From NCBI GenBank assembly GCA_016938595.1, contig JAFGUJ010000020.1, forward strand, positions 17,140 through 81,139: a DNA stretch of 64,000 bases. Reading direction: 5' to 3'. The stretch's first letter is position 1, and every line of letters begins with the position of its first letter. The position numbers and the translations under genes were made by a program. The notes below the pieces were generated by a model. It was given only the letters and a program-made list of their open reading frames with translations. It ran no database searches and had not been told where the DNA came from. Source of the DNA: Campylobacterales bacterium. Its GTDB lineage: Bacteria; Campylobacterota; Campylobacteria; Campylobacterales; Sulfurimonadaceae. Positions 1 to 64,000 of this stretch are shown one piece after another.

Positions 1-1149
1 AACGCCCAGTACAAAGAGTACGTTCTGCGCGAAGAGGAGCTTCAGGAGCTGATCGCTTTGCTCGAACGCCAGGTAGCGCTCTACAAAGACCTCATACGCC
101 TGGATTCCAAAGGGGATTACGAAGTGGAACTCGAGGTGACGCTGCTGCAGGTCGAAAAGTTCAAGCTGGCCCTTGAGACCCTCATCTCGACGGCTGAAGT
201 GTATGAAAAACGGATCGAGTCGACCGAAGCGAAAATCAACAAGGAGATCAAAGACCAGATCTACAAACTCCTCAACATTGCCTTAATCGTGGTCGTGCTG
301 TTTGTGATCGCTTTCGTCTTCAAGCGGATCATCAAGCGCTATATTCTCGACAACGAACGCTTCTACATGGCGAACAAGATCGTGACGTTCGTCAATGTAA
401 CGCTGATTATCCTGATCCTGCTGTTCAGCTATATCGATAACGTCGGCTATTTCGCGACGGTGCTCGGATTCGCCTCGGCGGGTCTGGCGATCGCGATGCG
501 CGACTGGTTCATGAGCCTGTTGGGGTGGCTCGTGATCGTGGTCGGCGGTGCGATCCACGTCGGCGACCGAGTGCGGTTTGTGAAAGACGGGATGGAATAC
601 GTCGGAGATGTGTTGGACATTTCGCTGCAGCGGATGACGCTGATGGAGGATGTCACCCTGACGACCGTCGAGACCAACCGCCGGGCGGGACGGATCATTT
701 TTGTCCCGAACAATTATATCTTCACCTCGATGATCGCCAATTATTCGCACGCGTCGCTCAAAACGGTGTGGGATGGGATTGACATCATGATCACCTTCGA
801 TTCGAACCACAAAAAAGCGGTCCACATCGCCAAGGAGATCTGCCGCAAATATTCCAAAGGGTACACCGACATCACCCGTAAGCAGATCAACAAACTTCGC
901 GACCGCTACAGCCTTAAAAACAGCAATGTCGAGCCCCGTATTTTTACTTTTATCGAATCCAACGGGATCAAAGTCAGCGCGTGGTACCTTACCAGCGCCT
1001 ATGCCACACTGACCCTGCGGAGCACGATTTCGTGCGACATCGTCGATGCGTTCAACGCCGAACCCGATATCACGATTGCCTATCCGACGCAGACGTTTTA
1101 CACCGCGCCGATCCCCCCCAAACAGCTCCCCGACACGGAGGAAACATGA
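1..1149 (+). CDS. MscS-family mechanosensitive ion channel (5'-truncated by window edge)
   Basis: Frame is open from base 1; three TM helices, GFASAGLAIAMRD, VGDRV and VPNN MscS motifs; stop overlaps next ATG (ATGA). Confidence 0.85.
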   Translation, partial: NAQYKEYVLREEELQELIALLERQVALYKDLIRLDSKGDYEVELEVTLLQVEKFKLALETLISTAEVYEKRIESTEAKINKEIKDQIYKLLNIALIVVVLFVIAFVFKRIIKRYILDNERFYMANKIVTFVNVTLIILILLFSYIDNVGYFATVLGFASAGLAIAMRDWFMSLLGWLVIVVGGAIHVGDRVRFVKDGMEYVGDVLDISLQRMTLMEDVTLTTVETNRRAGRIIFVPNNYIFTSMIANYSHASLKTVWDGIDIMITFDSNHKKAVHIAKEICRKYSKGYTDITRKQINKLRDRYSLKNSNVEPRIFTFIESNGIKVSAWYLTSAYATLTLRSTISCDIVDAFNAEPDITIAYPTQTFYTAPIPPKQLPDTEET

Positions 1150-2390
1150 AGCCAAAAGTCTATTTCAAAACGTTCGGCTGCCGTACCAACCTCTTTGACT
1201 CGCAGGTGATGATGGGGGCGCTTCGCGATTACGAGATCACCGAGAACGAAGGGGAGGCCGACATCGTCATCGTCAACTCCTGTACCGTCACCAACGGGGC
1301 GGACGTCAGTGTGCGTGGCTACATCAACCAGATGGACAAACAGGGAAAAAAACTTTTTTTGACCGGATGCGGCGCCCATACAAAAGGGGAGAGCCTTTTT
1401 GGAGCGAATAAGGTACACGGGGTATTCGGACAGTCGGAGAAGATGAAGATCAACACCCTTCTCTCCAGTGAAAACCGTTTTTACGAGATCGGGGATTTGA
1501 ACTACGTCGATGACGCGATCGTCGAGGAGTTCGTCGGTAAATCGCGCGCTTTCATCAAAATCCAGGAGGGGTGCAACTTCCGGTGCAGCTACTGCATCAT
1601 CCCGTTCGTTCGGGGGGATGCGCGGAGCATGGATGAGGGCAAAATCCTCGAGCAGGTCTCCCGCCTGGCTTCCAACGGATTCGGCGAGTTCGTTCTGACC
1701 GGAACCAACGTCGGCAGCTACGGGCAGGGGGAAGGGCGTAACATCGCCGAGCTGATGAAGAAGATGTCGCTGATCCGCGGAGTGCGCCGCATCCGCGTGG
1801 GGAGCCTGGAGCCGATCCAGGTCAACGAGTCGTTTCGCGAGATTCTGGATGAGCCGTGGCTCGAACGGCACCTCCATATCGCGATTCAGCACAGTTCCAA
1901 CGAAATGCTGCGCCTCATGAACCGCCGCAACCGGGTTGAAAACGACATCGAACTCTTCGGAATGCTCCACAAAAAAGGATTCGCCCTCGGGACCGATTTT
2001 ATCGTCGGCCATCCGGGAGAGAGCGACGCCCTGTGGGCAGAGGCGATGGAAAACATCCGTAAGCTGCACCTGACCCATATCCATCCCTTTACCTATTCCA
2101 AGCGTGACGGGACGCCAAGCGCGACGATGAAACCGGAGGTGAACGGTGCCGTAGCAGCTGCGAGGATGGCGGAACTGACCCGTCTGATCGAGGAGAACAA
2201 CCGCACCTTCCGCAAGCGGGTGACGTCACCGCTGGAAGTGCTGATCGAGAGCGGAAACGGCCGGAAATACAGCGGATACGACCAGTATTTCAACAAAGTG
2301 GTCGTTGAATCGGACGAGGATCTCAGCGGCAACTGGATCACGCTTGAAAAGTACGAGGTGCACGATGAACATAACCTGGCCCAATTTTAA
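1146..2390 (+). CDS. mtaB: tRNA t6A37 methylthiotransferase MtaB (radical SAM)
   Basis: TFGCRTN, NSCTVT and CNFRCSYC (CxxxCxxC) motifs; ATG at 1146 overlaps the upstream stop. Confidence 0.9.
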   Translation: MKPKVYFKTFGCRTNLFDSQVMMGALRDYEITENEGEADIVIVNSCTVTNGADVSVRGYINQMDKQGKKLFLTGCGAHTKGESLFGANKVHGVFGQSEKMKINTLLSSENRFYEIGDLNYVDDAIVEEFVGKSRAFIKIQEGCNFRCSYCIIPFVRGDARSMDEGKILEQVSRLASNGFGEFVLTGTNVGSYGQGEGRNIAELMKKMSLIRGVRRIRVGSLEPIQVNESFREILDEPWLERHLHIAIQHSSNEMLRLMNRRNRVENDIELFGMLHKKGFALGTDFIVGHPGESDALWAEAMENIRKLHLTHIHPFTYSKRDGTPSATMKPEVNGAVAAARMAELTRLIEENNRTFRKRVTSPLEVLIESGNGRKYSGYDQYFNKVVVESDEDLSGNWITLEKYEVHDEHNLAQF

Positions 2391-4035
2391 CCGTAACCAG
2401 CTGATCCTCCTCGCATCAGGGGGGATCGTTTTGGTGTTGCTCTTGTATGCGCTGCTGCGCGACAGTGCCGATACCGTCAGCCTTGAGCAGGCGAAGGAGC
2501 TGATCGAATCGCAGCAGGTTGAAAAAGCGTTTGTCGACGGCGACTACACCTATTTTGCGACCCAAGACGACGGTGTCGTCAAGATCGCCTCCTCACAGCT
2601 CCCCCCCCAACTGACGGCCCACATCATCGTGGAATCCAAAGGGGGGAACGGCTGGGGATGGTTTTTCTTCTTTTTTGCCCTGATCGGCGGTGCCGGATAC
2701 TGGGCATGGAAAAACCGGCTCGGATTCGATGAGGACGAAGTTCCTGCCGAAACCGTGCGCCAGGTCAAAACGGCAGTGGAGCAGAACGAACCGCTCGCCC
2801 CCGCGCTCGCCCCGGTCAAGTCGACGGTCCGTTTCAGCGATATCGGCGGTATCGGCGATGTCAAAGATGAGCTCGAGGAGATTATTGATTTTCTCCGCAA
2901 CCCGAAGCGCTACTATGCCTTCGGTGCCCGCATGCCGCGGGGGGTTCTTCTCGTCGGTCCTCCGGGGGTTGGAAAGACGATGATTGCCAAAGCGGTCGCG
3001 GCCGAGGCGGATGTTCCGTTTTTTTACCAGAGCGGTGCCTCATTTGTACAGATTTACGTCGGGATGGGGGCGAAGCGGGTCAGCGAACTTTTCTCCGCCG
3101 CCAAGAAAAACGCCCCGGCGATTATTTTTATCGACGAGATCGACGCGGTGGGAAAAAAGCGGGGCGGTGAGCGCAACGACGAGCGCGAAGGGACCCTCAA
3201 CCAGCTCCTGACAGAGATGGATGGGTTTGAAGACACCAGCGGTATCGTCGTCATCGCTGCGACCAACAACATCGATGTGATGGATTCGGCATTGCTGCGC
3301 TCAGGGCGTTTCGACCGCCGCGTTTTTGTGGAACTCCCGACGGCGAGCGAGCGCGAAGCGATCCTGCACAAATACCTCCGCCACATCCCTCACGAACTCT
3401 CCATTGCCGACGTTGCGAAAATGACGGTAGGGTTCAACGGCGCTTCATTGGCGGCGCTGACGAACGAAGCGGCCCTTCTGTGTCTGCGCCAGAACGAGAT
3501 ACAGGTACGGATGGAGCATTTTCTCGCTGTCAAGGACAAAGTGATGTTCGGGAAAAAGAAAATCGCGATGCTCACCGAAGAACAGCGGCGTTATCAGGCC
3601 CGTTACCAGGCGGGGAAAGTGTTTGCGGCGACATGGTTTGATCTGCCCTATGAGAAGATCTCCCTCAGCAATGACACGATCACCCCTCCGACCGCCGAAC
3701 CGCTTCTCAAACACGAGATCGAAGCCCACGTAAGGGTCCATCTGGCGGGGATGGCCGCCTCGAAACTCCGCTTCGGCGAACACGCCAGCAATGCTTCTCA
3801 TGATGTTCAGGCCGCCTCTGAACTCATCCATGCAATGGTGTATGAATACGGCATGGGCCAGTCGCTCGCCCCCTCCGACGAAGAAGAGAGGCTCCTCACC
3901 GAACGCCTCTATCAGGAGATATCGGTGCTGCTGGAACGGCACGAGAAAATTGTCGCCCGATTCGAGTCGATTCTCGAAGAGTACGAACAGATCTCCAAAG
4001 CGCTGGCCAAGGCGACGATGAATGAGATTTTTTAG
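2365..4035 (+). CDS. FtsH-like membrane AAA+ ATPase with degenerate M41 protease domain
   Basis: Two TM segments, Walker A GPPGVGKT, Walker B IFIDEID, SRH DSALLRSGRFDR; YHEAGH position reads YQAGKV. Confidence 0.85.
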   Translation: MNITWPNFNRNQLILLASGGIVLVLLLYALLRDSADTVSLEQAKELIESQQVEKAFVDGDYTYFATQDDGVVKIASSQLPPQLTAHIIVESKGGNGWGWFFFFFALIGGAGYWAWKNRLGFDEDEVPAETVRQVKTAVEQNEPLAPALAPVKSTVRFSDIGGIGDVKDELEEIIDFLRNPKRYYAFGARMPRGVLLVGPPGVGKTMIAKAVAAEADVPFFYQSGASFVQIYVGMGAKRVSELFSAAKKNAPAIIFIDEIDAVGKKRGGERNDEREGTLNQLLTEMDGFEDTSGIVVIAATNNIDVMDSALLRSGRFDRRVFVELPTASEREAILHKYLRHIPHELSIADVAKMTVGFNGASLAALTNEAALLCLRQNEIQVRMEHFLAVKDKVMFGKKKIAMLTEEQRRYQARYQAGKVFAATWFDLPYEKISLSNDTITPPTAEPLLKHEIEAHVRVHLAGMAASKLRFGEHASNASHDVQAASELIHAMVYEYGMGQSLAPSDEEERLLTERLYQEISVLLERHEKIVARFESILEEYEQISKALAKATMNEIF

Positions 4036-4537
4036 CGGTTTTTCTCTCAAAGACGAGAGCCCCTTTTTCGAGCCGTATCTGAAAAAGAGCGATTATACCG
4101 TCGCGGGTTTCAGCTACGGAGCGATCAACGCGGCGCGCCATGCGGTAGAGTCGTCGGAGCGGATCGATACGCTCCAGCTTTTTTCCCCCGCCTTTTTCCA
4201 GACGAAAAAAGAGTCGTTCCGGAGGCTTCAGATGGGAGGATATCTCAAAGACCCGCAGGGGTACCGGGAACTTTTTCTGGCCAGCTGTTTCGCCCCGTGT
4301 CCGGTGGAAGAGATGCAGGAGGGGGAACACGATGCTGCGAGCCTTCACGATCTTCTGTATTTCGAGTGGGACGCGCCGCTGATGGAAGCCATCCGTGCCA
4401 AAGGGATCCGGATCGAGGTCTTTCTGGGGTTCGAAGACCGGATTATCGACGTGCAAGGCGCCCGTGATTTTTTTATCCCCCATGCGACGGTGACGTCGAT
4501 CAAGGGTGCCAACCATTTTTTACAGGAGTGTTTATGA
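4022..4537 (+). CDS. bioV: Pimeloyl-ACP methyl ester esterase BioV (alpha/beta hydrolase)
   Basis: MRFFSGF start, GFSYG nucleophile elbow, C-terminal GANH; position after the ftsH-like gene as in Helicobacter. Confidence 0.75.
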   Translation: MRFFSGFSLKDESPFFEPYLKKSDYTVAGFSYGAINAARHAVESSERIDTLQLFSPAFFQTKKESFRRLQMGGYLKDPQGYRELFLASCFAPCPVEEMQEGEHDAASLHDLLYFEWDAPLMEAIRAKGIRIEVFLGFEDRIIDVQGARDFFIPHATVTSIKGANHFLQECL

Positions 4538-5058
4538 TTAAAATCGGTGTCATTACCGCATCCGACCGCGCAAGCGCCGGGATTTACGAGGATATTTCAG
4601 GTGTTGCAATCCAGGAGACGATGCGCGAATACCTGAAATCCGAACACGAGATTGTTTACCGCTGCATACCCGATGAACAGAGCGTCATCGAAGAGACGAT
4701 GATGGAACTGTGCGACGTCGAGGGGTGCTGCCTCGTCGTTACGACGGGAGGAACCGGCCCCGCGCGCCGTGACGTCACCCCCGAAGCGACTGAAAACGTT
4801 TGTGAAAAAATGATGCCGGGATTCGGCGAACTGATGCGTCAGGTGAGCCTCAAATACGTCCCGACGGCGATTCTCTCACGCCAGACCGCGGGGATCCGGG
4901 GTCACAGCCTCATTATCAACCTACCGGGCAAACCAAAATCGATCCGGGAGTGTCTGGACGCGGTATTCCCCGCCGTTCCCTACTGCATCGATCTGATCCA
5001 TGGCCCCTATCTGGAGTGCAACGAAGAGGTGATCAAGGCGTTCCGGCCGAAGCAGTAG
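4534..5058 (+). CDS. mog: Molybdopterin adenylyltransferase
   Basis: ITASDRAS, TTGGTGPARRDVTPEAT and NLPGKPKSI motifs. Confidence 0.93.
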   Translation: MIKIGVITASDRASAGIYEDISGVAIQETMREYLKSEHEIVYRCIPDEQSVIEETMMELCDVEGCCLVVTTGGTGPARRDVTPEATENVCEKMMPGFGELMRQVSLKYVPTAILSRQTAGIRGHSLIINLPGKPKSIRECLDAVFPAVPYCIDLIHGPYLECNEEVIKAFRPKQ

Positions 5059-5073
5059 GCGAAGGAGACGAGA

Positions 5074-5940
5074 ATGAAAACCGTTTCTCTGTTTTTCTTT
5101 CTCTCCCTTGTGTGCCTCTCCTCCCTTTTGGGCGATTCCAGTGTCTGGAAGGTGAGTAAAGGGGAAGAAACCCTCTATCTGGGCGGGACGATTCACGTTC
5201 TCCGTCCCGGTGATTTTCCGCTGCCGGCCGAATTTGACCGTGCCTATGAGCAGGCTGACACGGTTGTCTTCGAGACCGACCTTGCCGCAACCACCAGCGA
5301 TGCTTTCGCCGCAGCGCTCTCCCGAAAGATGCTCCTCCCCTCCGGTACAACCCTTTCCCATCTCCTGAAGCGTGAAACGTACGATGCGCTGAGAGACTAT
5401 CTCGGTTCACAAAAGATCGACATCCACAACGTCGAACGCCTTCGCCCGTGGGCAGTCATGCTCATGATAACGCAGACGGCGCTGGCGCAAAACGGCATCG
5501 ACCGCGACGGCGTCGATGCCCATTACAGTCGGCGCGCTTCGGCCGATGGGAAAGGACAGCGCTTCCTCGAAACCCCGACAGAGCAGATTGCCCTGATCAC
5601 CGGTATCGGCGAGGGGGAAGAGGACGCGATGATCACCCAGACGATTCAGGAAACGCAAAGGATTCCGGACATGATCGAGTGGCTGGTCCGCGACTGGCGT
5701 GAGGGAGAGATGGCGAGGATCGAGCAGGAACTGGTGCAGGCGATGCGCTCGGATTCCCCGCAGATGTACCACCATGTGCTCAAAGAACGTAACGACGCGT
5801 GGCTCCCCCGCCTCATCACCCTGATGCGTGAGGGAAATACGGGATTTGTTCTGGTGGGGGCGATGCACCTGGCCGGTTCGGATGGGCTTCTTGAAAGATT
5901 CAAACAGGCGGGGTATGTCGTCGAACATTTCCGTCCCTGA
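5074..5940 (+). CDS. TraB/GumN (TIKI superfamily) exported protein
   Basis: Signal peptide; YLGGTIH, LETPTEQI, RNDAW and VGAMHL motifs. Confidence 0.85.
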   Translation: MKTVSLFFFLSLVCLSSLLGDSSVWKVSKGEETLYLGGTIHVLRPGDFPLPAEFDRAYEQADTVVFETDLAATTSDAFAAALSRKMLLPSGTTLSHLLKRETYDALRDYLGSQKIDIHNVERLRPWAVMLMITQTALAQNGIDRDGVDAHYSRRASADGKGQRFLETPTEQIALITGIGEGEEDAMITQTIQETQRIPDMIEWLVRDWREGEMARIEQELVQAMRSDSPQMYHHVLKERNDAWLPRLITLMREGNTGFVLVGAMHLAGSDGLLERFKQAGYVVEHFRP

Positions 5941-6072
5941 TTTCTCCACACTTTCACGTCGATCACATCACGCACGATTCCAAACTTACACAACAAACCT
6001 CATATATTCTAAAATGTTATAAAAAAACAACACAAAAACTCGTAATTTTAGGTTCATATAAGCTTCATTATC

Positions 6073-6098
6073 TATAATCCTATCAAATAAATATCACA
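6073..6098 (+). promoter_or_regulatory. -10 box of the tad operon followed by an ATCA(A/C)A-N5-ATCACA direct repeat
   Basis: TATAAT at 6073-6078 in an AT-rich intergenic region; 21/26 nt identical to 16055-16080. Confidence 0.6.
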
Positions 6099-6118
6099 TT
6101 TTCGAATAGGACATCTCA

Positions 6119-6520
6119 ATTACTTCATTACTATTTTTTATATCGGTTGCCTTGCTGGTTTCCTGGTATGACCTCAAATATTCTGTGATTCCCGATCGCC
6201 TGATGTTCCCCGCTATGTTGGTGCTGGGGATACTTCTCGCGATGGAGGGGAGATTGACGTGGGAACACGGGGCAGCGGTTGTGCTGGTTTTGGGTGTTTT
6301 TGTGATACCGATTGTGATGGGGCTGGCATTCGGAGGGGGCGATCTGCGTTTCGGTGCCTTCAGTGCGATGCTGGTGGGGCTCGAAGGAGTCGGTTATTTT
6401 ATTGCGTGCGCGGGATTGGCCCATCTGGTCCTGTCGGCGGCGGCGGGGCGGAGAGTATTTCCGTTTGCTCCCGCGATGAGCGTCGGTGCACTGGTATCGT
6501 ATGGGGTGATGTATGCGTAG
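6119..6520 (+). CDS. tadV: A24 prepilin peptidase (TadV/CpaA type), probable ATT start
   Basis: WYDL..IPD first Asp and FGGGD second Asp, C-terminal PFAP; AGGA at 6108-6111 then ATT at 6119; in-frame TAG at 6107. Confidence 0.8.
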   Translation: MTSLLFFISVALLVSWYDLKYSVIPDRLMFPAMLVLGILLAMEGRLTWEHGAAVVLVLGVFVIPIVMGLAFGGGDLRFGAFSAMLVGLEGVGYFIACAGLAHLVLSAAAGRRVFPFAPAMSVGALVSYGVMYA

Positions 6521-6785
6521 GGGTTCTGTGGCAATTGTTCCGTTGCTGATAGCATTGATGCTTTTTTTCTGGTTTATCTGGTTTCTGGGAGGGGAGAACG
6601 ATTCGCTCCACCGGATCAACAAAGTGCAGCATCTTCACCATCTTCAAGAAGAGCTGGTGATCGCGGCGATGCAGCAGCGCATAGAACTCGAGCAGGCGCA
6701 TCCGGAGTGGAGCAGTGCACAGCTTGATGCGGCGGTCAATCAGTACGTCAACGACATGATGGCGATCAACAATATACACGAGTAA
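6513..6785 (+). CDS. Pseudopilin/minor-pilin-like protein (TadG/TadE-like N-terminus)
   Basis: MRRG|SVAIV class III-like leader followed by a hydrophobic helix; inside the tad operon. Confidence 0.55.
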   Translation: MRRGSVAIVPLLIALMLFFWFIWFLGGENDSLHRINKVQHLHHLQEELVIAAMQQRIELEQAHPEWSSAQLDAAVNQYVNDMMAINNIHE

Positions 6786-6798
6786 AAGGGGGAGTCGG

Positions 6799-8466
6799 AT
6801 GAGAAAGATAGGGATAGGGGTATGGGTACTGGCGCCGCTGCTCTGCGCCCAGGGTGCCACCACCAGTACGACCTTCGGTAATCGCCTTTCGGCCGGGATG
6901 GACGGGCATGGAAATCAGCTCTATACCCAGCAGGTGACGATTGCGACGGAAAACTATGAGGTCGACAGCTTCTGGGATCGCTTTTTTGATCCCGAGAAGA
7001 AAACGAAAAACTTCGATCAGCTTTCCACGTCGGCGACGGCCCAGCTCGTCGTCGAAGCCTCCTCGGCGTGTTCGATCGCCGGAAAAGGGGAACTTCCCGC
7101 ACAGGGGTGCTCCGGGCAGAAGCCGTTTCTGGTGAACAACGAGGCGGTAGACGGCCTCAGCGACGGGGATATGGTGAGCCTGATTTTTCAGCCGGCCAAA
7201 GACGACAAAACGGGTACGCTCCTCTACACCAGTACCGATTCCACTCTCCTCTATCCTCTCGATATCGGCCGCAACGGCGAATTCTACCAACCCACCGCAT
7301 CGGTTCAAAGCGGAAGCCGCCAGACCTTTTTTGGTTTTTTCACCGGTATTTTCGATTTCTTTTTTGACCGCCTGATCGGTGTGGATTTTTTCGGGACCCC
7401 GGAGATGGCTGATGCCAAATACGATCCCCGCTCTCCCGAAGCCGAAGACCGCCGTCAGCGCTACATCGCCAACATCATCGCCGGTGTCGATCAGGAACAC
7501 CGGATGTCGATGCCCTACAAAAGCGACCCTGCCACGCAGGTCGACGCATTTACGCGCCTGAACGATCCCGTATCCCTGCTTCATTACGCCGAAGCGAAAA
7601 AATCGACCGAAGCGGATCAGTGTAAATTCATGTTCCTGAACCTCTCTTCGGATGGGCTGATGTGCCGGATGATGAGCGGATTCGGGATGGAGGCATGGAT
7701 GCCATTTTTTACCAAAGCCAACATCACCGAGCTCGACGTCAATACAATCACGATCGATACCGAAAACGCCCTCCTCGCTGCGGCGGGAAAAGTGAGCGGG
7801 GAATCGTACCAGCAGGTCACTGCTTCGACAGACACTCAGAAACTTTCGTTTCTGCAACAGATGGTCAAGCCGATGACAGCGATGATGGACATGATGAAAA
7901 ACATGTTCTTCGGAACTTCCAAGTCGACGATCGTCGCCGACCCTGTTGAGATCACATACGATCTGAGTGCCAAGCCGATGACCCTGACGCTGGCTGTCAC
8001 GGATGACGGCACTCAGGTGGACCGGTTCGAGACCTTCAAACTCACAGGGCTGCGCTCGACGTTCGGGGACAGTGTCAACCAGTGTACAGTGAAATACTCC
8101 GGTTTTTTTGGGTTCGGAGGGTGGACCGAAACGTTTTATGAATTCAAAGGAACCACTTCAACGACCCGCACCAAAGGCTCGATCAATACCCATGCCGAAT
8201 GGATCCAGTGGTGTCAGGAAGCCAATGACAATCAGGGAATGTTCGATTACCTGATGGATTGGGAGAGCGGTGGAGTGTTCAACCCGATCAACTGGATGAA
8301 GGGGATGTGGAGTGCGATGATGTCGATGTTTTTCGGCGATTACTCGATTACCGACTTCAAAAACGCTCTCAAGCGTGGCCTGATCCTCGATCTGCAAAAA
8401 GAGGCACTGAATCCGGTTGATACGCTCAATACCACCAAAATCCGACTGATCAACGTCAAACATTAA
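6799..8466 (+). CDS. Secreted 555-aa hypothetical protein in the tad operon (candidate adhesin)
   Basis: GGAG RBS, Sec-type signal, six mature-domain Cys, repeated Met/Phe-rich segments. Confidence 0.7.
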   Translation: MRKIGIGVWVLAPLLCAQGATTSTTFGNRLSAGMDGHGNQLYTQQVTIATENYEVDSFWDRFFDPEKKTKNFDQLSTSATAQLVVEASSACSIAGKGELPAQGCSGQKPFLVNNEAVDGLSDGDMVSLIFQPAKDDKTGTLLYTSTDSTLLYPLDIGRNGEFYQPTASVQSGSRQTFFGFFTGIFDFFFDRLIGVDFFGTPEMADAKYDPRSPEAEDRRQRYIANIIAGVDQEHRMSMPYKSDPATQVDAFTRLNDPVSLLHYAEAKKSTEADQCKFMFLNLSSDGLMCRMMSGFGMEAWMPFFTKANITELDVNTITIDTENALLAAAGKVSGESYQQVTASTDTQKLSFLQQMVKPMTAMMDMMKNMFFGTSKSTIVADPVEITYDLSAKPMTLTLAVTDDGTQVDRFETFKLTGLRSTFGDSVNQCTVKYSGFFGFGGWTETFYEFKGTTSTTRTKGSINTHAEWIQWCQEANDNQGMFDYLMDWESGGVFNPINWMKGMWSAMMSMFFGDYSITDFKNALKRGLILDLQKEALNPVDTLNTTKIRLINVKH

Positions 8467-8474
8467 GGAAAGAA

Positions 8475-9671
8475 ATGATCATAGCCTACGTTTCCACGAT
8501 CGAAAAAGAGTGTTTCGACCGCCTGCGCGAGTCTTTCGATGACGTCGTCAATATGGACGGAATCGACGAATTTATCAGTTTTTACGCATCGCACCGGAAC
8601 CGGGACATTGTCCTCATCTACCGGGTCGAATCGATGGATACGCTCGAAGCGCTTAACAATGTCAATTTTACCAACAACATCTACATTATCGTTATCGGTC
8701 CGGAGGATATTAACCTCTCGCTCCGCGCCGGAAAGATGGGGGTGGATAAATACATCGGCCGCGGCGATGTCGATTCGGATATGATCAAAGGGATCGTGCT
8801 TCATTCGCAAAACGTGATCAAAGAGCGGCGGGGAAAAAGCAACATCGCCGTTTTTACAGGGATCAGCGGCGGGGTCGGGACCACGACGATCACGATGAAC
8901 CTCGCGGCGATGATCGCAGCCAAACATCCGGAAAAAAACGTCCTTTTCCTCGATTTCGCCTACACCAAATCGATCTCGAACCTCTTTTTCGATGCGTTCC
9001 AGCCGGCCAAAAGCATCATCGACATTGCGACGCTTCCGCGCCTCGATCTCGAAGAGCTGTTTGCCAACGGGCTGATGAAATACGACAAAAACCTCTTTTT
9101 CATCCCCGGGATCCAGCGCCACACCGAGCGCGAAATCCTCGAAAAACCCGAAAATATCCAGCGGTTTCTGGGGTTTATCCATTTCGCGAAACAGTTTTTC
9201 GACCTGATCCTCATCGACGTCGGGATGTTCGAGGACGTGGAACTCGAAATCGACATCCAGGAGATCGCGGATCAGATTTTTGTCGTTACGGAGCTGAGCA
9301 TCCCGGCGATGTCGATTCTGAAAACCTACATCGACATCATCGACAAAAGCGGCTGGTACAACAAGACCCATATCCTCGTCAACCGCGAAGACTCTTTCGG
9401 GACCGTTACGAGGGAAGAAGCGACCGCGATCCTCTCCAAAGATTCCAACCATAAATTCGAAGTCGATTTTACCCTTCCCAACGACGCGAGACATCTGCGC
9501 ACGTGCTGGAACGAGGCGATGCTGGTGTGCGAGGAGTTTCCCGAATCGGTGTTCGTCAAGCGCCTCGACGAGATGATCGAGCGCTATTTTTTCACCACCT
9601 CGCTGGAACAGTTCGCCGCGATACGGAAAACGTCCGCCACCTTCTTGGATAAGGTGAAACAATGGCTTTAA
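8475..9671 (+). CDS. tadZ: TadZ/CpaE pilus localisation ATPase (receiver-like domain + MinD/ParA domain)
   Basis: Deviant Walker A GISGGVGTTT, FDLILID, N-terminal atypical receiver; precedes tadA. Confidence 0.8.
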   Translation: MIIAYVSTIEKECFDRLRESFDDVVNMDGIDEFISFYASHRNRDIVLIYRVESMDTLEALNNVNFTNNIYIIVIGPEDINLSLRAGKMGVDKYIGRGDVDSDMIKGIVLHSQNVIKERRGKSNIAVFTGISGGVGTTTITMNLAAMIAAKHPEKNVLFLDFAYTKSISNLFFDAFQPAKSIIDIATLPRLDLEELFANGLMKYDKNLFFIPGIQRHTEREILEKPENIQRFLGFIHFAKQFFDLILIDVGMFEDVELEIDIQEIADQIFVVTELSIPAMSILKTYIDIIDKSGWYNKTHILVNREDSFGTVTREEATAILSKDSNHKFEVDFTLPNDARHLRTCWNEAMLVCEEFPESVFVKRLDEMIERYFFTTSLEQFAAIRKTSATFLDKVKQWL

Positions 9672-11239
9672 AAGAGAAGATGCTGCGCCGAACGGTCGAT
9701 GTCGCCAAAACGACGCTCGTCCATTACACCCGCGACGAGGGGATTGACGAGGATGAGTCGGTACAGGCGTGCCAGGGGTTTTGTTTCCCGATGCTGTACC
9801 AAAACGGCGATTACTTCAATCTGGCGTATCGGATCTATGACGAGTTCGTCGAAAAACTCAACCCCAAGGTCCAGCTGACCGAGAAGATGATCCGTGAAGT
9901 GGTGGCCAAACACATTGCCGGGTATACCCTCCCCAAAGCGAACCTCAAAACGGAAATCATCGAATTCATCGTCGACAATCTCCTCCGTTACGGCCCGATT
10001 TCGGGGATCATTCGTAACGCGGGGCACGACCTGAACGACATCATCATCAATACCAAAGATTACATCGACGTCATTTACGGCGGGCAGACGATCGTCACCC
10101 CGTTTCGTTTCCGTTCCGAGAGCGAATTGCGCCGAATCATCAACCGGATGCTCAGCGAATCGAATCGTAAAATCGACGAAGCCCATCCGATCGCCTCGGC
10201 GAAACTCGGCGACGGTTCCCGGATCGAAGTGCAGATTCCCCCCGTCGCGGCGAATCTGGACCGGGAGGGGAAACCCGGCTCGTACGTGACGATACGAAAA
10301 TTCCGGGAGATCCCTTTGCTGTTCGAATCGATGCTTGACGGGGGGCAGGTGGACCTGAAAATGGCCTATTTTCTCCTCAAGGCGGTACAGGGGAAACTCA
10401 ACATCGTCGTTTCGGGAGGGACGTCGAGCGGGAAGACGACCTTTTTGAACGCGATCACCCGTTTTATCGACGAGGGGGATCAGCTCTTGACGATCGAAGA
10501 CACCAAAGAGATGAAGCCGCAGATGCCCTGCCACAGCATCCGCTCGTTCGAAGCCCGCACGGAGAACGAAGAGGGGGTCGGGGCGATCACGATCGAGCAG
10601 CTGCTCCGCACCGCACTCCGCTCCAGCCCCCGCCGCATCATCGTCGGGGAATGCAGGGGGCCGGAAATCGTCACAATGCTCAACGCGATGAATACGGGGC
10701 ATCCCGGATCGATGACGACGGTCCATGCCGACGATACGAAAGAGGCGATCATCCGGATCGAAAACATGTTTTTGGAGGCGCGCCCGAGCGCCAACATGAC
10801 GTTTGTCCGCTCCCAGATCATCAGTGCGGTCGATCTGGTGATCCAGCTGGTCCGTTTTCCCGACGGACGCCGCCGCGTCGTCAAAATATCCGAACCCGAA
10901 AAACGGATGGAGGAGAACGGCGTCGTATCGATGCTGGACATTTTCGAATTCAAGCGCGAGGCCCCCACGGGAAGCGTTTCCGATTCGCGGGGGACGTTCC
11001 AGGCAATCAGCGCCCCGATCCGTTCGATCACCAAAATGGCCCTCAACGGTATCGAGATGGAAAAAAAGATTTTCGATCCCGAGTTTGTGGTGACCAAAGA
11101 CATGGTGATTGCCGAGCTGAAGCGTTTCCATCCGGTCCGAATGTGCGGATGGGAAGAACACTACATGAGTGAAATCATCAAAACCAGTTTCCAGGACGGC
11201 AAAAGCATTCTGGAACGATGGCCGAACCTGCAACGATGA
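9662..11239 (+). CDS. tadA: TadA/CpaF pilus assembly ATPase
   Basis: GGTSSGKTT, TIEDTKE, RIIVGECRG and AMNTGHPGSMTTVHA motifs. Confidence 0.93.
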   Translation: MALKEKMLRRTVDVAKTTLVHYTRDEGIDEDESVQACQGFCFPMLYQNGDYFNLAYRIYDEFVEKLNPKVQLTEKMIREVVAKHIAGYTLPKANLKTEIIEFIVDNLLRYGPISGIIRNAGHDLNDIIINTKDYIDVIYGGQTIVTPFRFRSESELRRIINRMLSESNRKIDEAHPIASAKLGDGSRIEVQIPPVAANLDREGKPGSYVTIRKFREIPLLFESMLDGGQVDLKMAYFLLKAVQGKLNIVVSGGTSSGKTTFLNAITRFIDEGDQLLTIEDTKEMKPQMPCHSIRSFEARTENEEGVGAITIEQLLRTALRSSPRRIIVGECRGPEIVTMLNAMNTGHPGSMTTVHADDTKEAIIRIENMFLEARPSANMTFVRSQIISAVDLVIQLVRFPDGRRRVVKISEPEKRMEENGVVSMLDIFEFKREAPTGSVSDSRGTFQAISAPIRSITKMALNGIEMEKKIFDPEFVVTKDMVIAELKRFHPVRMCGWEEHYMSEIIKTSFQDGKSILERWPNLQR

Positions 11240-12162
11240 GCGGATACGTCGTATTAGCGCTGTTGTCGCTGTTCGCCGCGGCAAGCCTGCATTGGTTCGC
11301 CGCAGAGGCGCGCCACTATTCCCGGCTGGCCCGTCTGAAAAACATCCTATCGGGCGGATACGAGATCGACGATGATTTCCTGAACCGCAAAACAGAGCAT
11401 CTGCGCGAAACCAGGTATGAGCAGAAATTCAAAAGAATCCTGAAGCTGGCCGGTCTGGAGCTGAAACTCTGGCAGTTGCACGCGATCGCAGCGGCGCTTT
11501 CGGGGATGTTCGGGGCAGCGATCTACCTTTTTTTGCAACACTGGTTCGGGTTTCTCCTGGGGAGTGTCGCAGGGGTGAGTGTTCTGTGGATGTTCCTGAA
11601 CGCAAAAGTGCTCCGGCGTAAAATAGAGTTCAACCGCTCCTTCATGATCGCCATTTCGGTCCTGGTCAAAATGATGCGTAACGGGATCGGTTTCGAACAG
11701 GCCCTTGCCAAATCGGTGAAAGCCTCCAATTCGGCGATGTTCCGAAAGCTGTTCGAGCGTTTTTTGCAGGAGAAAAACCGCATCGGCGAGATCGAGGCCT
11801 TTGAAAACATGAATCGGGAGATCGATTCCAAAGAGCTGCGGATTTTTGCCCTGGCCGTCAAAATCGGCCGCGAGAGCGGGGGGCATTTCTCCTCCACCCT
11901 CGAAAAAGTGGAGGATACCCTCCGCTACCGGAAAAAAATGCAAGACAAAGTGAGCGTCATAACACGTGAAGCGAATATCGGCTCGTACATGGTCGCTTCG
12001 CTGAACGTCCTGCTCTATTTTATGATCGATGTGAATTTCGGCGGAAAAGTGAGCGAGTATTTTTTCACTTCGGAGTGGGGACGATGGCAGCTGCTGGCGA
12101 TCGGCGTGTGGATGATCGCCGGTCTGATGGTCAACCGCTGGATTACAAGGATTGAACTATGA
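11236..12162 (+). CDS. tadB: TadB inner-membrane platform protein (T2SSF domain)
   Basis: TM segments, MRNGIGFEQAL and IGRESGGHFSSTL motifs; ATGA overlap with tadA. Confidence 0.8.
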   Translation: MSGYVVLALLSLFAAASLHWFAAEARHYSRLARLKNILSGGYEIDDDFLNRKTEHLRETRYEQKFKRILKLAGLELKLWQLHAIAAALSGMFGAAIYLFLQHWFGFLLGSVAGVSVLWMFLNAKVLRRKIEFNRSFMIAISVLVKMMRNGIGFEQALAKSVKASNSAMFRKLFERFLQEKNRIGEIEAFENMNREIDSKELRIFALAVKIGRESGGHFSSTLEKVEDTLRYRKKMQDKVSVITREANIGSYMVASLNVLLYFMIDVNFGGKVSEYFFTSEWGRWQLLAIGVWMIAGLMVNRWITRIEL

Positions 12163-12989
12163 CGGTCTTGATGTTTTTTGCCTTTTTTGCACTGTTGAGT
12201 GCGATCGGTTCGTTCGGATACTATGCCTACGATACCTTCATGCGGGACAGGTGGATACGCGAAATCTTCGATGTGAAACAGGCGAATATCCTCGAAGACC
12301 AGTCGAGCCGTTTTGAAAAAACACTGCAGCTGAAACTGACCCGTGCCGGCATCGCGAAAAAAGAGCTGATCGAGGTGGCCGTGGGAGGGATTGCCGCCGC
12401 TTCTGCCCTGGTCGCGTTGATCTTTATGCTCGATATGTCGTTTTTCATGAACACCGTGTTTGCCGTCGCTGCACTGGGGATCGGACTGGGGACGGCGCCG
12501 CTGTATCTGGAGGAACAGATATCCGCCCGGATCAAACGGATCGAGGAGGACCTCTCGATCTTTATCGACCTGCTGATCATCATCCTCGAAGGGGGAGGGG
12601 GGCTCAACAACGCGATCGACCAGGTGACCCGCGACGGCGCGAGCGTCATCCGCCGCGATCTGCTGGAGGAGTCGAAGCTGTTCAAAAACGAATACGTCAC
12701 CTACAGCAGTGAGACCGCCTATGACAACCTGATCCGCCGTACCGGATCGGACGCGATCGCGACGGTCGTGAACTTCATGCGTCTCTCCGAAGAGACGGGG
12801 ATCGGGGTCAAAACCGTTTTCGAAAACCAGTCGCGCGAGATCAAGGAGCAGGAGATGCTGCAGATCGAAAAAAAAGCGGCCATGATGAACATCAACCTGA
12901 CGCTGATCATGTTTTTGTTCATCCTGCCGGCGATGATCGCGATGATCGCGTTCCCCATCTCGGCCGATGCGCTGATGAGTGGACTCTAA
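12159..12989 (+). CDS. tadC: TadC inner-membrane platform protein
   Basis: FIDLLIIILEGGGGLNNAI, SEETG and IEKKA...LFILPA motifs; follows tadB. Confidence 0.8.
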   Translation: MTVLMFFAFFALLSAIGSFGYYAYDTFMRDRWIREIFDVKQANILEDQSSRFEKTLQLKLTRAGIAKKELIEVAVGGIAAASALVALIFMLDMSFFMNTVFAVAALGIGLGTAPLYLEEQISARIKRIEEDLSIFIDLLIIILEGGGGLNNAIDQVTRDGASVIRRDLLEESKLFKNEYVTYSSETAYDNLIRRTGSDAIATVVNFMRLSEETGIGVKTVFENQSREIKEQEMLQIEKKAAMMNINLTLIMFLFILPAMIAMIAFPISADALMSGL

Positions 12990-13002
12990 TAAAAGGAAAT
13001 GT

Positions 13003-13926
13003 ATGAATAAAAAACGAACCGTCGTACTGAGCGTGGGATTTCTCTCCCTGGCCATTTTTGCACTCATCGTGATGGTGATGCTTTACCTGAAAAACAGTGA
13101 CGCGGCGGATACGGCTGAAAAAAGAGTTGCCGCCTATGTCGCGGCCAAGAACATCGCGGCGGGGCAAAAAATCGCCCTGGATGACATCGAACTCAAATCG
13201 TTTCCGGCCGATTATGCCGGAAACGATCCCCTCCCGATGGCCCAGATCGTCGAGCGCTACGCCAGTGTCGCCATCATGAAAAACGATCTGATCGGCACGG
13301 AAAAGCTCACCGCGACGCTCCCGCCGCTGCAGGATACGGACGCCAATCACTCCGCGAACACGCCGCCGGCCGAAATAGTCCACGACGCGGTGCATGACGT
13401 GATCAGCGTCCCCTTGCATGTCTTCAAAAACCCTGACACCTCGTTGCGCAGGGGAGAGCGGATCGATATCCTCGGGATAGCCGATTACGGCGAAGAGAAA
13501 CGGCAGTTCGCGACCCGTTACCTCGCCGTCCGTGTGGGGGTTGCAGGCTTCATGAAAAACGGGAAAAAGTCCGACGGGATCGTCTCGGTCACAGTGGATG
13601 AAAAAACGAAGGCCGAAACAAAAGTACTGGCCGATGAGATCCTTCTGGACATGCCGCCGCAGGATATCGGCCGCTTTTTGAGCCTCTATTACCGTTCCCA
13701 GGAGCTGAACAACGACCGTTCGCACAATCGCGGCAATCTCAACCAGGGGCATATCTGGATGGTCAAATCCAATCCGGAAATCCCCGAGGGTGAGGAAGCC
13801 GCCAAGGTGAAAATGATGAGCCCATCCTACACGCCGCCCCGTCCGAAGCCACACTCCTCGCAGCCGGTGCGACCGATGCCGCCGCTCGTTTCGGTGCCCA
13901 AGGGGATCGTAACGTATGAGCAATAA
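13003..13926 (+). CDS. rcpC: RcpC/CpaB pilus assembly protein (SAF domain)
   Basis: N-terminal TM anchor, VAAKNIAAGQKI SAF motif, LRRGERIDI; AAGGA RBS before ATG 13003. Confidence 0.75.
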   Translation: MNKKRTVVLSVGFLSLAIFALIVMVMLYLKNSDAADTAEKRVAAYVAAKNIAAGQKIALDDIELKSFPADYAGNDPLPMAQIVERYASVAIMKNDLIGTEKLTATLPPLQDTDANHSANTPPAEIVHDAVHDVISVPLHVFKNPDTSLRRGERIDILGIADYGEEKRQFATRYLAVRVGVAGFMKNGKKSDGIVSVTVDEKTKAETKVLADEILLDMPPQDIGRFLSLYYRSQELNNDRSHNRGNLNQGHIWMVKSNPEIPEGEEAAKVKMMSPSYTPPRPKPHSSQPVRPMPPLVSVPKGIVTYEQ

Positions 13927-14344
13927 ACGTCACTGGCGCAGGGGGTTCGGGCTGGCCCAGATCATGGCGCTGATCATCGTCGTGATCCCGACGGCGGCGT
14001 TTATGATCACCCTGTTGTTCGATTACTGGACGGCGATGCAGCTGGACAACCGTCTGAAACTGATGAGCCACCGGGCGATCATGGCGATCAACAACGCCGA
14101 AACGCTGGGCGCTGCCTATACGCTTCCCGAAGCCGACAGGGAGATCGTCGAGTCCCTGTGTCCTGCAAGCATGAGGGCCCTTGTATTCGCCCGAATGGAC
14201 GATATGCCCTCCGCTCAGACGCGTATTACGGCACAGGTGATGTATGATCGGTTCAACCACCTGGAGGCCAAAGTGCTCTCATCGACGATCACGTCGTATT
14301 CGTATAACGACCAGAACGGATCGTATCTGTTGGAATGCAAATAA
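13916..14344 (+). CDS. TadE-like minor pilin
   Basis: WRRG|FGLAQ leader, hydrophobic helix, two Cys in the globular domain. Confidence 0.6.
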   Translation: MSNKRHWRRGFGLAQIMALIIVVIPTAAFMITLLFDYWTAMQLDNRLKLMSHRAIMAINNAETLGAAYTLPEADREIVESLCPASMRALVFARMDDMPSAQTRITAQVMYDRFNHLEAKVLSSTITSYSYNDQNGSYLLECK

Positions 14345-14354
14345 AAGGAATGTT

Positions 14355-15998
14355 ATGAAAATCATAGTGATGTTGATGGGGCTGCTGATGGCAGCATGGG
14401 GACGCGATCTGGTCGTGTTTGAAAACGAATTTAATCTCTTTACGGCGGACAAGCCGTTCAGTCAGGTCGTCGTCGGAAATCAGGAACTGCTCAAAGCGAG
14501 TGTCATGGAAGATGCCGCCAGGCCCAACCGGATATTGAGGCTGTTCGGCAAAAAAAGCGGAAGCACCTCGATGTTGATCCGCTACAACGACAATACGATC
14601 GAAAACTATCAAGTCTACGTCAACCAGAACCTTGGGTTCGTGCAGAAGATGCTCAATACCGTCGCCCCGGGAGTGACGCTTCTCCGTGCCGGTGACGGCG
14701 CGACGGTGATGGGGGGGCATTTCAGCGATCCCCATCAGAAAAAGAAGGTTCAGGAACTCCTCTCCAGCGCCGGGATCGACGCGAACAAGACGATGGATCT
14801 GAGCCAGACGAGTAAAATCGAAAAGATGGTCCGTACCAAACTCTACCTTGTCGCGATCGACAACGACCGGGCCGAAGAGCTCGGCGGGGCGGTAGGGCTC
14901 AACTATTTTGCCAAAGACGGCCATATCGTCCTGAACCAGAGCGCCAAAACCTACGCCACCTTCAGCGGGTTCTTACTCGACCAGACGGGGGCGTTCGCCA
15001 ACACCGGCAAGGCGCTGCTGGCCAACCTCAATTTCCTCCAGTCCAAAGGGGTGGCGAAAATCATGGACGACACGGTGCTGCTGAGCACCGAAGATAAGAA
15101 TGCATCGTTCCATGTCGGCGGCGAGGTCTACATCCCGGTAGGTATGACGTACAACAGCGCCAATTTCCCGACCATCAACCTCGAGGAAAAAGAGTACGGC
15201 CTCCGGCTCACCCTCAAGCCGAAATTTCTGGAAAAAGAGGAGTTCATGGGGATTACGGTCGCGATCACCGACAGCGATTTCGACGAGGACCCCCGCCATC
15301 AGGTGCAGCTGGGGGAAAACGTCTTCGTCCCGGCGTTCCGCGCCAAGAACATCTCGACCGACGTTGTCGCCAAAAACGGCCAGGTGATCGCGCTGGGGGG
15401 ACGCCTCCATACCGAAACCCTCAAGCGCGAGGAGAAAGTCCCGCTGCTGGGAGACATCCCCGTGCTGGGGCACCTGTTTAAACGCAACATCGAATCAGCC
15501 AGAGCGAACGATCTCCTTTTTTTCCTCGTCCCCGAGATCATCGATCCCAACGAGCCCCATAGCGATGAGGGGTATTACGGGCGCTTCGTCGATGAGGCGG
15601 CTCAGGTACACCGTGATCAGCTCCGGTCCGCCAAACCTGCGGCGAAAGAGCCGCAGGCGTCAACTGCCCCCGAACCGGCCGCTGATATCCGGGAGGTGGC
15701 ACCGGCAGCCGTCTTCTTCAACGCCGACAGCGAGATTGTTGTGCAGGCGGTAAAAGAGACGCCGGAGGGCTCCGAAGCGCTCCAGGAAGTGACCGCACCG
15801 AAGATCTACGTCCGCAGCGCTCCCGGAAACGGAAAACCGGCGGGTGTCTGGGAAAATGGGCACCGTTTCATAGCCGGAAAAGGGGAAATAGAGTCTGATG
15901 GGATCGTCTGGACTCTGATTTCGCACGATTGCGCTGCGGAGTGCCGGCTGCTGGAACAGCCACTGTGGATATCCAAAAAATATACGCGTGCGCTGTAG
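14355..15998 (+). CDS. rcpA: RcpA/CpaC secretin with C-terminal SH3-like extension
   Basis: Pilus-formation N-domain (GKKSGSTSM), ASFHVGGEV, KEYGLRL and KVPLLGDIPVLGHLFK secretin motifs. Confidence 0.88.
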   Translation: MKIIVMLMGLLMAAWGRDLVVFENEFNLFTADKPFSQVVVGNQELLKASVMEDAARPNRILRLFGKKSGSTSMLIRYNDNTIENYQVYVNQNLGFVQKMLNTVAPGVTLLRAGDGATVMGGHFSDPHQKKKVQELLSSAGIDANKTMDLSQTSKIEKMVRTKLYLVAIDNDRAEELGGAVGLNYFAKDGHIVLNQSAKTYATFSGFLLDQTGAFANTGKALLANLNFLQSKGVAKIMDDTVLLSTEDKNASFHVGGEVYIPVGMTYNSANFPTINLEEKEYGLRLTLKPKFLEKEEFMGITVAITDSDFDEDPRHQVQLGENVFVPAFRAKNISTDVVAKNGQVIALGGRLHTETLKREEKVPLLGDIPVLGHLFKRNIESARANDLLFFLVPEIIDPNEPHSDEGYYGRFVDEAAQVHRDQLRSAKPAAKEPQASTAPEPAADIREVAPAAVFFNADSEIVVQAVKETPEGSEALQEVTAPKIYVRSAPGNGKPAGVWENGHRFIAGKGEIESDGIVWTLISHDCAAECRLLEQPLWISKKYTRAL

Positions 15999-16031
15999 CA
16001 AAATAAAATATTTAAAAAAGTGAAAAAAAAT

Positions 16032-16080
16032 TTGCATTGCATAAAAAAAAATGATATACTCTAATCACATTAATATCACA
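16032..16080 (+). promoter_or_regulatory. Sigma70 promoter of the pilin gene with A9 spacer tract and downstream ATCACA-N5-ATCACA repeat
   Basis: TTGCAT 16032-37, 17-bp spacer, extended -10 TGa-TATACT 16052-60. Confidence 0.7.
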
Positions 16081-16092
16081 AAAGGAAATACA

Positions 16093-16290
16093 ATGTTGAA
16101 AAACGTATGGAGCCGGATCAAATCTCAAAAAGGGATGAGCGGCGTACTGGTCGCATTGCTGCTGGTCGTCGTCGGTGTCGGTCTCGTGGCCGGTGTGAAC
16201 ACGTATCTGAATGCTAAAAAAGACGCGATTGAGACAGCAGGTGATACTGCGATTGCAAACGCTATTACCGATACTACTACAGCGCAGTAA
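16093..16290 (+). CDS. Flp-like major pilin (atypical, lacks the E5/Y6 Flp motif)
   Basis: 65 aa, AAAGGA RBS, leader ending SQKG|, about 20-aa hydrophobic helix, own promoter and hairpin, at end of the tad locus. Confidence 0.75.
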   Translation: MLKNVWSRIKSQKGMSGVLVALLLVVVGVGLVAGVNTYLNAKKDAIETAGDTAIANAITDTTTAQ

Positions 16291-16296
16291 TGCAAA

Positions 16297-16335
16297 AGGG
16301 GGCTTTGCCCCTCCTCTTTCTCTTTTCTCTTCACA
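16297..16335 (+). terminator. Probable intrinsic terminator after the pilin gene
   Basis: GGGGC-TTT-GCCCC hairpin followed by a pyrimidine-rich run. Confidence 0.5.
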
Positions 16336-16430
16336 ATCCAACTTTTTTTCATAGTTTTAGTTATTAATAAGATATTAAAAAACATTATGTCATTCTAAAA
16401 GGTTATCATCCCGATACGCAGGAGAGGATT

Positions 16431-17516
16431 ATGGACTGGTTGTTGGCCGCTTTTCAGAACCTGCTGAACCGTCTCTACCTGATCCTGTTTCCTCTCTATG
16501 CCTCCGATGTGGTCAGTACGAGGATCCATTCGCAGGGGCAGTTTGTCATTTTCGCCCTTAGTCAGGCGGGGGCCTTGATCGCCGCACTGATCGTGTTGTA
16601 CCTTTATGCGGCCACCTCTTTTCTGATCGGCGCTGGGATGGTGGCGTTCATCGCGGTCATTCTCCTCAACTGCTTTTTCATACGTCTGGGGATCTTCGCA
16701 TTTGCCACGGCGGCTTTGGTCTTTGCCGGGGCCGCTTTTTGCACCCAGACGCTTCTAATCCTCAAATCCGAGTTGCAGCCGATCATCGTTTACGGTTTTT
16801 TCCCCTCGGTGATCGGGGGATTTTTGTTCCTCGGGATCCGGATGGGGAGCATCTATGCGGCGATGTTTGCCCTTTTACTGGTCCTCTATCATCTCCTCTA
16901 CGATACCGCGCAAATCGAATTTTTCATGCAGATGTGCGCGATTGCCGCGACGTTCATGATCGCTTTTTTTTACGAAATGGCCTCTGCCTACCATATGAAT
17001 CTTCTCTCGGTGACGCTGGAAAAAATGACGCGGCTGGCCAAAACCGACCAGCTGACCGGGATACTGAACCGATGGGAGTTTTTCTATCAGGCGACCAAAG
17101 CGATGAAGGAGCATTCTGAGGGGACGATGATGATGATCGATCTGGACGATTTCAAATCAATCAACGATACGTACGGCCACGGGATCGGCGATCTCGCCCT
17201 CAAATCGGTCACCCAGACCATCAAATCCTACATCCGTGAAACCGAACTGTTCGGGCGCATCGGCGGGGAGGAGTTTGCGATACTGCTGCCTGTAGGGCTG
17301 CACTCAGCGTACAAACGGGCGGAAGTGATACGTCAGGCTGTTTCCGAACTCCATTTCCATCGGGAAAACGTAGCTTTGAGGCTCAGCATCAGCATCGGAA
17401 TGACATCGGTGCTGAAAAGCGATACCAGCGTGAGCCAAATACTCAACCGGGCCGACAGGGGGCTCTACAAAGCCAAAGAGAGCGGCAAGAACGTCACCGT
17501 CATCTGGAACGACTGA
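16431..17516 (+). CDS. Membrane-bound diguanylate cyclase
   Basis: About 5 TM helices, DQLTGILNR, DLDDFKSINDTYGH and intact GGEEF. Confidence 0.9.
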   Translation: MDWLLAAFQNLLNRLYLILFPLYASDVVSTRIHSQGQFVIFALSQAGALIAALIVLYLYAATSFLIGAGMVAFIAVILLNCFFIRLGIFAFATAALVFAGAAFCTQTLLILKSELQPIIVYGFFPSVIGGFLFLGIRMGSIYAAMFALLLVLYHLLYDTAQIEFFMQMCAIAATFMIAFFYEMASAYHMNLLSVTLEKMTRLAKTDQLTGILNRWEFFYQATKAMKEHSEGTMMMIDLDDFKSINDTYGHGIGDLALKSVTQTIKSYIRETELFGRIGGEEFAILLPVGLHSAYKRAEVIRQAVSELHFHRENVALRLSISIGMTSVLKSDTSVSQILNRADRGLYKAKESGKNVTVIWND

Positions 17517-17522
17517 GAACCT

Positions 17523-20105
17523 CTACCTCTGGTAGTAGTCGGACTTTTGGGGACGGCTGAAAAGGTATCCCTGATAGAGGTTGCATCCCATTTCTCTGAG
17601 CGCTTCGAACTGCTCGTGCGTTTCCACCCCCTCGGCGATCACTTCCAGGCCGAACGCATCGGCGATCGCGATCATGGTCTGGATGATCGTCCGATCGGAC
17701 GCGCTTTCGGGGAGTGCTTTGACAAACGACTGGTCGATTTTCAGTTCATCGATCGGGAGATGCTTCAGATAGGAGAGGCTCGAATACCCCGTACCGAAAT
17801 CATCGATCGAGAGGGTGAAACCGATGGATTTAAGCTCATTGATTTTTTCCATCGCTGCTCCCGCATCGCGGATCAGGAGCCCTTCGGTCAGTTCAAGCCG
17901 GAGCTTGGCCGGATCGATGGGGATATCGGAGAGAAGGCGTTTGAGGTGAGGGACGAAATCGGCCTGTTCAAACTGCCGCGGGCTGACGTTGACCGAGATG
18001 CGCCACGCGTGCCGGATCGGATCGCTGCTCCACAGGAGGATTTGACCGGCCGCCTGTTCCAGAATCCATTGCCCCAGAGGCAGGATGAGACCCGATTCTT
18101 CGGCCAACGGTATGAACTGCGCCGGCGAAACCGCTCCGTGTTTGGGATGGTCCCACCGCAGGAGCATTTCGACGCCGACGGTGACCGCTTGAGGATCGAC
18201 CTGCTCCTGATAGGCCAGATACAAGGCCCGCTGTTCGACGGCGACCCGGAGCTCCTGCACCATTTTGGCCTGCGCCGCCATCGTCTCCTGCAGCGCCGCG
18301 TCGTAAAAGCGGTAGGTGTTGCGTCCGCTGTTTTTGGCGGCATACATCGCACTGTCGGCATAGGCAAAGAGTTCGTTCGCATCGATTCGTTCGCCGTCGA
18401 ATAAGACGATACCGACACTGGCGGTCAGATAAAAGGGTTCGTTGTCGAGGAAAAACGGTTCTTTGGCGATGTCCAGGATTTTCTGGGCGTTTGATTGCGC
18501 CACGTTTGCCGCGGCGTGCGGATCGGAGGCGATGTTTTCGATCAGAATGACGAATTCGTCGCCTCCGAAGCGGGCAACCGTATCGGACTGGCGCAGATGG
18601 GATACGAGCCTTTCCCCCATTTGATTAAGAATGTTGTCACCGTTAAAATGCCCTTTGAGATCGTTGAGGCCTTTGAAGTTGTCAAGGTCGATGAAGAGGA
18701 GGGCGCCGTAGCGGTGGGTGCGAGCACTTACTTTCATCGCCTGGGCGAACCGTTCCATCAGTAAGTGGCGGTTGGGCAGCCCTGTCAGGGGATCGTAATA
18801 GGAGAGCCTCTGTATATCGTCTTGCTGGAAAAACGAATTGATGGCGAAGCCAAGATCGCCGGAAAGTTCATTGATCATCGCTTTTTCTTCTTCACCGAAA
18901 CCTTCTGTCTGGGCCGTGCAGATGGTCATGACACCGAACGCATCGGCCGAAAAATTGTCTTTTCTCAGCGGGGTGGTATAAAGGGAGGTGATGCCGTACC
19001 GGCCGATATTCTGCCGGCACTGCTCCGTTAATTCGGATCGTACATCAGCAAGGATAAAAGGACGGTTCTCCTCCATGGCCCTGCGTTCGATCGGAAGGGT
19101 CTCCCACTCCCCATCGATTCCGTAGACCGCTTTTGCCCGTAGCTCTCCACCTTCAAACAGTGAAATAGCAACCCAGGAGAAAGTAGGGTTGGCTGCGAGG
19201 CATTTGGCGGTGGATCGGATCAGCTCATCCAGAGATTGCGAGGTGATCAGGATCTGATTGCTGTCCGCAACGGTGCGAAGGATGGAAAAAAGGTATTGCT
19301 GACGCTGATAGGCTTCCTCCAGCTCATTGGCTTTGTCCGCAAGCTCGAGGGTCTGGCGGCGGACTTCGGATTTGAGTTGCTGTTTGGATTTTATGTCGCG
19401 GCGGGTGAGCTCACGTATCGCATAATAGATCAGCCCCAGTAAAAAGAGGATGATGCTCCACCCGAACAGGGCCTCTTTCAAAAAAATCGACAGGCTGTGT
19501 TCGCTCAGCTCTTCCTTGGGGATTTTGATGCTGGTCAGCCCCCTGATATCCCCGACGTTGTAGCCATAGGCGCTGTCGTAACGGCGGGCGATGTAGGGGA
19601 GCACCTCCTCTTTTTTCCCGTGGCACTGGATGCAATAGGGCTCGATTTTGATCGGCGAGGCGTAAAAAAAATACTCCTTTCCGTTTTGGGTGATGGTGGT
19701 GAAACGCTCTTTGAGTTCGGGGTTTTCGGCAAAATGCCGCATCGCTTCGAGTTCGTGCGAATCGGCCGCATTGGAGGGATTGCGCGGACGGTCGCTGACG
19801 TTGCGGATGGAGGTACCGTCAAAGGATCGTTTGGAAAATTCATCGCTGATGAGGGCGGCGGCATGGGCGGGGAGGAAACCGACCGTCGAATCGTTCAGAT
19901 CCAGCCCGCTGGAGAGGAACTGGTGGTGGTAGACAAAGCGCATGGAGTTGAAATAGGCTTGCAGCGTGTGGGCACGGCTTACGGCCCTGGTCTCGACCAG
20001 TTGCTGGTTTTGATGGTAGAGGTAGAGGGTGATGAGAAGCGTCGCGCCGGCAATGAATGCGGCAATGATCCAAAAAAGCTGTTTCGTCAGATTCAAATGG
20101 CCCAT
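17523..20105 (-). CDS. DUF3365 (Tll0287-like c-heme) - GAF - GGDEF - EAL c-di-GMP protein
   Basis: SDRPRNPSN and CIQCHG heme motif between two TMs, GAF region, GGDEF intact, EML(L)R and DDFGTGYSS. Confidence 0.88.
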   Translation of the reverse strand: MGHLNLTKQLFWIIAAFIAGATLLITLYLYHQNQQLVETRAVSRAHTLQAYFNSMRFVYHHQFLSSGLDLNDSTVGFLPAHAAALISDEFSKRSFDGTSIRNVSDRPRNPSNAADSHELEAMRHFAENPELKERFTTITQNGKEYFFYASPIKIEPYCIQCHGKKEEVLPYIARRYDSAYGYNVGDIRGLTSIKIPKEELSEHSLSIFLKEALFGWSIILFLLGLIYYAIRELTRRDIKSKQQLKSEVRRQTLELADKANELEEAYQRQQYLFSILRTVADSNQILITSQSLDELIRSTAKCLAANPTFSWVAISLFEGGELRAKAVYGIDGEWETLPIERRAMEENRPFILADVRSELTEQCRQNIGRYGITSLYTTPLRKDNFSADAFGVMTICTAQTEGFGEEEKAMINELSGDLGFAINSFFQQDDIQRLSYYDPLTGLPNRHLLMERFAQAMKVSARTHRYGALLFIDLDNFKGLNDLKGHFNGDNILNQMGERLVSHLRQSDTVARFGGDEFVILIENIASDPHAAANVAQSNAQKILDIAKEPFFLDNEPFYLTASVGIVLFDGERIDANELFAYADSAMYAAKNSGRNTYRFYDAALQETMAAQAKMVQELRVAVEQRALYLAYQEQVDPQAVTVGVEMLLRWDHPKHGAVSPAQFIPLAEESGLILPLGQWILEQAAGQILLWSSDPIRHAWRISVNVSPRQFEQADFVPHLKRLLSDIPIDPAKLRLELTEGLLIRDAGAAMEKINELKSIGFTLSIDDFGTGYSSLSYLKHLPIDELKIDQSFVKALPESASDRTIIQTMIAIADAFGLEVIAEGVETHEQFEALREMGCNLYQGYLFSRPQKSDYYQR

Positions 20106-20221
20106 TTTTTTCCTCTATACTGGTGAGGAACATTATAGTCTTAAAATGTTAACAAATGTGTTTAAACGTAGAAATTAATTCTTGGAATGAAATATAAGAA
20201 AGTTTTTGGAAGGAGAAGAGG

Positions 20222-20241
20222 GATTCCCGCGGCCGGGAATC
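20222..20241 (-). terminator. Hairpin terminator downstream of sdhE
   Basis: Perfect inverted repeat GATTCCCG-CGGC-CGGGAATC 7 nt after the stop codon. Confidence 0.6.
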
Positions 20242-20248
20242 AAGCGAT

Positions 20249-21127
20249 TTAGACGAAATCGACTTTTGTGACGTGATGGCCCAGCCCGAGTTCGGCCGGG
20301 GTGCAGCCCAGAGCCAATCCTACCATCTGCGGCATGTGCAGGACGGGGAGTTTGACGTCGCGGCCGATTGCCTTGGAAGCGTTGTGGTGCTGGACGTCGA
20401 GTTTGAGATGACACAGAGGGCAGGGGGTGACCATCCAGTCTGCGTTGGCATCCATTGCACCTGCGATCGCGTTACCGGTCAGCACCGCTGCCGTTTTGGG
20501 GGCCTGAAGCTCGGCGTGGAAACCGCAGCATTTGTTTTTCTCTTCGTAATCGACGTTGACACCGCCGCACGCGATGATCAGATCATCAAGCGAGGTCGGG
20601 TTGTAGGGGTTTTCACCGCCGTTGGAGAGGTTTTGAAGCTCTGAGGGACGGATGTTGTGGCATCCGTAGAACGGTGCGATGTTGAACTGGCTCAGCGGAA
20701 CCTGTACTTTGGCCGCGAGGTTTTCGAGTCCGTAGTCCTGGATCAGGGCGTAGAGGAAGTGGGTCACCTCGCTGCTCCCCTTGTACTCCAGCCCCACTTC
20801 GGCCAGTTTCGCATTGACGCGCGCTTTGAGCTCGGGGTTGGTGTCGAGGCGGTGTTTGGTCATCGCCGTGTTGAGCTGGCAGGTATTACAGATCGTTACC
20901 ATCGTCAGACCCAGTTTTTCCGCATAGCAGATGTTGCGGGCATTGAGGACGAGCGAGAGGAAATCGTCGTAATCCTGCAGGTGAGACGCGCCGCAGCAGG
21001 TCGCTTCGTCCAGCAAGACGAGTTCAATCCCCAGTTTGTCCGCGATCGCCAATGTCGATTTTAGAAGCTCCGGGGTACTTTCACGTGCCGTACATCCGGT
21101 ATAAAGGGCGTATTTGAGTTTTTCCAT
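20249..21127 (-). CDS. sdhE: CCG-domain (HdrB-like) anchor subunit of type E succinate:quinone oxidoreductase
   Basis: YTGC, TCCG, CNTC, FYGC, KCCG and CPLC motifs (two CCG domains). Confidence 0.85.
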   Translation of the reverse strand: MEKLKYALYTGCTARESTPELLKSTLAIADKLGIELVLLDEATCCGASHLQDYDDFLSLVLNARNICYAEKLGLTMVTICNTCQLNTAMTKHRLDTNPELKARVNAKLAEVGLEYKGSSEVTHFLYALIQDYGLENLAAKVQVPLSQFNIAPFYGCHNIRPSELQNLSNGGENPYNPTSLDDLIIACGGVNVDYEEKNKCCGFHAELQAPKTAAVLTGNAIAGAMDANADWMVTPCPLCHLKLDVQHHNASKAIGRDVKLPVLHMPQMVGLALGCTPAELGLGHHVTKVDFV

Positions 21128-21136
21128 AATCAGCTC

Positions 21137-22114
21137 CTAGAATTTGACAGTCGATGAAGATTTGATCAGTTTTTTCACTTCATCGAGGTTTTTGGATTTT
21201 GGCATGTTCCACGGCATGACAATTTTGCCGTTTTTCCACATGGCGATCGCTTCGGGAAGGTGTTTCATAACGCCGATGTTTCCTTCGGAGTAGCGTACCA
21301 GTTCCCCTTCGTCGAGCAGACCGTGTTTGTCAATTGAGTGGGCAAAACCGACGGCATGACGGGTGGCGACGTTATTTTTCGCCACACCGGCTTCAAAAAT
21401 CATGTTGTGAAGCTTGGTGATTTTTTCGATCGGGTTGACCTCTTTGGGGCACACCTGCGCACACTCCATACATTTGACACAGTCCCAGACCCCCTGGGCT
21501 TCTTCGTTGACGATGTTCAGACGCTCTACGGATGCATTGTCCCGGACGTCGGCGGCGAAACGGTAGGCCGCGGCAAACGCGGCAGGACCAAAATACTGCT
21601 CGTTGATTTCGAGTGACGGACAGGAGTAGTGGCATGCACCGCACTGGATGCAGTAGTCGGCTTCGAGGAGCTTCTCGGCATCGTGGGGGCTGACGAGGTT
21701 TTCCTGCGCCGGGTGTTCGGCGATGTCGGCTTCCACGTAGGGCTTGATCGCCGCGTGTTTGTCCCAGAAATCTTTTTTGTCGATGATGAGGTCTTTAATG
21801 GCGCGTTTGGTGCTGAGCGGTTCGATCACCAGTTCGTTGCCGAAGACGTCGATCATGTCGAAAAGGCGTGTTTTACAGGCGAGGACGGCTTTGCCGCTTA
21901 CTTTGATCGCACAGACGCCGCAGATACCGTGGCGGCAGCTCCGGCGGTAGGAGAGACTTCCGTCGTGATCCCATTTGATCCGGTTGAGGATGTCGAGGAC
22001 GACCTCTTCGTGAGTGACATCGAGAGTGTAGGTGTTGTAATAGGGGAGGTAATCGGTCTCTTCATTGAAACGGAAAACCTTGAACGTCACCTGTTGCGTT
22101 TGTAGTGTATCCAT
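21137..22114 (-). CDS. sdhB: Succinate dehydrogenase/fumarate reductase Fe-S subunit (type E)
   Basis: CRHGICGVC 2Fe-2S motif; CIQCGACHYSCP and CVKCMECAQVCP are both full 4Fe-4S motifs; AAGGAG RBS before 22114. Confidence 0.9.
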   Translation of the reverse strand: MDTLQTQQVTFKVFRFNEETDYLPYYNTYTLDVTHEEVVLDILNRIKWDHDGSLSYRRSCRHGICGVCAIKVSGKAVLACKTRLFDMIDVFGNELVIEPLSTKRAIKDLIIDKKDFWDKHAAIKPYVEADIAEHPAQENLVSPHDAEKLLEADYCIQCGACHYSCPSLEINEQYFGPAAFAAAYRFAADVRDNASVERLNIVNEEAQGVWDCVKCMECAQVCPKEVNPIEKITKLHNMIFEAGVAKNNVATRHAVGFAHSIDKHGLLDEGELVRYSEGNIGVMKHLPEAIAMWKNGKIVMPWNMPKSKNLDEVKKLIKSSSTVKF

Positions 22115-22124
22115 GTCGCTCTCC

Positions 22125-23837
22125 TTAATATGATCGTGCTTTGACTTCATGGCGGCCGAGGGTGACGTCCATGTAATCGAGGGTAATGTTGCCGTTTTCA
22201 TCCATGTAGGCCATCGTGTGCTTCAGGAATTTTTCGTCATCACGGGTCGGGAAATCCTCACGGTAGTGGGCTCCGCGGCTCTCTTTGCGCTCAAGGGCAC
22301 TGGCGACGATAAACGCGGAGTAGTCGAGCATGTGTCCCAGCTCGATCGCCTCCTGGAGTTCCGTGTTGAAGATTTTCGATTTGTCCGAAATTCGGATGTT
22401 TTTGTAGCGAGCACGGAGCTCTTTCAAAATTTCCATTTGTTTCGTCAACGTTTCAGCGGTACGGAAAACGCCGGCATTGTCGGTCATTGACTCCTGAAGT
22501 TCGTTGCGCAGTGCGCTGACCGATTCCTGGCCGTTGTTGGTCAGAACCCACTCCATCTCATCGATCATCCGCTGTGCGTCTGCTTCGCTCGCCTGCATGA
22601 GCGGGATGCTGTCGACTTCCTCGATCATCGTTTTCCCGACGAAACGGCCGAACAGCAACGCTTCGAGAACCGAATTGGCTCCGAGGCGGTTGGCGCCGTG
22701 GACGCTGGAACATGAACATTCGCCTGCCGCGTAGAACCCTTCGACGAACTCGGTGTTGTTTTTGCGGACGTGTCCCTCTTTGTCCATCGGGATACCCCCC
22801 ATAGAATAGTGGGCCGTCGCGGAAATGAGGATCGGTTCTTTGATCATGTCAAGACCAAGGAAGGTAATCGCAAGGTCGCGAAGTTCCGGGAGGCGTTCCA
22901 TGATCTTCTCTTTGCCCAGGTGGACCAGATCGATGTAGACGGCGTCTTTGCGCGGTCCGACACCGCGTCCTTCGCGGATCTCCTGGATGATGGCGCGTGC
23001 GACTACGTCGCGTGAAGCGAGCTCCATCGCGTTGGGGGCGTATTTCTCCATAAAGCGCTCACCCAGGGAGTTGAGGAGTTTTCCTCCCTCGCCGCGGGCT
23101 GCTTCGGAGATGAGGACGCCGTTTCCTGAAAGCCCCGATGGGTGGAACTGGACGAACTCCATGTCCTCCAGCGGCAATCCGTGACGTGCGACAAGCGAGA
23201 GGCCGTCACCCGTATTGGCGTGGGCGTTTGAGTTGATTTTGAACGCTCTGGCGTATCCGCCGGTCGCGAACATGACCGCTTTGGCGTTGAAGATTGCTTT
23301 TTCACTGTTGCGGATGTTGTAAGCGGCCACTCCGTAGACTTTTCCGTCACGGTAAAGAAGGTCGGCAACATACCATTCGTCCCAGAATTCCACCCCTTCG
23401 CGGAACGCCTGCTCGTAAATCGTTTGAAGCAGGGTAAGACCCGTACGGTCTTTGGCGAAACAGGCGCGCGGCGAAGATTGTCCGCCGAACGGGCGCTGAG
23501 CGATGGTTCCGTCTTCATTACGGCTGAACGCCGCACCCATCCGTTCCGCCCAGCGGATAGTTTCGGGAGCTTTTTCACACATGAACTGGACGACGTCCTG
23601 GTCGGCAAGATAATCAGAACCTTTGACGGTGTCAAACTCGTGGAGCTCGACACTGTCCTGATCGCTGAACGCGGCATTGATTCCACCCTGCGCCGCACCG
23701 GAGTGGCTCCGCAATGGGTGTAGTTTCGTGATAACGGCAACTTTTTTACCGTTTTTCTGCAACTCGCGAGCCGCGGCACATCCGGCCAAACCGGCTCCGA
23801 CAATTACCGCATCATAAGTATAAATGGGAATACTCAT
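22125..23837 (-). CDS. sdhA: Succinate dehydrogenase/fumarate reductase flavoprotein
   Basis: [16 protein letters not shown] (FAD-His), QFHPSG, HYSMGG and [10 protein letters not shown] motifs. Confidence 0.93.
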
Positions 23838-24013
23838 ACGCCTTCCTTGATTAAAATCTGTGGACGATTATAGCGCGCCGCTCCTTGGGCAAGATTAAAA
23901 CGGGTTGCGAACCTTTTGATAGGGGCAAAGTGGGAAAAACTGTCCAAAATAGTAACAATAAAAGAGTCTTTTCCACTCAAAATGGGTGGAAAAGTTACAA
24001 TTAGCAGGGAAAA

Positions 24014-25207
24014 TCAGTGGAAAACGTCGAGCTTGTCCCGCAGCTGTGCGACGCGGTTCCCGCCGTTCGCTTTGGCCTTTTCGATCAGTTTGAGGGTGTC
24101 TTCTATGCTCTCGTCGATGTTTTTGTTCGGGGTTTTGAGAAGGAATCCCGCACTGAGGGTGATCCGCATCTCTCCGCGGGAGGTGGGGAAAGCGGAGGCT
24201 TCGACCAGGCGGACGATGTCCTCGCACTCATCCAATGCTGTATGTTTAGCGTTTCGGGTAAGGACAAAAACGATACGGTCTCCCTCGGTATGGCCAATCG
24301 CGTCGAGGGGTTGTTCGTACAGGGAGACGATCTCTCCGATTTTTTTCACCATGGCACCTCTGTCCTCATCGGAGAGAGAAGCGATCCGTTCAGCGTATCC
24401 GTCAATTTCGAACTGGCAGACGAAAACGCTGTTCCCCCCTTTGCCCGGTTTTTTGCTGTTCAGCACCGCAATGAGCCCTTTTTCATTGTTAAGTCCGCTG
24501 AACGGGTGGATGAGATTGGGGGCTGCAGATATCTGTCCGGACTGGCGGGCGAGGCGTTTGAGAACGTAATCGATTTCGCGCGTGTACGCCTCTTTTTTAC
24601 CTCCATGGACGTCTACCGAACAGACGCGGTGGATATCGCGGTAAATCTGCCGGAGGCGGTGGCTGTAGAAGAAAAAGACCCCCAGACCGACACAAAAGAC
24701 GAATAGGGCGGTTATCTTGGCGGTTGCAATCGATTGGGTGATGATATGAATCTGATAATCAACCATCCGGTCGATGTCGCTCAAGTAGGCAGTCCGAGCG
24801 TTCATCATCCTCTCCCGGTTCGCATCGGCTCCGGTGGCAGAGGATTCGGACCATATCAGGGCATTGTCCTGAAACGTTTGCGACGACAGGCTCAGTGATC
24901 TTAGCAGAGAGGCCTGTTCTTCGTTGGAATTGATCAACGCATCGAACAGGGCCTCTTCTCCCGAGAGCTTGACGGAGAGGGTGATCTCGGAAACTGCGCC
25001 GTTGATGTGAATCGCCGCCATCCTCGGATCGCTCATGTCGCTGCTGATGATCTTCTCGATCAACAGGTGCTGATTTTTGAGCGCTCCGAGCCGCTCACCG
25101 TACTGGGAAATGTGAAACAGCTGCAGGGTGAGGAGAAACACTCCCGCACCCAGGAACAGCAACATCATCCGGAGGTTGAAGAAAACTTTTCGTATGGAAA
25201 TATGCAT
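24014..25207 (-). CDS. Membrane protein with degenerate GGDEF domain
   Basis: Two TMs; HPFSGLNN, EIDGY, HTEGDRI in place of GGDEF, AKANGGNRV. Confidence 0.7.
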   Translation of the reverse strand: MHISIRKVFFNLRMMLLFLGAGVFLLTLQLFHISQYGERLGALKNQHLLIEKIISSDMSDPRMAAIHINGAVSEITLSVKLSGEEALFDALINSNEEQASLLRSLSLSSQTFQDNALIWSESSATGADANRERMMNARTAYLSDIDRMVDYQIHIITQSIATAKITALFVFCVGLGVFFFYSHRLRQIYRDIHRVCSVDVHGGKKEAYTREIDYVLKRLARQSGQISAAPNLIHPFSGLNNEKGLIAVLNSKKPGKGGNSVFVCQFEIDGYAERIASLSDEDRGAMVKKIGEIVSLYEQPLDAIGHTEGDRIVFVLTRNAKHTALDECEDIVRLVEASAFPTSRGEMRITLSAGFLLKTPNKNIDESIEDTLKLIEKAKANGGNRVAQLRDKLDVFH

Positions 25208-25358
25208 GGTATTCTCTCATTCCTTTCTAGGGTGTTAAAGCCACAATAAAGGGCATTCTATCACAAACCGGGGCAAATAAAAAAAACTTAACGCTTCCGT
25301 AATCACATTTTGACTATAATAATTGTTTTAGTGATCTTGACAAAAGCAGCGGTGGACG

Positions 25359-26186
25359 GTGAACGCAGAATATTATTTTATTGATGCTTTTAGAACCCCA
25401 CGGACGCGGATCGGCGATGACGGTGCGTGGATCGGGGAGTGGGTTTACAGCAAAGATCTTTTTTTCGAGAACGTCCATTTCAAACGCGACTGGCTGACCC
25501 CCTTTCAAATCGGATACAAGGCGATGATCGTCAACATCTCCGATGCGGTCGCGATGAATGCGGTTCCCCGATACGCCCTGCTGGGGGTGGCAATGCCCAA
25601 GTCGATGAGCCTGCACCAGATGCAGGAACTCGCATCGGGAATCAAAGAAGCCGCCGACGCGTTCGGGATCGAAATCATCGGCGGCGACACGATCGGAAAC
25701 GTCAAGCTCGACCTCTCTGTCACGATCGTTTCGCAAAGCGACGGGAAAGCGCTGACGAGGGCGGGGCTCAAAGAGGGGGATATGCTGGCTTACACGGGGA
25801 AAATCGGTGATTCGGGGAGGCAGCTGCGCTATCTGCTCTCCGGAGGCAGAATCCATACCAAAAGCCGCTTCGCCGTCCCGACGCTGCGCCAGAGCTTTGT
25901 TCGCAAAGCGCGGCCGTACCTGCGGTGCGGGATGGATATTTCAGACGGTCTTTACAGCGATGTCGAGAAGCTCTGCCGTGCCAACCGCAAAGGGATCGCG
26001 TTTCGGAAGAACATACGCAAAAAAATCGGCTGCAGCGGGGAAGAGTACGAAATGCTCATCGCTTATGCGCCCCGCCATGCCAAAACGCTTCGGCGCCTTT
26101 CCGCACTGACCCGGACTCCGCTCCATACGATCGGACGGGTCAAGCGGGGGACATTCACCAACCGCTGCAAAGCGCACCATTTCTAG
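25359..26186 (+). CDS. thiL: Thiamine-monophosphate kinase
   Basis: IGDDGA, VNISDAVAMNA, IGGDT, DISDGL and GEEYE motifs. Confidence 0.88.
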   Translation: MNAEYYFIDAFRTPRTRIGDDGAWIGEWVYSKDLFFENVHFKRDWLTPFQIGYKAMIVNISDAVAMNAVPRYALLGVAMPKSMSLHQMQELASGIKEAADAFGIEIIGGDTIGNVKLDLSVTIVSQSDGKALTRAGLKEGDMLAYTGKIGDSGRQLRYLLSGGRIHTKSRFAVPTLRQSFVRKARPYLRCGMDISDGLYSDVEKLCRANRKGIAFRKNIRKKIGCSGEEYEMLIAYAPRHAKTLRRLSALTRTPLHTIGRVKRGTFTNRCKAHHF

Positions 26187-26193
26187 GAGTTTC

Positions 26194-27285
26194 ATGGAAC
26201 GTCAGTATTATCTTCCCCACAGCCCGATCGAGTTTCACTTCCGGCAGTCCCCGCGCGATTTTGTCGTCGACGAAATCCCCCTCTACCCTTTCAGCGGGGA
26301 GGGGGAACACCTCGTACTGCATGTGCGGAAAAAGAACCTCTCCACCTGGCAGATGGTCGACATTTTCAGCAACCATCTGGGGATCAAGGGGCGCGACATA
26401 GGTTACGCCGGTCTCAAGGACAAGAACGCCCAGACGAAGCAGTATATCTCGCTTCCCCGCAAATACGAGGAGGCGCTGGAGCGCTTTGAACACGAAGGGA
26501 TCAAAATCCTCTCCAAAACCTACCACAACAACAAAATACGGGTGGGACATCTAAAGGGAAATCGCTTTTTTATCCGTCTCAAAAAAGTGACCCCCGTCGC
26601 GGCGTCGAAGATTTCCGAGGCGCTTCGGATGATCAAGTTGCACGGGATGCCCAACTATTTCGGATTTCAGCGTTTCGGTCTGGACGGCGAAAACTACAAA
26701 AAAGGCTCGGCGATTTTGGCTGGAACCCTCAAAGAGAAAAACAAAAAACTGGCGCAGTTTTACGTCAATGCCTACCAGAGCTACCTGTTCAATGACTGGC
26801 TGAGCCGCCGGATCGAAATCTCCAAACTGGTGGATGCTTTCAGCGTTCAGGAACTTTCTTCGATCGTCTCCCTCCCCAAAGAGGAGTGTGAAGCGATGAA
26901 AGAGCAGAAACACCCTTTCAAACTGATCCACGGGGATGTGATGATGCACTATCCCTACGGGCGGCTGTTTCACTACGTCGACGCAACGGAGCCGGAGCGT
27001 TTCCGCTCCCGTGATATTTCGGTCAGCGGTCTGCTGAGCGGCAAACGTGCCACCCGGGCCGAAGGGCTTGCCGGCGAGATCGAAAAAAACTACGATACGA
27101 TCACGAGCGGCATCGACGGCGCCCGCCGCTACGGCTGGATTTTCCCCGAAGAGGTGGAGGGGGAGTACAAGGAGCAGGAAGCGTGGTATGAACTCCATTT
27201 CACCCTTCCCAAAGGTTCCTACGCGACCGTGCTGATCGAAGAGATCGCCAAACGCGCTATCCAAACCGACGAATATCAGGAGTAG
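26194..27285 (+). CDS. truD: tRNA pseudouridine(13) synthase
   Basis: DFVVDE, AGLKDK, GNRF, NYFGFQRFG and FTLPKGSYAT motifs. Confidence 0.95.
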   Translation: MERQYYLPHSPIEFHFRQSPRDFVVDEIPLYPFSGEGEHLVLHVRKKNLSTWQMVDIFSNHLGIKGRDIGYAGLKDKNAQTKQYISLPRKYEEALERFEHEGIKILSKTYHNNKIRVGHLKGNRFFIRLKKVTPVAASKISEALRMIKLHGMPNYFGFQRFGLDGENYKKGSAILAGTLKEKNKKLAQFYVNAYQSYLFNDWLSRRIEISKLVDAFSVQELSSIVSLPKEECEAMKEQKHPFKLIHGDVMMHYPYGRLFHYVDATEPERFRSRDISVSGLLSGKRATRAEGLAGEIEKNYDTITSGIDGARRYGWIFPEEVEGEYKEQEAWYELHFTLPKGSYATVLIEEIAKRAIQTDEYQE

Positions 27286-27288
27286 ACC

Positions 27289-28107
27289 TTGAAACAACAT
27301 TTTACCTCGGCACTTTCGCAGGCTTTCGGCCGTTTTGCGTCCAAAAAGCATTCACCTTCGGCGCAGAAAATCATCAATCGCAGCTATGTACGGATGATGG
27401 GACTGGATATGGGCGAATTCGAATCTCCCGAAACCTATCCGACCCTCAATGCCCTGTTCACCCGCAAATTCCGGCTCATGCGCCCTTTCTCGGACGATCC
27501 TGCGGCGATGATCAGCCCGTGCGATTCTCTGATCACCGAGTGCGGAACGATCGAAAACGGTCTTGCTTTGCAGATCAAGGGGATGAGTTATTCGGTCGAT
27601 GAGGTTTTGGGTGAATACATCTCCTTAGAGTCCAAAGAAGCGGTACGAGATGGGGTATTTGCCAATTTCTATCTCTCGCCGCGCGATTACCATCGCTATC
27701 ATGCCCCGATCGATATGAAGGTGCTCAAAGCGGTCCATATTCCGGGCAAACTCTATCCCGTCAATATCCCCTCGCTCAACAAAAGGGTGAACCTTTTTAT
27801 CGAAAACGAGCGGGTGGTGATGGAGTGTCTGAGCCGCGAGGGGAAACGGTTTTTTCTGATCCTCGTGGGCGCTTTGAATGTCGGGAAAATGGAGGTGAGT
27901 TTTGAGCCCCGTATCCAGACCAATCAGGATGCCTCCCCGAGTGTCCATTCCTATAGCGATCTTTGGCTCGCCAAAGGGGAAGATTTCGGATGTTTCCAGA
28001 TGGGGTCGACGATTGTGATGCTTTGCGAGAAGGGGATGATCGATCTGAATATCGAAGCCGCCCAGAACGTCCGTTTCGGCCAGACGATCGCGGAGGTCAA
28101 TTTCTGA
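27289..28107 (+). CDS. psd: Phosphatidylserine decarboxylase proenzyme
   Basis: FTR, SPCD, YLSPRDYHRYH, VGALNVG and MGST cleavage motif; TTG start. Confidence 0.92.
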   Translation: MKQHFTSALSQAFGRFASKKHSPSAQKIINRSYVRMMGLDMGEFESPETYPTLNALFTRKFRLMRPFSDDPAAMISPCDSLITECGTIENGLALQIKGMSYSVDEVLGEYISLESKEAVRDGVFANFYLSPRDYHRYHAPIDMKVLKAVHIPGKLYPVNIPSLNKRVNLFIENERVVMECLSREGKRFFLILVGALNVGKMEVSFEPRIQTNQDASPSVHSYSDLWLAKGEDFGCFQMGSTIVMLCEKGMIDLNIEAAQNVRFGQTIAEVNF

Positions 28108-28699
28108 AGAGGATGTTCAGACGGGTATGAAGATGCCCGTCTTCTTCGTAGATGTCGATGGCGCTCTCAATCGGGGGATGGAGTTTCGCCAATACTCCCT
28201 GCAGTGAATGGAAAAGGTGGATGAATTTCGGGAACATCGGCGCGGCAATGTAATCGATGTGGCCGGCTTTGATGATGCTGGCGATGGAAGCGATGGCACT
28301 GTAGTAGACCGTTTTGTTCACCGCCCGGTTGACACGGTACGTGTGCATCAGCCGGATGTTTTTGATCAATACTTCCCGCTCTTCATCGCTCAGAAGTTTG
28401 TTCGTTTGCGCCCGCTCGAGCTCTTCGCGCAGTTCCTGCTCGGCCGTATGGCGCCGCATCTGCATCTCCTGATCGATCAGGGGATCGTGCAGGCGGATCG
28501 CAGAGAGAATCTCATCTGCGGGGAGCGGTTTGCCTGAGGCGATGTAGGAGTAGCGCTTCTCTGCGACATATTCGTGATCGAGGGCCTGGATCAGCTCGGC
28601 GGCGATACTGAGGTAGACGAACTTGTCCTCTTTATTGAGGTCGAATTCGATCCCGTGGGCTGAAATCAACGGTTTTGGCCCGGCGTATCGAAGGGGCAT
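28097..28699 (-). CDS. Hypothetical protein
   Basis: 200-aa ORF with AGGAG RBS, directly after ychF on the same strand. Confidence 0.7.
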   Translation of the reverse strand: MPLRYAGPKPLISAHGIEFDLNKEDKFVYLSIAAELIQALDHEYVAEKRYSYIASGKPLPADEILSAIRLHDPLIDQEMQMRRHTAEQELREELERAQTNKLLSDEEREVLIKNIRLMHTYRVNRAVNKTVYYSAIASIASIIKAGHIDYIAAPMFPKFIHLFHSLQGVLAKLHPPIESAIDIYEEDGHLHTRLNILFRN

Positions 28700-28717
28700 A
28701 TAGAACTCCTCTATTGC

Positions 28718-29818
28718 TTAGACGTTGAAGCGGAAATGCATGATGTCGCCGTCTGCGACGATGTACTCTTTCCCCTCCAGACGCATTTTTCCGGCTTCTT
28801 TGGCTTTGGCTTCCCCGCCGCAGGAGACGAAGTCATCGTAGCCGATCACTTCGGCGCGGATGAACCCTTTTTCAAAATCGTTGTGGATGACGGCGGCCGC
28901 TTTGGGAGCGGTCGTGTTTTTGTGGATCGTCCAGGCGCGGACCTCTTTGACCCCGGCGGTGAAGTAGCTCATCAGCCCCAGTTTGTCGAACCCTTTGCGG
29001 ATGATCTGCTCCAGCCCCGATTCCTCGACGCCCATATCGCGGAGGAATTCGTTGCGCTCATCGTCATCCATCCCCACGAGTTCTTCTTCGATTTTGGCGC
29101 AGAGTTTGATCACTTCGCATCCGTTTTTCTCGGCATGGGCCCGCAGCGCGGTGACGTAGTCGTTGTCTTCAGTGAGTCCGTCTTCGTCGACATTGGCACC
29201 GTACATGATCTCTTTGGCGCTCAGGAGGCGCACTTCGCGGTTGAGTTTATCAAACATTTCGCTGTCGGCTTTGGGGAAGTTGCGGGCAAGGTTCCCCTCG
29301 GCGAGGTATTCGGCGAGTTCTTCGGCAAACTCCGCCATTGCGGCCGCTTCCTTGTCGTTTTTGGCCTGTTTTTTGAGCCGTTCGATCCGGTTAGTCAGCA
29401 CTTCGACATCGGCGAAGATCAGTTCGTTTTCGATGATTTCGACATCGTCAAGAGGATCGATCCGCCCTTCGGTGTGGACGATGTTCTCATCGTCGAAGCA
29501 GCGGACGATCTGCAAGATCACTTCCGTTTCGCGGATGTTGGAGAGGAACTTATTCCCCAGCCCTTCCCCTTTGCTGGCACCTTTGACAAGCCCTGCGATG
29601 TCGACGAAATCGAGAGTCGAGTACTGGATCCGCTCGGGATTGACGATTTTGGCCAGCGCGTCGAGGCGGGCGTCGGGGACCGGAACGGTCGCCTTGTTCG
29701 GCTCGATCGTACAGAACGGATAGTTGGCCGCTTCGGCGTTTTGCGCTTTGGTCAGCGCGTTGAATGTGGTCGATTTCCCGACGTTTGGTAATCCTACAAG
29801 TCCGATACTAAGTCCCAT
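28718..29818 (-). CDS. ychF: Ribosome-binding ATPase YchF
   Basis: GLPNVGKST, NYPFCTIEPN, DIAGLV and C-terminal GDIMHFRFNV. Confidence 0.97.
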   Translation of the reverse strand: MGLSIGLVGLPNVGKSTTFNALTKAQNAEAANYPFCTIEPNKATVPVPDARLDALAKIVNPERIQYSTLDFVDIAGLVKGASKGEGLGNKFLSNIRETEVILQIVRCFDDENIVHTEGRIDPLDDVEIIENELIFADVEVLTNRIERLKKQAKNDKEAAAMAEFAEELAEYLAEGNLARNFPKADSEMFDKLNREVRLLSAKEIMYGANVDEDGLTEDNDYVTALRAHAEKNGCEVIKLCAKIEEELVGMDDDERNEFLRDMGVEESGLEQIIRKGFDKLGLMSYFTAGVKEVRAWTIHKNTTAPKAAAVIHNDFEKGFIRAEVIGYDDFVSCGGEAKAKEAGKMRLEGKEYIVADGDIMHFRFNV

Positions 29819-29848
29819 TTATGTAAATCCTTATTGAGTTTTATTTTT

Positions 29849-31282
29849 TTATTGGCAATTGTTCATGAGCCAGTTTAGCGTCATCCGCACTCCCGCACCC
29901 GTGCCTCCGTGTGTGTGGACGTCCCAGGCGCTTTCGGTATAGGCCGATCCGGCGATGTCGAAGTGGACCCATTTGTCTTTCATATCCTCATCGATGAAGT
30001 GGTCGAGGAAGAGTGCCGCGGTGATTGCTCCGCCGTAGGGTTTGGAGGAGACGTTGCAGACGTCCGCAACGTCGCTTTTGATCAGTTTGGTCAGGTGGCG
30101 GTTGAAGGGGAGAATGCCGCAGTATTCCCCGGCTTCGGCTCCCGCTTCGACAAACGAGCGTTTAAGCGACTCATTGTGCCCCATGACCCCCGTCGTATAA
30201 GGTCCCAGCGCCACCATACACGCACCGGTCAGGGTCGCGTAGTCGAAGATGTAGTCGCTTTTGACCTTCTCCTGCGCGTATCCCAGAACGTCGGCGAGGA
30301 CGAGGCGTCCTTCGGCGTCGGTGTTGCGCACTTCGATCGTTTTGCCGTTTTTGGCCCGGAGGACGTCGTCGGGTTTGTAGGCGTTGCCTCCGATCATGTT
30401 TTCGACCATTCCCATGAAGCCGTGGACCTCGATGTCAAGTTTCAGCTCGCTGATAGCTTTCATCATCCCGATGACGGCACATGCGCCTGCCTTGTCCATT
30501 TTCATCGTGACCATCGACGTGGCCGGTTTGAGGCTCAGGCCGCCGCTGTCGTAGGTGAGCCCTTTGCCGACCAGGCTGATCACTTTTTTTGGGTTGGCCG
30601 GTTTGTAGGCGAGATGGATCAGACGGGGAGGGTGGACCGAAGCGCGTCCGACATTCATCATTGCGAACATTTTTTCAGCTTCGAGGCCATTGACGTCGAG
30701 GATGGTGCATTCAAGGTCGTGCGAACGTGAGAGCGATTCGGCCGCGATCGCCATAGCCTGCGGCGTCATGTCGTCCGGGGTCTGGTTGACCAGATCGCGG
30801 ACGTAGTTGGTGGCTTTGGCAATGACGAGGGTTTGCTCGAATAGGGGCTCGAGAATTGCGGTATCGAGCATCGTCCCCTCGATCGTTTCGGATGAAAAGA
30901 TCACCTCACACAGCGGGGAAGGTTTGGGATCGGAACGGTACCCTTCGAAGCGGTAGCTTCCCAGCACAATCCCCTCGATCAGAGCCGCGAAGTTTTCGTT
31001 GCCGTACTGGGCGAGTTTGAGAGAAGCGTATCCGTACCCCTTGGCGGTACGGATCGCATGGGCTGATGCCGTGCGGATCGTTTCGGGCGTGGTGTCACTG
31101 ACACCGCACACCAGAAGGCGGTGTTCGTGCAATGCACAGTGCTGCTCGGTTTCGGCCTTGAACCCGCCCTGAGCCAGAAGTGCGGCATGGGGGTGGTGTT
31201 CGAGGCGCTGTGGGGTGACAAATTCCAGCGTCAGATCGGCATCGATGCCAGAGAGGGGTTGGTTAGCGAGTTTGACGTTCAT
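29849..31282 (-). CDS. pepA: Leucyl aminopeptidase (M17)
   Basis: GKGLTYDSGG, MKMDKAG, NTDAEGRL and ATLTGA motifs; GGAG RBS before 31282. Confidence 0.93.
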   Translation of the reverse strand: MNVKLANQPLSGIDADLTLEFVTPQRLEHHPHAALLAQGGFKAETEQHCALHEHRLLVCGVSDTTPETIRTASAHAIRTAKGYGYASLKLAQYGNENFAALIEGIVLGSYRFEGYRSDPKPSPLCEVIFSSETIEGTMLDTAILEPLFEQTLVIAKATNYVRDLVNQTPDDMTPQAMAIAAESLSRSHDLECTILDVNGLEAEKMFAMMNVGRASVHPPRLIHLAYKPANPKKVISLVGKGLTYDSGGLSLKPATSMVTMKMDKAGACAVIGMMKAISELKLDIEVHGFMGMVENMIGGNAYKPDDVLRAKNGKTIEVRNTDAEGRLVLADVLGYAQEKVKSDYIFDYATLTGACMVALGPYTTGVMGHNESLKRSFVEAGAEAGEYCGILPFNRHLTKLIKSDVADVCNVSSKPYGGAITAALFLDHFIDEDMKDKWVHFDIAGSAYTESAWDVHTHGGTGAGVRMTLNWLMNNCQ

Positions 31283-31985
31283 TGCGTTTCTCCAAAAGGT
31301 GTTTTTCCAGCCGGCTGAAATAGGTGATGATCCCCACTGCGAAGAGTCCCGCGATCGGGAGGGCAAGATACCAGTGCTCTTTCGCCCATTCGAGCAGTTT
31401 GAGGATCTCGTCGCCGTAGATGTAGACGGGGGTGATCGTCACGGCAGCCCATATCCAGGCACTGATGAGATTGATAAAAGCGAATTTCCGTCCCGAATAT
31501 TTGGTCAGTCCGATGGCCATCGGGATCACGGTCCGCATGCCGTACATGTAGCGCTGGACAAAAATAATCGGCCAGCCGTGTTTTTTCAGAAGCAGGTGGG
31601 CAATGGCAAACTTGCGCCGCTGGGAATGCAGCTTTGTATAGATGTAGTTTTTGTTGAAGCGTCCGGTGTAAAAGTAGATTTGATCACCTGCAAATCCCCC
31701 CAGCCCCGCGATGAACACGGCCAGCGGATAGAACATGTCGCCGGTATGGCACATGAGCCCTCCCATTATCAGTCCCATTTCCCCCTCTAGGGTACTCCAC
31801 AAAAACAAGATGACGTAGCCGTATCGTTTCAGCAGGGCGATCATGTTCGCTTCGAAGTTGCCGAAGAAATCGCGGATGGTTTCGGCATTCATCGACACCA
31901 GGACGATCGCGAGGACCAGAACGGCGATAACGCTCATCGCTTTGGGGCGTTTGTAAAATGGGGAGGTCTCAGTAACGTTGTGCAT
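31263..31985 (-). CDS. DedA family membrane protein
   Basis: LEGE, GDQIYFYTGR and RYMYGMR motifs. Confidence 0.88.
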   Translation of the reverse strand: MHNVTETSPFYKRPKAMSVIAVLVLAIVLVSMNAETIRDFFGNFEANMIALLKRYGYVILFLWSTLEGEMGLIMGGLMCHTGDMFYPLAVFIAGLGGFAGDQIYFYTGRFNKNYIYTKLHSQRRKFAIAHLLLKKHGWPIIFVQRYMYGMRTVIPMAIGLTKYSGRKFAFINLISAWIWAAVTITPVYIYGDEILKLLEWAKEHWYLALPIAGLFAVGIITYFSRLEKHLLEKRNERQTR

Positions 31986-33187
31986 CAATTTTCCTCAAAT
32001 CGAAGGAGCTCTTTGGCCTGGATCATATCTTTATCCCCGCGTCCTGAGAGATTGACGATAATGGTTTTGCCTTTGATATCGGTCATTTTTTTCAGATAGG
32101 CGACCGCGTGAGAGCTTTCGAACGCCGGAATGATCCCCTCGCGGCGGCTGAGCCAGACGAAAGCGTCGAGGGCTTCGGCATCGGTGACGTGATCGTAGCT
32201 GACGGTTTCATTGTCTTTGTGGAAGGCGTGTTCGGGTCCGATGCCGGGATAGTCAAGCCCCGCCGAGATCGAGTGGGCTTCCAGAATCTGTCCGTCCTCA
32301 TTTTGAAGCAGATAACTCATCTGCCCGTGCAAGACCCCCGGACGCCCTTTTTCGAGGGAACAGCCGTGTTTGTCGGTATCGATCCCCAGACCTCCGGCTT
32401 CGATCCCGATGCAGCGCACTTCGGGATCTTCCAAAAAGTGCTGGAACGTCCCGATGGCGTTGCTTCCGCCGCCGATACAGGCGATGACGTAATCGGGGAG
32501 ACGCCCCTCTTTTTCCAGAATCTGGGCGCGCGCTTCGCAGCCGATGATGGCCTGAAAATCGCGTACCATCATCGGATAGGGGTGGGGTCCTGCGACGGTG
32601 CCGATGATGTAAAACGTGTCGCGGGCGTGGGTGACCCAGTGGCGGATCGCGTCATTCATCGCGTCTTTGAGGGTTTTGCTTCCGCTTTGGACGGCGTGAA
32701 CCTTGGCTCCGAGAAGCTTCATCCGAAAGACATTGAGCTCCTGACGCGCGACGTCTTTGGCCCCCATGAAGATTTCGCATTCGAGTCCGAGCAGAGCGGC
32801 GATGGTCGCCGTGGCGACCCCGTGCTGTCCGGCTCCCGTTTCGGCGATGACTTTTTTCTTGCCCAAACGTTTGGCCATGAGCCCCTGCGCGATGACGTTG
32901 TTGACCTTGTGGGCCCCGGTATGGTTCAGGTCTTCACGTTTGAGGTAGATTTTCGCCCCCAGCTCTTCGGAGAGGTTGGCGGCATAATAAAGGGGACTCG
33001 GGCGCCCGACGTAGTCCGTCAGGTAGCCGTCGACCTCCCGCCAGAAATCTTCGTCAAAACGGAGTTGCTTGTAGGCTTCTTCGAGCTCGAGGAGGGCAGG
33101 CATGAGGGTTTCGGGGACATAGCGTCCTCCGAAAATGCCGAAATGTCCTTCGACGGGATCAAATCGGGAAGGTTTTGGGATATACAT
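31985..33187 (-). CDS. trpB: Tryptophan synthase beta chain
   Basis: [26 protein letters not shown] and NLSGRGDKD motifs. Confidence 0.97.
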
Positions 33188-33735
33188 CAATCGACTCCAA
33201 TAACGGTATAGACTTCGACCAGTTCGCGCAGTTTGCTCTGGCCGCTCAGAAAGTCAAGCCCCATGATAAAGCAGGCTTCGACGCACTCGGCTCCCACTTT
33301 GTTGATGAGGCTGGCGGCGGCGTAGGCGGTTCCTCCTGTCGCGATCAGATCGTCGATGAGGAGCACTTTGGGGCTGTCCGGTCCGCTAAAGGCATCGATA
33401 TGGATTTCCACTTCGTCGACGCCGTATTCAAGGGAGTATTTCTCCGAAACGGTCGTATAGGGAAGTTTTCCTTTTTTACGGATGGGGACGAAACCGACCC
33501 CCAGCATCTGCGCCAGAGCGGCGCCGAAGATAAATCCCCGCGCGTCGATTCCGGCGACGTGGGTCAGGTTGTAGGACGCGTAACGCTCAGAGAGATGGCG
33601 CATCAGGAGGGCATAGGCCTCTTTGTCGGCCAAAAGGGTCGTGATGTCTTTGAAAACGATCCCCGGTTTGGGAAAATCGGGGATATCCCGGATCGATTCG
33701 ATTAAAAAAGTTTTTTCTTGGATCGAGAGTGTCAT
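33187..33735 (-). CDS. apt: Adenine phosphoribosyltransferase
   Basis: [25 protein letters not shown] and [10 protein letters not shown] motifs. Confidence 0.96.
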
Positions 33736-33750
33736 GATGTTCCTCTGGCA

Positions 33751-34083
33751 TTAAATCAGGGCGTCGATACGCCCTTCGAGCTCTTTGATTTTATTTTGGA
33801 GCCGGTCGGTTTCGGCCCGGTGCTTGGAGTTGCGCTGTTTGAGCGTTTTGAGCTCGTTGCGAAGACTGTTGAGCTCTTCGCTCAGGATATCGACATTCCC
33901 GAGTGCCCGCTGGAGCTGTATCTGGTATTTTCGGATCAGCACTTCGGCTTCCTTGAGGGTCAGCTTCATCATTTCACTGCTCCGCTGCTCCTTGACGGTG
34001 ATGCTGCGGAAATAAAACATTTTGACGAGAAAAAAGAGCGCACCCAGCGTAACGATGGTGAGCAGTGACCACTCTAAAAACAT
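33751..34083 (-). CDS. Small single-TM coiled-coil hypothetical protein
   Basis: N-terminal TM followed by a coiled coil; lies between rpiB and apt in the operon. Confidence 0.75.
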   Translation of the reverse strand: MFLEWSLLTIVTLGALFFLVKMFYFRSITVKEQRSSEMMKLTLKEAEVLIRKYQIQLQRALGNVDILSEELNSLRNELKTLKQRNSKHRAETDRLQNKIKELEGRIDALI

Positions 34084-34086
34084 CCC

Positions 34087-34524
34087 TTATCCTTTGATCG
34101 CTTCGATTTTCTCTACCCGGCCGCAGTGGCGTCCCCCTTCGAATTTTCCGGCAATCCACGCATCAAGGATCGATTCGGCGACCCCCTGGCCCACGATCCG
34201 TTCTCCGAAACAAAGGACATTGGCATCGTTGTGGCCACGGGCTACGGTCGCGGTATAGGCGTCGTGGCACAGTGCGGCGCGGATGCCGTGGAAACGGTTG
34301 GCGGCCATCGACATACCGATCCCCGAACCGCAGATCAAAATCCCCTGCGAGGAGGGGTCGGCAAGGACGTTTTCGCATACCTTGACGGCGTAGTCGGGAT
34401 AGTCGACTCTCTCCTTATCGAAAGGGCCGAGATCAATCACTTCATGCCCTTTGGAGCGGAGATTATCGGCGGTAAAGTTTTTCAGATCGATTCCGGCATG
34501 ATCGGTGGCAATGTAAAATTTCAT
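34087..34524 (-). CDS. rpiB: Ribose-5-phosphate isomerase B
   Basis: DHAG, VDYPD, CGSGIG, HNDANVL and FEGGRH motifs. Confidence 0.96.
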   Translation of the reverse strand: MKFYIATDHAGIDLKNFTADNLRSKGHEVIDLGPFDKERVDYPDYAVKVCENVLADPSSQGILICGSGIGMSMAANRFHGIRAALCHDAYTATVARGHNDANVLCFGERIVGQGVAESILDAWIAGKFEGGRHCGRVEKIEAIKG

Positions 34525-34533
34525 AAAAGACTC

Positions 34534-35211
34534 CTAGTGTAACAGCAGATTTAAAACGATTTCGATAGGCCAGATGACCAACGGTATTTTAAGCGGCGTA
34601 ACCAATATGATGATGATAACAATCATTCCATAAGGTTCGGCTTTGGCGAAAAATTCGGCGACGGCGCGGATCCGGTATTTGAGGGCGAGATAGCTCAAAA
34701 AATGGGAACCGTCGAACCCCGGAATGGGGAGGAGATTGAAGACGGCGAGGACGACGTTGATCAGCAGCAGTTTGATGATGAAGAGGTAGCCGAAAACATA
34801 CATCAGCGAATCGCTCTGGGTCGGTTCGGCCAGCGAGACGAGGAGAATCGAGGCGAGGGTCGCCATAAAAAGGTTGTAGACAATCCCGGCCAGCGAGACC
34901 TGCATCGCCGCGTTGTAGCCTCCGTTGCGGATCACCGTGCGGGTGTTGACGGGGACCGGTTTGGCCCATCCGAACAAAAAGCCGCTGGAAGCTCCCAGCA
35001 GCATCGGGATGAAATAGGTCATGAGCGGAACGAGGATCGATCCGAAGGGGTCGATGTGGATGAGGGGATTGATGCTGAGGCGTCCGCTGTCCTTTGCCGT
35101 GTGGTCGCCGTATTTGTAGGCGACCCACCCGTGCATGATCTCGTGGCCGATGATGGCGACGAGAAGGGCGGCAACGGCGGCGGCAATTTCGAGAAGATCA
35201 ATAGAGTTCAT
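34534..35211 (-). CDS. Site-2 protease (M50) family protein
   Basis: HEIMH, GWAKPVPVN and NLLPIPGFDG motifs. Confidence 0.92.
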   Translation of the reverse strand: MNSIDLLEIAAAVAALLVAIIGHEIMHGWVAYKYGDHTAKDSGRLSINPLIHIDPFGSILVPLMTYFIPMLLGASSGFLFGWAKPVPVNTRTVIRNGGYNAAMQVSLAGIVYNLFMATLASILLVSLAEPTQSDSLMYVFGYLFIIKLLLINVVLAVFNLLPIPGFDGSHFLSYLALKYRIRAVAEFFAKAEPYGMIVIIIILVTPLKIPLVIWPIEIVLNLLLH

Positions 35212-36016
35212 AATCGTCGACGTCTTGGCGGATACGCTCGCTTACTGCACGCTCAAGCGGCTCGTTTTGCTCCAGATCGGCGGGAGTTTTTCCGATCCGT
35301 TCCCAGCGCACTTCATAGTTGTCGTCCATACTGAAATAGACAAACCAGGGGGTCCCCTCGATCAGGCCGTAGGGGACGCTTCCCCAGAAGCGGCTGTCGT
35401 TGGAATGGTCGCGGTTGTCCCCCATCATGAAGTATTCACGTTCGGGAACCTGGATGGGGCCGAAGTTGAAGAGTTCGCCCGGGTAGAGGCCGTTGTCGAC
35501 GATTTTGTCGTCGTTGTGGATCCCCGGATGCTCTTGGGAATAGGGGTCTTTGACCCACAGTTTCCCCTGTACTTCGACGAGCTCGTACCCTTTGAACGCC
35601 TCTTTCGCGTACTCATCCCCCTCGCGCGGGTGGAGATAAAGGACCTTGTCCATCAAGAACAGCTCGTCTCCCGGGAGGGCGACGCACCGTTTGACGTAGT
35701 GCAGCTGAGGATTGTTGGGGTAGCGGAAGATGACAATGTCGCCGCGCAAGGGTTCGTCGCCGTCGATGATGTGGCCGTCCGTCCCGGGAATCAGGGGGAT
35801 TTCCAGAAACGGGATATGGGGAGTGGAGATCCCGTAGGCGAATTTTTTGGCGAAAAGGTGATCCCCGATGAGGAGGGAATCTTTCATCGATCCGCTGGGG
35901 ATCCGGAATGCCTGGGCGACAAAAAAGATGACGAATAGGACGATAATGATCGTTCCTGTCCACGTGTTTGAAAAACGGTAGGCGCTGTGGGCGGCTTGGA
36001 GGACTTTTTTCTTCAA
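35198..36016 (-). CDS. lepB: Signal peptidase I
   Basis: IPSGSM, YVKR and GDNRDHSNDSRFWG motifs. Confidence 0.95.
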   Translation of the reverse strand: MKKKVLQAAHSAYRFSNTWTGTIIIVLFVIFFVAQAFRIPSGSMKDSLLIGDHLFAKKFAYGISTPHIPFLEIPLIPGTDGHIIDGDEPLRGDIVIFRYPNNPQLHYVKRCVALPGDELFLMDKVLYLHPREGDEYAKEAFKGYELVEVQGKLWVKDPYSQEHPGIHNDDKIVDNGLYPGELFNFGPIQVPEREYFMMGDNRDHSNDSRFWGSVPYGLIEGTPWFVYFSMDDNYEVRWERIGKTPADLEQNEPLERAVSERIRQDVDDYELY

Positions 36017-36019
36017 GAG

Positions 36020-36877
36020 TTATCTCGCTTCTTCTGCGTGGATTTGGGCCGCTTTGAGGGTGTTGGAGAGGAGCATGGCAATCGTCATCGGCCCCACACC
36101 GCCGGGGACCGGGGTGATGTAGGAGGTTTTGGGGGCAACGGCGTCGTAATCGACGTCTCCCACCAGGCGGCCATCGCTCGCGCGGTTGATCCCGATATCG
36201 ATGATGATGGCCCCCTCTTTGACCATATCCTCTTTGATCAGGTTGATCACTCCCGCGCCGACGAGGATGATGTCGGCGTTCCGGGTGTGTTTGGCGAGAT
36301 CGTCAGTGAAGATGTGGCAGATTTCAACAGTCGCATTGGCGTTGAGGAGCAGTGCGGCCATCGGTTTTCCGACGATGTTGGACGCCCCGACGACGCAGCA
36401 GTTTTTCCCCTTGACGTCGATGCTGTATTCGGCGAGCAGTTCCATGACGCCCAGCGGGGTACAGGGGACGAAACCGTCCAGCCCTGTAGCGAGCCGTCCG
36501 ACGTTGTAGGGGTGGAAGCCGTCGACGTCTTTGGAAGGGGCAACTACTTCGAGGATTTTGGTCGTGTCGATGTGTTTGGGAAGCGGCAGCTGGATCAATA
36601 TCCCGTCAATGTTCGGATTCTGGTTCATCATCTCGATCGTTTTGATGATCGCTTCCTGGGAGATGTCTTCGGGCATCTCATGGGTGACCGAATAAAAACC
36701 TGCGCGGTCGCACGCCTTTTTTTTCATACCGACGTAAGCCTGGCTCGCAGGATCGTGACCCACTAAAATGACCGCAAGGCCGGGGACTCTGCCGGTAAGG
36801 GCTTTGAGTTCTCTGGCTCCGACGGAGACCTTTTCTTCGATTTTTTGCGCGAGTGCTTTACCGTCAAGTATCTGCAT
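36020..36877 (-). CDS. folD: Methylenetetrahydrofolate dehydrogenase/cyclohydrolase
   Basis: KDVDGFHP, PCTP and PVPGGVGPMT motifs. Confidence 0.97.
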   Translation of the reverse strand: MQILDGKALAQKIEEKVSVGARELKALTGRVPGLAVILVGHDPASQAYVGMKKKACDRAGFYSVTHEMPEDISQEAIIKTIEMMNQNPNIDGILIQLPLPKHIDTTKILEVVAPSKDVDGFHPYNVGRLATGLDGFVPCTPLGVMELLAEYSIDVKGKNCCVVGASNIVGKPMAALLLNANATVEICHIFTDDLAKHTRNADIILVGAGVINLIKEDMVKEGAIIIDIGINRASDGRLVGDVDYDAVAPKTSYITPVPGGVGPMTIAMLLSNTLKAAQIHAEEAR

Positions 36878-36945
36878 TTAACCACCGTCAAATTGTTTTT
36901 GGGTATGATACCGCTAAAAGTATAAACATTGGTTAAAGGGTGTGC

Positions 36946-37308
36946 GTGCGCGGGGTATTTGTTTGGCTTTTGGCATTGACGTTCTCGTATGCCGATTCCT
37001 TTATCACCCGGGAAGAATACGCCGCAGGGCTCTACCATAACCCCCGAGGGGTAGGATGCCATTTGTGCCACGGCGAGAACGGCGAAGGGAAACTGATCGC
37101 CAAATACAAGGATGAGGGCAAAGAACAGGTGTTTGCCGGAAAACCGATCAACAAACTCCCCTTCAAAGAATTTTACGAAAAAATAAACAGCCGGATTATC
37201 GGGATGCCGCGTTATTATCTGACCGATACCGAAATCCAGACCCTCTATTATTATCTCCACCGCGAGGAGTTTAAACGTGCCGCTGAGAAACCCCGAAAAA
37301 TTAAATAG
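36946..37308 (+). CDS. Monoheme c-type cytochrome
   Basis: Signal peptide, CHLCH heme motif, distal GMP; start (GTG 36946 vs 36940) uncertain. Confidence 0.8.
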   Translation: MRGVFVWLLALTFSYADSFITREEYAAGLYHNPRGVGCHLCHGENGEGKLIAKYKDEGKEQVFAGKPINKLPFKEFYEKINSRIIGMPRYYLTDTEIQTLYYYLHREEFKRAAEKPRKIK

Positions 37309-38209
37309 CCTCATCGAAACTGGGGACCTTGAAGGGCTCCGCCTCCTTGCCGTCCCCGTCTCCCGTTTTCCGAACCGCTCCAGCGTCTACCGTTCCGTCA
37401 TGATGCTTTCGGCCCAGAACGTCAAACATCTCTCCAAAATCCCTTCGCTCGCTGCCGAGTGCGTTATGCTGAACCTCGAAGACGGGGTGGCGCCTGCGCA
37501 AAAACCCTACGCTCTGGCACTCTGCGCGATCGCTTTGGCATCCAACCCCACATGCGGGAAAAAACTGATCGTCCGGGTCAATCCGCTGGAGGAGGGGGGA
37601 ACCGAAGAGATCGCCTACCTGAACTCTTTTATGCCCGATGGTATCCGCGTCCCGAAAATACGCAGTGTCGACGACGTGCGGCGGGCTCTGTCGCTGATAG
37701 ACGAGGGGATCGAGGTGCACCTCTCGATCGAGACGAAGGAAGCGTGGCTGGCTCTTTCAGAACTTGCCATCAGCCCGCGCATCAAGGGGTATTATCTGGG
37801 AATGCTCGATCTTTTTGCCGATCTTGGACTCTCCCAGAGCCTGATCCACCCCGACAATCCGACGCTCCACTACCTACTCTCGCACTTTCTGATCACATCG
37901 CGTTCCTGCGGCGTCAAACCGGTTTCATTCGTCTATCAGAATCATAAAAACCTCGATTGCCTTCGTAACTGGCTGGAACTGGAGAAGATGATGGGGTATG
38001 ACGCCAAAGGGTGCATTGCCCCCGCCCAGGCCGATCTGATCCATGAAATTTTCGGCCACGGCGAGTCGGAACTAACCCGGTGCCGGGAGATCGTCGCATT
38101 GTTCGAGGAACACGCCGCACAGGGGATCAGCGGGTTTGTCGACGAGAAGTACGGTTTTATCGATGAACCGATCTACAAAGGGGCGATGGCGGTGCTCAAT
38201 ACCCGCTAG
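37277..38209 (+). CDS. HpcH/CitE-family CoA-ester lyase
   Basis: NLEDGV, VRVN, VPKI, SIET, GMLDL, KGCI and IDEP motifs. Confidence 0.82.
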   Translation: MPLRNPEKLNSLIETGDLEGLRLLAVPVSRFPNRSSVYRSVMMLSAQNVKHLSKIPSLAAECVMLNLEDGVAPAQKPYALALCAIALASNPTCGKKLIVRVNPLEEGGTEEIAYLNSFMPDGIRVPKIRSVDDVRRALSLIDEGIEVHLSIETKEAWLALSELAISPRIKGYYLGMLDLFADLGLSQSLIHPDNPTLHYLLSHFLITSRSCGVKPVSFVYQNHKNLDCLRNWLELEKMMGYDAKGCIAPAQADLIHEIFGHGESELTRCREIVALFEEHAAQGISGFVDEKYGFIDEPIYKGAMAVLNTR

Positions 38210-38211
38210 TG

Positions 38212-38883
38212 CTATTTGACCAGAATGTAGACGCGGATGCGGACCAGGGTCGTTTGCTCCGGTTTTGGGTATCGGGGATGGGCCAGTGCGATCGTCTGCA
38301 GCGTCAGTTCGTCCAGCATCGTCCCGATCCGGTTCTTTTGCAGATGCAGGTCCGAGATGGTTCCGTCAGGATGGAGATAGAACTCGACGACATTGCTATC
38401 GGAGGGGTCGATCTCCTCGTCCGGGCGCTCACGCAGCAGTCGGGTACCGACGATTTCGTTGAGTTTTCGTATCCGCTGGAGATTGTCGATGATGTAGTGC
38501 TGCTCCCCGGGGCTGAGGTCGAAAAACTCTTCGCCGTAATGGTGGAGCACCGAGCGGGGGAGGGTATGCCTGTCTGCCTGCGTAATCGGCTGCAAAGTGG
38601 GGGCTTCGGAAGGGCGTTCCGGTTCCGGGAGCGGAACCGTGTCTGCTGCGGGAGCCGGGATGCCGGGTGCAGTCGCCGCTTCAGGAACGGCGGGAGGCAG
38701 GGGTAAGGGCTCTACGTCTTTAGAGATGTCGGGTTCCTCGCTGAGCAGCACACCGAACCGTTTTTCCCGGTACGGAGGCTCATTGTCGGAAAAATCAAGC
38801 GCAGCAACCCAGATAAGTGCAAACACCAGCAGGTGTAAAACGACGGCGATCGACAGCGCCAAAAAAGATCGGTTCCTTTGCAT
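38212..38883 (-). CDS. TonB-like energy transducer (paralog 1)
   Basis: SxxxH-type TM anchor, Pro-rich linker, C-terminal EFYLHPDG..LD..YP domain. Confidence 0.7.
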   Translation of the reverse strand: MQRNRSFLALSIAVVLHLLVFALIWVAALDFSDNEPPYREKRFGVLLSEEPDISKDVEPLPLPPAVPEAATAPGIPAPAADTVPLPEPERPSEAPTLQPITQADRHTLPRSVLHHYGEEFFDLSPGEQHYIIDNLQRIRKLNEIVGTRLLRERPDEEIDPSDSNVVEFYLHPDGTISDLHLQKNRIGTMLDELTLQTIALAHPRYPKPEQTTLVRIRVYILVK

Positions 38884-38943
38884 GTTTTATTATAGCGAGA
38901 TATTGTGGAGCGATTTCCGCGGTGCAGGGAGTAGTTCGGGCGT

Positions 38944-39801
38944 TTAATATCCCGTCAGGTTGTACCAGACACGGTAACGGATCAGCGTTTTTTGTTGGGG
39001 GCGGGGATATTTGGCGTAGGCGAGTTCGATCACTTCTTTGGTCGTATCGTCCAGAATCGAGAGGCGGCTGTTTTTCAGAAAACGGATGTCGGAGATGCTT
39101 CCGTCGGGGTGGAGATAAAACTCGATCATGTTGGTGTCGTTGACCCGGACACTGTCGGGGATGCGGCTGCGGCCATAGCGATCCAGGACCCCCTGGGTGA
39201 TGCGGCGCATGATCTCCTGGTTGTCCAGGATGTATTTTTGCTCCCCTTCGGAGAGTTCACTGAATTTGTCGCCGTAGAGGCGCTGGATGCTCTCCGTTAC
39301 CTGGGTAGTGCTTTTGAGCGGTTTTTCCTGTGCCGAGGGATCGGCTTTGGAGAGGATGTCGTAGAGTCCGGTCTCTTTTTTGGGCTGGGGTTCCCTCTCG
39401 ATTGTTGCGACGGTTTTGGCAACGTGGCGCACGAACGCTTTTTTCGGTTCGGGGACGGGTTCGGATGCCGCCGGCGAGGGCTGGGATACCGGTTCAGACT
39501 TGGGGACTGCCGCAGGTGCGGGTACCGGCCTGGGTGCCGAAGGCTGGAGCATCTGTTCGCCGCGGGGAATGGAACGTGTCGGTTCGGGTACGGGAATCTC
39601 GTTTTTCACGAGGGACTCTTTGGGAACCTCGGGGCGTTCTTTTATTGAGAGGCGGAACCGTTCCTCTTCCGGCGGAGTGTCGTCGGGTTTGGGAGGGACA
39701 GGGGCTAATTGGTTTAAAAGAATCAGCATGAGAATAAGGATGAGGTGAACCAAAAAGGCGATGATAAAGGCGTAAAGAGAAAAAGATTCGGTTCGTTTCA
39801 T
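38944..39801 (-). CDS. TonB-like energy transducer (paralog 2)
   Basis: His-containing TM anchor, Pro-rich linker, same C-terminal domain as paralog 1. Confidence 0.72.
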   Translation of the reverse strand: MKRTESFSLYAFIIAFLVHLILILMLILLNQLAPVPPKPDDTPPEEERFRLSIKERPEVPKESLVKNEIPVPEPTRSIPRGEQMLQPSAPRPVPAPAAVPKSEPVSQPSPAASEPVPEPKKAFVRHVAKTVATIEREPQPKKETGLYDILSKADPSAQEKPLKSTTQVTESIQRLYGDKFSELSEGEQKYILDNQEIMRRITQGVLDRYGRSRIPDSVRVNDTNMIEFYLHPDGSISDIRFLKNSRLSILDDTTKEVIELAYAKYPRPQQKTLIRYRVWYNLTGY

Positions 39802-39966
39802 AAGGGTGCATTCTACCTTGATTTTCTTAATGGAGGGAGAAACTTTAATCAGTTGGGAACCATTTTTAGGGTCAGATTTCAAAAGAGCAAGATTATGCCG
39901 ATTTAAGAGGAGAGTTTTATCCGTTAACAAATGTTTGCTAATATTCCGTATCAAAAAGGAGTGAAT

Positions 39967-40287
39967 ATGAGACCGATCGTTTATATTCTTTTGCTGGCCG
40001 TTGCCGCACTTGTCTTTAAAGCTTTTTTTCTGGATGCCTATCTGGCAGAGAGAAAATCGGCGGAATCAAACGCCGTCGAGACAAACGTAAGTATCGCAGA
40101 AAAAGCGGAAGAATCTTTTTCTAAACCTGTTCCAAATCTCAAATCAAGCGGCATTTATACGGGAGAACAGAATGTCACGATTGTTAAATCTAAACCCTCC
40201 TATAGTGAAATGCCTCTCGAAAAAGTGGGAGATACGATCGCGGAGAAACTCGAAAGCCAAATACGGGTAGATGAGAACGGGAAATAA
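39967..40287 (+). CDS. Small membrane-anchored hypothetical protein
   Basis: AAGGAG RBS and N-terminal TM helix. Confidence 0.6.
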   Translation: MRPIVYILLLAVAALVFKAFFLDAYLAERKSAESNAVETNVSIAEKAEESFSKPVPNLKSSGIYTGEQNVTIVKSKPSYSEMPLEKVGDTIAEKLESQIRVDENGK

Positions 40288-40289
40288 TC

Positions 40290-41171
40290 CTATTTCGACC
40301 GCGTCAACATCATCCCGCTGAGAATGACCAGTGCCCCTCCGGCAAGGACGGCGGGGGCAGGTAACGTATCCCCCAAAACAATCCCGAACAGCGTCGCGAA
40401 GACGACGACCGAATAGCTGACCGTACTCACCAGACCCGCTTTGGCGTAAAAATAGGCACGTGTCATCAGTATCTGCCCCCATGCCGCCGCCAGCCCCATT
40501 AATACGATCCATATCCAGTCGATCCCCTCGGGAATGACGAAAGGGCTCAGGGCGAACGCCAGTAGCTCGGACGTATAGTACTCCGCAACGATCATCAGGA
40601 AAAGAGGGATAACAACCCCGGCGATCATAAACGAGAGGACGACGGTGCGGGCGTCGTAATGGGCCTTGAGGCTTCGGACGCTCGTGTAGGCCAGTGCCGA
40701 GAGAAATCCTGTCAGTATCCCCATCACATGCAGATAATCCCATGTCATTCCGCTCAGTACCGCCACCCCGGCAAACCCGATGAGGATCGCGATAACGGCG
40801 CTGAAACGGAGTTTTTCGTTCAGAAGGTAAAATGCGAGGATGGCGGTGAAGATCGGCTCGGTCTTGGCATACACGATCGCATTGGAGAGGGACGTCGCGC
40901 TGACGCTATAAAAAAAGACCAGGAGCGCTACCGTCCCGATAACGCCGCGGAAGATGAGGGTAAAGGGACGCCCTCCGGTATTTTTTATTGGTGTGTGGAA
41001 GAGGGTCAGTAGGAGGACGATCAAGCCGACGGCGTTGCGCCAAAAAGTCACTTCCACCGACCCCATGGAGTGTGAGAGGAGTTTCGCAAAAGCCAGCGTC
41101 AGGGCAAATAAAAACGACGCGCCAAGCATATAGAGAATGCCTCGGCGGGTATCGGAAGGGTGGACAATCAT
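40290..41171 (-). CDS. EamA/DMT family transporter
   Basis: Ten TM helices, two EamA repeats (P.FT.ILA..LL.EK). Confidence 0.9.
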   Translation of the reverse strand: MIVHPSDTRRGILYMLGASFLFALTLAFAKLLSHSMGSVEVTFWRNAVGLIVLLLTLFHTPIKNTGGRPFTLIFRGVIGTVALLVFFYSVSATSLSNAIVYAKTEPIFTAILAFYLLNEKLRFSAVIAILIGFAGVAVLSGMTWDYLHVMGILTGFLSALAYTSVRSLKAHYDARTVVLSFMIAGVVIPLFLMIVAEYYTSELLAFALSPFVIPEGIDWIWIVLMGLAAAWGQILMTRAYFYAKAGLVSTVSYSVVVFATLFGIVLGDTLPAPAVLAGGALVILSGMMLTRSK

Positions 41172-41249
41172 GGGCGTGATTGTACCAGAAACAGATCAGA
41201 TGTGTCTGCTGTACAATGGGGTATTACAGGATCCCGCGTTGACGTTCTT

Positions 41250-42119
41250 TCAGAGTAAAATGATTTGTGAATCTGTGGCCTGCCGCAACGCTTTTTGCGC
41301 GCGGTCGATGATCCCGGTAATGTTTTCTTTCTCCTGCTGTACCGACGTTCCCAGCCTCATGCTGATCGTAACGAGGTTTTCAAACGGTTCCTGGCGCATC
41401 ACGCTCATGAGTTTATGACTGAAACGCAATGCATTCTCGGAGGTGTCGACAAGGTAGGCGAGGAGAAATACCTTTTTCCCCCACCGCACCAGCATATCGC
41501 TTTGACGGATGTTGCTTTTGATGCTTGAGGTGAAATCGCGCACGTACCGTTCGGCTTCGGCATCTGTCGACATCAGCTCCACCATCGTAATACCGATCGA
41601 TTTTTTATTGAATTCCGCTGCGTCGTGAAAGCTTTTCGACGTATGGATAAAATAGTCCTGGTTGTAGGCCCCGCTTTCCTTGTCGATATTGACGTGATTT
41701 TCGATCATGATCCTTTTGATCAAATCCTGGGAGATGTCACTGAATGAAATAATCGTATAGTCGGGCACCGGCGCATCGATCGTCACTAAAAAAGCGTACG
41801 GATCGGCACGGCAGTCGATCATGCTTACAATCCGATCTTCTGCCGGAAGTTCTTGCAACGCTGTCGTCCATTCGTCCGGATTGTCTGCCTTGCCGGCATG
41901 AAAATAGGAGTCATGGGGAACGAAGCGGTTGACCAAAGCGCCGAATTCCCGTAGAAACTCTTTGGGGGTGGCCATACCGGTGAATGTCTGAAAGGAGCGG
42001 TTGAAAAGGATGGGGATGTTTTGCTGCATGACGACAATCAGATTTTTCTGGGTATCGATGACAGACTGCAAAAGCAGATGGCACTCCTCTCCCAAACCGG
42101 GTACACCGTTAGCATTCAT
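41250..42119 (-). CDS. Degenerate GGDEF-domain protein
   Basis: DKESGAYN and IRQSDMLVRWGKKVF in place of GGDEF; start codon uncertain. Confidence 0.65.
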   Translation of the reverse strand: MNANGVPGLGEECHLLLQSVIDTQKNLIVVMQQNIPILFNRSFQTFTGMATPKEFLREFGALVNRFVPHDSYFHAGKADNPDEWTTALQELPAEDRIVSMIDCRADPYAFLVTIDAPVPDYTIISFSDISQDLIKRIMIENHVNIDKESGAYNQDYFIHTSKSFHDAAEFNKKSIGITMVELMSTDAEAERYVRDFTSSIKSNIRQSDMLVRWGKKVFLLAYLVDTSENALRFSHKLMSVMRQEPFENLVTISMRLGTSVQQEKENITGIIDRAQKALRQATDSQIILL

Positions 42120-42334
42120 TGAAGACAATCCCACTTTCAACCCCTGAAGCAAAGTACGTAATCATATCACAAATCTCTTTCCTTCTTCAAAAACTCTTTC
42201 TGGCTTCTAATTCTTTTTTTTACAGTCATATTCAGTTGGAGGGCGTACGATTTAAGTATGATTTTTGATTATAATAGTTTGTCAACAGCTATGGCGATTT
42301 TAAATAATAATTAAGATCTTAAAAAGGATCGGAA

Positions 42335-44434
42335 ATGGTGTTTGCCAAGAACATGACATTGCTTAAACGTGTCGTATTCTGGGTATTGGCTATTTCTTTT
42401 GTCATGTTTATCGTTTTGGCGTATATCGGATTTGAAATACGCGACACGATACGCCATAACGGTTTGGTGCGGGTTCAAAACCTCCTGGAGCACAAGCTTC
42501 AAACGATCGACACCTATATCGAGCAGCGCTATGCAGCGCTCGAGGGGCTCAAACATCTCGTCCGTTTCGCGTCACGTCACCATCGTGTCTTTGAAGAGAG
42601 TTTTTGGCGTCATTCACCGGAACTGATGGAGGCGGACCTCTCCTATTTCGCTGCGCAGAACGGTTTTTATGATCTTTTTATCGTTACCTTGAACGGTGAT
42701 ATCATCCATTCGGTCAAAAAAGAGAGCGACCTTCATACCAATCTTTTGGACGGCACATACCGCGATACCGAACTGGCCAGGGTTGTTACGAATGCGCTCG
42801 TCAACGGAGGATCGTATATCTCCGATTTCTCCCATTATGCGCCCAGCGGGGATTACGCGGCCTTTGTCGCCGAACCGGTATTCAGCAACGGTGAAATGAT
42901 CGGTGTCGTAGCGGCGCAAATCGATAACAAAATCCTGCAATCGGTCATCGATGATGCTTCCGAACTGGGGAAAACGGGGGAAGTCATTGCCGCGGTTGTC
43001 CGCAACGGGAAAGTCCTGACGATGGCCCCTGTGCGCAATACACGGATCAAGGCTTTTGAACGGCTCGATTACAACCAGATGACTCCGATCCTTGAATCGG
43101 CCGGTGGAGGAGAAGGGCTGCAATACATGCATGACCGGGCCGGGCACAATGCGGCCGTTGCGTGGGCGTACCAGGAAGATTTGCGATGGGGAATCGTCAT
43201 CTCCATCAACGAGAACGAGCTTCTGAGCGAATGGTACCAGCGGATCACCTCGATGGCTCTGTTGTTTTTGATTGGAGTGGGAGTCGTTGTCGGGATGATC
43301 ATAGTGGCATTCCGATCCTTTGCACAGCCGATAGAGGAATTGACGCAATACGCCCTGATGATGTCTCACGGGAATTATAAGGTCAGGATCAATAGTGAGC
43401 AATACGACAGCGAATGGCAGGTGCTGACGCGGGTGTTTCAGCAAATGGCGGCAGACATCAAGGACAAAATGGATCAGCTGAACGAACAAAACCGCTTGCT
43501 CGCAATGCACAAAGGCGAAATCGAAGAGCTGAACCAGAAACTCGAAACCAAGATAAAAATCAAATCGCAGAAAATGAAAGAGTACATCAATGTCATCGAC
43601 CAGTATGTGATCGCATCGCAGACCGATCATAACGGAATCATCACGTACGCCTCGGACGCTTTTTGCCGCATCAGCGGCTATACCAAAGAGGAACTGATCG
43701 GCAAAAACCACCGTATCATACGCCATCCTGATATGCCTGCGGCGTTTTTTGACGACCTGTGGCAAACGATCAGTGCCGGCAGAACATGGCATGGTGAGAT
43801 CAAAAATCTAAAATCCGACGGAGGGTACTACTGGGTAGATACGACGATATCTCCCGATATGGCTCAGGGAAAAATCATCGGCTATACCGCGGTGCGCTAC
43901 GACATCACAGACAAAAAAACGATCGAGGAGCTGGCGATTACCGATTCGATGACGGGGCTTTACAACCGCCGCCATTATGTCAAGATTATAGACGAGGAAA
44001 TGAACCGTGCGAAGCGCCATGGTACGACACTGGCATTGATGATGGTGGATGTCGATTATTTTAAACGCTACAACGATACCTACGGGCATCAGGCTGGAGA
44101 TGGCATATTGCAGCAGGTTTCCGACGTTTTGAAGTCCTACACCTCCCGAAGCGGTGACTATGCGTTTCGACTGGGCGGAGAAGAATTCGGGATCGTTATC
44201 AGTAATATGAGTGCAGAGGAATACCTAACTCTCGGAAATAGGATCTGTCGTGCCGTGGAAAAGCTTGGATTGGCGCATGAACACAATGACGCTTCACCCT
44301 ATGTGACGATTTCGATGGGAATCGCAATCTATTATCCTGAATCGGGGATGAGCTGCGAGGAACTCTACAAAGAGGCCGATACCCAGCTTTACCGGGCGAA
44401 GAAGCAGGGGCGTAATCGGGTGGCCATAAAATGA
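42335..44434 (+). CDS. Cache-HAMP-PAS diguanylate cyclase
   Basis: Periplasmic Cache-like domain, HAMP, Aer-like PAS (IRHPDMP, WHGEIKN), RSGD I-site and GGEEF. Confidence 0.9.
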   Translation: MVFAKNMTLLKRVVFWVLAISFVMFIVLAYIGFEIRDTIRHNGLVRVQNLLEHKLQTIDTYIEQRYAALEGLKHLVRFASRHHRVFEESFWRHSPELMEADLSYFAAQNGFYDLFIVTLNGDIIHSVKKESDLHTNLLDGTYRDTELARVVTNALVNGGSYISDFSHYAPSGDYAAFVAEPVFSNGEMIGVVAAQIDNKILQSVIDDASELGKTGEVIAAVVRNGKVLTMAPVRNTRIKAFERLDYNQMTPILESAGGGEGLQYMHDRAGHNAAVAWAYQEDLRWGIVISINENELLSEWYQRITSMALLFLIGVGVVVGMIIVAFRSFAQPIEELTQYALMMSHGNYKVRINSEQYDSEWQVLTRVFQQMAADIKDKMDQLNEQNRLLAMHKGEIEELNQKLETKIKIKSQKMKEYINVIDQYVIASQTDHNGIITYASDAFCRISGYTKEELIGKNHRIIRHPDMPAAFFDDLWQTISAGRTWHGEIKNLKSDGGYYWVDTTISPDMAQGKIIGYTAVRYDITDKKTIEELAITDSMTGLYNRRHYVKIIDEEMNRAKRHGTTLALMMVDVDYFKRYNDTYGHQAGDGILQQVSDVLKSYTSRSGDYAFRLGGEEFGIVISNMSAEEYLTLGNRICRAVEKLGLAHEHNDASPYVTISMGIAIYYPESGMSCEELYKEADTQLYRAKKQGRNRVAIK

Positions 44435-44481
44435 ACGGATTTTTTAGATAAGGTTTGTTTTTGTGAATCTTGTAGGGTGGT

Positions 44482-44558
<77 letters not shown>

Positions 44559-44618
44559 ACGTAAAAGTTGTTGTCAAAACAGGTGTTTTTAAATATTAGA
44601 AGAAATAATATCTAGTGT

Positions 44619-44695
<77 letters not shown>

Positions 44696-44719
44696 ATCCC
44701 GAATTGTGACAGAAAAAAG

Positions 44720-44794
44720 TGGATGGGGTAGAGGGATTCGAACCCCCGGATGACTGGACCAAAACCAGTTGCCTTACCGCTTGGCGATACCCCA
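44720..44794 (-). tRNA. tRNA-Gln (TTG)
   Basis: 75-nt TGGGGTATCGCCAAGCGGTAAGGC...TTG anticodon...CCA. Confidence 0.95.
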
Positions 44795-44816
44795 ACAATC
44801 TCGTTGTGAGGCCGAA

Positions 44817-44845
44817 ATTATAGACATTTTTTTCCAATTTGTCAA
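44817..44845 (-). promoter_or_regulatory. Consensus sigma70 promoter of the tRNA operon
   Basis: TTGACA-17 bp-TATAAT on the minus strand. Confidence 0.85.
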
Positions 44846-44953
44846 GGCTGTTTCCAGTGACAGGACAAAAAAATGTGATTTTATGGTTTGTGATAGATTT
44901 TTAATCCTTTTTGCTTATAATTCCCCAACTATATTAATATAAAAGAGTTTTGT

Positions 44954-45991
44954 ATGTCAGCAGTGAAACGGGTATTGGATGCAATCGAAGAGTTTAAAAA
45001 AGGGCGTATGGTCATTATGGTGGATGACGAGGATCGGGAAAACGAAGGGGATCTGGTCTACGCTTCCGTTTTTTCGACCCCCGATCATGTCAATTTTATG
45101 GCTACCCACGCCAAAGGGCTTATCTGTGTCGCCATCAATCCCTCGATCGCCAAACGGCTGAATCTGGAGCCGATGGTCAAATCGAACACGTCGATGCACG
45201 AAACGGCGTTTACGATCTCGGTCGACGCTACGGCGGCGACAACGGGGATTTCGACTGCCGAGCGTGACATGACGATCAAGATCCTGGCCAATCCCCTTTC
45301 ACAGCCTTCCGAACTGGTTGCGCCGGGGCATATCTTTCCTCTGATCGCGAAGGAAGGGGGGACACTGGTACGGATCGGGCATACCGAGGGGTCGGTCGAT
45401 CTGTGCCGTCTGGCGGGACTGGCTGAATCGGCGGTGATCTGCGAAATCATGAAAGAGGACGGTACGATGGCGCGCCGCGATGATCTGGATGTATTTGCGG
45501 CCAAACACGGTCTTAAAACGGTCTATATCTCTGACATCGTCGAATACCGTCTGGCCAACGAGATGCTGGTCAAAGCGGTATCGGAAGAGGAGATCGAGTT
45601 TTTCGGCGTCGAGGTCAAAAAATACGAGTTCGTCGACCATCAGGAACACCGCCACACGGCGATCGTTTTTTACAAAGCGGGGGAGACGGCCAACGTCAAG
45701 GTGCACAATGTCGTCCCCGACATCGACCTGCTCCTAAACCAGAGCAAATATGCGCAGCTGATCGATTCGATCCATTATCTCAAACACAACAGCGGCGTGC
45801 TCCTGTTCATCAACAAGCCGCACCACCAGCAGGTCAATATGAAAGAGTACGGGATCGGAGCCCAGATTCTCAAAGCGTTGGGTGTCAAACACATGCGCCT
45901 CATCGCCGAATCCAAAATAGCCGATTTTTCAGGGCTCGGAGGCTTCGGTCTGGATGTGATCGAGACGATTAATCCCACGGAACAACATTAA
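44954..45991 (+). CDS. ribB: 3,4-dihydroxy-2-butanone-4-phosphate synthase with degenerate GTP cyclohydrolase II domain (RibBX-like)
   Basis: DDEDRENEGD, TGIS, PGHIFPL and GHTE motifs; C-domain has YGIGAQIL but no Zn-binding Cys. Confidence 0.88.
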   Translation: MSAVKRVLDAIEEFKKGRMVIMVDDEDRENEGDLVYASVFSTPDHVNFMATHAKGLICVAINPSIAKRLNLEPMVKSNTSMHETAFTISVDATAATTGISTAERDMTIKILANPLSQPSELVAPGHIFPLIAKEGGTLVRIGHTEGSVDLCRLAGLAESAVICEIMKEDGTMARRDDLDVFAAKHGLKTVYISDIVEYRLANEMLVKAVSEEEIEFFGVEVKKYEFVDHQEHRHTAIVFYKAGETANVKVHNVVPDIDLLLNQSKYAQLIDSIHYLKHNSGVLLFINKPHHQQVNMKEYGIGAQILKALGVKHMRLIAESKIADFSGLGGFGLDVIETINPTEQH

Positions 45992-46061
45992 CCGTTGTTA
46001 TTAATTCTTAAGTAATTTTTGTTTACAATCATTAATATTTACAAAAAATACGGAGGAATCA

Positions 46062-46808
46062 ATGGAATTTAAAACGGTTGCCAAATCGCTGCTGATGGCA
46101 GGGATGCTCAGTATGGTCGCTATCCAGTTTACGGGGTGCGGCGCAGCGCATACGGCGATTAAAAAACGGAATCTTGACGTACAGACAAAAATGTCGGAAA
46201 CCATCTTTTTGGAGCCGACGGAGCCGGAAAACCGGACGATTTTTGTGGATGTCCGCAATACGTCGGACAAGGATATCCAGGTGAAAGATTCCATCATCAA
46301 TTCATTGAAAACACGCGGTTACACGATCACGACCAGTCCTCAAAAAGCCAATTTCATGCTTCAGGCGAATATTCTTCAAGTCGGTAAAAGCGATCTGCGC
46401 TCGGCCCAGAGTGCTCTGGAGGGGGGATTCGGCGGTGCGGTTTTGGGTGCCGCGGCAGGTTATGGGATGCACAGTTCAGGCAGCAATATGGCCGTCGGGG
46501 GTCTGATCGGTGCGGCGGTCGGAGTCGTCGCCGATGCCCTCGTCGATGACACCTATTACAGCATGATCACCGACGTCCAGATCCGCGAACGCCCGCTGGC
46601 GGGTGAAGTCGTAACCCAGACTCAGGCGGCGAACATCAAACAGGGAAGCTCTACCAATGTCAACCAAAACATTAACGGGGCTAAAATCGAGTGGAAAACC
46701 TACCGTACCCGTGTCGTGAGTACGGCGAACAAAGTCAATCTGGACTTTGAAGAGGCACAGCCGGTGCTGCAGGATGCCCTCGGTAAATCGCTTTCGGGCC
46801 TCTTTTAA
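46062..46808 (+). CDS. traT: TraT surface-exclusion/complement-resistance lipoprotein
   Basis: Lipobox FTG|C, AIKKRNLDVQTKMSETIFLEP, VRNTSD, glycine zipper, TRVVSTANKVNL. Confidence 0.88.
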   Translation: MEFKTVAKSLLMAGMLSMVAIQFTGCGAAHTAIKKRNLDVQTKMSETIFLEPTEPENRTIFVDVRNTSDKDIQVKDSIINSLKTRGYTITTSPQKANFMLQANILQVGKSDLRSAQSALEGGFGGAVLGAAAGYGMHSSGSNMAVGGLIGAAVGVVADALVDDTYYSMITDVQIRERPLAGEVVTQTQAANIKQGSSTNVNQNINGAKIEWKTYRTRVVSTANKVNLDFEEAQPVLQDALGKSLSGLF

Positions 46809-47167
46809 CTCTCCTGCCCCTTCGGGGCGGATCTTGGTATTTTCTCCAACCCTTTCACAACACCCAAGCCGATCACCAATCCCACCATATCAGCGAGAAT
46901 GTCCTCCGCAGAGGCGTACCTCGTGGGCAGAAAAGCCTGCACGGTTTCGATCCAAACCCCATAAGCCAGCAAGGAGATAAAGATCCGTTTTCGGGGATGG
47001 GTATAGGCGTACGCATAGAGCAGAAACAAGACGGTAAACGCCACCGTGTGGTTGGCCAGATCGCTGTAGGATACGACCGGGGGGAGGGCACTGTAGTCGG
47101 GTAAAAAGGCGAGGATGGTGATGGCGCCCAGCGAAGCGAAAAAAGCGCTGCGGAGCAGAAGAATCAA
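46805..47167 (-). CDS. VanZ family membrane protein
   Basis: D..NH..AF, E..Q.FLP.R.AS..DI.AD..G motifs. Confidence 0.82.
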   Translation of the reverse strand: MILLLRSAFFASLGAITILAFLPDYSALPPVVSYSDLANHTVAFTVLFLLYAYAYTHPRKRIFISLLAYGVWIETVQAFLPTRYASAEDILADMVGLVIGLGVVKGLEKIPRSAPKGQES

Positions 47168-47871
47168 TGCTTCATCGCCTTGATGAATGATTCGTAGATG
47201 TTTTCGAGCTGCAGATCCTGCTCGAGGATCTCTTTGTTGTCCTGTACCATGTAATGCTCGAGGACGGCAACCCGTTTGAGGAGGTATTCGAACATCTCTT
47301 TGTTGATGTCAGGGAGTTTGTTGTGGCTGAAGGGGTCCTTGTCCCGCCCTTTTTGGATAACGTGGGCGGGGATGCCGATCGCCGTGCTGTTTTCGGGGAC
47401 GTTGCGAACGACGACCGAGTTGGCCCCGATTTTGGAGTTGGCCCCGATCGTGATGTTCCCGAGCACTTTGGCACCGGCCCCGATGACCACGCCGCTCTGG
47501 ATCGTCGGATGGCGTTTGCCGTGGACGAGGCTGACCCCTCCGAGCGTTACTCCCTGATAGATGAGGACATCGTCTTCGATGACCGTCGTTTGCCCGATAA
47601 CGACGCCGAATCCGTGGTCGATGAAGACCCGCCGTCCGATCGTAGCCCCCGGATGGATATCGATGTTGGTGATGATCTGGTTGACCCCCATCAGGAAACG
47701 GGCCAGAGAGCGGAATCCTTTGCGATAGAGGCGGTGGGAGATACGGTACCAGAAAATCGCCCAAACGCCGGGATAGTTGAAGAAAAGCTCGATTCTGGAA
47801 CTGATGGCGGGATCATTTTTGTAAACGTTCGAAAAATCTTCGGCAATCTCAGAAAACAGTCCCAAATTCAA
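47164..47871 (-). CDS. cysE: Serine O-acetyltransferase
   Basis: DPA, YPG, DIHPGATIG, FIDHG, KRHPTI and hexapeptide repeats. Confidence 0.95.
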   Translation of the reverse strand: MNLGLFSEIAEDFSNVYKNDPAISSRIELFFNYPGVWAIFWYRISHRLYRKGFRSLARFLMGVNQIITNIDIHPGATIGRRVFIDHGFGVVIGQTTVIEDDVLIYQGVTLGGVSLVHGKRHPTIQSGVVIGAGAKVLGNITIGANSKIGANSVVVRNVPENSTAIGIPAHVIQKGRDKDPFSHNKLPDINKEMFEYLLKRVAVLEHYMVQDNKEILEQDLQLENIYESFIKAMKH

Positions 47872-47874
47872 TCC

Positions 47875-49704
47875 TTAGCGCGTGGTTCGAAGGTACCCGT
47901 TTTGGTACAGGTACATTTCGAGTTTTTGAAGTGTATCACTTTTTTCTTCTTCTGTGCTAAATTCGCTTATAGCCAGTTTATTTTTAAGGTTGGTCAGAAG
48001 TTTGGATTTGTCATACCCGATGTCCTCGAGGATGTTCATAATATTTTCGGATTCGGTGAAGTTTTCGATCTCATAACCTGTATCGTTGATGAGGATCGTA
48101 CACTCGCTGGGGTGGGTGAAAAGGTTGTGGTTCATCCCCAGCGTCTCCTGGTAGGCTCCGACGTTGAAGAACGCGAGGAAATACTCCTCTTCGTCCAGGT
48201 CGATGTCGTGGAGGTAGAGGGGGGTTTCGGGCTTGAAGCGGATCTCTCCGTCGCTGTCGCAGGTAATGTCCCACAAACTCGCCGCACGGATGGCGGGGAC
48301 ATCGAGACGGTCGAGGGGCATGATCGGAAACTGCTGCTGCAGACCCCAGTAGTCGGGGATGCTCTGAAAAATCGAGCTGTTGATCAGATAGCGCTCCTGC
48401 AGTTTGACCTGCAGCCGCTCGATGTCGGGGAGCGGGTTGTCCTGCGAGAGGTAGAGCGATTTTTTGATGATCTGGTGAACCAGGATCTCGGCATTGGAGC
48501 GGTCCTGAAGGTCGATGTGCCCCAGGTTAAACAGGGTGAGCAGGGACTCCATGTGGTCCAATGCATCGTGCATGTACTCGATGCAGGTACGGGGAGACAG
48601 GAGGGCGTTGAGTTCGCGCAGCTCTTCGATGAGCGGAGGATTTTGCTCTTTGAGTTTGAGCGATTTGGTCTGGTAGTCGTGGCTGAAAAGCTCCAGCACG
48701 GGAGCGATCAAAACCGAGTGGGACGCGACGACGAAACGCCCGGACTCGGTGAAGATATCGGGATGCTCGACTCCTTTGGCGTTCATGATTTAGCGCAGCA
48801 GGTAGACGACGCTGTTGGAGAACTCCTCCAAGGTGTAGTTCCGCATCCGCGTCGAGGGGTGCTGGGAGTATTCGACGGCCAGACCTCCCCCGATATTGAT
48901 GGCGCGCAGGTTGTCGGCCCCCATTTTTTTAAGTTCGGCGTAGATGTTTCCCGCTTCACGCAATACCCGCTTCAGCGTAGCGATCTCTTGCATCTGGCTT
49001 CCGACGTGGAAATGAATCATTGTAAAATGCTGGAGCATATTGTTCTCACGGAGCATCGCGATCGCTTCGATCAGCTCGGTGGAGGTGAGGCCGAATTTGG
49101 CGCTTAGACCGCTCGATTTTGCCCAAATACCGCTCCCCTCCGACTGGAGCCGCACGCGGATTCCGACATTGGGGACTTTGAGATTGCACTGCTGGGCGAC
49201 GTCGATGATCCATTCGAGCTCGCCCAGCCCTTCGATCGTGATCGTGATCTCATGCCCCATATGTGCCGCCATAAATCCGAGCGTGACCATCTCTTCGTCT
49301 TTGAAGCCGTTGACGGTGATCGGAGAGCCCAGCGGGGTTTTGGCCATCGCGAGGGCCAGCTCCGCTTTCGAGCCCGCTTCGAGACCATAGCTGTACCGCT
49401 CGCCGTGTTCGACGATCGCGTCAACCGCTTCGGGGAACTGGTTGACCTTGAGGGGGAATACGGCGTGGAATTTGCCGTTGTAGTCGTTTTCGAAGATGGC
49501 GCGGCGAAAATTCGAATAGAGCATGTCGATCTGTTTGCCGATCAGGTGAGGGAAGCGGAGGATCAACGGCCCGCGCAAGTTGGTTTTGCGTACCTGCTGA
49601 GTGATTTCGAGCAAGGAGGGGGAGCTTTTGTAGTTGACTTTGACTTTCCCCTGGTCAATGATATAGTTGTTTTCGCCCCAAATATCGATTCCGTATGTTT
49701 TCAT
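47875..49704 (-). pseudogene. speA: Biosynthetic arginine decarboxylase interrupted by a single in-frame TAA at 48790-48792
   Basis: FPLKVNQ, GLEAGSK, HFHVGSQ and GGGL lie before the stop; ESGR, TCDSDG and GAYQE lie after it in the same frame. Confidence 0.85.
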
Positions 49705-49726
49705 CGCTGATCCCTCCTCTGTAAGT

Positions 49727-50947
49727 TTAGTTTTCAAAAAATTGGCTCATCGGAATCTCTGATTCCGATTTTAGGGCAAGATCCTTGACCCAGATGGTTT
49801 GGTTGAGCCGTTCGTTTTCGCCGATGACCGCGCAGTAGCGGGCGTTGATCCGGTCGGCCCCCTTGAGGTGGTTCTGGAGTTTTTTAGGGTCGTATTCGAC
49901 GACCGCTTTTTCGCTTCGGCGGATCGATTCGGCCGCCTTGAGAACCATCGGAAGCGATTCGCTGTCCATCGCTCCCAGATAATACCCCTCGCGCACGCTT
50001 TCGGGCATGACGATCAGCTCCAGCAGCCGCTCGATTCCCAGGGCGAATCCGACCGCCGGGGTCGGTTTGCCGTCGAGGAATTCGATCAGACGGTCGTAGC
50101 GGCCTCCGCCGGCGATGGCGCTCTGGGAGCCGATGTTGTCGCTGACAAATTCAAACGCCGTTTTGGAGTAGTAGTCCAGCCCCCGTACGAGGTTGGTATC
50201 GATCTCATAGGCGATGCTGTGCTGATCGAGGACCCCTCTTAGGGTGTCAAAATCGCTCTGGCATTCGCCGCACAGGTGGTCGATCAGTTTCGGGGCATTG
50301 GCATAGAGACTCTGGCACTTATCGTTTTTGCAGTCGAGTACCCGGATCGGATTGGTCACTTTGCGGCGCTGGCAGTCTTCGCAGATTTCATCGCCGCAGC
50401 TTTCGATGAATTCGACCAGTTTTTCGCGGTAGGGGGGCATGCAGTGCTGGTCCCCAAGAGAGTTAAGCTTGAGACGGTAGCCGATTCCCAGTGCTTTGAG
50501 GATATCGGCGACCATCATGATCATCGTGGCATCTTCGTGGACGCTTGCCACGCCGAAACTCTCGACGCCGAACTGGTGGAATTCTCTCAGGCGCCCTTTT
50601 TGGGGGCGCTCATAGCGGAACATCGGCCCGTGGTAATAAAAGCGGTGGATTCCCCCTTTTTTGTCCAGCTTGTGCTGGATAAAGGCACGGACGACCCCGG
50701 CTGTCCCCTCGGGGCGGAGGCAGACGTCATTTCCCCCCTTGTCGGTGAACTGATACATCTCCTTGCCGACGATGTCGCTGCTCTCCCCGACGGAACGTTT
50801 GAAGAGGGAGGTCTCTTCGAGCAGAGGGGTTTCGATGTAGTGATAGCCGTAACGTTTGGCAATGCGTGAAGCGGTCTCGATGAAAAATTCAAAACGTTGG
50901 TAATCGTCGGAAAGGATGTCGTTCATTCCGCGCAGCGATTGGATCAT
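49727..50947 (-). CDS. hisS: Histidyl-tRNA synthetase
   Basis: RPEGTA, FRYERPQKGRLREFHQ, VRGLDYY and GGRYD motifs. Confidence 0.97.
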   Translation of the reverse strand: MIQSLRGMNDILSDDYQRFEFFIETASRIAKRYGYHYIETPLLEETSLFKRSVGESSDIVGKEMYQFTDKGGNDVCLRPEGTAGVVRAFIQHKLDKKGGIHRFYYHGPMFRYERPQKGRLREFHQFGVESFGVASVHEDATMIMMVADILKALGIGYRLKLNSLGDQHCMPPYREKLVEFIESCGDEICEDCQRRKVTNPIRVLDCKNDKCQSLYANAPKLIDHLCGECQSDFDTLRGVLDQHSIAYEIDTNLVRGLDYYSKTAFEFVSDNIGSQSAIAGGGRYDRLIEFLDGKPTPAVGFALGIERLLELIVMPESVREGYYLGAMDSESLPMVLKAAESIRRSEKAVVEYDPKKLQNHLKGADRINARYCAVIGENERLNQTIWVKDLALKSESEIPMSQFFEN

Positions 50948-51525
50948 AAGGCTCCTTTGATAAGGGTGGTGATTTCTTGGGTGATGTCATCGATGCTTTG
51001 GGTCGCGTCAATGACGTGGGTGTCGATTCCGAGGGCATAGGCCGCGTCTATCAGAGCATTCTGAATGGCGAGCAGGTAGCCGGTGCCGCGCGCTTCCACC
51101 CGGTCGTGCTCTTTTTGGCTCAGACGAAACGCAAGCTCTTCTGGGGTCAGTTTCAGGATCACAACCCGGTCGGGAAGGCATCCGCCTGTTGCCAGCCGGT
51201 TGAGCATCACGAGGGTGGCTTCATCGCACAGATTCTGCACGGCCGCGTAGGCCATTCCCGAGACGGCGGAACGGTCGCTGATAATGAGGCGATTCATATT
51301 GGGTAATATCACCGCTTCGGTGTGTTCGGCACGATCGGCTAAAAACAAAAGAAGCTCGGCCGTTTTGCTGACAAGATCGCCGTGCAGCACCATGTTGCGA
51401 ATCTCTGCCCCCACCGCGGTTCCTCCCGGCTCTTTGGTGATCAGGGCATCCGGAAACAAAGCGCGCAGGCGCTCGATCTGAGTGCTTTTCCCCGCCGTAT
51501 CGATCCCCTCTATCGCTAGGTACAT
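50944..51525 (-). CDS. tmk: Thymidylate kinase
   Basis: EGIDTAGKST, KEPGGT, LFLADR and SDR motifs. Confidence 0.93.
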   Translation of the reverse strand: MYLAIEGIDTAGKSTQIERLRALFPDALITKEPGGTAVGAEIRNMVLHGDLVSKTAELLLFLADRAEHTEAVILPNMNRLIISDRSAVSGMAYAAVQNLCDEATLVMLNRLATGGCLPDRVVILKLTPEELAFRLSQKEHDRVEARGTGYLLAIQNALIDAAYALGIDTHVIDATQSIDDITQEITTLIKGAL

Positions 51526-52025
51526 GGGTTGGCCTCGGGCAGCGTGCAGGATTTCATGCTCCAAATGACGTTTTGCACCGGTGCTGGGAGCAGGTGTTCC
51601 GTTTTGCCGTTGAACTTCAGGAGGTTGCGGACAATGGAAGAGCTGATGAAAGCATGGCGGAGTTTGGGCATCAGGTATACCGTCTCGATGTTAGGCTCCA
51701 GAGAGTTATTCAGGTACCCCAGCTGCAGCTCGAACTCAAAATCGCTCACCGCACGCAGTCCGCGGATGAGAACGGTGGCATCGAGCGATTTGGCCAGTTC
51801 GACGGTCAGGTTGTCAAAACCGACAACACGGACCCTTTCCAGATGCTCTACGGCGAGTTTGGTCATCTCGACCCGCTCCTCGAGGGTGAACATGGGGCGT
51901 TTGTCCCGCGATTCGGCGACGGCGACGATTACTTCGTCAAAGAGGCGGATGCCCCGCTCGATAATGTCGAAGTGGCCGTTGGTGATCGGGTCGAACGTCC
52001 CGGGATAAAGGGCTATTTTATGCAT
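51516..52025 (-). CDS. coaD: Phosphopantetheine adenylyltransferase
   Basis: YPGTFDPITNGH, RGLR..SDFEFE and ISSS motifs. Confidence 0.96.
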   Translation of the reverse strand: MHKIALYPGTFDPITNGHFDIIERGIRLFDEVIVAVAESRDKRPMFTLEERVEMTKLAVEHLERVRVVGFDNLTVELAKSLDATVLIRGLRAVSDFEFELQLGYLNNSLEPNIETVYLMPKLRHAFISSSIVRNLLKFNGKTEHLLPAPVQNVIWSMKSCTLPEANPCT

Positions 52026-52548
52026 GAGTGTCATCCCAGCGTTTGTAAAGATTGTTGTCAATCCCCAGAAGGTCGAACCATTTGCCGATCATGAAGTTTT
52101 CCATTGCTTCGAGGGTGTTTTGTTCTCCGTAATAGGCCAGTACCGGAGGGGCGATGATGACCCCCAGCATGGAGAGTTTGTGCATGTTTTCCAGCGCGAT
52201 GGGGGAGAACGGAATCTCTCTGGGGGCGAGGACGAGGGTGCGACGCTCTTTGATCATCACCGCTGCGGCCCGCGTGATCAGGTTGTCGGCAATGCCGCAG
52301 GCGATTTTGGCGAGCGTGTTCATGCTGCAGGGGGTGATGATCATGGCATCGGCTCCGTACGATCCCGAAGCGACCGAGGCCCAGATTTCATCGTTCCGGT
52401 GCACCGTGAGGTTTTCCTCTTTTTCTAGAACGATTTGGGCATGCTCGGAAAGGATCAGGTGTTTTTGGACCGATTCGGGAAGGGCGCGCAGCGTTTTGAT
52501 TCCGAGGGCGGCACCGCTGGCACCGCTGATTCCCACGACGATTTTCAT
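52018..52548 (-). CDS. ubiX: Flavin prenyltransferase UbiX/MqnP-type
   Basis: GISGASG, ASGS, PCSMNTLA and KERR..LAPRE motifs. Confidence 0.92.
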   Translation of the reverse strand: MKIVVGISGASGAALGIKTLRALPESVQKHLILSEHAQIVLEKEENLTVHRNDEIWASVASGSYGADAMIITPCSMNTLAKIACGIADNLITRAAAVMIKERRTLVLAPREIPFSPIALENMHKLSMLGVIIAPPVLAYYGEQNTLEAMENFMIGKWFDLLGIDNNLYKRWDDTHA

Positions 52549-53411
52549 TGAAGTTCCACCCGATTTTTTCCGATCACTTTGGCTTTGGAGCGTTTGCCGT
52601 CCCTTTTTTGAATCGTAATAATATCATAGAGTGCCCCCTCTTGCGTTGCGGTTGCGCTCAATTCGAGAACGACAGAGCCGTTTCGTATCTGTACGATGAC
52701 GTTTTCGTTTCTAAGAACGAGCGGAACCGCTTCGATGTTGCGGACATTCAGGAGGGTGCCGTTTTTGAGGTTTGAACGAAACCGCACCGATTCGGAGGGA
52801 AAGGCGGTGAGGGGGATGTCTTTGAACGATGTGAAAGGGACCGGTTTGAGCAGGGTATTGGAACCGCCCAGAGTCTCTTTGCGTAAAACTCTCCGGGTGG
52901 TATGGAGGACGGGGAGGAGGGCGTCGACCGAGTAGTCGAGATAGCGTCTGAGCCCCTGGGAATTGAGGACGTAGAAGGTCCCCGAACCGTTTTGATAGAT
53001 CCGGTTGTCAAAAAACCCTTTGGCGTCATGGGGTAAAGAGTCCAGGTATCCGCGCGGGGTGATCTTCACAGCGCGAATGCGGATGGAAGGGTAGCGTTCC
53101 CGAAGTTTCTCGGCCAGCTGATCTTCAAGGGATGTCAAGTCGACGGGGCTTTTTTTGACAAAATTGACGTAGCGGATCTTCGCCGTGTCGATCGTGATGC
53201 CGTGAAGTTCGAAGGTTTTGGCCAGAGTCTGGGCATCGAGGCGGTAGAGGGTCTTCTCGGCGGGGATCCTCACAACCTCGAAACGCTTTTCCACTTCAGG
53301 AAAAAGGTCGGTAGAGACGATGGTGGGGTCGGTATAGAGATACTCTTCTTTGAGTTCATGGGCATGAAATACGGAAACCAGCAACAAGAGAAGGGGTAAA
53401 AAATTATTCAT
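52545..53411 (-). CDS. flgA: Flagellar P-ring formation chaperone FlgA
   Basis: Signal peptide, C-terminal PLVLRNENV...ATQEG...AKVIG domain; usual position before ubiX. Confidence 0.75.
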   Translation of the reverse strand: MNNFLPLLLLLVSVFHAHELKEEYLYTDPTIVSTDLFPEVEKRFEVVRIPAEKTLYRLDAQTLAKTFELHGITIDTAKIRYVNFVKKSPVDLTSLEDQLAEKLRERYPSIRIRAVKITPRGYLDSLPHDAKGFFDNRIYQNGSGTFYVLNSQGLRRYLDYSVDALLPVLHTTRRVLRKETLGGSNTLLKPVPFTSFKDIPLTAFPSESVRFRSNLKNGTLLNVRNIEAVPLVLRNENVIVQIRNGSVVLELSATATQEGALYDIITIQKRDGKRSKAKVIGKNRVELQ

Positions 53412-53661
53412 TCTTTATTTTAGCACAGTTGGCCTCGATCAAAACGGTGATCTCCTCCACTTCCAGAGCTCTGGAAACAGAGACGACCTGATCGTCTATC
53501 ACGACGGAGGGGGTGCTTTTGATGTCGTAGCCGAGCATTCGGGAAAGGTCGGAGGTTTTTTCAAAATCGATGGGGCAGGGGCTGGAAAGAATCGCTGTTT
53601 CGATGTTCGCGGCGATTTCTCGGCACAGGTCGCAGCCGGTTCCGAACAGGATGATTTTCAT
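53404..53661 (-). CDS. Small thioredoxin-like protein (MTH895/Thioredoxin_3 type)
   Basis: GTGCDLC and STPSVVIDD motifs; coupled to sulP by a TGATG overlap. Confidence 0.8.
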   Translation of the reverse strand: MKIILFGTGCDLCREIAANIETAILSSPCPIDFEKTSDLSRMLGYDIKSTPSVVIDDQVVSVSRALEVEEITVLIEANCAKIKNE

Positions 53662-55328
53662 CAAGTGTTCGCTCCCAGGACGTAGCCGGAGCGGATCAGC
53701 GCTTTGTCGATATGGTCCACGATGTTGTCGTGGCCGATCTGGTCGCCGACGTGTGATTTTTCGATGAAGCGGCGTACCTGTGGATTGACGCCTGAGAGGA
53801 TAAGGTGGGTGCCGTTTTGGCCGAGCCTCTCATGCAGCACCTCGAGGGCGTGTAGTCCCGCCGCATCGATCAGGGGGACGTAGCGCATCCGGAGGATGAA
53901 AACCTGCGGCGGTTTTTCAAAGAGGAGGAGCGTATCGACCAGCTTTTCGGCAACACCGAAAAAGAGGGGCCCCTGGATCTCGTAGACCTCGACCTCTTCG
54001 GGGATCGATTTGTTGTGGATCGAATCGGGGTCGTTCTCCGCCCGCTCGACGGCGCCGATGCGGGTTGCCTTCATCATCTGGTCGATGAAAAGGATGGATG
54101 CCAGGGCGATTCCCGCCTGGATGGCGAAGTTCAGGTCGACGAGGACGGTAAGCAGAAAGGTCGTGATGAGGACGATACGGTCGGTCCGCGGGGCTTTCAT
54201 GATTTCTCTAACGTGTTTGATCTCCGACATGTTCCACGCGACGACCATCAGGATCGCCGCGAGGGCCGCGAGAGGGACCTTGACGATGAGGGGGGAGAGG
54301 AGGAGCATGAAGACAAAGAGCCACGCCGCGTGCATCATCCCCGCTACCGGGGTGCGGGCACCGGCTTTGACGTTGGTGGCGGTGCGGGCGATGGCGCCGG
54401 TGGCGGGGAGCCCTCCGAAGATCCCGGAGGCAACGTTGGCGATCCCCTGTCCCATGAGTTCGGCGTTGGGTTTGTGGCGGGTGCCGGCCATCCCGTCGGC
54501 GACGACGGCCGAGAGGAGCGATTCGATGGCGGCGAGCGTCGCGATCGTGATCGCATCGGGAAGAAGGAGGCGGAGTTTTTCGAACGTTATCTCCGGCCAC
54601 ACGGGGGTGGGGAGGGAGGAGGGGATGGCACCGAAGCGGCTCTCGATCGTTTCGACGGGCAGGGCAAGGGCCCACACCGCCAGAGCTGAGAGGACCACGA
54701 CGATGATCGGACCGGGAATTTTGGGAATATGCCGTTTCGTCAATACGATGACACCGATCGAGGCGAGGGCGAGGATGACGGCGGTGATATTGGTATCATG
54801 CAGGTGGGCGAGATAGACCCCAAGCTTCTCAAGAAAATCGGGGGGGACGGTGTCGACATGGAGGCCGAAAAAATCGCGGATCTGCGAGAAGGCGATCAGC
54901 AGCGCGATCCCCGAGGTAAAGCCGACGATCACGGGGTAGGGGATGAATTTGATCATCTCTCCGGCCCGCAGAAAAGCCATCAGGACGAGGATTCCCCCCG
55001 CCATGATCGTGGCGAGGACCAGCCCCTCGTAGCCGTGTTTCATGGCGACCGTGGCGACCGTGACGATAAATGCCGCCGTAGGGCCGCCGATCTGGTAGCG
55101 GCTACCGCCGTGGGCAGAGATCAGAAATCCCGCGACGATCGCGGTGAAGAGCCCCCGTTCGGGGGGGAGGTTGGAAGCGATCGCAATGGCCATGGCCAGA
55201 GGGAGGGCGACGATGGCGACGGCGAGACCGGCGATCGCGTCGGCGATAAAGTCGGAACGGCTGTAGCCCTGACGTCGGAAAAGGGTGATAAGTTTCGGCT
55301 CCAGTGAGTCGTGGAGTGAGCGCAACAT
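53661..55328 (-). CDS. SulP/SLC26 anion transporter with STAS domain
   Basis: PLAMA.A, IGGPT, ESLLS, GAIART motifs and STAS (GPLFFG, IDAAG). Confidence 0.93.
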   Translation of the reverse strand: MLRSLHDSLEPKLITLFRRQGYSRSDFIADAIAGLAVAIVALPLAMAIAIASNLPPERGLFTAIVAGFLISAHGGSRYQIGGPTAAFIVTVATVAMKHGYEGLVLATIMAGGILVLMAFLRAGEMIKFIPYPVIVGFTSGIALLIAFSQIRDFFGLHVDTVPPDFLEKLGVYLAHLHDTNITAVILALASIGVIVLTKRHIPKIPGPIIVVVLSALAVWALALPVETIESRFGAIPSSLPTPVWPEITFEKLRLLLPDAITIATLAAIESLLSAVVADGMAGTRHKPNAELMGQGIANVASGIFGGLPATGAIARTATNVKAGARTPVAGMMHAAWLFVFMLLLSPLIVKVPLAALAAILMVVAWNMSEIKHVREIMKAPRTDRIVLITTFLLTVLVDLNFAIQAGIALASILFIDQMMKATRIGAVERAENDPDSIHNKSIPEEVEVYEIQGPLFFGVAEKLVDTLLLFEKPPQVFILRMRYVPLIDAAGLHALEVLHERLGQNGTHLILSGVNPQVRRFIEKSHVGDQIGHDNIVDHIDKALIRSGYVLGANT

Positions 55329-55361
55329 GAAAGCAGTGTCCTTGGGAAAATCAATGGCGAA

Positions 55362-55370
55362 AGTGTAGCA
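55362..55370 (-). promoter_or_regulatory. Extended -10 promoter for sulP
   Basis: TGc-TACACT upstream of the AAGGA RBS. Confidence 0.5.
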
Positions 55371-55389
55371 CTTTTTTCGCGATAAAGTG

Positions 55390-55656
55390 TTATTTAGAAA
55401 TGACTGCCGTTATCGTATAGCCCGTTTGGGCGACGGCGTTTTGCATCGCGCCGAGGGTGACACTCTCATCGGCGGTGACGAGGGCCGATTCGTTTTTGAA
55501 ATTGACGCGGGCTGCCCGAACCCCGGGGACCCCCAGCAGCGCTTTTTTGACCGCCAGGGTGCAGGCGATACAGTGCATCCCTCCGATCCGGAGACTCCAT
55601 TCGCGCGCTCCGAGGAGTGCCGCGCACAGGAGCAAAAGGGCCATTATTCTCCCCAT
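55390..55656 (-). CDS. MerP-like periplasmic heavy-metal-associated (HMA) protein
   Basis: Signal peptide, GMHCIAC..AVKKAL..VPGV and C-terminal GY; start 55656 preferred (55662 and 55644 possible). Confidence 0.85.
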   Translation of the reverse strand: MGRIMALLLLCAALLGAREWSLRIGGMHCIACTLAVKKALLGVPGVRAARVNFKNESALVTADESVTLGAMQNAVAQTGYTITAVISK

Positions 55657-56255
55657 ATCCATCCCTCGTAGTACGGATAGAAGAGGGCGGCAATGCTGAA
55701 GAGGAAAAGGACCCAGAACGCCAGGACGAGGAGACGGGAAGCCAGGCTGGGGGCGCAGTCGCATTCGATCTGCTTTTTGATTACCATTTTGTAAAAACCG
55801 ATCCCCAGCATCACTACAGCCGCCGCCGTGAAAATCCACCGGTAGGGCTCGAGGGCGGAAACGTTGATGATTCCGGCAAACGAGATGCCGAACACCATGA
55901 ACAGGGTCGGCACCAGGCAGCACGAGGCCGAGAGGAGCGCGGTGGCGAAGGCGGCAGTGAGGACGAGTACCGAACTGCGGCGTTCCTGAACGATCATCGC
56001 ATCGAGCGGGTTCTCCTCGTCCGGTTTTTCGACGTACCCTTTCCCCTTGACGATGACGAGGCGGGTGGCCCCGTCATCCAGACTCTCCTCGCTGAACGTA
56101 CAGCGCTGCGAGAGGGCGAAGCGCTTGCAGTTTTCGCGCCCCGAGAGGGTATTGACCTCGACGATGAGGGTCGCATCCTCGGGGAGGGCATCGAGCGCCT
56201 TTTTGGTCTCGAGCACCGGCCGCGGGCACTCCATGTCCCGGCAGTCGAGGATCAC
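55644..56255 (-). CDS. TusA/SirA/YedF sulfur-selenium carrier domain fused to a MerT-like transporter
   Basis: N-terminal LDCRDMECPRPVLETKKAL; C-terminal ASCCLVP, LEPYR, cytoplasmic CDC, three TMs, YPY; one uninterrupted ORF. Confidence 0.85.
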   Translation of the reverse strand: MILDCRDMECPRPVLETKKALDALPEDATLIVEVNTLSGRENCKRFALSQRCTFSEESLDDGATRLVIVKGKGYVEKPDEENPLDAMIVQERRSSVLVLTAAFATALLSASCCLVPTLFMVFGISFAGIINVSALEPYRWIFTAAAVVMLGIGFYKMVIKKQIECDCAPSLASRLLVLAFWVLFLFSIAALFYPYYEGWIWGE

Positions 56256-57334
56256 AGAATCCCCTTTGCGGAGCGGAACGCATAGCGGTAGGAGGCGGGA
56301 TCGAACGGGTCGAGGTATTCCTCCTCAACCTCGGCGTAGGGGTAGCCGAAGGAGTCGAGCATTCCCTGGGCGTTGGCGGGAAAGAGGTCGAAATCGCGGG
56401 CGTGGTTGAGGGCCATCCAGTTGTTCTCCCAGAAGCCGAAAAATTTCTCGGCGAGCGCGCGGGCGCGCGGGGAACTTTTCTCGATCCCCTCTTTGAGGAC
56501 CAGTTTCGTGATGTCGGCGGGGTCGCAGGGGATCCACCCGAGTTGCGGGGTGAAAAACTCGACCTTGCAGTGCTGCGCCTTCGTGATCGTCTCTCCCGCG
56601 CCGAACGCCGCGGAGAGGCGCGATTCCCCGACCCGGATCCCCATCACTTCGCGAGACGGGATCCCCGAGGCGCGCATCAGCGCGACGCACAGCGCCGACA
56701 TGTCGAGGCACTTGCCCCCCATATGGCCGTTTTTTTCCAGTTCGGCGAGCATGGCGTTGGGGCTTCCCGTACCGCATCCCATGACGCTCTCGTCGCGGTA
56801 GCTGTTGTCGACGATCCAGTCGTAGATCCTGCGGGCTTTTTTGAGGGGCTCTTTTTCAGCCCCGACGATGAGGGCGGAAATCCGGGCGACGGCGCCGTCG
56901 GTCGGGAGGTGCGCGGAGGGGGCCAGAAAGGCTTTGGACTCCTCGATCGTCTCGGGACAGATCCTCTGCGGACGCCAATTGCACTGCCGGTCGCGCAATG
57001 CAACGGTGAGGGAGAGCTCGAGTGTTTTGGAAGGGGCGCTTTTGCCCCAGTGGGCATAGAAGGTGCGGGCGCTGTATCGGTTGGCTTCGCTCTCGTAGCT
57101 TTCAGCGGCGTCGGTGCGCCACCCCGTTTTCAGGATCTCCTGAAATCCGCTGATCCGCGAGGGGAGGGGAATCCACAGGGAAACGTCGCCGCCGTGGTGG
57201 GAGAGGTCGAAACTCCAGCGAAGCTCATAAAGGGCCAGCGTTTCCGGACCCTTTTTCTGCTCCGCGGCAAACGAGGGGGTGAGACACAGGGTGGTGGCTG
57301 CGGCAGTATGGGTGATGAAGGTGCGTCGGGTCAT
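56252..57334 (-). CDS. Tat-exported transglutaminase-like (papain-fold Cys) protein
   Basis: TRRTFI Tat motif; GKC, QHC and DPAD catalytic triad motifs; additional GCG motif. Confidence 0.85.
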   Translation of the reverse strand: MTRRTFITHTAAATTLCLTPSFAAEQKKGPETLALYELRWSFDLSHHGGDVSLWIPLPSRISGFQEILKTGWRTDAAESYESEANRYSARTFYAHWGKSAPSKTLELSLTVALRDRQCNWRPQRICPETIEESKAFLAPSAHLPTDGAVARISALIVGAEKEPLKKARRIYDWIVDNSYRDESVMGCGTGSPNAMLAELEKNGHMGGKCLDMSALCVALMRASGIPSREVMGIRVGESRLSAAFGAGETITKAQHCKVEFFTPQLGWIPCDPADITKLVLKEGIEKSSPRARALAEKFFGFWENNWMALNHARDFDLFPANAQGMLDSFGYPYAEVEEEYLDPFDPASYRYAFRSAKGIL

Positions 57335-57337
57335 GGA

Positions 57338-58372
57338 TTATCCTACGATGATGTCGGTGTCGGCTTTGGGAACGACCTGTGCGACGATGGCGGCGCTGAT
57401 CCCCTCGGACAGGCACCGCTCCTCGATTTTGCGGGCATTTTCGGGACTTGCCGCGATCAGCAGCCCCCCGGAGGTCTGGGCGTCGAAGAGGAGCATCTCC
57501 ATGTCAGAACCGATGTCGCGCGAGAAGCGCACTTTTCCCTCCAGATACTCTTTGTTCGCGTAGCTTCCCGCGGGGATGATCCCCATCGAGGCCATCGGAA
57601 TGGCTTCGGGGAAATAGGGGACGGCGGAACTTTGTACCTCGATGGTGAGTTTTCCTCCGGCCATTTCGTGCAGATGCCCCAGAAAACCGAACCCCGTAAC
57701 GTCGGTGCAGGCGTGGGCGCCGAACTCGCGCGCGATCAGAGAGGCCTTGTAGTTGAGGGTCCGCATCGTCTCCGCCGTGCGGATCACCGCCGCATCGTCG
57801 AGCAGATCGGCCTTGATTGCCGTGATCAGGATCCCGAGCCCCAGAGGCTTGGTCAGGACGATCAGGTCCCCCTCACGGAGGGTATTGTTGCGCAGAATCC
57901 GCTCGGGATGGACGAATCCTGTGCAGGAGAGGCCGTAAATCATCTCGGGGGTTTCGATCGTGTGTCCCCCGACGATCACCGCGCCGCACTCGGCGACTTT
58001 GCTCTGGCCGCCGCGGAGGATTTCGGTGAGAATCTCGGTCGTATGGTTTTTGCCGTCGAATCCGACGATGTTGAGGGCGGTTTTGGCGTCACCTCCCATC
58101 GCGAAAACGTCGCTGAGAGAGTTCGCCGCCGCGATCTGGCCGTAGATGAACGGGTCGTCGACGACGGGGGTGATGAAATCGAGCGTCTGTACCATCGCCG
58201 TCGCGTCGTCGATCCGGTAGACCCCGGCGTCCTCGTTCCCCTCGAACCCCACCAGGAGATCCTTATGGAACGAGACGAGGTGGCAGGTGACGTCGCCGAG
58301 CGATCCGGGAGAGAGTTTGGCGGCGCACCCCGAGGCGCGGACGTATTTCGTCAGCTTGGCTTCAGTGTTCAT
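57338..58372 (-). CDS. selD: Selenide, water dikinase (selenophosphate synthetase), Cys form
   Basis: SGCAAKL, EDAGVY, DFITPVVDDP, ANSLSDVFAMG, TDVTGFG and DAQTSGGLL motifs. Confidence 0.95.
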   Translation of the reverse strand: MNTEAKLTKYVRASGCAAKLSPGSLGDVTCHLVSFHKDLLVGFEGNEDAGVYRIDDATAMVQTLDFITPVVDDPFIYGQIAAANSLSDVFAMGGDAKTALNIVGFDGKNHTTEILTEILRGGQSKVAECGAVIVGGHTIETPEMIYGLSCTGFVHPERILRNNTLREGDLIVLTKPLGLGILITAIKADLLDDAAVIRTAETMRTLNYKASLIAREFGAHACTDVTGFGFLGHLHEMAGGKLTIEVQSSAVPYFPEAIPMASMGIIPAGSYANKEYLEGKVRFSRDIGSDMEMLLFDAQTSGGLLIAASPENARKIEERCLSEGISAAIVAQVVPKADTDIIVG

Positions 58373-59390
58373 GAGGGGTCCTCGCACTGAGCTCTTCTTG
58401 CACTCCCCTGAGCGTTGCGGCCGTTTTGAGCGGATCGTCGTTGCACAGAGACATATCAGGGCGGAGGGTGGTTTTGTAGACCTTGTCGTAATACTGCGTC
58501 AGGAGGATTTCGGCGACACGGGAGAGCTCATTGTTTTCGAACGCGGCAATGGCCGAGGCTTTGTCGTCGCGGCTGATGTAGGGGGAGATCCGTTCCATCC
58601 GTTCCCGGAAGAAGGGCTCGTCCATCGTGTCGTACATCCGCATGATCCGCTCGATCCGCTGTTCGAGAGGGGCGGTAATTTCGACACGGAACCCCTGCGC
58701 CATCTGGCGGTTGAGAAGGGCGGGAAGGGTGATTTTGCCGATCCGTTTGCTCTCCGATTCGACAAACGCCCGGCGTGAGGGGATGAGTGAACGGTAGGCA
58801 TGGACGAGGCGGTTTTGAAACTCTTTTTGCGTCGGCTGGGAGCCGTTGACGTCGCCGAAGACCGAGCCGTAGTGGTTGGCCATTTTTTCCAGATCGAGGA
58901 CGTTCTCCAGGCTTTGGAGGAGGTCGCTTTTGCCGCACCCCGTGTTTCCGGCAAGGGTGATGAAGTCGATTTTAGGAAGGTTTTCCAAATAGTCGAGGAC
59001 GAATCGGCGGTACGATTTATATCCCCCCGTGACGCGGTCGATCCTGTAGCCGATGCTGGAGAAGATCGTCCCCAGCGAGGAGGAACGCATCCCGCCCCGG
59101 GCGCAGTAGATGGCGATTTTCGCGTTGGGGGTGAAGGCCGGGTAGAGCTCCTTGACATGGCTGGCAGCATTGACGCAGACATACGATGCCCCCTGAACAC
59201 GGGCCTCGAACGGTGAGACCTGTTTGTAGAGGGTACCGACGATACGGTGTTCTTCATCGCTCAGCGCGTAAAAATTGCGGGCTCCGGGAACACGGGATTC
59301 GCCGTATTCGTGCGGGCTTCGGGCATCGATCACCAGATCGTAGGTGTCAAGCGACTCCAGGAGAGTCTCGATAGGTATGGGTTGCATCAT
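58362..59390 (-). CDS. mnmH: tRNA 2-selenouridine synthase
   Basis: Rhodanese DARSPHEY and YCARGGMRS, GGYKSYR, P-loop GNTGCGKS, ESESKRIG, YYD. Confidence 0.94.
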   Translation of the reverse strand: MMQPIPIETLLESLDTYDLVIDARSPHEYGESRVPGARNFYALSDEEHRIVGTLYKQVSPFEARVQGASYVCVNAASHVKELYPAFTPNAKIAIYCARGGMRSSSLGTIFSSIGYRIDRVTGGYKSYRRFVLDYLENLPKIDFITLAGNTGCGKSDLLQSLENVLDLEKMANHYGSVFGDVNGSQPTQKEFQNRLVHAYRSLIPSRRAFVESESKRIGKITLPALLNRQMAQGFRVEITAPLEQRIERIMRMYDTMDEPFFRERMERISPYISRDDKASAIAAFENNELSRVAEILLTQYYDKVYKTTLRPDMSLCNDDPLKTAATLRGVQEELSARTPHEH

Positions 59391-59396
59391 AACGGA

Positions 59397-59405
59397 ATTT
59401 TATCA
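59397..59405 (-). promoter_or_regulatory. Extended -10 promoter giving a probably leaderless selU operon transcript
   Basis: TGa-TAAAAT ends 6 nt before ATG 59390; no RBS. Confidence 0.55.
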
Positions 59406-59468
59406 TGTGTCGACTGATGGTTCGATGAGTGCCGTCGGGGTGTTCCGCTTCCGAGGCGCACCATTCGC

Positions 59469-60464
59469 TCAGAAATAGTAATACAAGATCATCTTTCCCC
59501 CGTCGGAGAGATCGGTCCGCACATACGCCAGATCCAGGGCAAAACCGTTTTTGAAATCATACGTCCCCCCCGCGAGGAGCCGGTAGGCGGGTGAATCCTC
59601 CTGATCGAGCCAGAGGGCGTAGAGAGAGGAATAGACCCATCCAAAGGGTTCTTTCTGCGTCGCTTTGAGGTAGCGGTAGCGGCTATCCTCGTAGGTACGG
59701 AACCATTCGGCGATGAGGGTGAGGTCGGTGGGGCTTTGGTAGCGCAGTCCCAGCAGGGTGCTTTTGTCTCCTCCTTTGACGCCGAAATCGGCGTGGAGTT
59801 CGAGGCCGTTCCCGACGTCGGTCGAGAGATCGGCACCGAAGGCGTTTTCGGCGAGAATGAGGTCGATGTCGCTTTGCCCGGCGAGGAGATAGAGCTTGGC
59901 GCCGCCGCGGCTGTCGGTGGAGGCAAAATGGTCGCGGTTTTCACCGATGCCGGGGAGCCACAACAGATCGAGGGTGGCGGCGGAGACGATCCCCTCTTCG
60001 GGGGTGCGGGTCATCTGGGCATGGGCCATCCAGAATCCCTCGCGGGAGAGATCGGGGTAGATCGGGTCTTTGGGGCGCTCGAAAAAGGCCAGCGGGGAGT
60101 AGGCATACCCTTTTCCCCACCGCAGCACTTTTTTTCCCAGATCGAGCGATTCGCGCTCATCCCCGAACCGCTGTCTCAGTTCGTTGAGAAGAACCTCCTC
60201 ATCACGGGTGGTGCGGCTGTCGTCACGGTAGAATGCGGAGAGGTCGGCGTGGAGGTTTATGGGAGATTCGTCCCATGTCCCCTGGAGATTAAGCTCGTTG
60301 GCGGAGCGGGCGAAACGGCCGTTGTCGCTCCACTGAAGCGTATTGTCGCTGCGCAGGTAGCCGTGGTGCTCGAAACGCTTTTTTTCGAAGGTTCCGGCAT
60401 CGAAGGAGAACTCCTCCTCTCCCCAGATGAGGAGGGGGAGGAGGAGACACAGCAGGGGTCTCAT
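59469..60464 (-). CDS. Predicted outer-membrane beta-barrel protein
   Basis: Signal peptide, GKKVLRWGKG..Y.P motif, alternating amphipathic strands, C-terminal YYF. Confidence 0.65.
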   Translation of the reverse strand: MRPLLCLLLPLLIWGEEEFSFDAGTFEKKRFEHHGYLRSDNTLQWSDNGRFARSANELNLQGTWDESPINLHADLSAFYRDDSRTTRDEEVLLNELRQRFGDERESLDLGKKVLRWGKGYAYSPLAFFERPKDPIYPDLSREGFWMAHAQMTRTPEEGIVSAATLDLLWLPGIGENRDHFASTDSRGGAKLYLLAGQSDIDLILAENAFGADLSTDVGNGLELHADFGVKGGDKSTLLGLRYQSPTDLTLIAEWFRTYEDSRYRYLKATQKEPFGWVYSSLYALWLDQEDSPAYRLLAGGTYDFKNGFALDLAYVRTDLSDGGKMILYYYF

Positions 60465-61171
60465 CAGCGCAGGTCGTCCAGCTTGGAGAGGTTTTCCAGA
60501 GTAAAGACGGCGTTGTCGAGGGGGCGTTTTTTGATCGACCCGTAGACTATGATCGACTTGAACCCTTTTTGGAGCGGGCTGGTCGTCTCCAGCACCGAGG
60601 GGCGGACGATCCCCCCGCCGAAATCTTTGGGTTTGAGGTAGCGGATCGTTTTGAGGACGATCCCCCCTGCGATGCAGTCGATCGAGGTGGGGAAGAGGCT
60701 TTTTTTGTCGACGTTCATCCGGAGCTTTTCATAGGTGCTCTCGGGGGTTTTGGCGACCAGATCGAGGTGATAGAGCTCGGGAGTCTCTTTTTGGGAAGCG
60801 ATTTTGTACTCTGCGCCGAAATCGACCTGCATGATGTCGGCGTTGTTGAAAACGCCCCCCGTGACACTCTGCATCGAGGCGATCCGCAGCGGTTTGGCAA
60901 TCCCGGGGATGTAGAGCCACATGTTCTGATCGACCCGCAGCGTGGCGCGCCCTTTGTCGCTGGCGGGGGAGAGGAAGAGGGAAGCGACTTTGGTCTTGTC
61001 TTTTTTTACCATGTACATGACGAACTCCTTGCGCGTTCCGTCAGGCTCGATGTTGATCAGCTGCCGCACGCTCTCTGTGGAGAAGGGGTTGAGCTTTTTG
61101 TCGATCTGCTCGAGCAAATCGGCACCGAAGGCCAAGGCAGGGAAGAGGAAAAAGGGGAGTAAATATTTCAT
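60464..61171 (-). CDS. LolA-like outer-membrane lipoprotein-sorting family protein
   Basis: Signal peptide; FLSPASDKG, MWLYIP, RI, F..AD and VFT..NL motifs. Confidence 0.78.
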   Translation of the reverse strand: MKYLLPFFLFPALAFGADLLEQIDKKLNPFSTESVRQLINIEPDGTRKEFVMYMVKKDKTKVASLFLSPASDKGRATLRVDQNMWLYIPGIAKPLRIASMQSVTGGVFNNADIMQVDFGAEYKIASQKETPELYHLDLVAKTPESTYEKLRMNVDKKSLFPTSIDCIAGGIVLKTIRYLKPKDFGGGIVRPSVLETTSPLQKGFKSIIVYGSIKKRPLDNAVFTLENLSKLDDLR

Positions 61172-61172
61172 G

Positions 61173-62384
61173 TTAGCTCCTTAGGGCATCGACGGGGTTC
61201 ATGCGCGCCGCTTTGAGGGCGGGATAGAGGGAAGCGAGGGCGGAGACGACAATGACGAGGACGCCGATGAACGCTACCTGCGTGCACGCCAGGACGGGAG
61301 AGAGGAGGATGTCGTCCTGGCGTCCGAAACGGATCGTCATGTCGCCGATTCCGTAGACGACCCCGTAGGAGAGGGCGGTGCCGACGACGAGTCCGAAGAT
61401 CCCCAGCAACATCCCCTCAAATAAAAAGGTGCTCAGAATAAACGAAGAGGGAGTTCCGATCGCGCTCATGGTGCCGATCTCCTTGATCCGCTCATACACG
61501 CTCATGATCATCACGTTGAGGATCGAGATCAGGACGATCGAGATGAGGATGATCTGGATGGAAATGCTCATCAGGTCGATCATTTTGGCGATGCTGCTAA
61601 AGGGGCTCAGCTCCTCCCATCCGTGAATTTCCAGAGGAGGTTTATTTGAAGCCAGCAGAAGGTGCGTGAGCTTTTGGCGGATTTGGGGAAGGGCGGAGAG
61701 GTCGTGAAGGCGGATGGCGATTTCGTTGGCCTCGTTCTGGTGGAGCCGCAGCAGGGATCGCGAATCGTCGATATGGATGTAGCCATCACGCCCTCCGGGG
61801 CCGGAGATACTCTGGAGGATGCCGGCGACTTTGAAGGTGCGGGCGTTCATCGAACCGATGTTGTTGGTGACGACGAGGACGACGCTGTCGCCGATTTTGA
61901 GGTTCATCCCTTTGGCGACGATGTCGGGGATCAGCACTTCTCCGTGGGCGAAGTCGGCGTTTCCGATGATACGGGAGCGCAGCTGCGGCAGGGTCGAGTG
62001 CTCGATGGCGGGGTCGATTCCGTTGAGACGGAGGTTGGTGGAGGTGTCGAAATTGCTGATCAGGGCCGAATGTTTCAAGCGAAGCGAATACGATACGATC
62101 CCCTCCATGGCGTCGAGTTCGCGCTCTATCGTGCGGAGTTTGTGTTCGGGGATGTTTTTGTCGAGGGGCATGTTGTCGAGACTCGCGACGTACCCCTGCC
62201 GGTGAATCTGCAGATGCCCCAGCATGCTGTCGGTGATCTGGCCGATCATGTAGTGTTTGAAGCTTCCCGAAAAAGCGGCAAAGAGGAGGACAAACATGAC
62301 CCCGATCGCGATCAGGGCGGTTGTGAGGATCATTCTGCGGCGGTTGCGTTTTAACGTGCGGTAGGCGATTTTTAGGCTTTTCAT
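61173..62384 (-). CDS. ABC transporter permease (MacB/LolC/FtsX type)
   Basis: 1+3 TM topology, RNRRR, ERIKEIGTMSAIG and PALKAARMNPVDALR. Confidence 0.9.
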   Translation of the reverse strand: MKSLKIAYRTLKRNRRRMILTTALIAIGVMFVLLFAAFSGSFKHYMIGQITDSMLGHLQIHRQGYVASLDNMPLDKNIPEHKLRTIERELDAMEGIVSYSLRLKHSALISNFDTSTNLRLNGIDPAIEHSTLPQLRSRIIGNADFAHGEVLIPDIVAKGMNLKIGDSVVLVVTNNIGSMNARTFKVAGILQSISGPGGRDGYIHIDDSRSLLRLHQNEANEIAIRLHDLSALPQIRQKLTHLLLASNKPPLEIHGWEELSPFSSIAKMIDLMSISIQIILISIVLISILNVMIMSVYERIKEIGTMSAIGTPSSFILSTFLFEGMLLGIFGLVVGTALSYGVVYGIGDMTIRFGRQDDILLSPVLACTQVAFIGVLVIVVSALASLYPALKAARMNPVDALRS

Positions 62385-63058
62385 CCGTTGCTCCGATCAT
62401 CCATAATCCGGCCGTCCTGGAGGGTGACGATCCGTCTGGCTTCGGTCATGATTTTGGTGTCGTGAGTCGAAAAGACGAAGGTGGTGTTGAATTTCTCCTG
62501 CATCTGTTTCATCAGGTCGATCACCTTTTTGGCCGAGACGCTGTCGAGGTTGGCGGTCGGCTCATCGGCGAGGATGATCCGGGGATTGACGACGAGGGCG
62601 CGCGCGACCGCGACCCGCTGTTTCTGCCCGCCGCTGAGCTGGTCGGGGTATTTGTCGATCTGGTCCAGCATCCCGATCGCTTCGAGCACCTCTTTGACCC
62701 GTTCGCGGGTGTTTTTTTCTCCGAGGATGACCGAGAGGGGGAACTCGACGTTTTCATAGACGGTGAAGCTCTCGATCAGGTTGAAATCCTGAAAGATGAA
62801 CCCCAGATGTTCGGCACGGAAGCTCAGCGCCTCTTTGTTTTTCAGGGACGATACGATCGTGCCGTCGATCGTGATCTCTCCCGAATCGGGTTTGTCGAGG
62901 CAGCCGATCAGGTTAAGGAGGGTGCTTTTGCCGCTGCCGCTGGGGCCGACAATCGCGACGAACTCTCCGTCCCCGATCGTGAGATCAAGCCCTTCGATGA
63001 CGGGGGTGGTCACTTCCCCTTCCTGATAATGTTTGACCAGTTTGACTACCTGTATCAT
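62381..63058 (-). CDS. ABC transporter ATP-binding protein (LolD type)
   Basis: [27 protein letters not shown] and STHD motifs. Confidence 0.93.
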
Positions 63059-63120
63059 AAGCAAATCCAATATCATAAAATATAACAGAGGAGTATAGCA
63101 TAAAAACATTTCTGAAGGAA

Positions 63121-63134
63121 TTGATTCGTGTCAA
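63121..63134. promoter_or_regulatory. Crp/Fnr-family box TTGA-N6-TCAA between divergent promoters
   Basis: TTGATTCGTGTCAA; -10 hexamers at 63092-97 (minus strand, TGc-TATACT) and 63157-62 (plus strand, TATAAT). Confidence 0.6.
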
Positions 63135-63185
63135 GACAGCAGGTACACTACGACGTTATAATTCCGTAAAAAGACGGAGAGAACA

Positions 63186-63593
63186 ATGAAATCGATTTGG
63201 ATGATAGGGATGGCGGCAACCCTGCTGTGCGGTGCGGAAGGACGGAGTGTTTACCAGAAATACTGCCAGCAGTGCCATGTTGAAATGATGGAGAAAAAAG
63301 AGGTTATCCGAAACCTTGGGACCCTAAAGGCACCGCCGATGGTCGAGGTTTCGCACCGTCTGAAAGAAAATGTCATCATCGCCGATGAGGACGACGATGT
63401 GAAACGGCGTGTCATCGTCGCATTCGTCAAAGACTACATCGAAAATCCCAGTATCCAGTACAGCATGTGCCATCCGATGGCGATCGAGAAGTTCGGGATT
63501 ATGCCCTCGCTGAAAGGTAAGCTGAGTGACGAGGAGCGTCAGGCGGTCGCCGAATGGGTCTATGACCGCTACGAAGGGGTCGCGTTTCGCTGA
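63186..63593 (+). CDS. Monoheme c-type cytochrome
   Basis: Signal peptide, CQQCH, APPM and FGIMP motifs. Confidence 0.88.
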   Translation: MKSIWMIGMAATLLCGAEGRSVYQKYCQQCHVEMMEKKEVIRNLGTLKAPPMVEVSHRLKENVIIADEDDDVKRRVIVAFVKDYIENPSIQYSMCHPMAIEKFGIMPSLKGKLSDEERQAVAEWVYDRYEGVAFR

Positions 63594-63711
63594 GTCTATT
63601 TTAGATGTAACGCACTGTAGGAACAAAGTCCCTACAACCTCCTGAAGCTACCCGTATCTTTCGGATGCGGGAGAAAAACTCTTCTTCCAGTACGTGTCAA
63701 GGCTCTGTGAT

Positions 63712-64000
63712 TCAGAGGTGAACAAATCGCTTGCGGCAAAGGTAGAGAACACCACCGAGTAGGAGAGCGGCTCCCCCGGCGATCCAGAATGGGAGGGTAC
63801 TTCCGAAACTGTCCCACAGCCATCCCGCCGCCGCAAGCGAGGCGAGGGTAGCAAACCCGACCGCGGTGTAGTAGACGCCGTACGCGGTCGCTTTGAGCTC
63901 CTGCGGGGCCGTATCGGAGATGATCGCCTTGGCCAGCGCGTTGAATCCGCCGGCGAAAAAGCCGTAAATGGCGAAACCGAGCCATGTTCCCCATTCACTC
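63712..64000 (-). CDS. MFS transporter, 3' part (runs off window; not in the ORF track)
   Basis: Manual translation: WLGFAIYGFFAGGFNALAKAIISDTAPQELKATAYGVYY...AGWLWDSFG...HL*; TGA at 63712-14. Confidence 0.8.
   Translation of the reverse strand, partial: SEWGTWLGFAIYGFFAGGFNALAKAIISDTAPQELKATAYGVYYTAVGFATLASLAAAGWLWDSFGSTLPFWIAGGAALLLGGVLYLCRKRFVHL

Follow-up and report, generated by a model that had tools for sequence, protein, structure and literature searches.

We found that a window of 64,000 nucleotides from a Campylobacterales bacterium carries an operon in which selD and selU are joined by a trio of genes, tgl, tusA::merT and merP. This module is likely an undescribed route for selenium capture and delivery, because the trio shares an operon with selenium-activating genes and is nearly confined to selenium users. 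On balance we favour, with moderate confidence, a periplasm-to-SelD thiol relay that would capture selenium and hand it inward; the link to selenium comes from genomics, and we infer the cargo, direction and chemistry. No description of a transglutaminase-merT-merP trio was found in searches of the open-access literature. The features of the locus are:

59397..59405, minus strand, extended -10 promoter-like box TGnTAAAAT, TGATAAAAT, a sequence pattern 6 nt 5' of the selU ATG
58362..59390, minus strand, selU/mnmH, tRNA 2-selenouridine synthase, 342 aa (TIGR03167 319 bits, cut-off 220; NF008750 above cut-off)
57338..58372, minus strand, selD, selenophosphate synthetase, Cys form (ASGCAAK), 344 aa (TIGR00476 356 bits, cut-off 125)
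56252..57334, minus strand, tgl, 360 aa, transglutaminase-fold protein (PF01841) with predicted export by Tat (twin-arginine motif TRRTF at the N terminus)
55644..56255, minus strand, tusA::merT, TusA (YedF-type)::MerT-like fusion, 203 aa (PF01206 residues 2-70, PF02411 residues 98-199)
55390..55656, minus strand, merP-like HMA protein with predicted signal peptide and GMHCIAC motif (PF00403 and alignment; start 55656 preferred, 55644 possible)

All five genes form the single, tightly packed operon that the first-pass annotation had described. selU and selD overlap by 11 nt, selD and tgl are 3 nt apart, tgl and tusA::merT overlap by 4 nt, and tusA::merT and merP, as first called, by 1 nt. The merP start is more probably 55656 (MGRIMALL, as in relatives) than 55644, which would make the last overlap 13 nt. 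Of 16 related selU genes, 14 have this extended -10 box 5-7 nt ahead of their start; with the window's box 6 nt from the selU ATG, the operon mRNA is probably leaderless. A search for a leader structure or Rfam family at this operon found none. The downstream sulP had been credited with its own promoter. A second, weaker box ahead of it (TGCTACACT, 55362-55370) leaves this idea at plausible, because the box is no more than a pattern match and the merP-sulP interval showed no terminator-like site. sulP follows merP in just 4 of 30 related loci.

The host genome is Sulfuricurvum-like, and tRNA selenouridine was the only selenium use that we found in it: selD and selU both scored over their cut-offs, and there was no tRNA-Sec among its 40 tRNAs. 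Whole-genome searches (89% completeness) for merA, mercury merR, selenium-type yedE and selA found none, and nothing matched the YedE/FdhT or YeeE transporter models (PF04143/NF033796). The best match to the MerA model lies beside lipA, lacks the C-terminal Cys pair and reads, from sequence and context, as lipoamide dehydrogenase-like; the sole MerR_1 match, named in the same way, looks HspR-like. The window itself holds no merA or merR homologue, as had been claimed.

Profiling of related genomes revealed that tgl is kept only where selD is kept, with few exceptions. Among 66 genus relatives, tgl was present in 32/45 selD+ and 0/21 selD- genomes. The counts were 94/190 and 0/61 across Campylobacterota (40/135 and 0/61 without the largest genus) and 65/192 and 3/59 in Burkholderiales, and selD was found in 47 of 50 further tgl genomes. 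The link is strong and one-way, although Fisher p-values for it are overstated because the genomes are related, and the proposed co-occurrence of the trio with selD was supported. We counted this one-way dependence in favour of the relay. Counted against it were the selD+ genomes without the module, which are in the majority (Campylobacterota 96/190, Burkholderiales 127/192; genus 13/45), and the three Burkholderiales with tgl and no selD match, one of which (G151) retains every motif and gave no selA or selU match. A link to selenocysteine specifically was rejected: among selD+ Burkholderiales, selA occurs in 21/65 genomes with tgl and 47/127 without, which is no preference. Only 6 of 66 Sulfuricurvum genomes have selA.

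Gene-neighbourhood comparison confirmed the repeated linkage of the trio to sel genes, with tgl adjoining them in many independent gene orders:

tgl-tusA::merT-merP-yedF-selD, locus L068
yedF-tgl-tusA::merT-merP-selD, loci L188, L190 and L192
module divergent from selD, Arcobacter
module abutting selB-selA, locus L044
tgl-merT-merP-selD-selA-selB-yedF, locus L198
tgl beside selD, selA or selB, with fdo genes, Rhizobiales and Burkholderiales

These varied linkages were counted for the relay, and against it the 41 of 54 trio loci (Enterobacteriaceae, Pasteurellaceae, Campylobacter) in which no selenium gene was found within 8 kb. Pasteurellaceae, the family of Haemophilus influenzae, for which the trio had been suggested, do carry it without merA. 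A blastn search of 5,426 E. coli genomes found no copy of the Citrobacter trio.

Tgl scored 67.3 bits against 23 for the PF01841 core domain. Alignment columns revealed invariant Cys187 (GCGxG), Cys209 (GGKC), His255-Cys256 (QHC) and Asp271, of which C209, H255 and D271 form a Cys-His-Asp set. The predicted model of a Tgl homologue (P0102, pLDDT 90) had 3ISR as its best fold match (Z 20.8, rmsd 3.3 over 262 residues). Tgl shares this fold and motif order with transglutaminase-like cysteine proteases (PF01841; 3ISR from Cytophaga, TgpA). Unlike them, it has two additional invariant cysteines (GCGxG, QHC), a twin-arginine signal and a distribution bound to selD, and it matched no NCBIfam family; an ESM Atlas search gave nothing beyond PF01841. 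There are two Tgl clades, one of them without MerT/MerP, so Tgl does not need that channel, and we counted this clade against the relay. Going beyond the first-pass annotation, we found that it is Tgl, with or without MerT/MerP, whose presence follows selenium everywhere.

In the fusion protein, the TusA domain (Cys5/Cys10) is sister to Sulfuricurvum YedF (support 97/94), a tree that derives it from YedF and bears out its proposed tie to a selenium carrier. Against the YedF model TIGR03527 (TusA + DsrE) the fusion scored 51.5 versus 110 bits, over the N-terminal part only, with the MerT-like domain in place of DsrE. Its predicted model matches SirA/TusA/YeeD structures, the TusA domain superposing on YeeD (8K1R). 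The MerT-like half scored 42.3 versus 32.9 bits for PF02411 and has three hydrophobic segments (hydropathy and model), with the invariant Cys112-Cys113 in helix 1 and Cys165 and the near-invariant Cys167 in the loop before helix 3; a structure search with this half gave no solved match. It fell below the curated MerT models (NF010314/NF033560, 47 versus 150 bits), and the MerP-like protein matched HMA domain PF00403 and fell below the MerP model (TIGR02052, 48.5 versus 92.55 bits). The joining of YedF-type TusA to a MerT-like domain is a Rosetta fusion that parallels YeeE-YeeD, and was counted for the relay.

The module shares with mer-operon MerP/MerT the HMA fold, CxxC and signal peptide, a three-helix membrane protein with helix-1 CC and loop Cys, and the merT-merP order. 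However, it has no merA or merR, falls in separate clades, carries the TusA fusion, always occurs with Tgl and is tied to selD. Nine mer-operon MerTs form a separate clade (support 99 in a 61-row quick tree) in which the MerT-like half is not nested. Its loop has CxC or a single C, whereas the mer-operon MerTs retrieved have C-x5-C; the MerP-like motif is GMHCIAC or GM(T/H)CPLC, against xM(T/N/D)CxxCP in the mer MerPs retrieved. No MerA exceeded the TIGR02053 cut-off in the 66 genus genomes. A merA probe of 117 loci and the window gave only two weak flavoprotein matches (25-32% identity), and a merR probe matched nothing in those loci, the window or the host genome. The trio does not depend on merA/merR, as proposed, and a mercury-resistance operon was rejected on the absence of both genes and the separate MerT clade.

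It had also been suggested that the module replaces YedE. Among selD+ Campylobacterota, YedE/FdhT was found in 17/94 genomes with tgl and 57/96 without, and 39 have neither. The depletion, which we counted for the relay, agrees with replacement in part, but the 17 genomes with both, counted against the relay, led us to reject strict replacement as a rule, and the 39 indicate that the module is not required. YeeE-family matches in the genus (5/8 selD+ module-less, 1/8 module-bearing, this one broken, and 0/5 selD- genomes) were not counted, because they score far below selenium-type models and best to thiosulfate TsuA. PMC11073785 describes YeeE-YeeD as a transporter with a TusA-type acceptor. 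Like YeeE-YeeD (TsuAB) thiosulfate uptake and the YedE/FdhT-FdhU/YedF systems, the module couples a membrane protein to such an acceptor; unlike them, its membrane part is MerT-like, not YeeE, and two periplasmic partners are added.

In the proposed relay, Tgl, exported folded by Tat, would use its three invariant cysteines to turn dilute selenite or an organic selenium compound into protein-bound reduced selenium. The MerP-like CxxC would ferry the reduced species, the helix-1 CC and inner loop Cys of the MerT-like half would move it across the membrane, and the YedF-derived TusA domain of the fusion would accept it as perselenide and supply SelD, whose selenophosphate SelU would consume for tRNA. 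MerT/MerP folds have been characterised for cations, not for a chalcogen. If the relay is true, this fold can carry a non-metal, an unnamed transglutaminase-fold family gains a function, and many genes now annotated as 'mercury resistance' in Campylobacterota, Pasteurellaceae and enterobacteria would have their labels corrected. The three-gene candidate lends itself to direct tests, being present in the tractable hosts Citrobacter and Shewanella, with tgl also in Sinorhizobium.

A hairpin with an A-GGY-T apex was found in 29 of 59 Campylobacterota leaders in which tgl is first in its unit, against 0 antisense and 5/17,700 shuffles, an enrichment that is post hoc because the three-base-loop pattern was picked after the leaders had been seen. 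A four-base-loop version occurred in just 5/89 leaders and 23/1052 controls. With 10 distinct stems and compensatory changes at 5/6 pairs, this strand-specific, covarying hairpin of stand-alone tgl appears SECIS-like; a comparable GG apex is seen in the SECIS hairpins of selD, and the tgl-type hairpin also precedes a SelD-linked double-cubane gene. It resembles the E. coli selAB leader (SelB-mediated repression) in strand specificity, GG apex and position upstream of selenium-related genes, but it often lies 80-110 nt from the start, and any SelB binding is putative. We counted the hairpin for the relay and its absence from the window's operon against it.

Protection rather than supply, in which the module traps Hg, Cu or Ag that would consume selenide, forms HgSe or exports excess selenium, is an unlikely alternative. 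It accounts for selD dependence equally well, and soft metals are ligands of the MerT/MerP folds. There are also MerT-like and MerP-like families of selenoproteins (PMC13188914), and two of these (NF045683, NF041115) matched the module proteins weakly; YedE itself was proposed as an exporter (PMC5322559). However, the merA and merR probes found no metal-sensing regulator or reductase near the 117 loci, and the YedF-type carrier fusion, translational coupling to selD and partial exclusion with YedE suit delivery. If it acts as in E. coli selAB, a leader of SECIS type would shut the module off at plentiful selenium, where export needs the opposite. HgSe detoxification is disfavoured.

We consider it improbable that Tgl, as a periplasmic enzyme linked to selenium, serves some other purpose, such as recovering selenium from peptides or maintaining the redox state of exported seleno- or molybdo-enzymes, with MerP/MerT supplying only electrons or thiols. 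tgl does track selD with or without MerT/MerP and is often beside formate dehydrogenase genes, and a TlpA-type CxxC protein, which may play the same part in the other clade, adjoins tgl in 8/30 loci of Burkholderiales and in a further 6 that lack MerT/MerP. The lack of a selA preference and the scarcity of selA in Sulfuricurvum mean, however, that a selenoenzyme client is usually missing, and the TusA fusion indicates chalcogen transfer within the cell. Ordinary metal handling, an orphaned remnant of a mer operon or the relay of sulfur to tRNA thiolation, beside selD by chance inheritance, is very improbable and already largely refuted: the Pfam names, stand-alone copies in Gammaproteobacteria and the known sulfur-carrier role of TusA speak for it, but the MerA, MerT-clade and loop-motif results above speak against it, the module is lost along with selD and linked to selenium genes many times independently, and tRNA thiolation is needed with or without selD.

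Both trees suggest that the TusA::MerT fusion arose twice independently, with a single origin not rejected (p-AU 0.158 and 0.277). The module is missing from 13 selD+ relatives, 7 of which have YedF; one genome has both.

We found that tgl, the gene for the predicted Tat-exported transglutaminase-fold protein, keeps close company with selD. In a sample of 251 Campylobacterota genomes, tgl was present in 94 and selD in 190, and none of the 61 genomes lacking selD carried tgl; with the dominant genus removed, the counts were 40/135 with selD and 0/61 without. Among 251 Burkholderiales genomes they were 65/192 and 3/59. Of these three exceptions, one (genome G180) has selU, another (G309) has a Tgl on a long branch without the GCG motif, and the third (G151) is unexplained. 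The co-occurrence with selenium genes anticipated in the first-pass annotation was observed as a one-way dependence of tgl on selD, with no exception in Campylobacterota and three in Burkholderiales. Searching GTDB species genomes with a Tgl alignment gave more than 600 matches, of which the best 80, together with seven plasmid loci, made up 87 loci. Sixteen of the best 80 already had selD in the locus and 14 near-duplicates were excluded; 47 of the 50 genomes then searched gave a selD match (two as long fusion frames, one partial), including 7/7 Pasteurellaceae. By automatic detection, merT and merP adjoined tgl in 54/87 loci. Among the matches listed, this trio ranged over Campylobacterota, Pasteurellaceae, Enterobacteriaceae, Shewanella and a few others. 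A trio without merA had been suggested for Haemophilus influenzae; such a trio was found in Pasteurellaceae, and a Pasteurella multocida record annotates it amid housekeeping genes. One trio (locus L063) lies on a Providencia plasmid close to rep and mob genes, where the annotation shows neither selenium nor mer genes within 12 kb.

Gene neighbourhoods also bore out the proposed connection. A sel gene or yedF lay within 21/87 tgl loci (13 with the trio, 8 without), and in at least six distinct gene orders tgl, alone or as part of the trio, is next to selD, selA/selB or yedF. Because related genomes are not independent, this repeated linkage outweighs p-values. On a 53-row FastTree of Tgl, the selD-adjacent and selenium-adjacent labels require six and seven changes, respectively. 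The tree has two clades, one always accompanied by MerT/MerP (26 rows) and the other lacking them (27 rows, MerP being present in one), in which a TlpA-type thiol reductase gene often adjoins tgl. At two loci (L067:9700-9848, L141:7870-8001), tgl comes immediately after selB and a stretch resembling a tRNA, by eye a putative selC. Frameshifts or stops break tgl at L120, and selU, selD, tgl and tusA::merT at L060 (G061), through decay or assembly error.

The five operon genes, with their spacing and promoter-like box, were as first described, judged by sequence and profile matches, although merP probably starts 12 nt earlier than first annotated. Neighbouring units in the window are:
59469-63109 (-), directly upstream of selU: four genes, encoding an ABC ATPase, a permease of FtsX type, a LolA-like protein and a 331-aa product that matches no Pfam or NCBIfam family
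53404-55328 (-): sulP (DauA-like, scoring below cut-off), coupled to a gene for an MTH895/ArsE-like thioredoxin; sulP lies 3' of merP in only 4/30 related loci

A search of the window's own genome (216 contigs, 89% complete) for merA, merR and yedE found neither YeeE/YedE nor any MerA over cut-off, and a single MerR-family protein, which looks HspR-like; SelA was not found there either. Because incompleteness limits each of these absences, we examined 66 genomes of the genus, Sulfuricurvum being the source of the named homologues nearest to the window's Tgl. selD was found in 45/66 and tgl in 32/66, every one with selD (0/21 among those without). The TusA::MerT fusion, fragments counted, occurred in 32, with one fragment at a contig end in the selD-lacking bin G059. 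The 30 best loci all conserve the order selD-tgl-tusA::merT-merP as far as contigs extend, with selD visible in 27. Canonical YedF was present in 7/13 selD-containing genomes without the module. With selA in only 6/66, the operon appears to serve mostly selenouridine in this genus. In one genome (G007) a divergent trio (Tgl identity 47%) without TusA adjoins selB-selA. Sulfuricurvum loci with selU-selD and no module (L031-L043) often carry a CTAA-N8-TTAG palindrome in the -35 region of a leaderless selU promoter; this candidate operator is absent from the window. Five Sulfuricurvum genomes (L038, L044-L047) have a second selD type beside genes for ferritin/R2-like, Rv1679-like acyl-CoA dehydrogenase and Rv1680-like binding proteins, with selA nearby too.

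The predicted structure of a Tgl homologue (P0102) has a transglutaminase fold, and C209, H255, D271 and two further cysteines, C187 and C256, are invariant. The helix-1 CC of the MerT-like part is kept throughout, as is one cysteine of the loop. Structures of SirA, TusA and YeeD superpose with the TusA domain, which is sister to Sulfuricurvum YedF. According to the relevant part of PMC11073785, the YeeE thiosulfate transporter depends on YeeD, a TusA-type protein, and the substrate modifies the cysteine of YeeD. By analogy, the domain fused here may mark the MerT-like membrane part as a chalcogen carrier. SirA-like proteins have been linked to selD (in a passage of PMC2432076). The reading we favour is a periplasm-to-SelD selenium relay, in which Tgl would load selenium onto its cysteines, the MerP-like and MerT-like proteins would pass it inward and the TusA domain would deliver it to SelD. 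It is a good deal less probable that the module, with its Mer-type proteins, protects against soft metals or exports selenium. A role centred on the Tgl enzyme, which has a clade of its own without MerT/MerP, is less probable still. A pure mercury or sulfur function is very improbable; no MerA passed the cut-off in the 66 genus genomes, and nine plasmid mer-type MerTs grouped in a single clade that included none of the 52 trio MerT-likes (quick unrooted tree, 116 columns). Parts of the mer operon are defined in a section of PMC3466566.

The favoured relay had been proposed to replace the YedE importer. YedE/FdhT was indeed rarer among selD-containing Campylobacterota with tgl (17/94 vs 57/96), also without the dominant genus (14/40 vs 56/95, p 0.014), but 17 genomes had both and 39 had neither, which fits overlapping function, not strict replacement. 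FdhTU are described in part of PMC4178425 as FDH accessory proteins, and reviews state, in the passages concerned, that no specific selenium transporter is known (PMC13188914, PMC9312934). We found no published account of the trio in listings of the open-access literature. A transglutaminase-like enzyme is the rank-6 STRING partner of YedF, uncommented in the relevant section of Lin et al. (PMC5322559); the fdo-sel cluster on pSymA is confirmed in PMC8124441, where no transglutaminase is mentioned.

Furthermore, a hairpin of six pairs with A-GGY-T at its apex, a pattern chosen post hoc, lies upstream of 29/59 first-in-unit Campylobacterota tgl genes. It was never on the opposite strand of these leaders and preceded 0/14 operon-internal tgl genes. 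Sites are:
tgl leader hairpin, 30-110 nt upstream (strand-specific, conserved, SECIS-like): L077, L079, L083-L086, L094, L191, L193, L194, L198, L200-L203, L221
A-GGY-T hairpin before the double-cubane reductase gene, Arcobacter: leaders L084:5299, L091:5300

Eleven of the 29 are one shared Campylobacter sequence; the set has 10 distinct stems, and compensatory changes occur at 5/6 pairs. The arms vary while the loop stays fixed and oriented, which argues that the hairpin acts as RNA. A looser five-pair pattern matched 11/1052 control leaders, including two of the double-cubane reductase gene, whose family is almost confined to SelD genomes according to the relevant part of Haft (bioRxiv 2022.07.06.499078). 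SECIS hairpins of local selD genes are likewise capped by a GG loop. SelB can repress selAB in E. coli through a SECIS-like leader (as stated in part of bioRxiv 2026.03.03.709296); the tgl hairpin is a candidate SelB site. The window's operon lacks the hairpin and looks leaderless, which fits a genome without selA. Two tandem tgl paralogues occur in one Campylobacter group (L094, L103-L111, L114, L125, L223), with the leader hairpin at the second paralogue only. A related CCGC-AGGT-GCGG hairpin lies upstream of tgl in five enterobacterial loci (L115, L117, L119, L121, L123).

What the first reader, a model, noticed from the sequence alone, without database searches (positions are those of the whole stretch)
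55644..56255. Rosetta-stone fusion of a TusA/YedF carrier domain to a MerT-like membrane domain
Seen: one 203-aa ORF with no frameshift. Residues about 1-71 form a complete SirA/TusA fold with CPxP (CPRP). After an acidic linker comes a MerT-like domain that keeps ASCC, LEPYR, a cytoplasmic CxC and the final YPY helix. The TusA half (CPRPVLETKKALD...ENCKRFA) resembles the N-domain of selenium-metabolism YedF, whose usual C-terminal partner is a DsrE-like domain. The MerT N-terminus is cytoplasmic, so the carrier Cys would sit at the channel exit, where the NmerA domain of MerA normally collects Hg. I do not know of a description of this architecture.
Basis: partly seen in the sequence, partly recalled or inferred. 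Interest (0 to 1): 0.8.

Follow-up and report, generated by a model that had tools for sequence, protein, structure and literature searches.

The report
Mercury-type transporter rewired for selenium
This gene joins a sulfur/selenium-carrier-type domain to a mercury-transporter-like membrane domain and sits in an operon with the two selenium-activating genes; its gene set was found only in selenium-using genomes, so it is likely part of an undescribed, still untested route by which bacteria take up selenium.

Summary
The fusion is real: a 203-aa minus-strand ORF with Pfam TusA (2-70) and MerT (98-199) above cut-off, an intact junction in three sequencing runs, and 93 + 105 homologous clusters carrying both domains. 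The TusA half derives from YedF (41/69 identical to Sulfuricurvum YedF; 18/71 at best to stand-alone TusA). It lies in selU-selD-[Tat transglutaminase-like enzyme]-[TusA::MerT]-[MerP-like]. That three-gene module, fused or not, occurs in 85 of 301 Campylobacterales genomes: all 85 carry selD, 0 of 137 selD-negative genomes have it, and only 3 of 79 have MerA. The enzyme also neighbours selD in Alpha- and Betaproteobacteria. In selA-positive relatives a SECIS-like hairpin precedes the operon; it is missing in this selAB-negative lineage. Best reading (about 0.55, inferred): a thiol relay that imports selenium and hands it via TusA Cys10 to SelD. Against: 79 selD-positive genomes lack it, 26 of 39 loci are unfused, and substrate and direction are untested. 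No description was found in the papers searched. This scan has reported the same module on other genomes.

The parts
55644..56255 (-). TusA(YedF-N)::MerT-like fusion, 203 aa; its start overlaps the stop of the upstream gene by 4 nt
   Evidence: fused in 93/100 and 105/120 listed homologues
56043..56255 (-). TusA/SirA domain (aa 1-71) with CPxP Cys10 (56226-56228); derived from the YedF N-domain; predicted cytoplasmic
   Evidence: Pfam 48.1 bits; fold matches 3hz7 SirA-like, YeeD in 8k1r, TusA in 3lvj; 41/69 identical to genus YedF
55644..55976 (-). MerT-like membrane domain (aa 94-203): three hydrophobic helices, Cys112-Cys113 in helix 1 (55917-55922), Cys165/Cys167 in the loop between helices 2 and 3 (55755-55763)
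   Evidence: Pfam 42.3 bits; below every NCBIfam MerT cut-off; hydropathy; conservation
56252..57334 (-). Transglutaminase-like cysteine enzyme, 360 aa, twin-arginine N-terminus (likely Tat-exported); putative triad C209-H255-D271 plus conserved C187 (GCGxG) and C256
   Evidence: Pfam Transglut_core; RR and all five residues conserved in 39 loci; 54-sequence alignment; model pLDDT 92.8, closest folds 3isr and TgpA; triad aligned to TgpA 6g49
55390..55656 (-). MerP-like/HMA protein, 88 aa, signal-peptide-like N-terminus and MHCxxC; overlaps the fusion's stop
   Evidence: Pfam HMA 51.7 bits; MerP model 49 bits, cut-off 92.6; both Cys invariant in 37 sequences
57338..58369 (-). selD, selenophosphate synthetase, Cys form (C16); likely acceptor of the relayed selenium
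   Evidence: TIGR00476 356 bits, cut-off 125
58362..59390 (-). selU/mnmH, tRNA 2-selenouridine synthase; the only selenophosphate user found in this genome
   Evidence: TIGR03167 318.8 bits; no selA, selB or tRNA-Sec over cut-off in the 89%-complete genome
59397..59405 (-). Extended -10-like box 6 nt before the selU ATG; likely a leaderless operon mRNA (inferred); no SECIS-like hairpin here
   Evidence: a similar box a few nt before the ATG in nearly all of the 25 related loci printed; no hairpin in the window operon

Best explanation
The fusion is likely the membrane step of a selenium-uptake thiol relay that would feed selenophosphate synthetase. SHOWN: the domain architecture, the operon, the restriction of the module to selD genomes, the absence of MerA, and the YedF origin of the TusA half. 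INFERRED, in order: (1) The Tat-exported transglutaminase-fold enzyme captures or releases a reduced selenium species in the periplasm on its cysteines (C187/C209/C256). Its repeated fusion to rhodanese domains points to S/Se-transfer chemistry rather than protein cross-linking. (2) The MerP-like CxxC carries the Se as a selenotrisulfide or perselenide to C112-C113 in the first membrane helix, as MerP hands Hg to MerT C24-C25. (3) The Se passes to the cytoplasmic loop Cys. (4) The tethered TusA domain takes it on C10 as a perselenide, in place of the MerA that collects Hg in mer operons and much as YeeD serves YeeE. (5) C10 delivers it to SelD C16; in this genome the selenophosphate goes to SelU for tRNA 2-selenouridine. 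Where MerT is unfused, free YedF or another carrier would do step 4. In selA-positive relatives a SECIS-like leader hairpin likely lets SelB-Sec-tRNA turn the module down when selenium is plentiful. My odds: linked to selenium metabolism about 0.9; inward delivery to SelD about 0.55; the exact chemistry of step 1 about 0.3.
For: Operon order selU-selD-TGase-fusion-MerP is unchanged, as far as each contig reaches, in 29 of 29 loci from species genomes. Order-wide, the enzyme is in 85 of 301 genomes; all 85 have selD (164 of 301 do) and 0 of 137 selD-negative genomes have it. Stratified by family P is about 7e-15; counting one event per family it is 0.003 (kin are not independent). In the genus the fusion is in 20 of 41 genomes, all selD-positive, and in 0 of 13 selD-negative ones. 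The enzyme gene is within 10 kb of selD in 40 of 84 genomes, or 40 of 56 where both lie on one contig. It neighbours selD in Sinorhizobium, Terrarubrum, Phyllobacterium and Cupriavidus. MerA is over cut-off in 3 of 79 module genomes, none beside the module, and no Hg-MerR is over cut-off in this genome. Fused MerT domains do not form one clade (AU p=0.0005), so the fusion was gained or lost repeatedly. 7 of 24 long enzyme homologues scanned carry rhodanese domains. A 5-bp-stem/AGGYU-loop hairpin gave 49 hits in 40 loci: 23 directly before the enzyme gene, 3 before yedF and 5 before a double-cubane reductase, against 24 hits per 3.6 Mb in this genome. Its stems covary (selected set) and resemble the 5-bp-stem/NGGNN hairpins after UGA in selD of the same loci. 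It was absent from 25 Sulfuricurvum selU leaders and from the loci of selA-negative module genomes, yet present in Sulfuricurvum selAB islands. Precedent: YeeD is essential for YeeE thiosulfate uptake and naturally fused in Corynebacterium (PMC11073785, passages).
Against: No substrate, direction or contact has been tested. 79 of 164 selD-positive genomes lack the module, so it is not required for selenium use. It is not mutually exclusive with the other proposed Se transporter YedE/FdhT: 22 of 79 module genomes against 14 of 79 selD-positive genomes without the module. 26 of 39 sampled module loci are unfused. 16 of 56 same-contig pairs are over 10 kb from selD. The alpha- and betaproteobacterial enzyme has no MerT or MerP within the stretches fetched. 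The Pasteurella, Providencia and Salipiger copies have no sel gene within 8 kb. The hairpin mostly sits 70-95 nt before the start codon, not against the ribosome site as in E. coli selAB, and was not found in the 7 plasmid loci. MerT-type relays are only known to carry soft cations, whereas Se species are anionic or covalently bound (own knowledge).
Confidence: 0.55

Rival explanations
1. The relay moves selenium outward or buffers it. It exports excess selenide, or supplies Se to a periplasmic target, with the transglutaminase-like enzyme as the final acceptor or user rather than the scavenger.
For: Co-occurrence and gene neighbourhood do not give direction. Thiol exchange is reversible. Lin et al. 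raise export for YedE (PMC5322559, passages). The enzyme occurs without MerT/MerP beside selD in Alpha- and Betaproteobacteria.
Against: A SECIS-like leader of the E. coli selAB kind represses when Sec-tRNA is abundant, which fits uptake better. The only characterised MerP-MerT and YeeE-YeeD relays import.
Confidence: 0.15
2. It handles a soft metal (Hg, Cu, Ag) on behalf of selenium metabolism. It imports Hg(II) and neutralises it as HgSe with SelD-derived selenide, or shields SelD, Sec and SeU from metal poisoning: a MerA-free detoxification.
For: All Mer relay cysteines are kept. MerT-family selenoproteins exist and are linked to metals in reviews (NF045683). It would explain both the selD dependence and the lack of MerA.
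Against: No metal-responsive regulator was seen beside the module in the 39 loci, though I annotated only part of the neighbouring ORFs. The setting is chromosomal and housekeeping-like, also in host-associated Pasteurella. The acceptor is a sulfurtransferase-type CPxP domain, not an HMA domain. The leader looks Se-responsive.
Confidence: 0.13
3. It imports sulfane sulfur (polysulfide or thiosulfate-derived) for 2-thiouridine, the precursor of selenouridine, or for Mo/W-cofactor maturation of formate dehydrogenase. The tie to selD is indirect.
For: TusA-family proteins are sulfur carriers. This is the only TusA-family domain found in the genome, and no YeeE-family gene was found (89% complete). 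Rhodanese fusions. fdh genes lie near the module in several loci.
Against: 0 of 137 selD-negative genomes have it, and 0 of 13 selD-negative members of this genus, although all need sulfur. The domain is YedF-type, not TusA/YeeD-type.
Confidence: 0.1
4. The fusion is an incidental, functionally neutral joining of a yedF fragment to the next gene, or an assembly artefact.
For: Unfused forms are commoner (26 of 39). One genus member is split by a frameshift (G317; also L028/P0099).
Against: C10 is invariant in 198 of 198 fusions. Fusions occur in at least eight family-level groups and are not one clade. The junction is intact in three runs.
Confidence: 0.05

Closest known systems
MerP-MerT-MerA Hg(II) uptake relay of mer operons (Tn21/Tn501 type)
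   Same: Periplasmic CxxC protein; three-helix membrane protein with a Cys-Cys pair in helix 1 and loop cysteines; adjacent merT-merP order.
   Different: No MerA or Hg-MerR with it. Scores are below MerT and MerP equivalog cut-offs. The loop Cys spacing differs, and 12 of 48 module proteins in the tree have only one loop Cys. It has an N-terminal YedF-type domain and an accompanying transglutaminase-like enzyme. It is chromosomal and selD-linked. Five mer-operon MerTs form their own starred clade.
YeeE-YeeD (TsuA-TsuB) thiosulfate uptake system
   Same: A membrane Cys-relay transporter served by a cytoplasmic TusA-family CPxP protein, naturally fused in some bacteria (PMC11073785 passages). 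The TusA domain here matches YeeD in 8k1r structurally.
   Different: The transporter is MerT-like, not YeeE. The carrier is N-terminal and YedF-type (YeeD model only 12.8 bits). It has two periplasmic partners. The context is selenium, not thiosulfate.
YedF (SirA-like + DsrE-like selenium metabolism protein, TIGR03527) and YedE/FdhT
   Same: The N-domain is a YedF N-domain; both occur only with selD; YedE is likewise a predicted Se transporter (PMC5322559 passages).
   Different: The DsrE-like domain is replaced by a MerT-like domain (51.5 bits, cut-off 110). YedE is an unrelated membrane family and co-occurs freely with this module.
MerT/CopZ fusion-like selenoprotein (NF045683) and MerT-family CU selenoproteins
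   Same: MerT-family proteins with a link to selenium.
   Different: There Se is a Sec residue of the transporter. Here the protein has no Sec (28.4 bits, cut-off 375) and the genome has no Sec machinery over cut-off.
Bacterial transglutaminase-like proteins (TgpA periplasmic domain 6g49; Cytophaga 3isr)
   Same: Fold and Cys-His-Asp triad of the partner enzyme.
   Different: About 15% identity. It has extra conserved cysteines (C187, C256), a Tat signal and no membrane anchor, and shows rhodanese fusions and selD linkage.

Membership tests
TusA/SirA family (PF01206) | Pfam score above gathering cut-off | tested here: met
   48.1 vs 28.6 bits
TusA/SirA family (PF01206) | CPxP motif and two-helix/four-strand fold | tested here: met
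   CPRP; domain pLDDT about 82; TM 0.88 to 3hz7 by target length
TusA/SirA family (PF01206) | Persulfide/perselenide formation on the CPxP cysteine | not testable with these tools
   needs mass spectrometry
YedF (TIGR03527) | SirA-like N-domain of YedF type | tested here: met
   best NCBIfam hit; 41/69 identical to genus YedF
YedF (TIGR03527) | C-terminal DsrE-like domain and equivalog cut-off | tested here: not met
   51.5 vs 110 bits; only model positions 1-88 of 194 matched
MerT family (PF02411) | Pfam score above cut-off; Cys-Cys in helix 1; loop cysteine(s); three helices | tested here: met
   42.3 vs 32.9 bits
mer operon MerT (Hg uptake; NF010314, NF033560) | Equivalog cut-off | tested here: not met
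   47 vs 150 and 26.1 vs 130 bits
mer operon MerT (Hg uptake; NF010314, NF033560) | Operon with merA and Hg-responsive merR | tested here: not met
   MerA over cut-off in 3 of 79 module genomes, none at the module and none in this genome; no MerR over cut-off here (genome 89% complete)
mer operon MerT (Hg uptake; NF010314, NF033560) | Hg(II) transport activity | not testable with these tools
   needs an uptake or hypersensitivity assay
YeeE-YeeD thiosulfate uptake | YeeE/YedE (PF04143) membrane protein | tested here: not met
   no PF04143 match in the protein or the genome
YeeE-YeeD thiosulfate uptake | TusA-family partner at the cytoplasmic face of a Cys-relay transporter (works-like test) | tested here: inconclusive
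   tethering is shown by the fusion; orientation is inferred; whole-protein model pTM 0.35
MerT-family selenoproteins (NF045683) | Sec residue and cut-off | tested here: not met
   no in-frame TGA; 28.4 vs 375 bits
Transglutaminase-like superfamily (partner gene) | PF01841 above cut-off with Cys-His-Asp triad | tested here: met
   67.3 vs 23 bits; C209 47/54, H255 52/54, D271 53/54; aligned to TgpA
SECIS-like regulatory leader (E. coli selAB type; in relatives only) | Hairpin shaped like the lineage's own SECIS, in the 5' leader, only where Sec machinery exists | tested here: inconclusive
   shape and selA dependence fit; position is mostly 70-95 nt upstream, not at the ribosome site; SelB binding untested; no Rfam match

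The most novel reading that the evidence does not exclude
This is the membrane core of the long-sought dedicated, high-affinity bacterial selenium importer. An exported transglutaminase-fold selenium-capturing enzyme, a MerP-like shuttle and a MerT-like channel hand selenium covalently, cysteine to cysteine, to a tethered YedF domain and on to SelD. In Sec-using lineages the system is feedback-controlled by a SECIS-like leader. The mercury-resistance transporters may be a side branch of a wider family of chalcogen/soft-ion thiol relays.
Probability: 0.45. Interest if true: 0.92.

Novelty: new variant of a known kind. Interest (0 to 1): 0.75.

Why it matters
Two reviews state that no specific high-affinity selenium transport system has been identified in prokaryotes (PMC9312934, 2022, and PMC13188914, 2026; passages read). 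This module supplies a small, directly testable candidate: three genes, a handful of invariant cysteines and a clear readout (75Se uptake, selenouridine, formate dehydrogenase). If right, several things follow. Many chromosomal 'merT/merP' annotations in Campylobacterota and Pasteurellaceae are not mercury-resistance genes, which matters for metal-resistance surveys. A MerT-type relay can carry a chalcogen. A widespread orphan transglutaminase-like family gains a role in selenium metabolism. YedF's N-domain gains a concrete job as transporter-to-SelD carrier. The fusion is the Rosetta stone that ties the membrane step to the selenium carrier.

Tried and rejected
(1) Assembly artefact or split gene: rejected. 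(2) Classical mercury resistance: rejected on missing merA/merR. (3) Module as a mutually exclusive alternative to YedE/FdhT: not supported, 22/79 vs 14/79. (4) A selenocysteine form of the enzyme: one genome (G245, 79% complete) has TGA exactly at the C187 codon, but no SECIS-like hairpin follows and neither selA nor selB was found there. A metagenome pattern scan gave 5 loci, of which 1 is this family and it looks decayed. A shorter pattern over 251 genomes matched at background level and was uninformative. Not supported, not excluded. (5) Single origin of the fusion: rejected for the MerT domain (AU p=0.0005). The TusA-domain tree (72 columns, one mis-picked row L131) is too unresolved to count origins; it places fusion domains among YedF domains and away from two FdhU-type TusA rows. 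(6) Whole-fusion structure: low confidence, no domain contact readable. (8) Expression: no RNA holder listed. (9) Viral contigs: no relative of the enzyme. No full-length TusA::MerT among plasmid records. (10) Downstream sulP and thioredoxin-like genes as module parts: sulP follows in only 1 of 29 related loci and the thioredoxin-like gene in none. (11) ESM Atlas and cluster names gave only 'transglutaminase family/hypothetical'. (12) Literature searches for MerT+TusA+selD, transglutaminase+merT+merP (18), selenium candidate genes (33), recalled Haemophilus locus tags (43; the tags are from memory and unverified), transglutaminase-like+selD (51) and transglutaminase/selD/selA/mercuric/formate dehydrogenase (107) found no description. 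The only mention is one transglutaminase-like gene in a STRING table for YedF (PMC5322559); I did not check whether it is this family. Supplements of these papers were not read, and subscription papers (such as selD-neighbourhood mining studies that I recall) are outside the library.
Full report
OBSERVATION. The ORF is on the minus strand, 56255->55644, 203 aa, GTG start. Pfam assigns TusA to aa 2-70 and MerT to aa 98-199, both above gathering cut-offs. NCBIfam's best hit for the N-domain is selenium_YedF (51.5 bits, cut-off 110); all MerT equivalog models score below cut-off. A protein search returned 100 clusters, 93 with both Pfams. A second search from a Nautiliaceae-type fusion listed 120 of 141 hits, 105 with both Pfams; source names include Caminibacter, Lebetimonas, Nautilia, Nitratifractor and Sulfurospirillum. 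Contigs from three runs bridge the junction without indels (X1 may be the source sample). Across the 198 fusions C10, C112 and C113 are invariant and one loop Cys is in 197. The CxC spacing and C43 are lineage-specific, and LEPYR is not conserved. Hydropathy shows a soluble N-domain without signal peptide and three hydrophobic stretches. The AlphaFold model supports the TusA domain (pLDDT about 82; matches SirA-like 3hz7, YeeD in 8k1r and TusA in 3lvj) but not the whole arrangement (pTM 0.35).

SURROUNDINGS. The gene lies in a tightly coupled minus-strand run: selU (58362-59390), selD (57338-58369, Cys form), a 360-aa twin-arginine transglutaminase-like gene (56252-57334), the fusion, and an 88-aa MerP-like gene with a signal-peptide-like start and MHCxxC (55390-55656). 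The same order holds, as far as each contig reaches, in all 29 loci retrieved from species genomes, mostly titled Sulfuricurvum. The window is therefore most likely from Sulfuricurvum (inferred from 76-96% identical named homologues). In the 89%-complete genome I found no other TusA domain, no YeeE/YedE-family gene, no selA, selB or tRNA-Sec over cut-off, and no MerA or Hg-MerR over cut-off. SelU is thus the only selenophosphate consumer seen.

THE MODULE. The MerT domain found matches in 77 of 301 genomes of the order. I fetched about 14 kb around 40 of these, chosen for spread. 39 had the transglutaminase-like gene directly upstream; a MerP-like ORF was detected in 35 of the 39; the fortieth (L090) is a mer-type MerTP-like protein without the enzyme. 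13 of the 39 are TusA::MerT fusions and 26 are unfused (in one, L096, my ORF caller picked the wrong frame for the MerT gene). The same trio occurs in Pasteurella and Providencia records. On a MerT-domain tree the fused rows need at least 5 changes across starred branches, and one clade is rejected (AU p=0.0005; L090 left out of the test). The fusion was therefore made or lost repeatedly. The TusA half is a YedF N-domain: 41/69 and 38/69 identical to two Sulfuricurvum YedFs, 23-32/69 to three other YedFs, and at most 18/71 to five stand-alone TusA-like proteins. In Nautiliaceae-type loci yedF often sits directly before the enzyme gene. In the genus, 20 of 41 genomes have the fusion (one frameshifted). 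Four of the eight selD-positive genomes without it have a YedF match, and one genome has both.

LINK TO SELENIUM. In the same 301 genomes the enzyme is in 85 (one, G026, is a weak 25% match) and selD in 164. All 85 are selD-positive and none of 137 selD-negative genomes has it. Kin are not independent: stratified by family P is about 7e-15, and counting one event per family gives 0.003. Within the genus the fusion is in 20 of 28 selD-positive and 0 of 13 selD-negative genomes. The enzyme lies within 10 kb of selD in 40 of 84 genomes; 16 are farther on one contig, 25 are on different contigs and 3 had no listed coordinates. Of 79 module genomes tested (of 85; low-completeness and weak ones left out), 72 have selA and 3 have MerA over cut-off, none beside the module. 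A review notes MerA missing from Epsilonproteobacteria in its data set (PMC3466566 passage). Outside the phylum, 66 plasmid/chromid records carry the enzyme. Of 7 inspected, Sinorhizobium, Terrarubrum, Phyllobacterium and Cupriavidus have it next to selD and near selA/selB, without MerT/MerP. Pasteurella and Providencia have the trio without sel genes within 8 kb, and Salipiger has the enzyme alone.

THE ENZYME. The model is confident (pLDDT 92.8) and closest to 3isr and TgpA. C209-H255-D271 align with TgpA's triad. C187 in GCGxG and C256 are also conserved (50 and 51 of 54). 550 cluster representatives match at E<=1e-10. Of 24 longer representatives scanned, 7 carry rhodanese domains and 1 a redoxin domain, and a TlpA gene precedes the enzyme in Terrarubrum. 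This favours thiol/chalcogen chemistry over cross-linking (inference). A Sec-containing form was tested and not supported.

A LEADER IN RELATIVES. Two earlier notes of this scan mentioned an RNA leader, and I tested it. A 5-bp stem with an AGGYU loop gave 49 hits in the 40 loci: 23 directly before the enzyme gene, 3 before yedF and 5 before a double-cubane reductase/activator pair. This genome has 24 such hits in 3.6 Mb of both strands and none in the window operon. In 20 leaders chosen because they had the hairpin, five stem pairs show changes on both sides while the loop is nearly fixed (selected set, so not a probability). The SECIS after UGA in selD of these loci is likewise a 5-bp stem with an NGGNN loop. 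Rfam has no match (8 loci). The hairpin is absent from 25 Sulfuricurvum selU leaders, which instead mostly have a -10-like box a few bases before the ATG. It is also absent from the fetched loci of selA-negative module genomes and from the 7 plasmid loci, but present in Sulfuricurvum selAB islands. In E. coli such an element binds SelB-GTP-Sec-tRNA and represses selAB (bioRxiv 10.64898/2026.03.03.709296 passage). Here it mostly lies 70-95 nt upstream, so the mechanism may differ; SelB binding is inferred only.

MECHANISM. In mer operons Hg passes MerP C33/C36 -> MerT C24/C25 -> C76/C82 -> MerA (PMC5715351 passage). In thiosulfate uptake the TusA-family YeeD is essential for YeeE, is modified on its CPxP cysteine and is fused to YeeE in Corynebacterium (PMC11073785 passages). 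Combining these with the distribution, the likeliest reading is an inward selenium relay: enzyme -> MerP-like CxxC -> C112/C113 -> loop Cys -> TusA C10 -> SelD C16 -> SelU. Every transfer step is inferred. I put the selenium link at about 0.9, import to SelD at 0.55, export/buffering at 0.15, metal handling that depends on Se at 0.13, sulfur import at 0.10 and a neutral fusion at 0.05.

AGAINST. 79 selD-positive genomes lack the module. It is not exclusive with YedE/FdhT (22/79 vs 14/79). Most loci are unfused, and some copies lie far from sel genes. No complex could be predicted, no RNA holder was listed, and nothing here shows substrate or direction.

KNOWN OR NEW. By Pfam it is a member of the TusA and MerT families. 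It fails the tests for YedF, for mer-operon MerT and for YeeE-YeeD. It works like a hybrid of the Mer relay and YeeE-YeeD. Six literature searches found no description of the fusion or the trio. I read passages only of PMC5322559, PMC9312934, PMC4607533, PMC13188914, PMC2432076, PMC11073785, PMC5715351, PMC3466566 and two preprints (10.1101/2022.07.06.499078; 10.64898/2026.03.03.709296), and no supplements. Supplements and subscription papers could hold a mention. Two reviews say no high-affinity Se transporter is known in prokaryotes. Seven earlier notes of this scan reach the same reading on other genomes; they are AI notes and not independent support, and my reading was recorded before I saw them.

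VERDICT. A real, conserved, apparently undescribed fusion that marks a candidate selenium-acquisition module. New variant of a known kind; interest 0.75.

Noticed in passing
L113:11582-13937 (-) and L114:6713-9068 (G306, G313); also L061: In Sulfuricurvum selAB islands the SECIS-like hairpin precedes a 406-aa protein with no Pfam match, followed by an acyl-CoA-dehydrogenase-like gene and a phosphonate-type substrate-binding protein. This may be another Se-regulated acquisition unit. A second hairpin precedes a 500-aa 4Fe-4S protein of the fdh cluster.
   Followed up: partly
L070, L074, L092, L098: A double-cubane reductase (NF040772) plus CoA-activator-type ATPase pair sits with the module or sel genes and carries the same leader hairpin (5 hits). 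Similar genes appear in Lin et al.'s STRING table for YedE/YedF.
   Followed up: partly
L061, L071, L073, L077, L078, L081, L092, L094, L095, L113: A similar-sized trio of periplasmic binding protein, histidine kinase and response regulator recurs beside the module or selAB (annotated in L061, L077 and L113). It could sense formate or selenium.
   Followed up: partly
L122:1901-3001 (G245) and L150: Two transglutaminase-like genes have TGA at the conserved C187 codon. Neither shows a SECIS-like hairpin and one is decayed. A rare Sec form is not excluded.
   Followed up: yes
P0150, P0155, P0184, P0207, P0216, P0229, P0252: The enzyme family is fused to 1-3 rhodanese domains, some with Ig-like or fn3 surface domains, in proteins of 507-1442 aa: a possible surface-exposed S/Se-scavenging form.
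   Followed up: partly
L066:8769-12236: A 1155-aa molybdopterin oxidoreductase with 4Fe-4S domain is inserted between yedF and the enzyme gene; a DMSO/thiosulfate-reductase-like pair lies inside the module in L060. These are candidate Se-oxyanion reductases.
   Followed up: no
window 53404-55328 (-): SulP-family anion transporter with STAS domain followed by an MTH895/ArsE-type thioredoxin-like gene, right after the module. sulP follows in only 1 of 29 related loci. The genome has a second SulP and a second such thioredoxin on the same contig.
   Followed up: partly
window 59469-63109 (-): ABC ATPase, FtsX-type permease, LolA-like protein and a 331-aa protein without Pfam or NCBIfam match, upstream of selU. 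Not conserved beside the operon in related loci.
   Followed up: partly
window 59391-59405 and L002-L029 upstream of selU: A -10-like box lies only about 4-9 nt before the selU ATG in nearly all related loci, suggesting a leaderless transcript for the whole operon.
   Followed up: partly
G301, G313: Two Sulfuricurvum genomes carry two selD copies, one in the selU-module operon and one in or near a selAB island, suggesting separately acquired selenium traits.
   Followed up: partly
L090:6971-7987 (G156): A MerT/MerTP-like protein fused to a C-terminal rhodanese-like domain, next to an arsenite-methyltransferase-like gene: another MerT plus sulfurtransferase fusion, in a different context.
   Followed up: no
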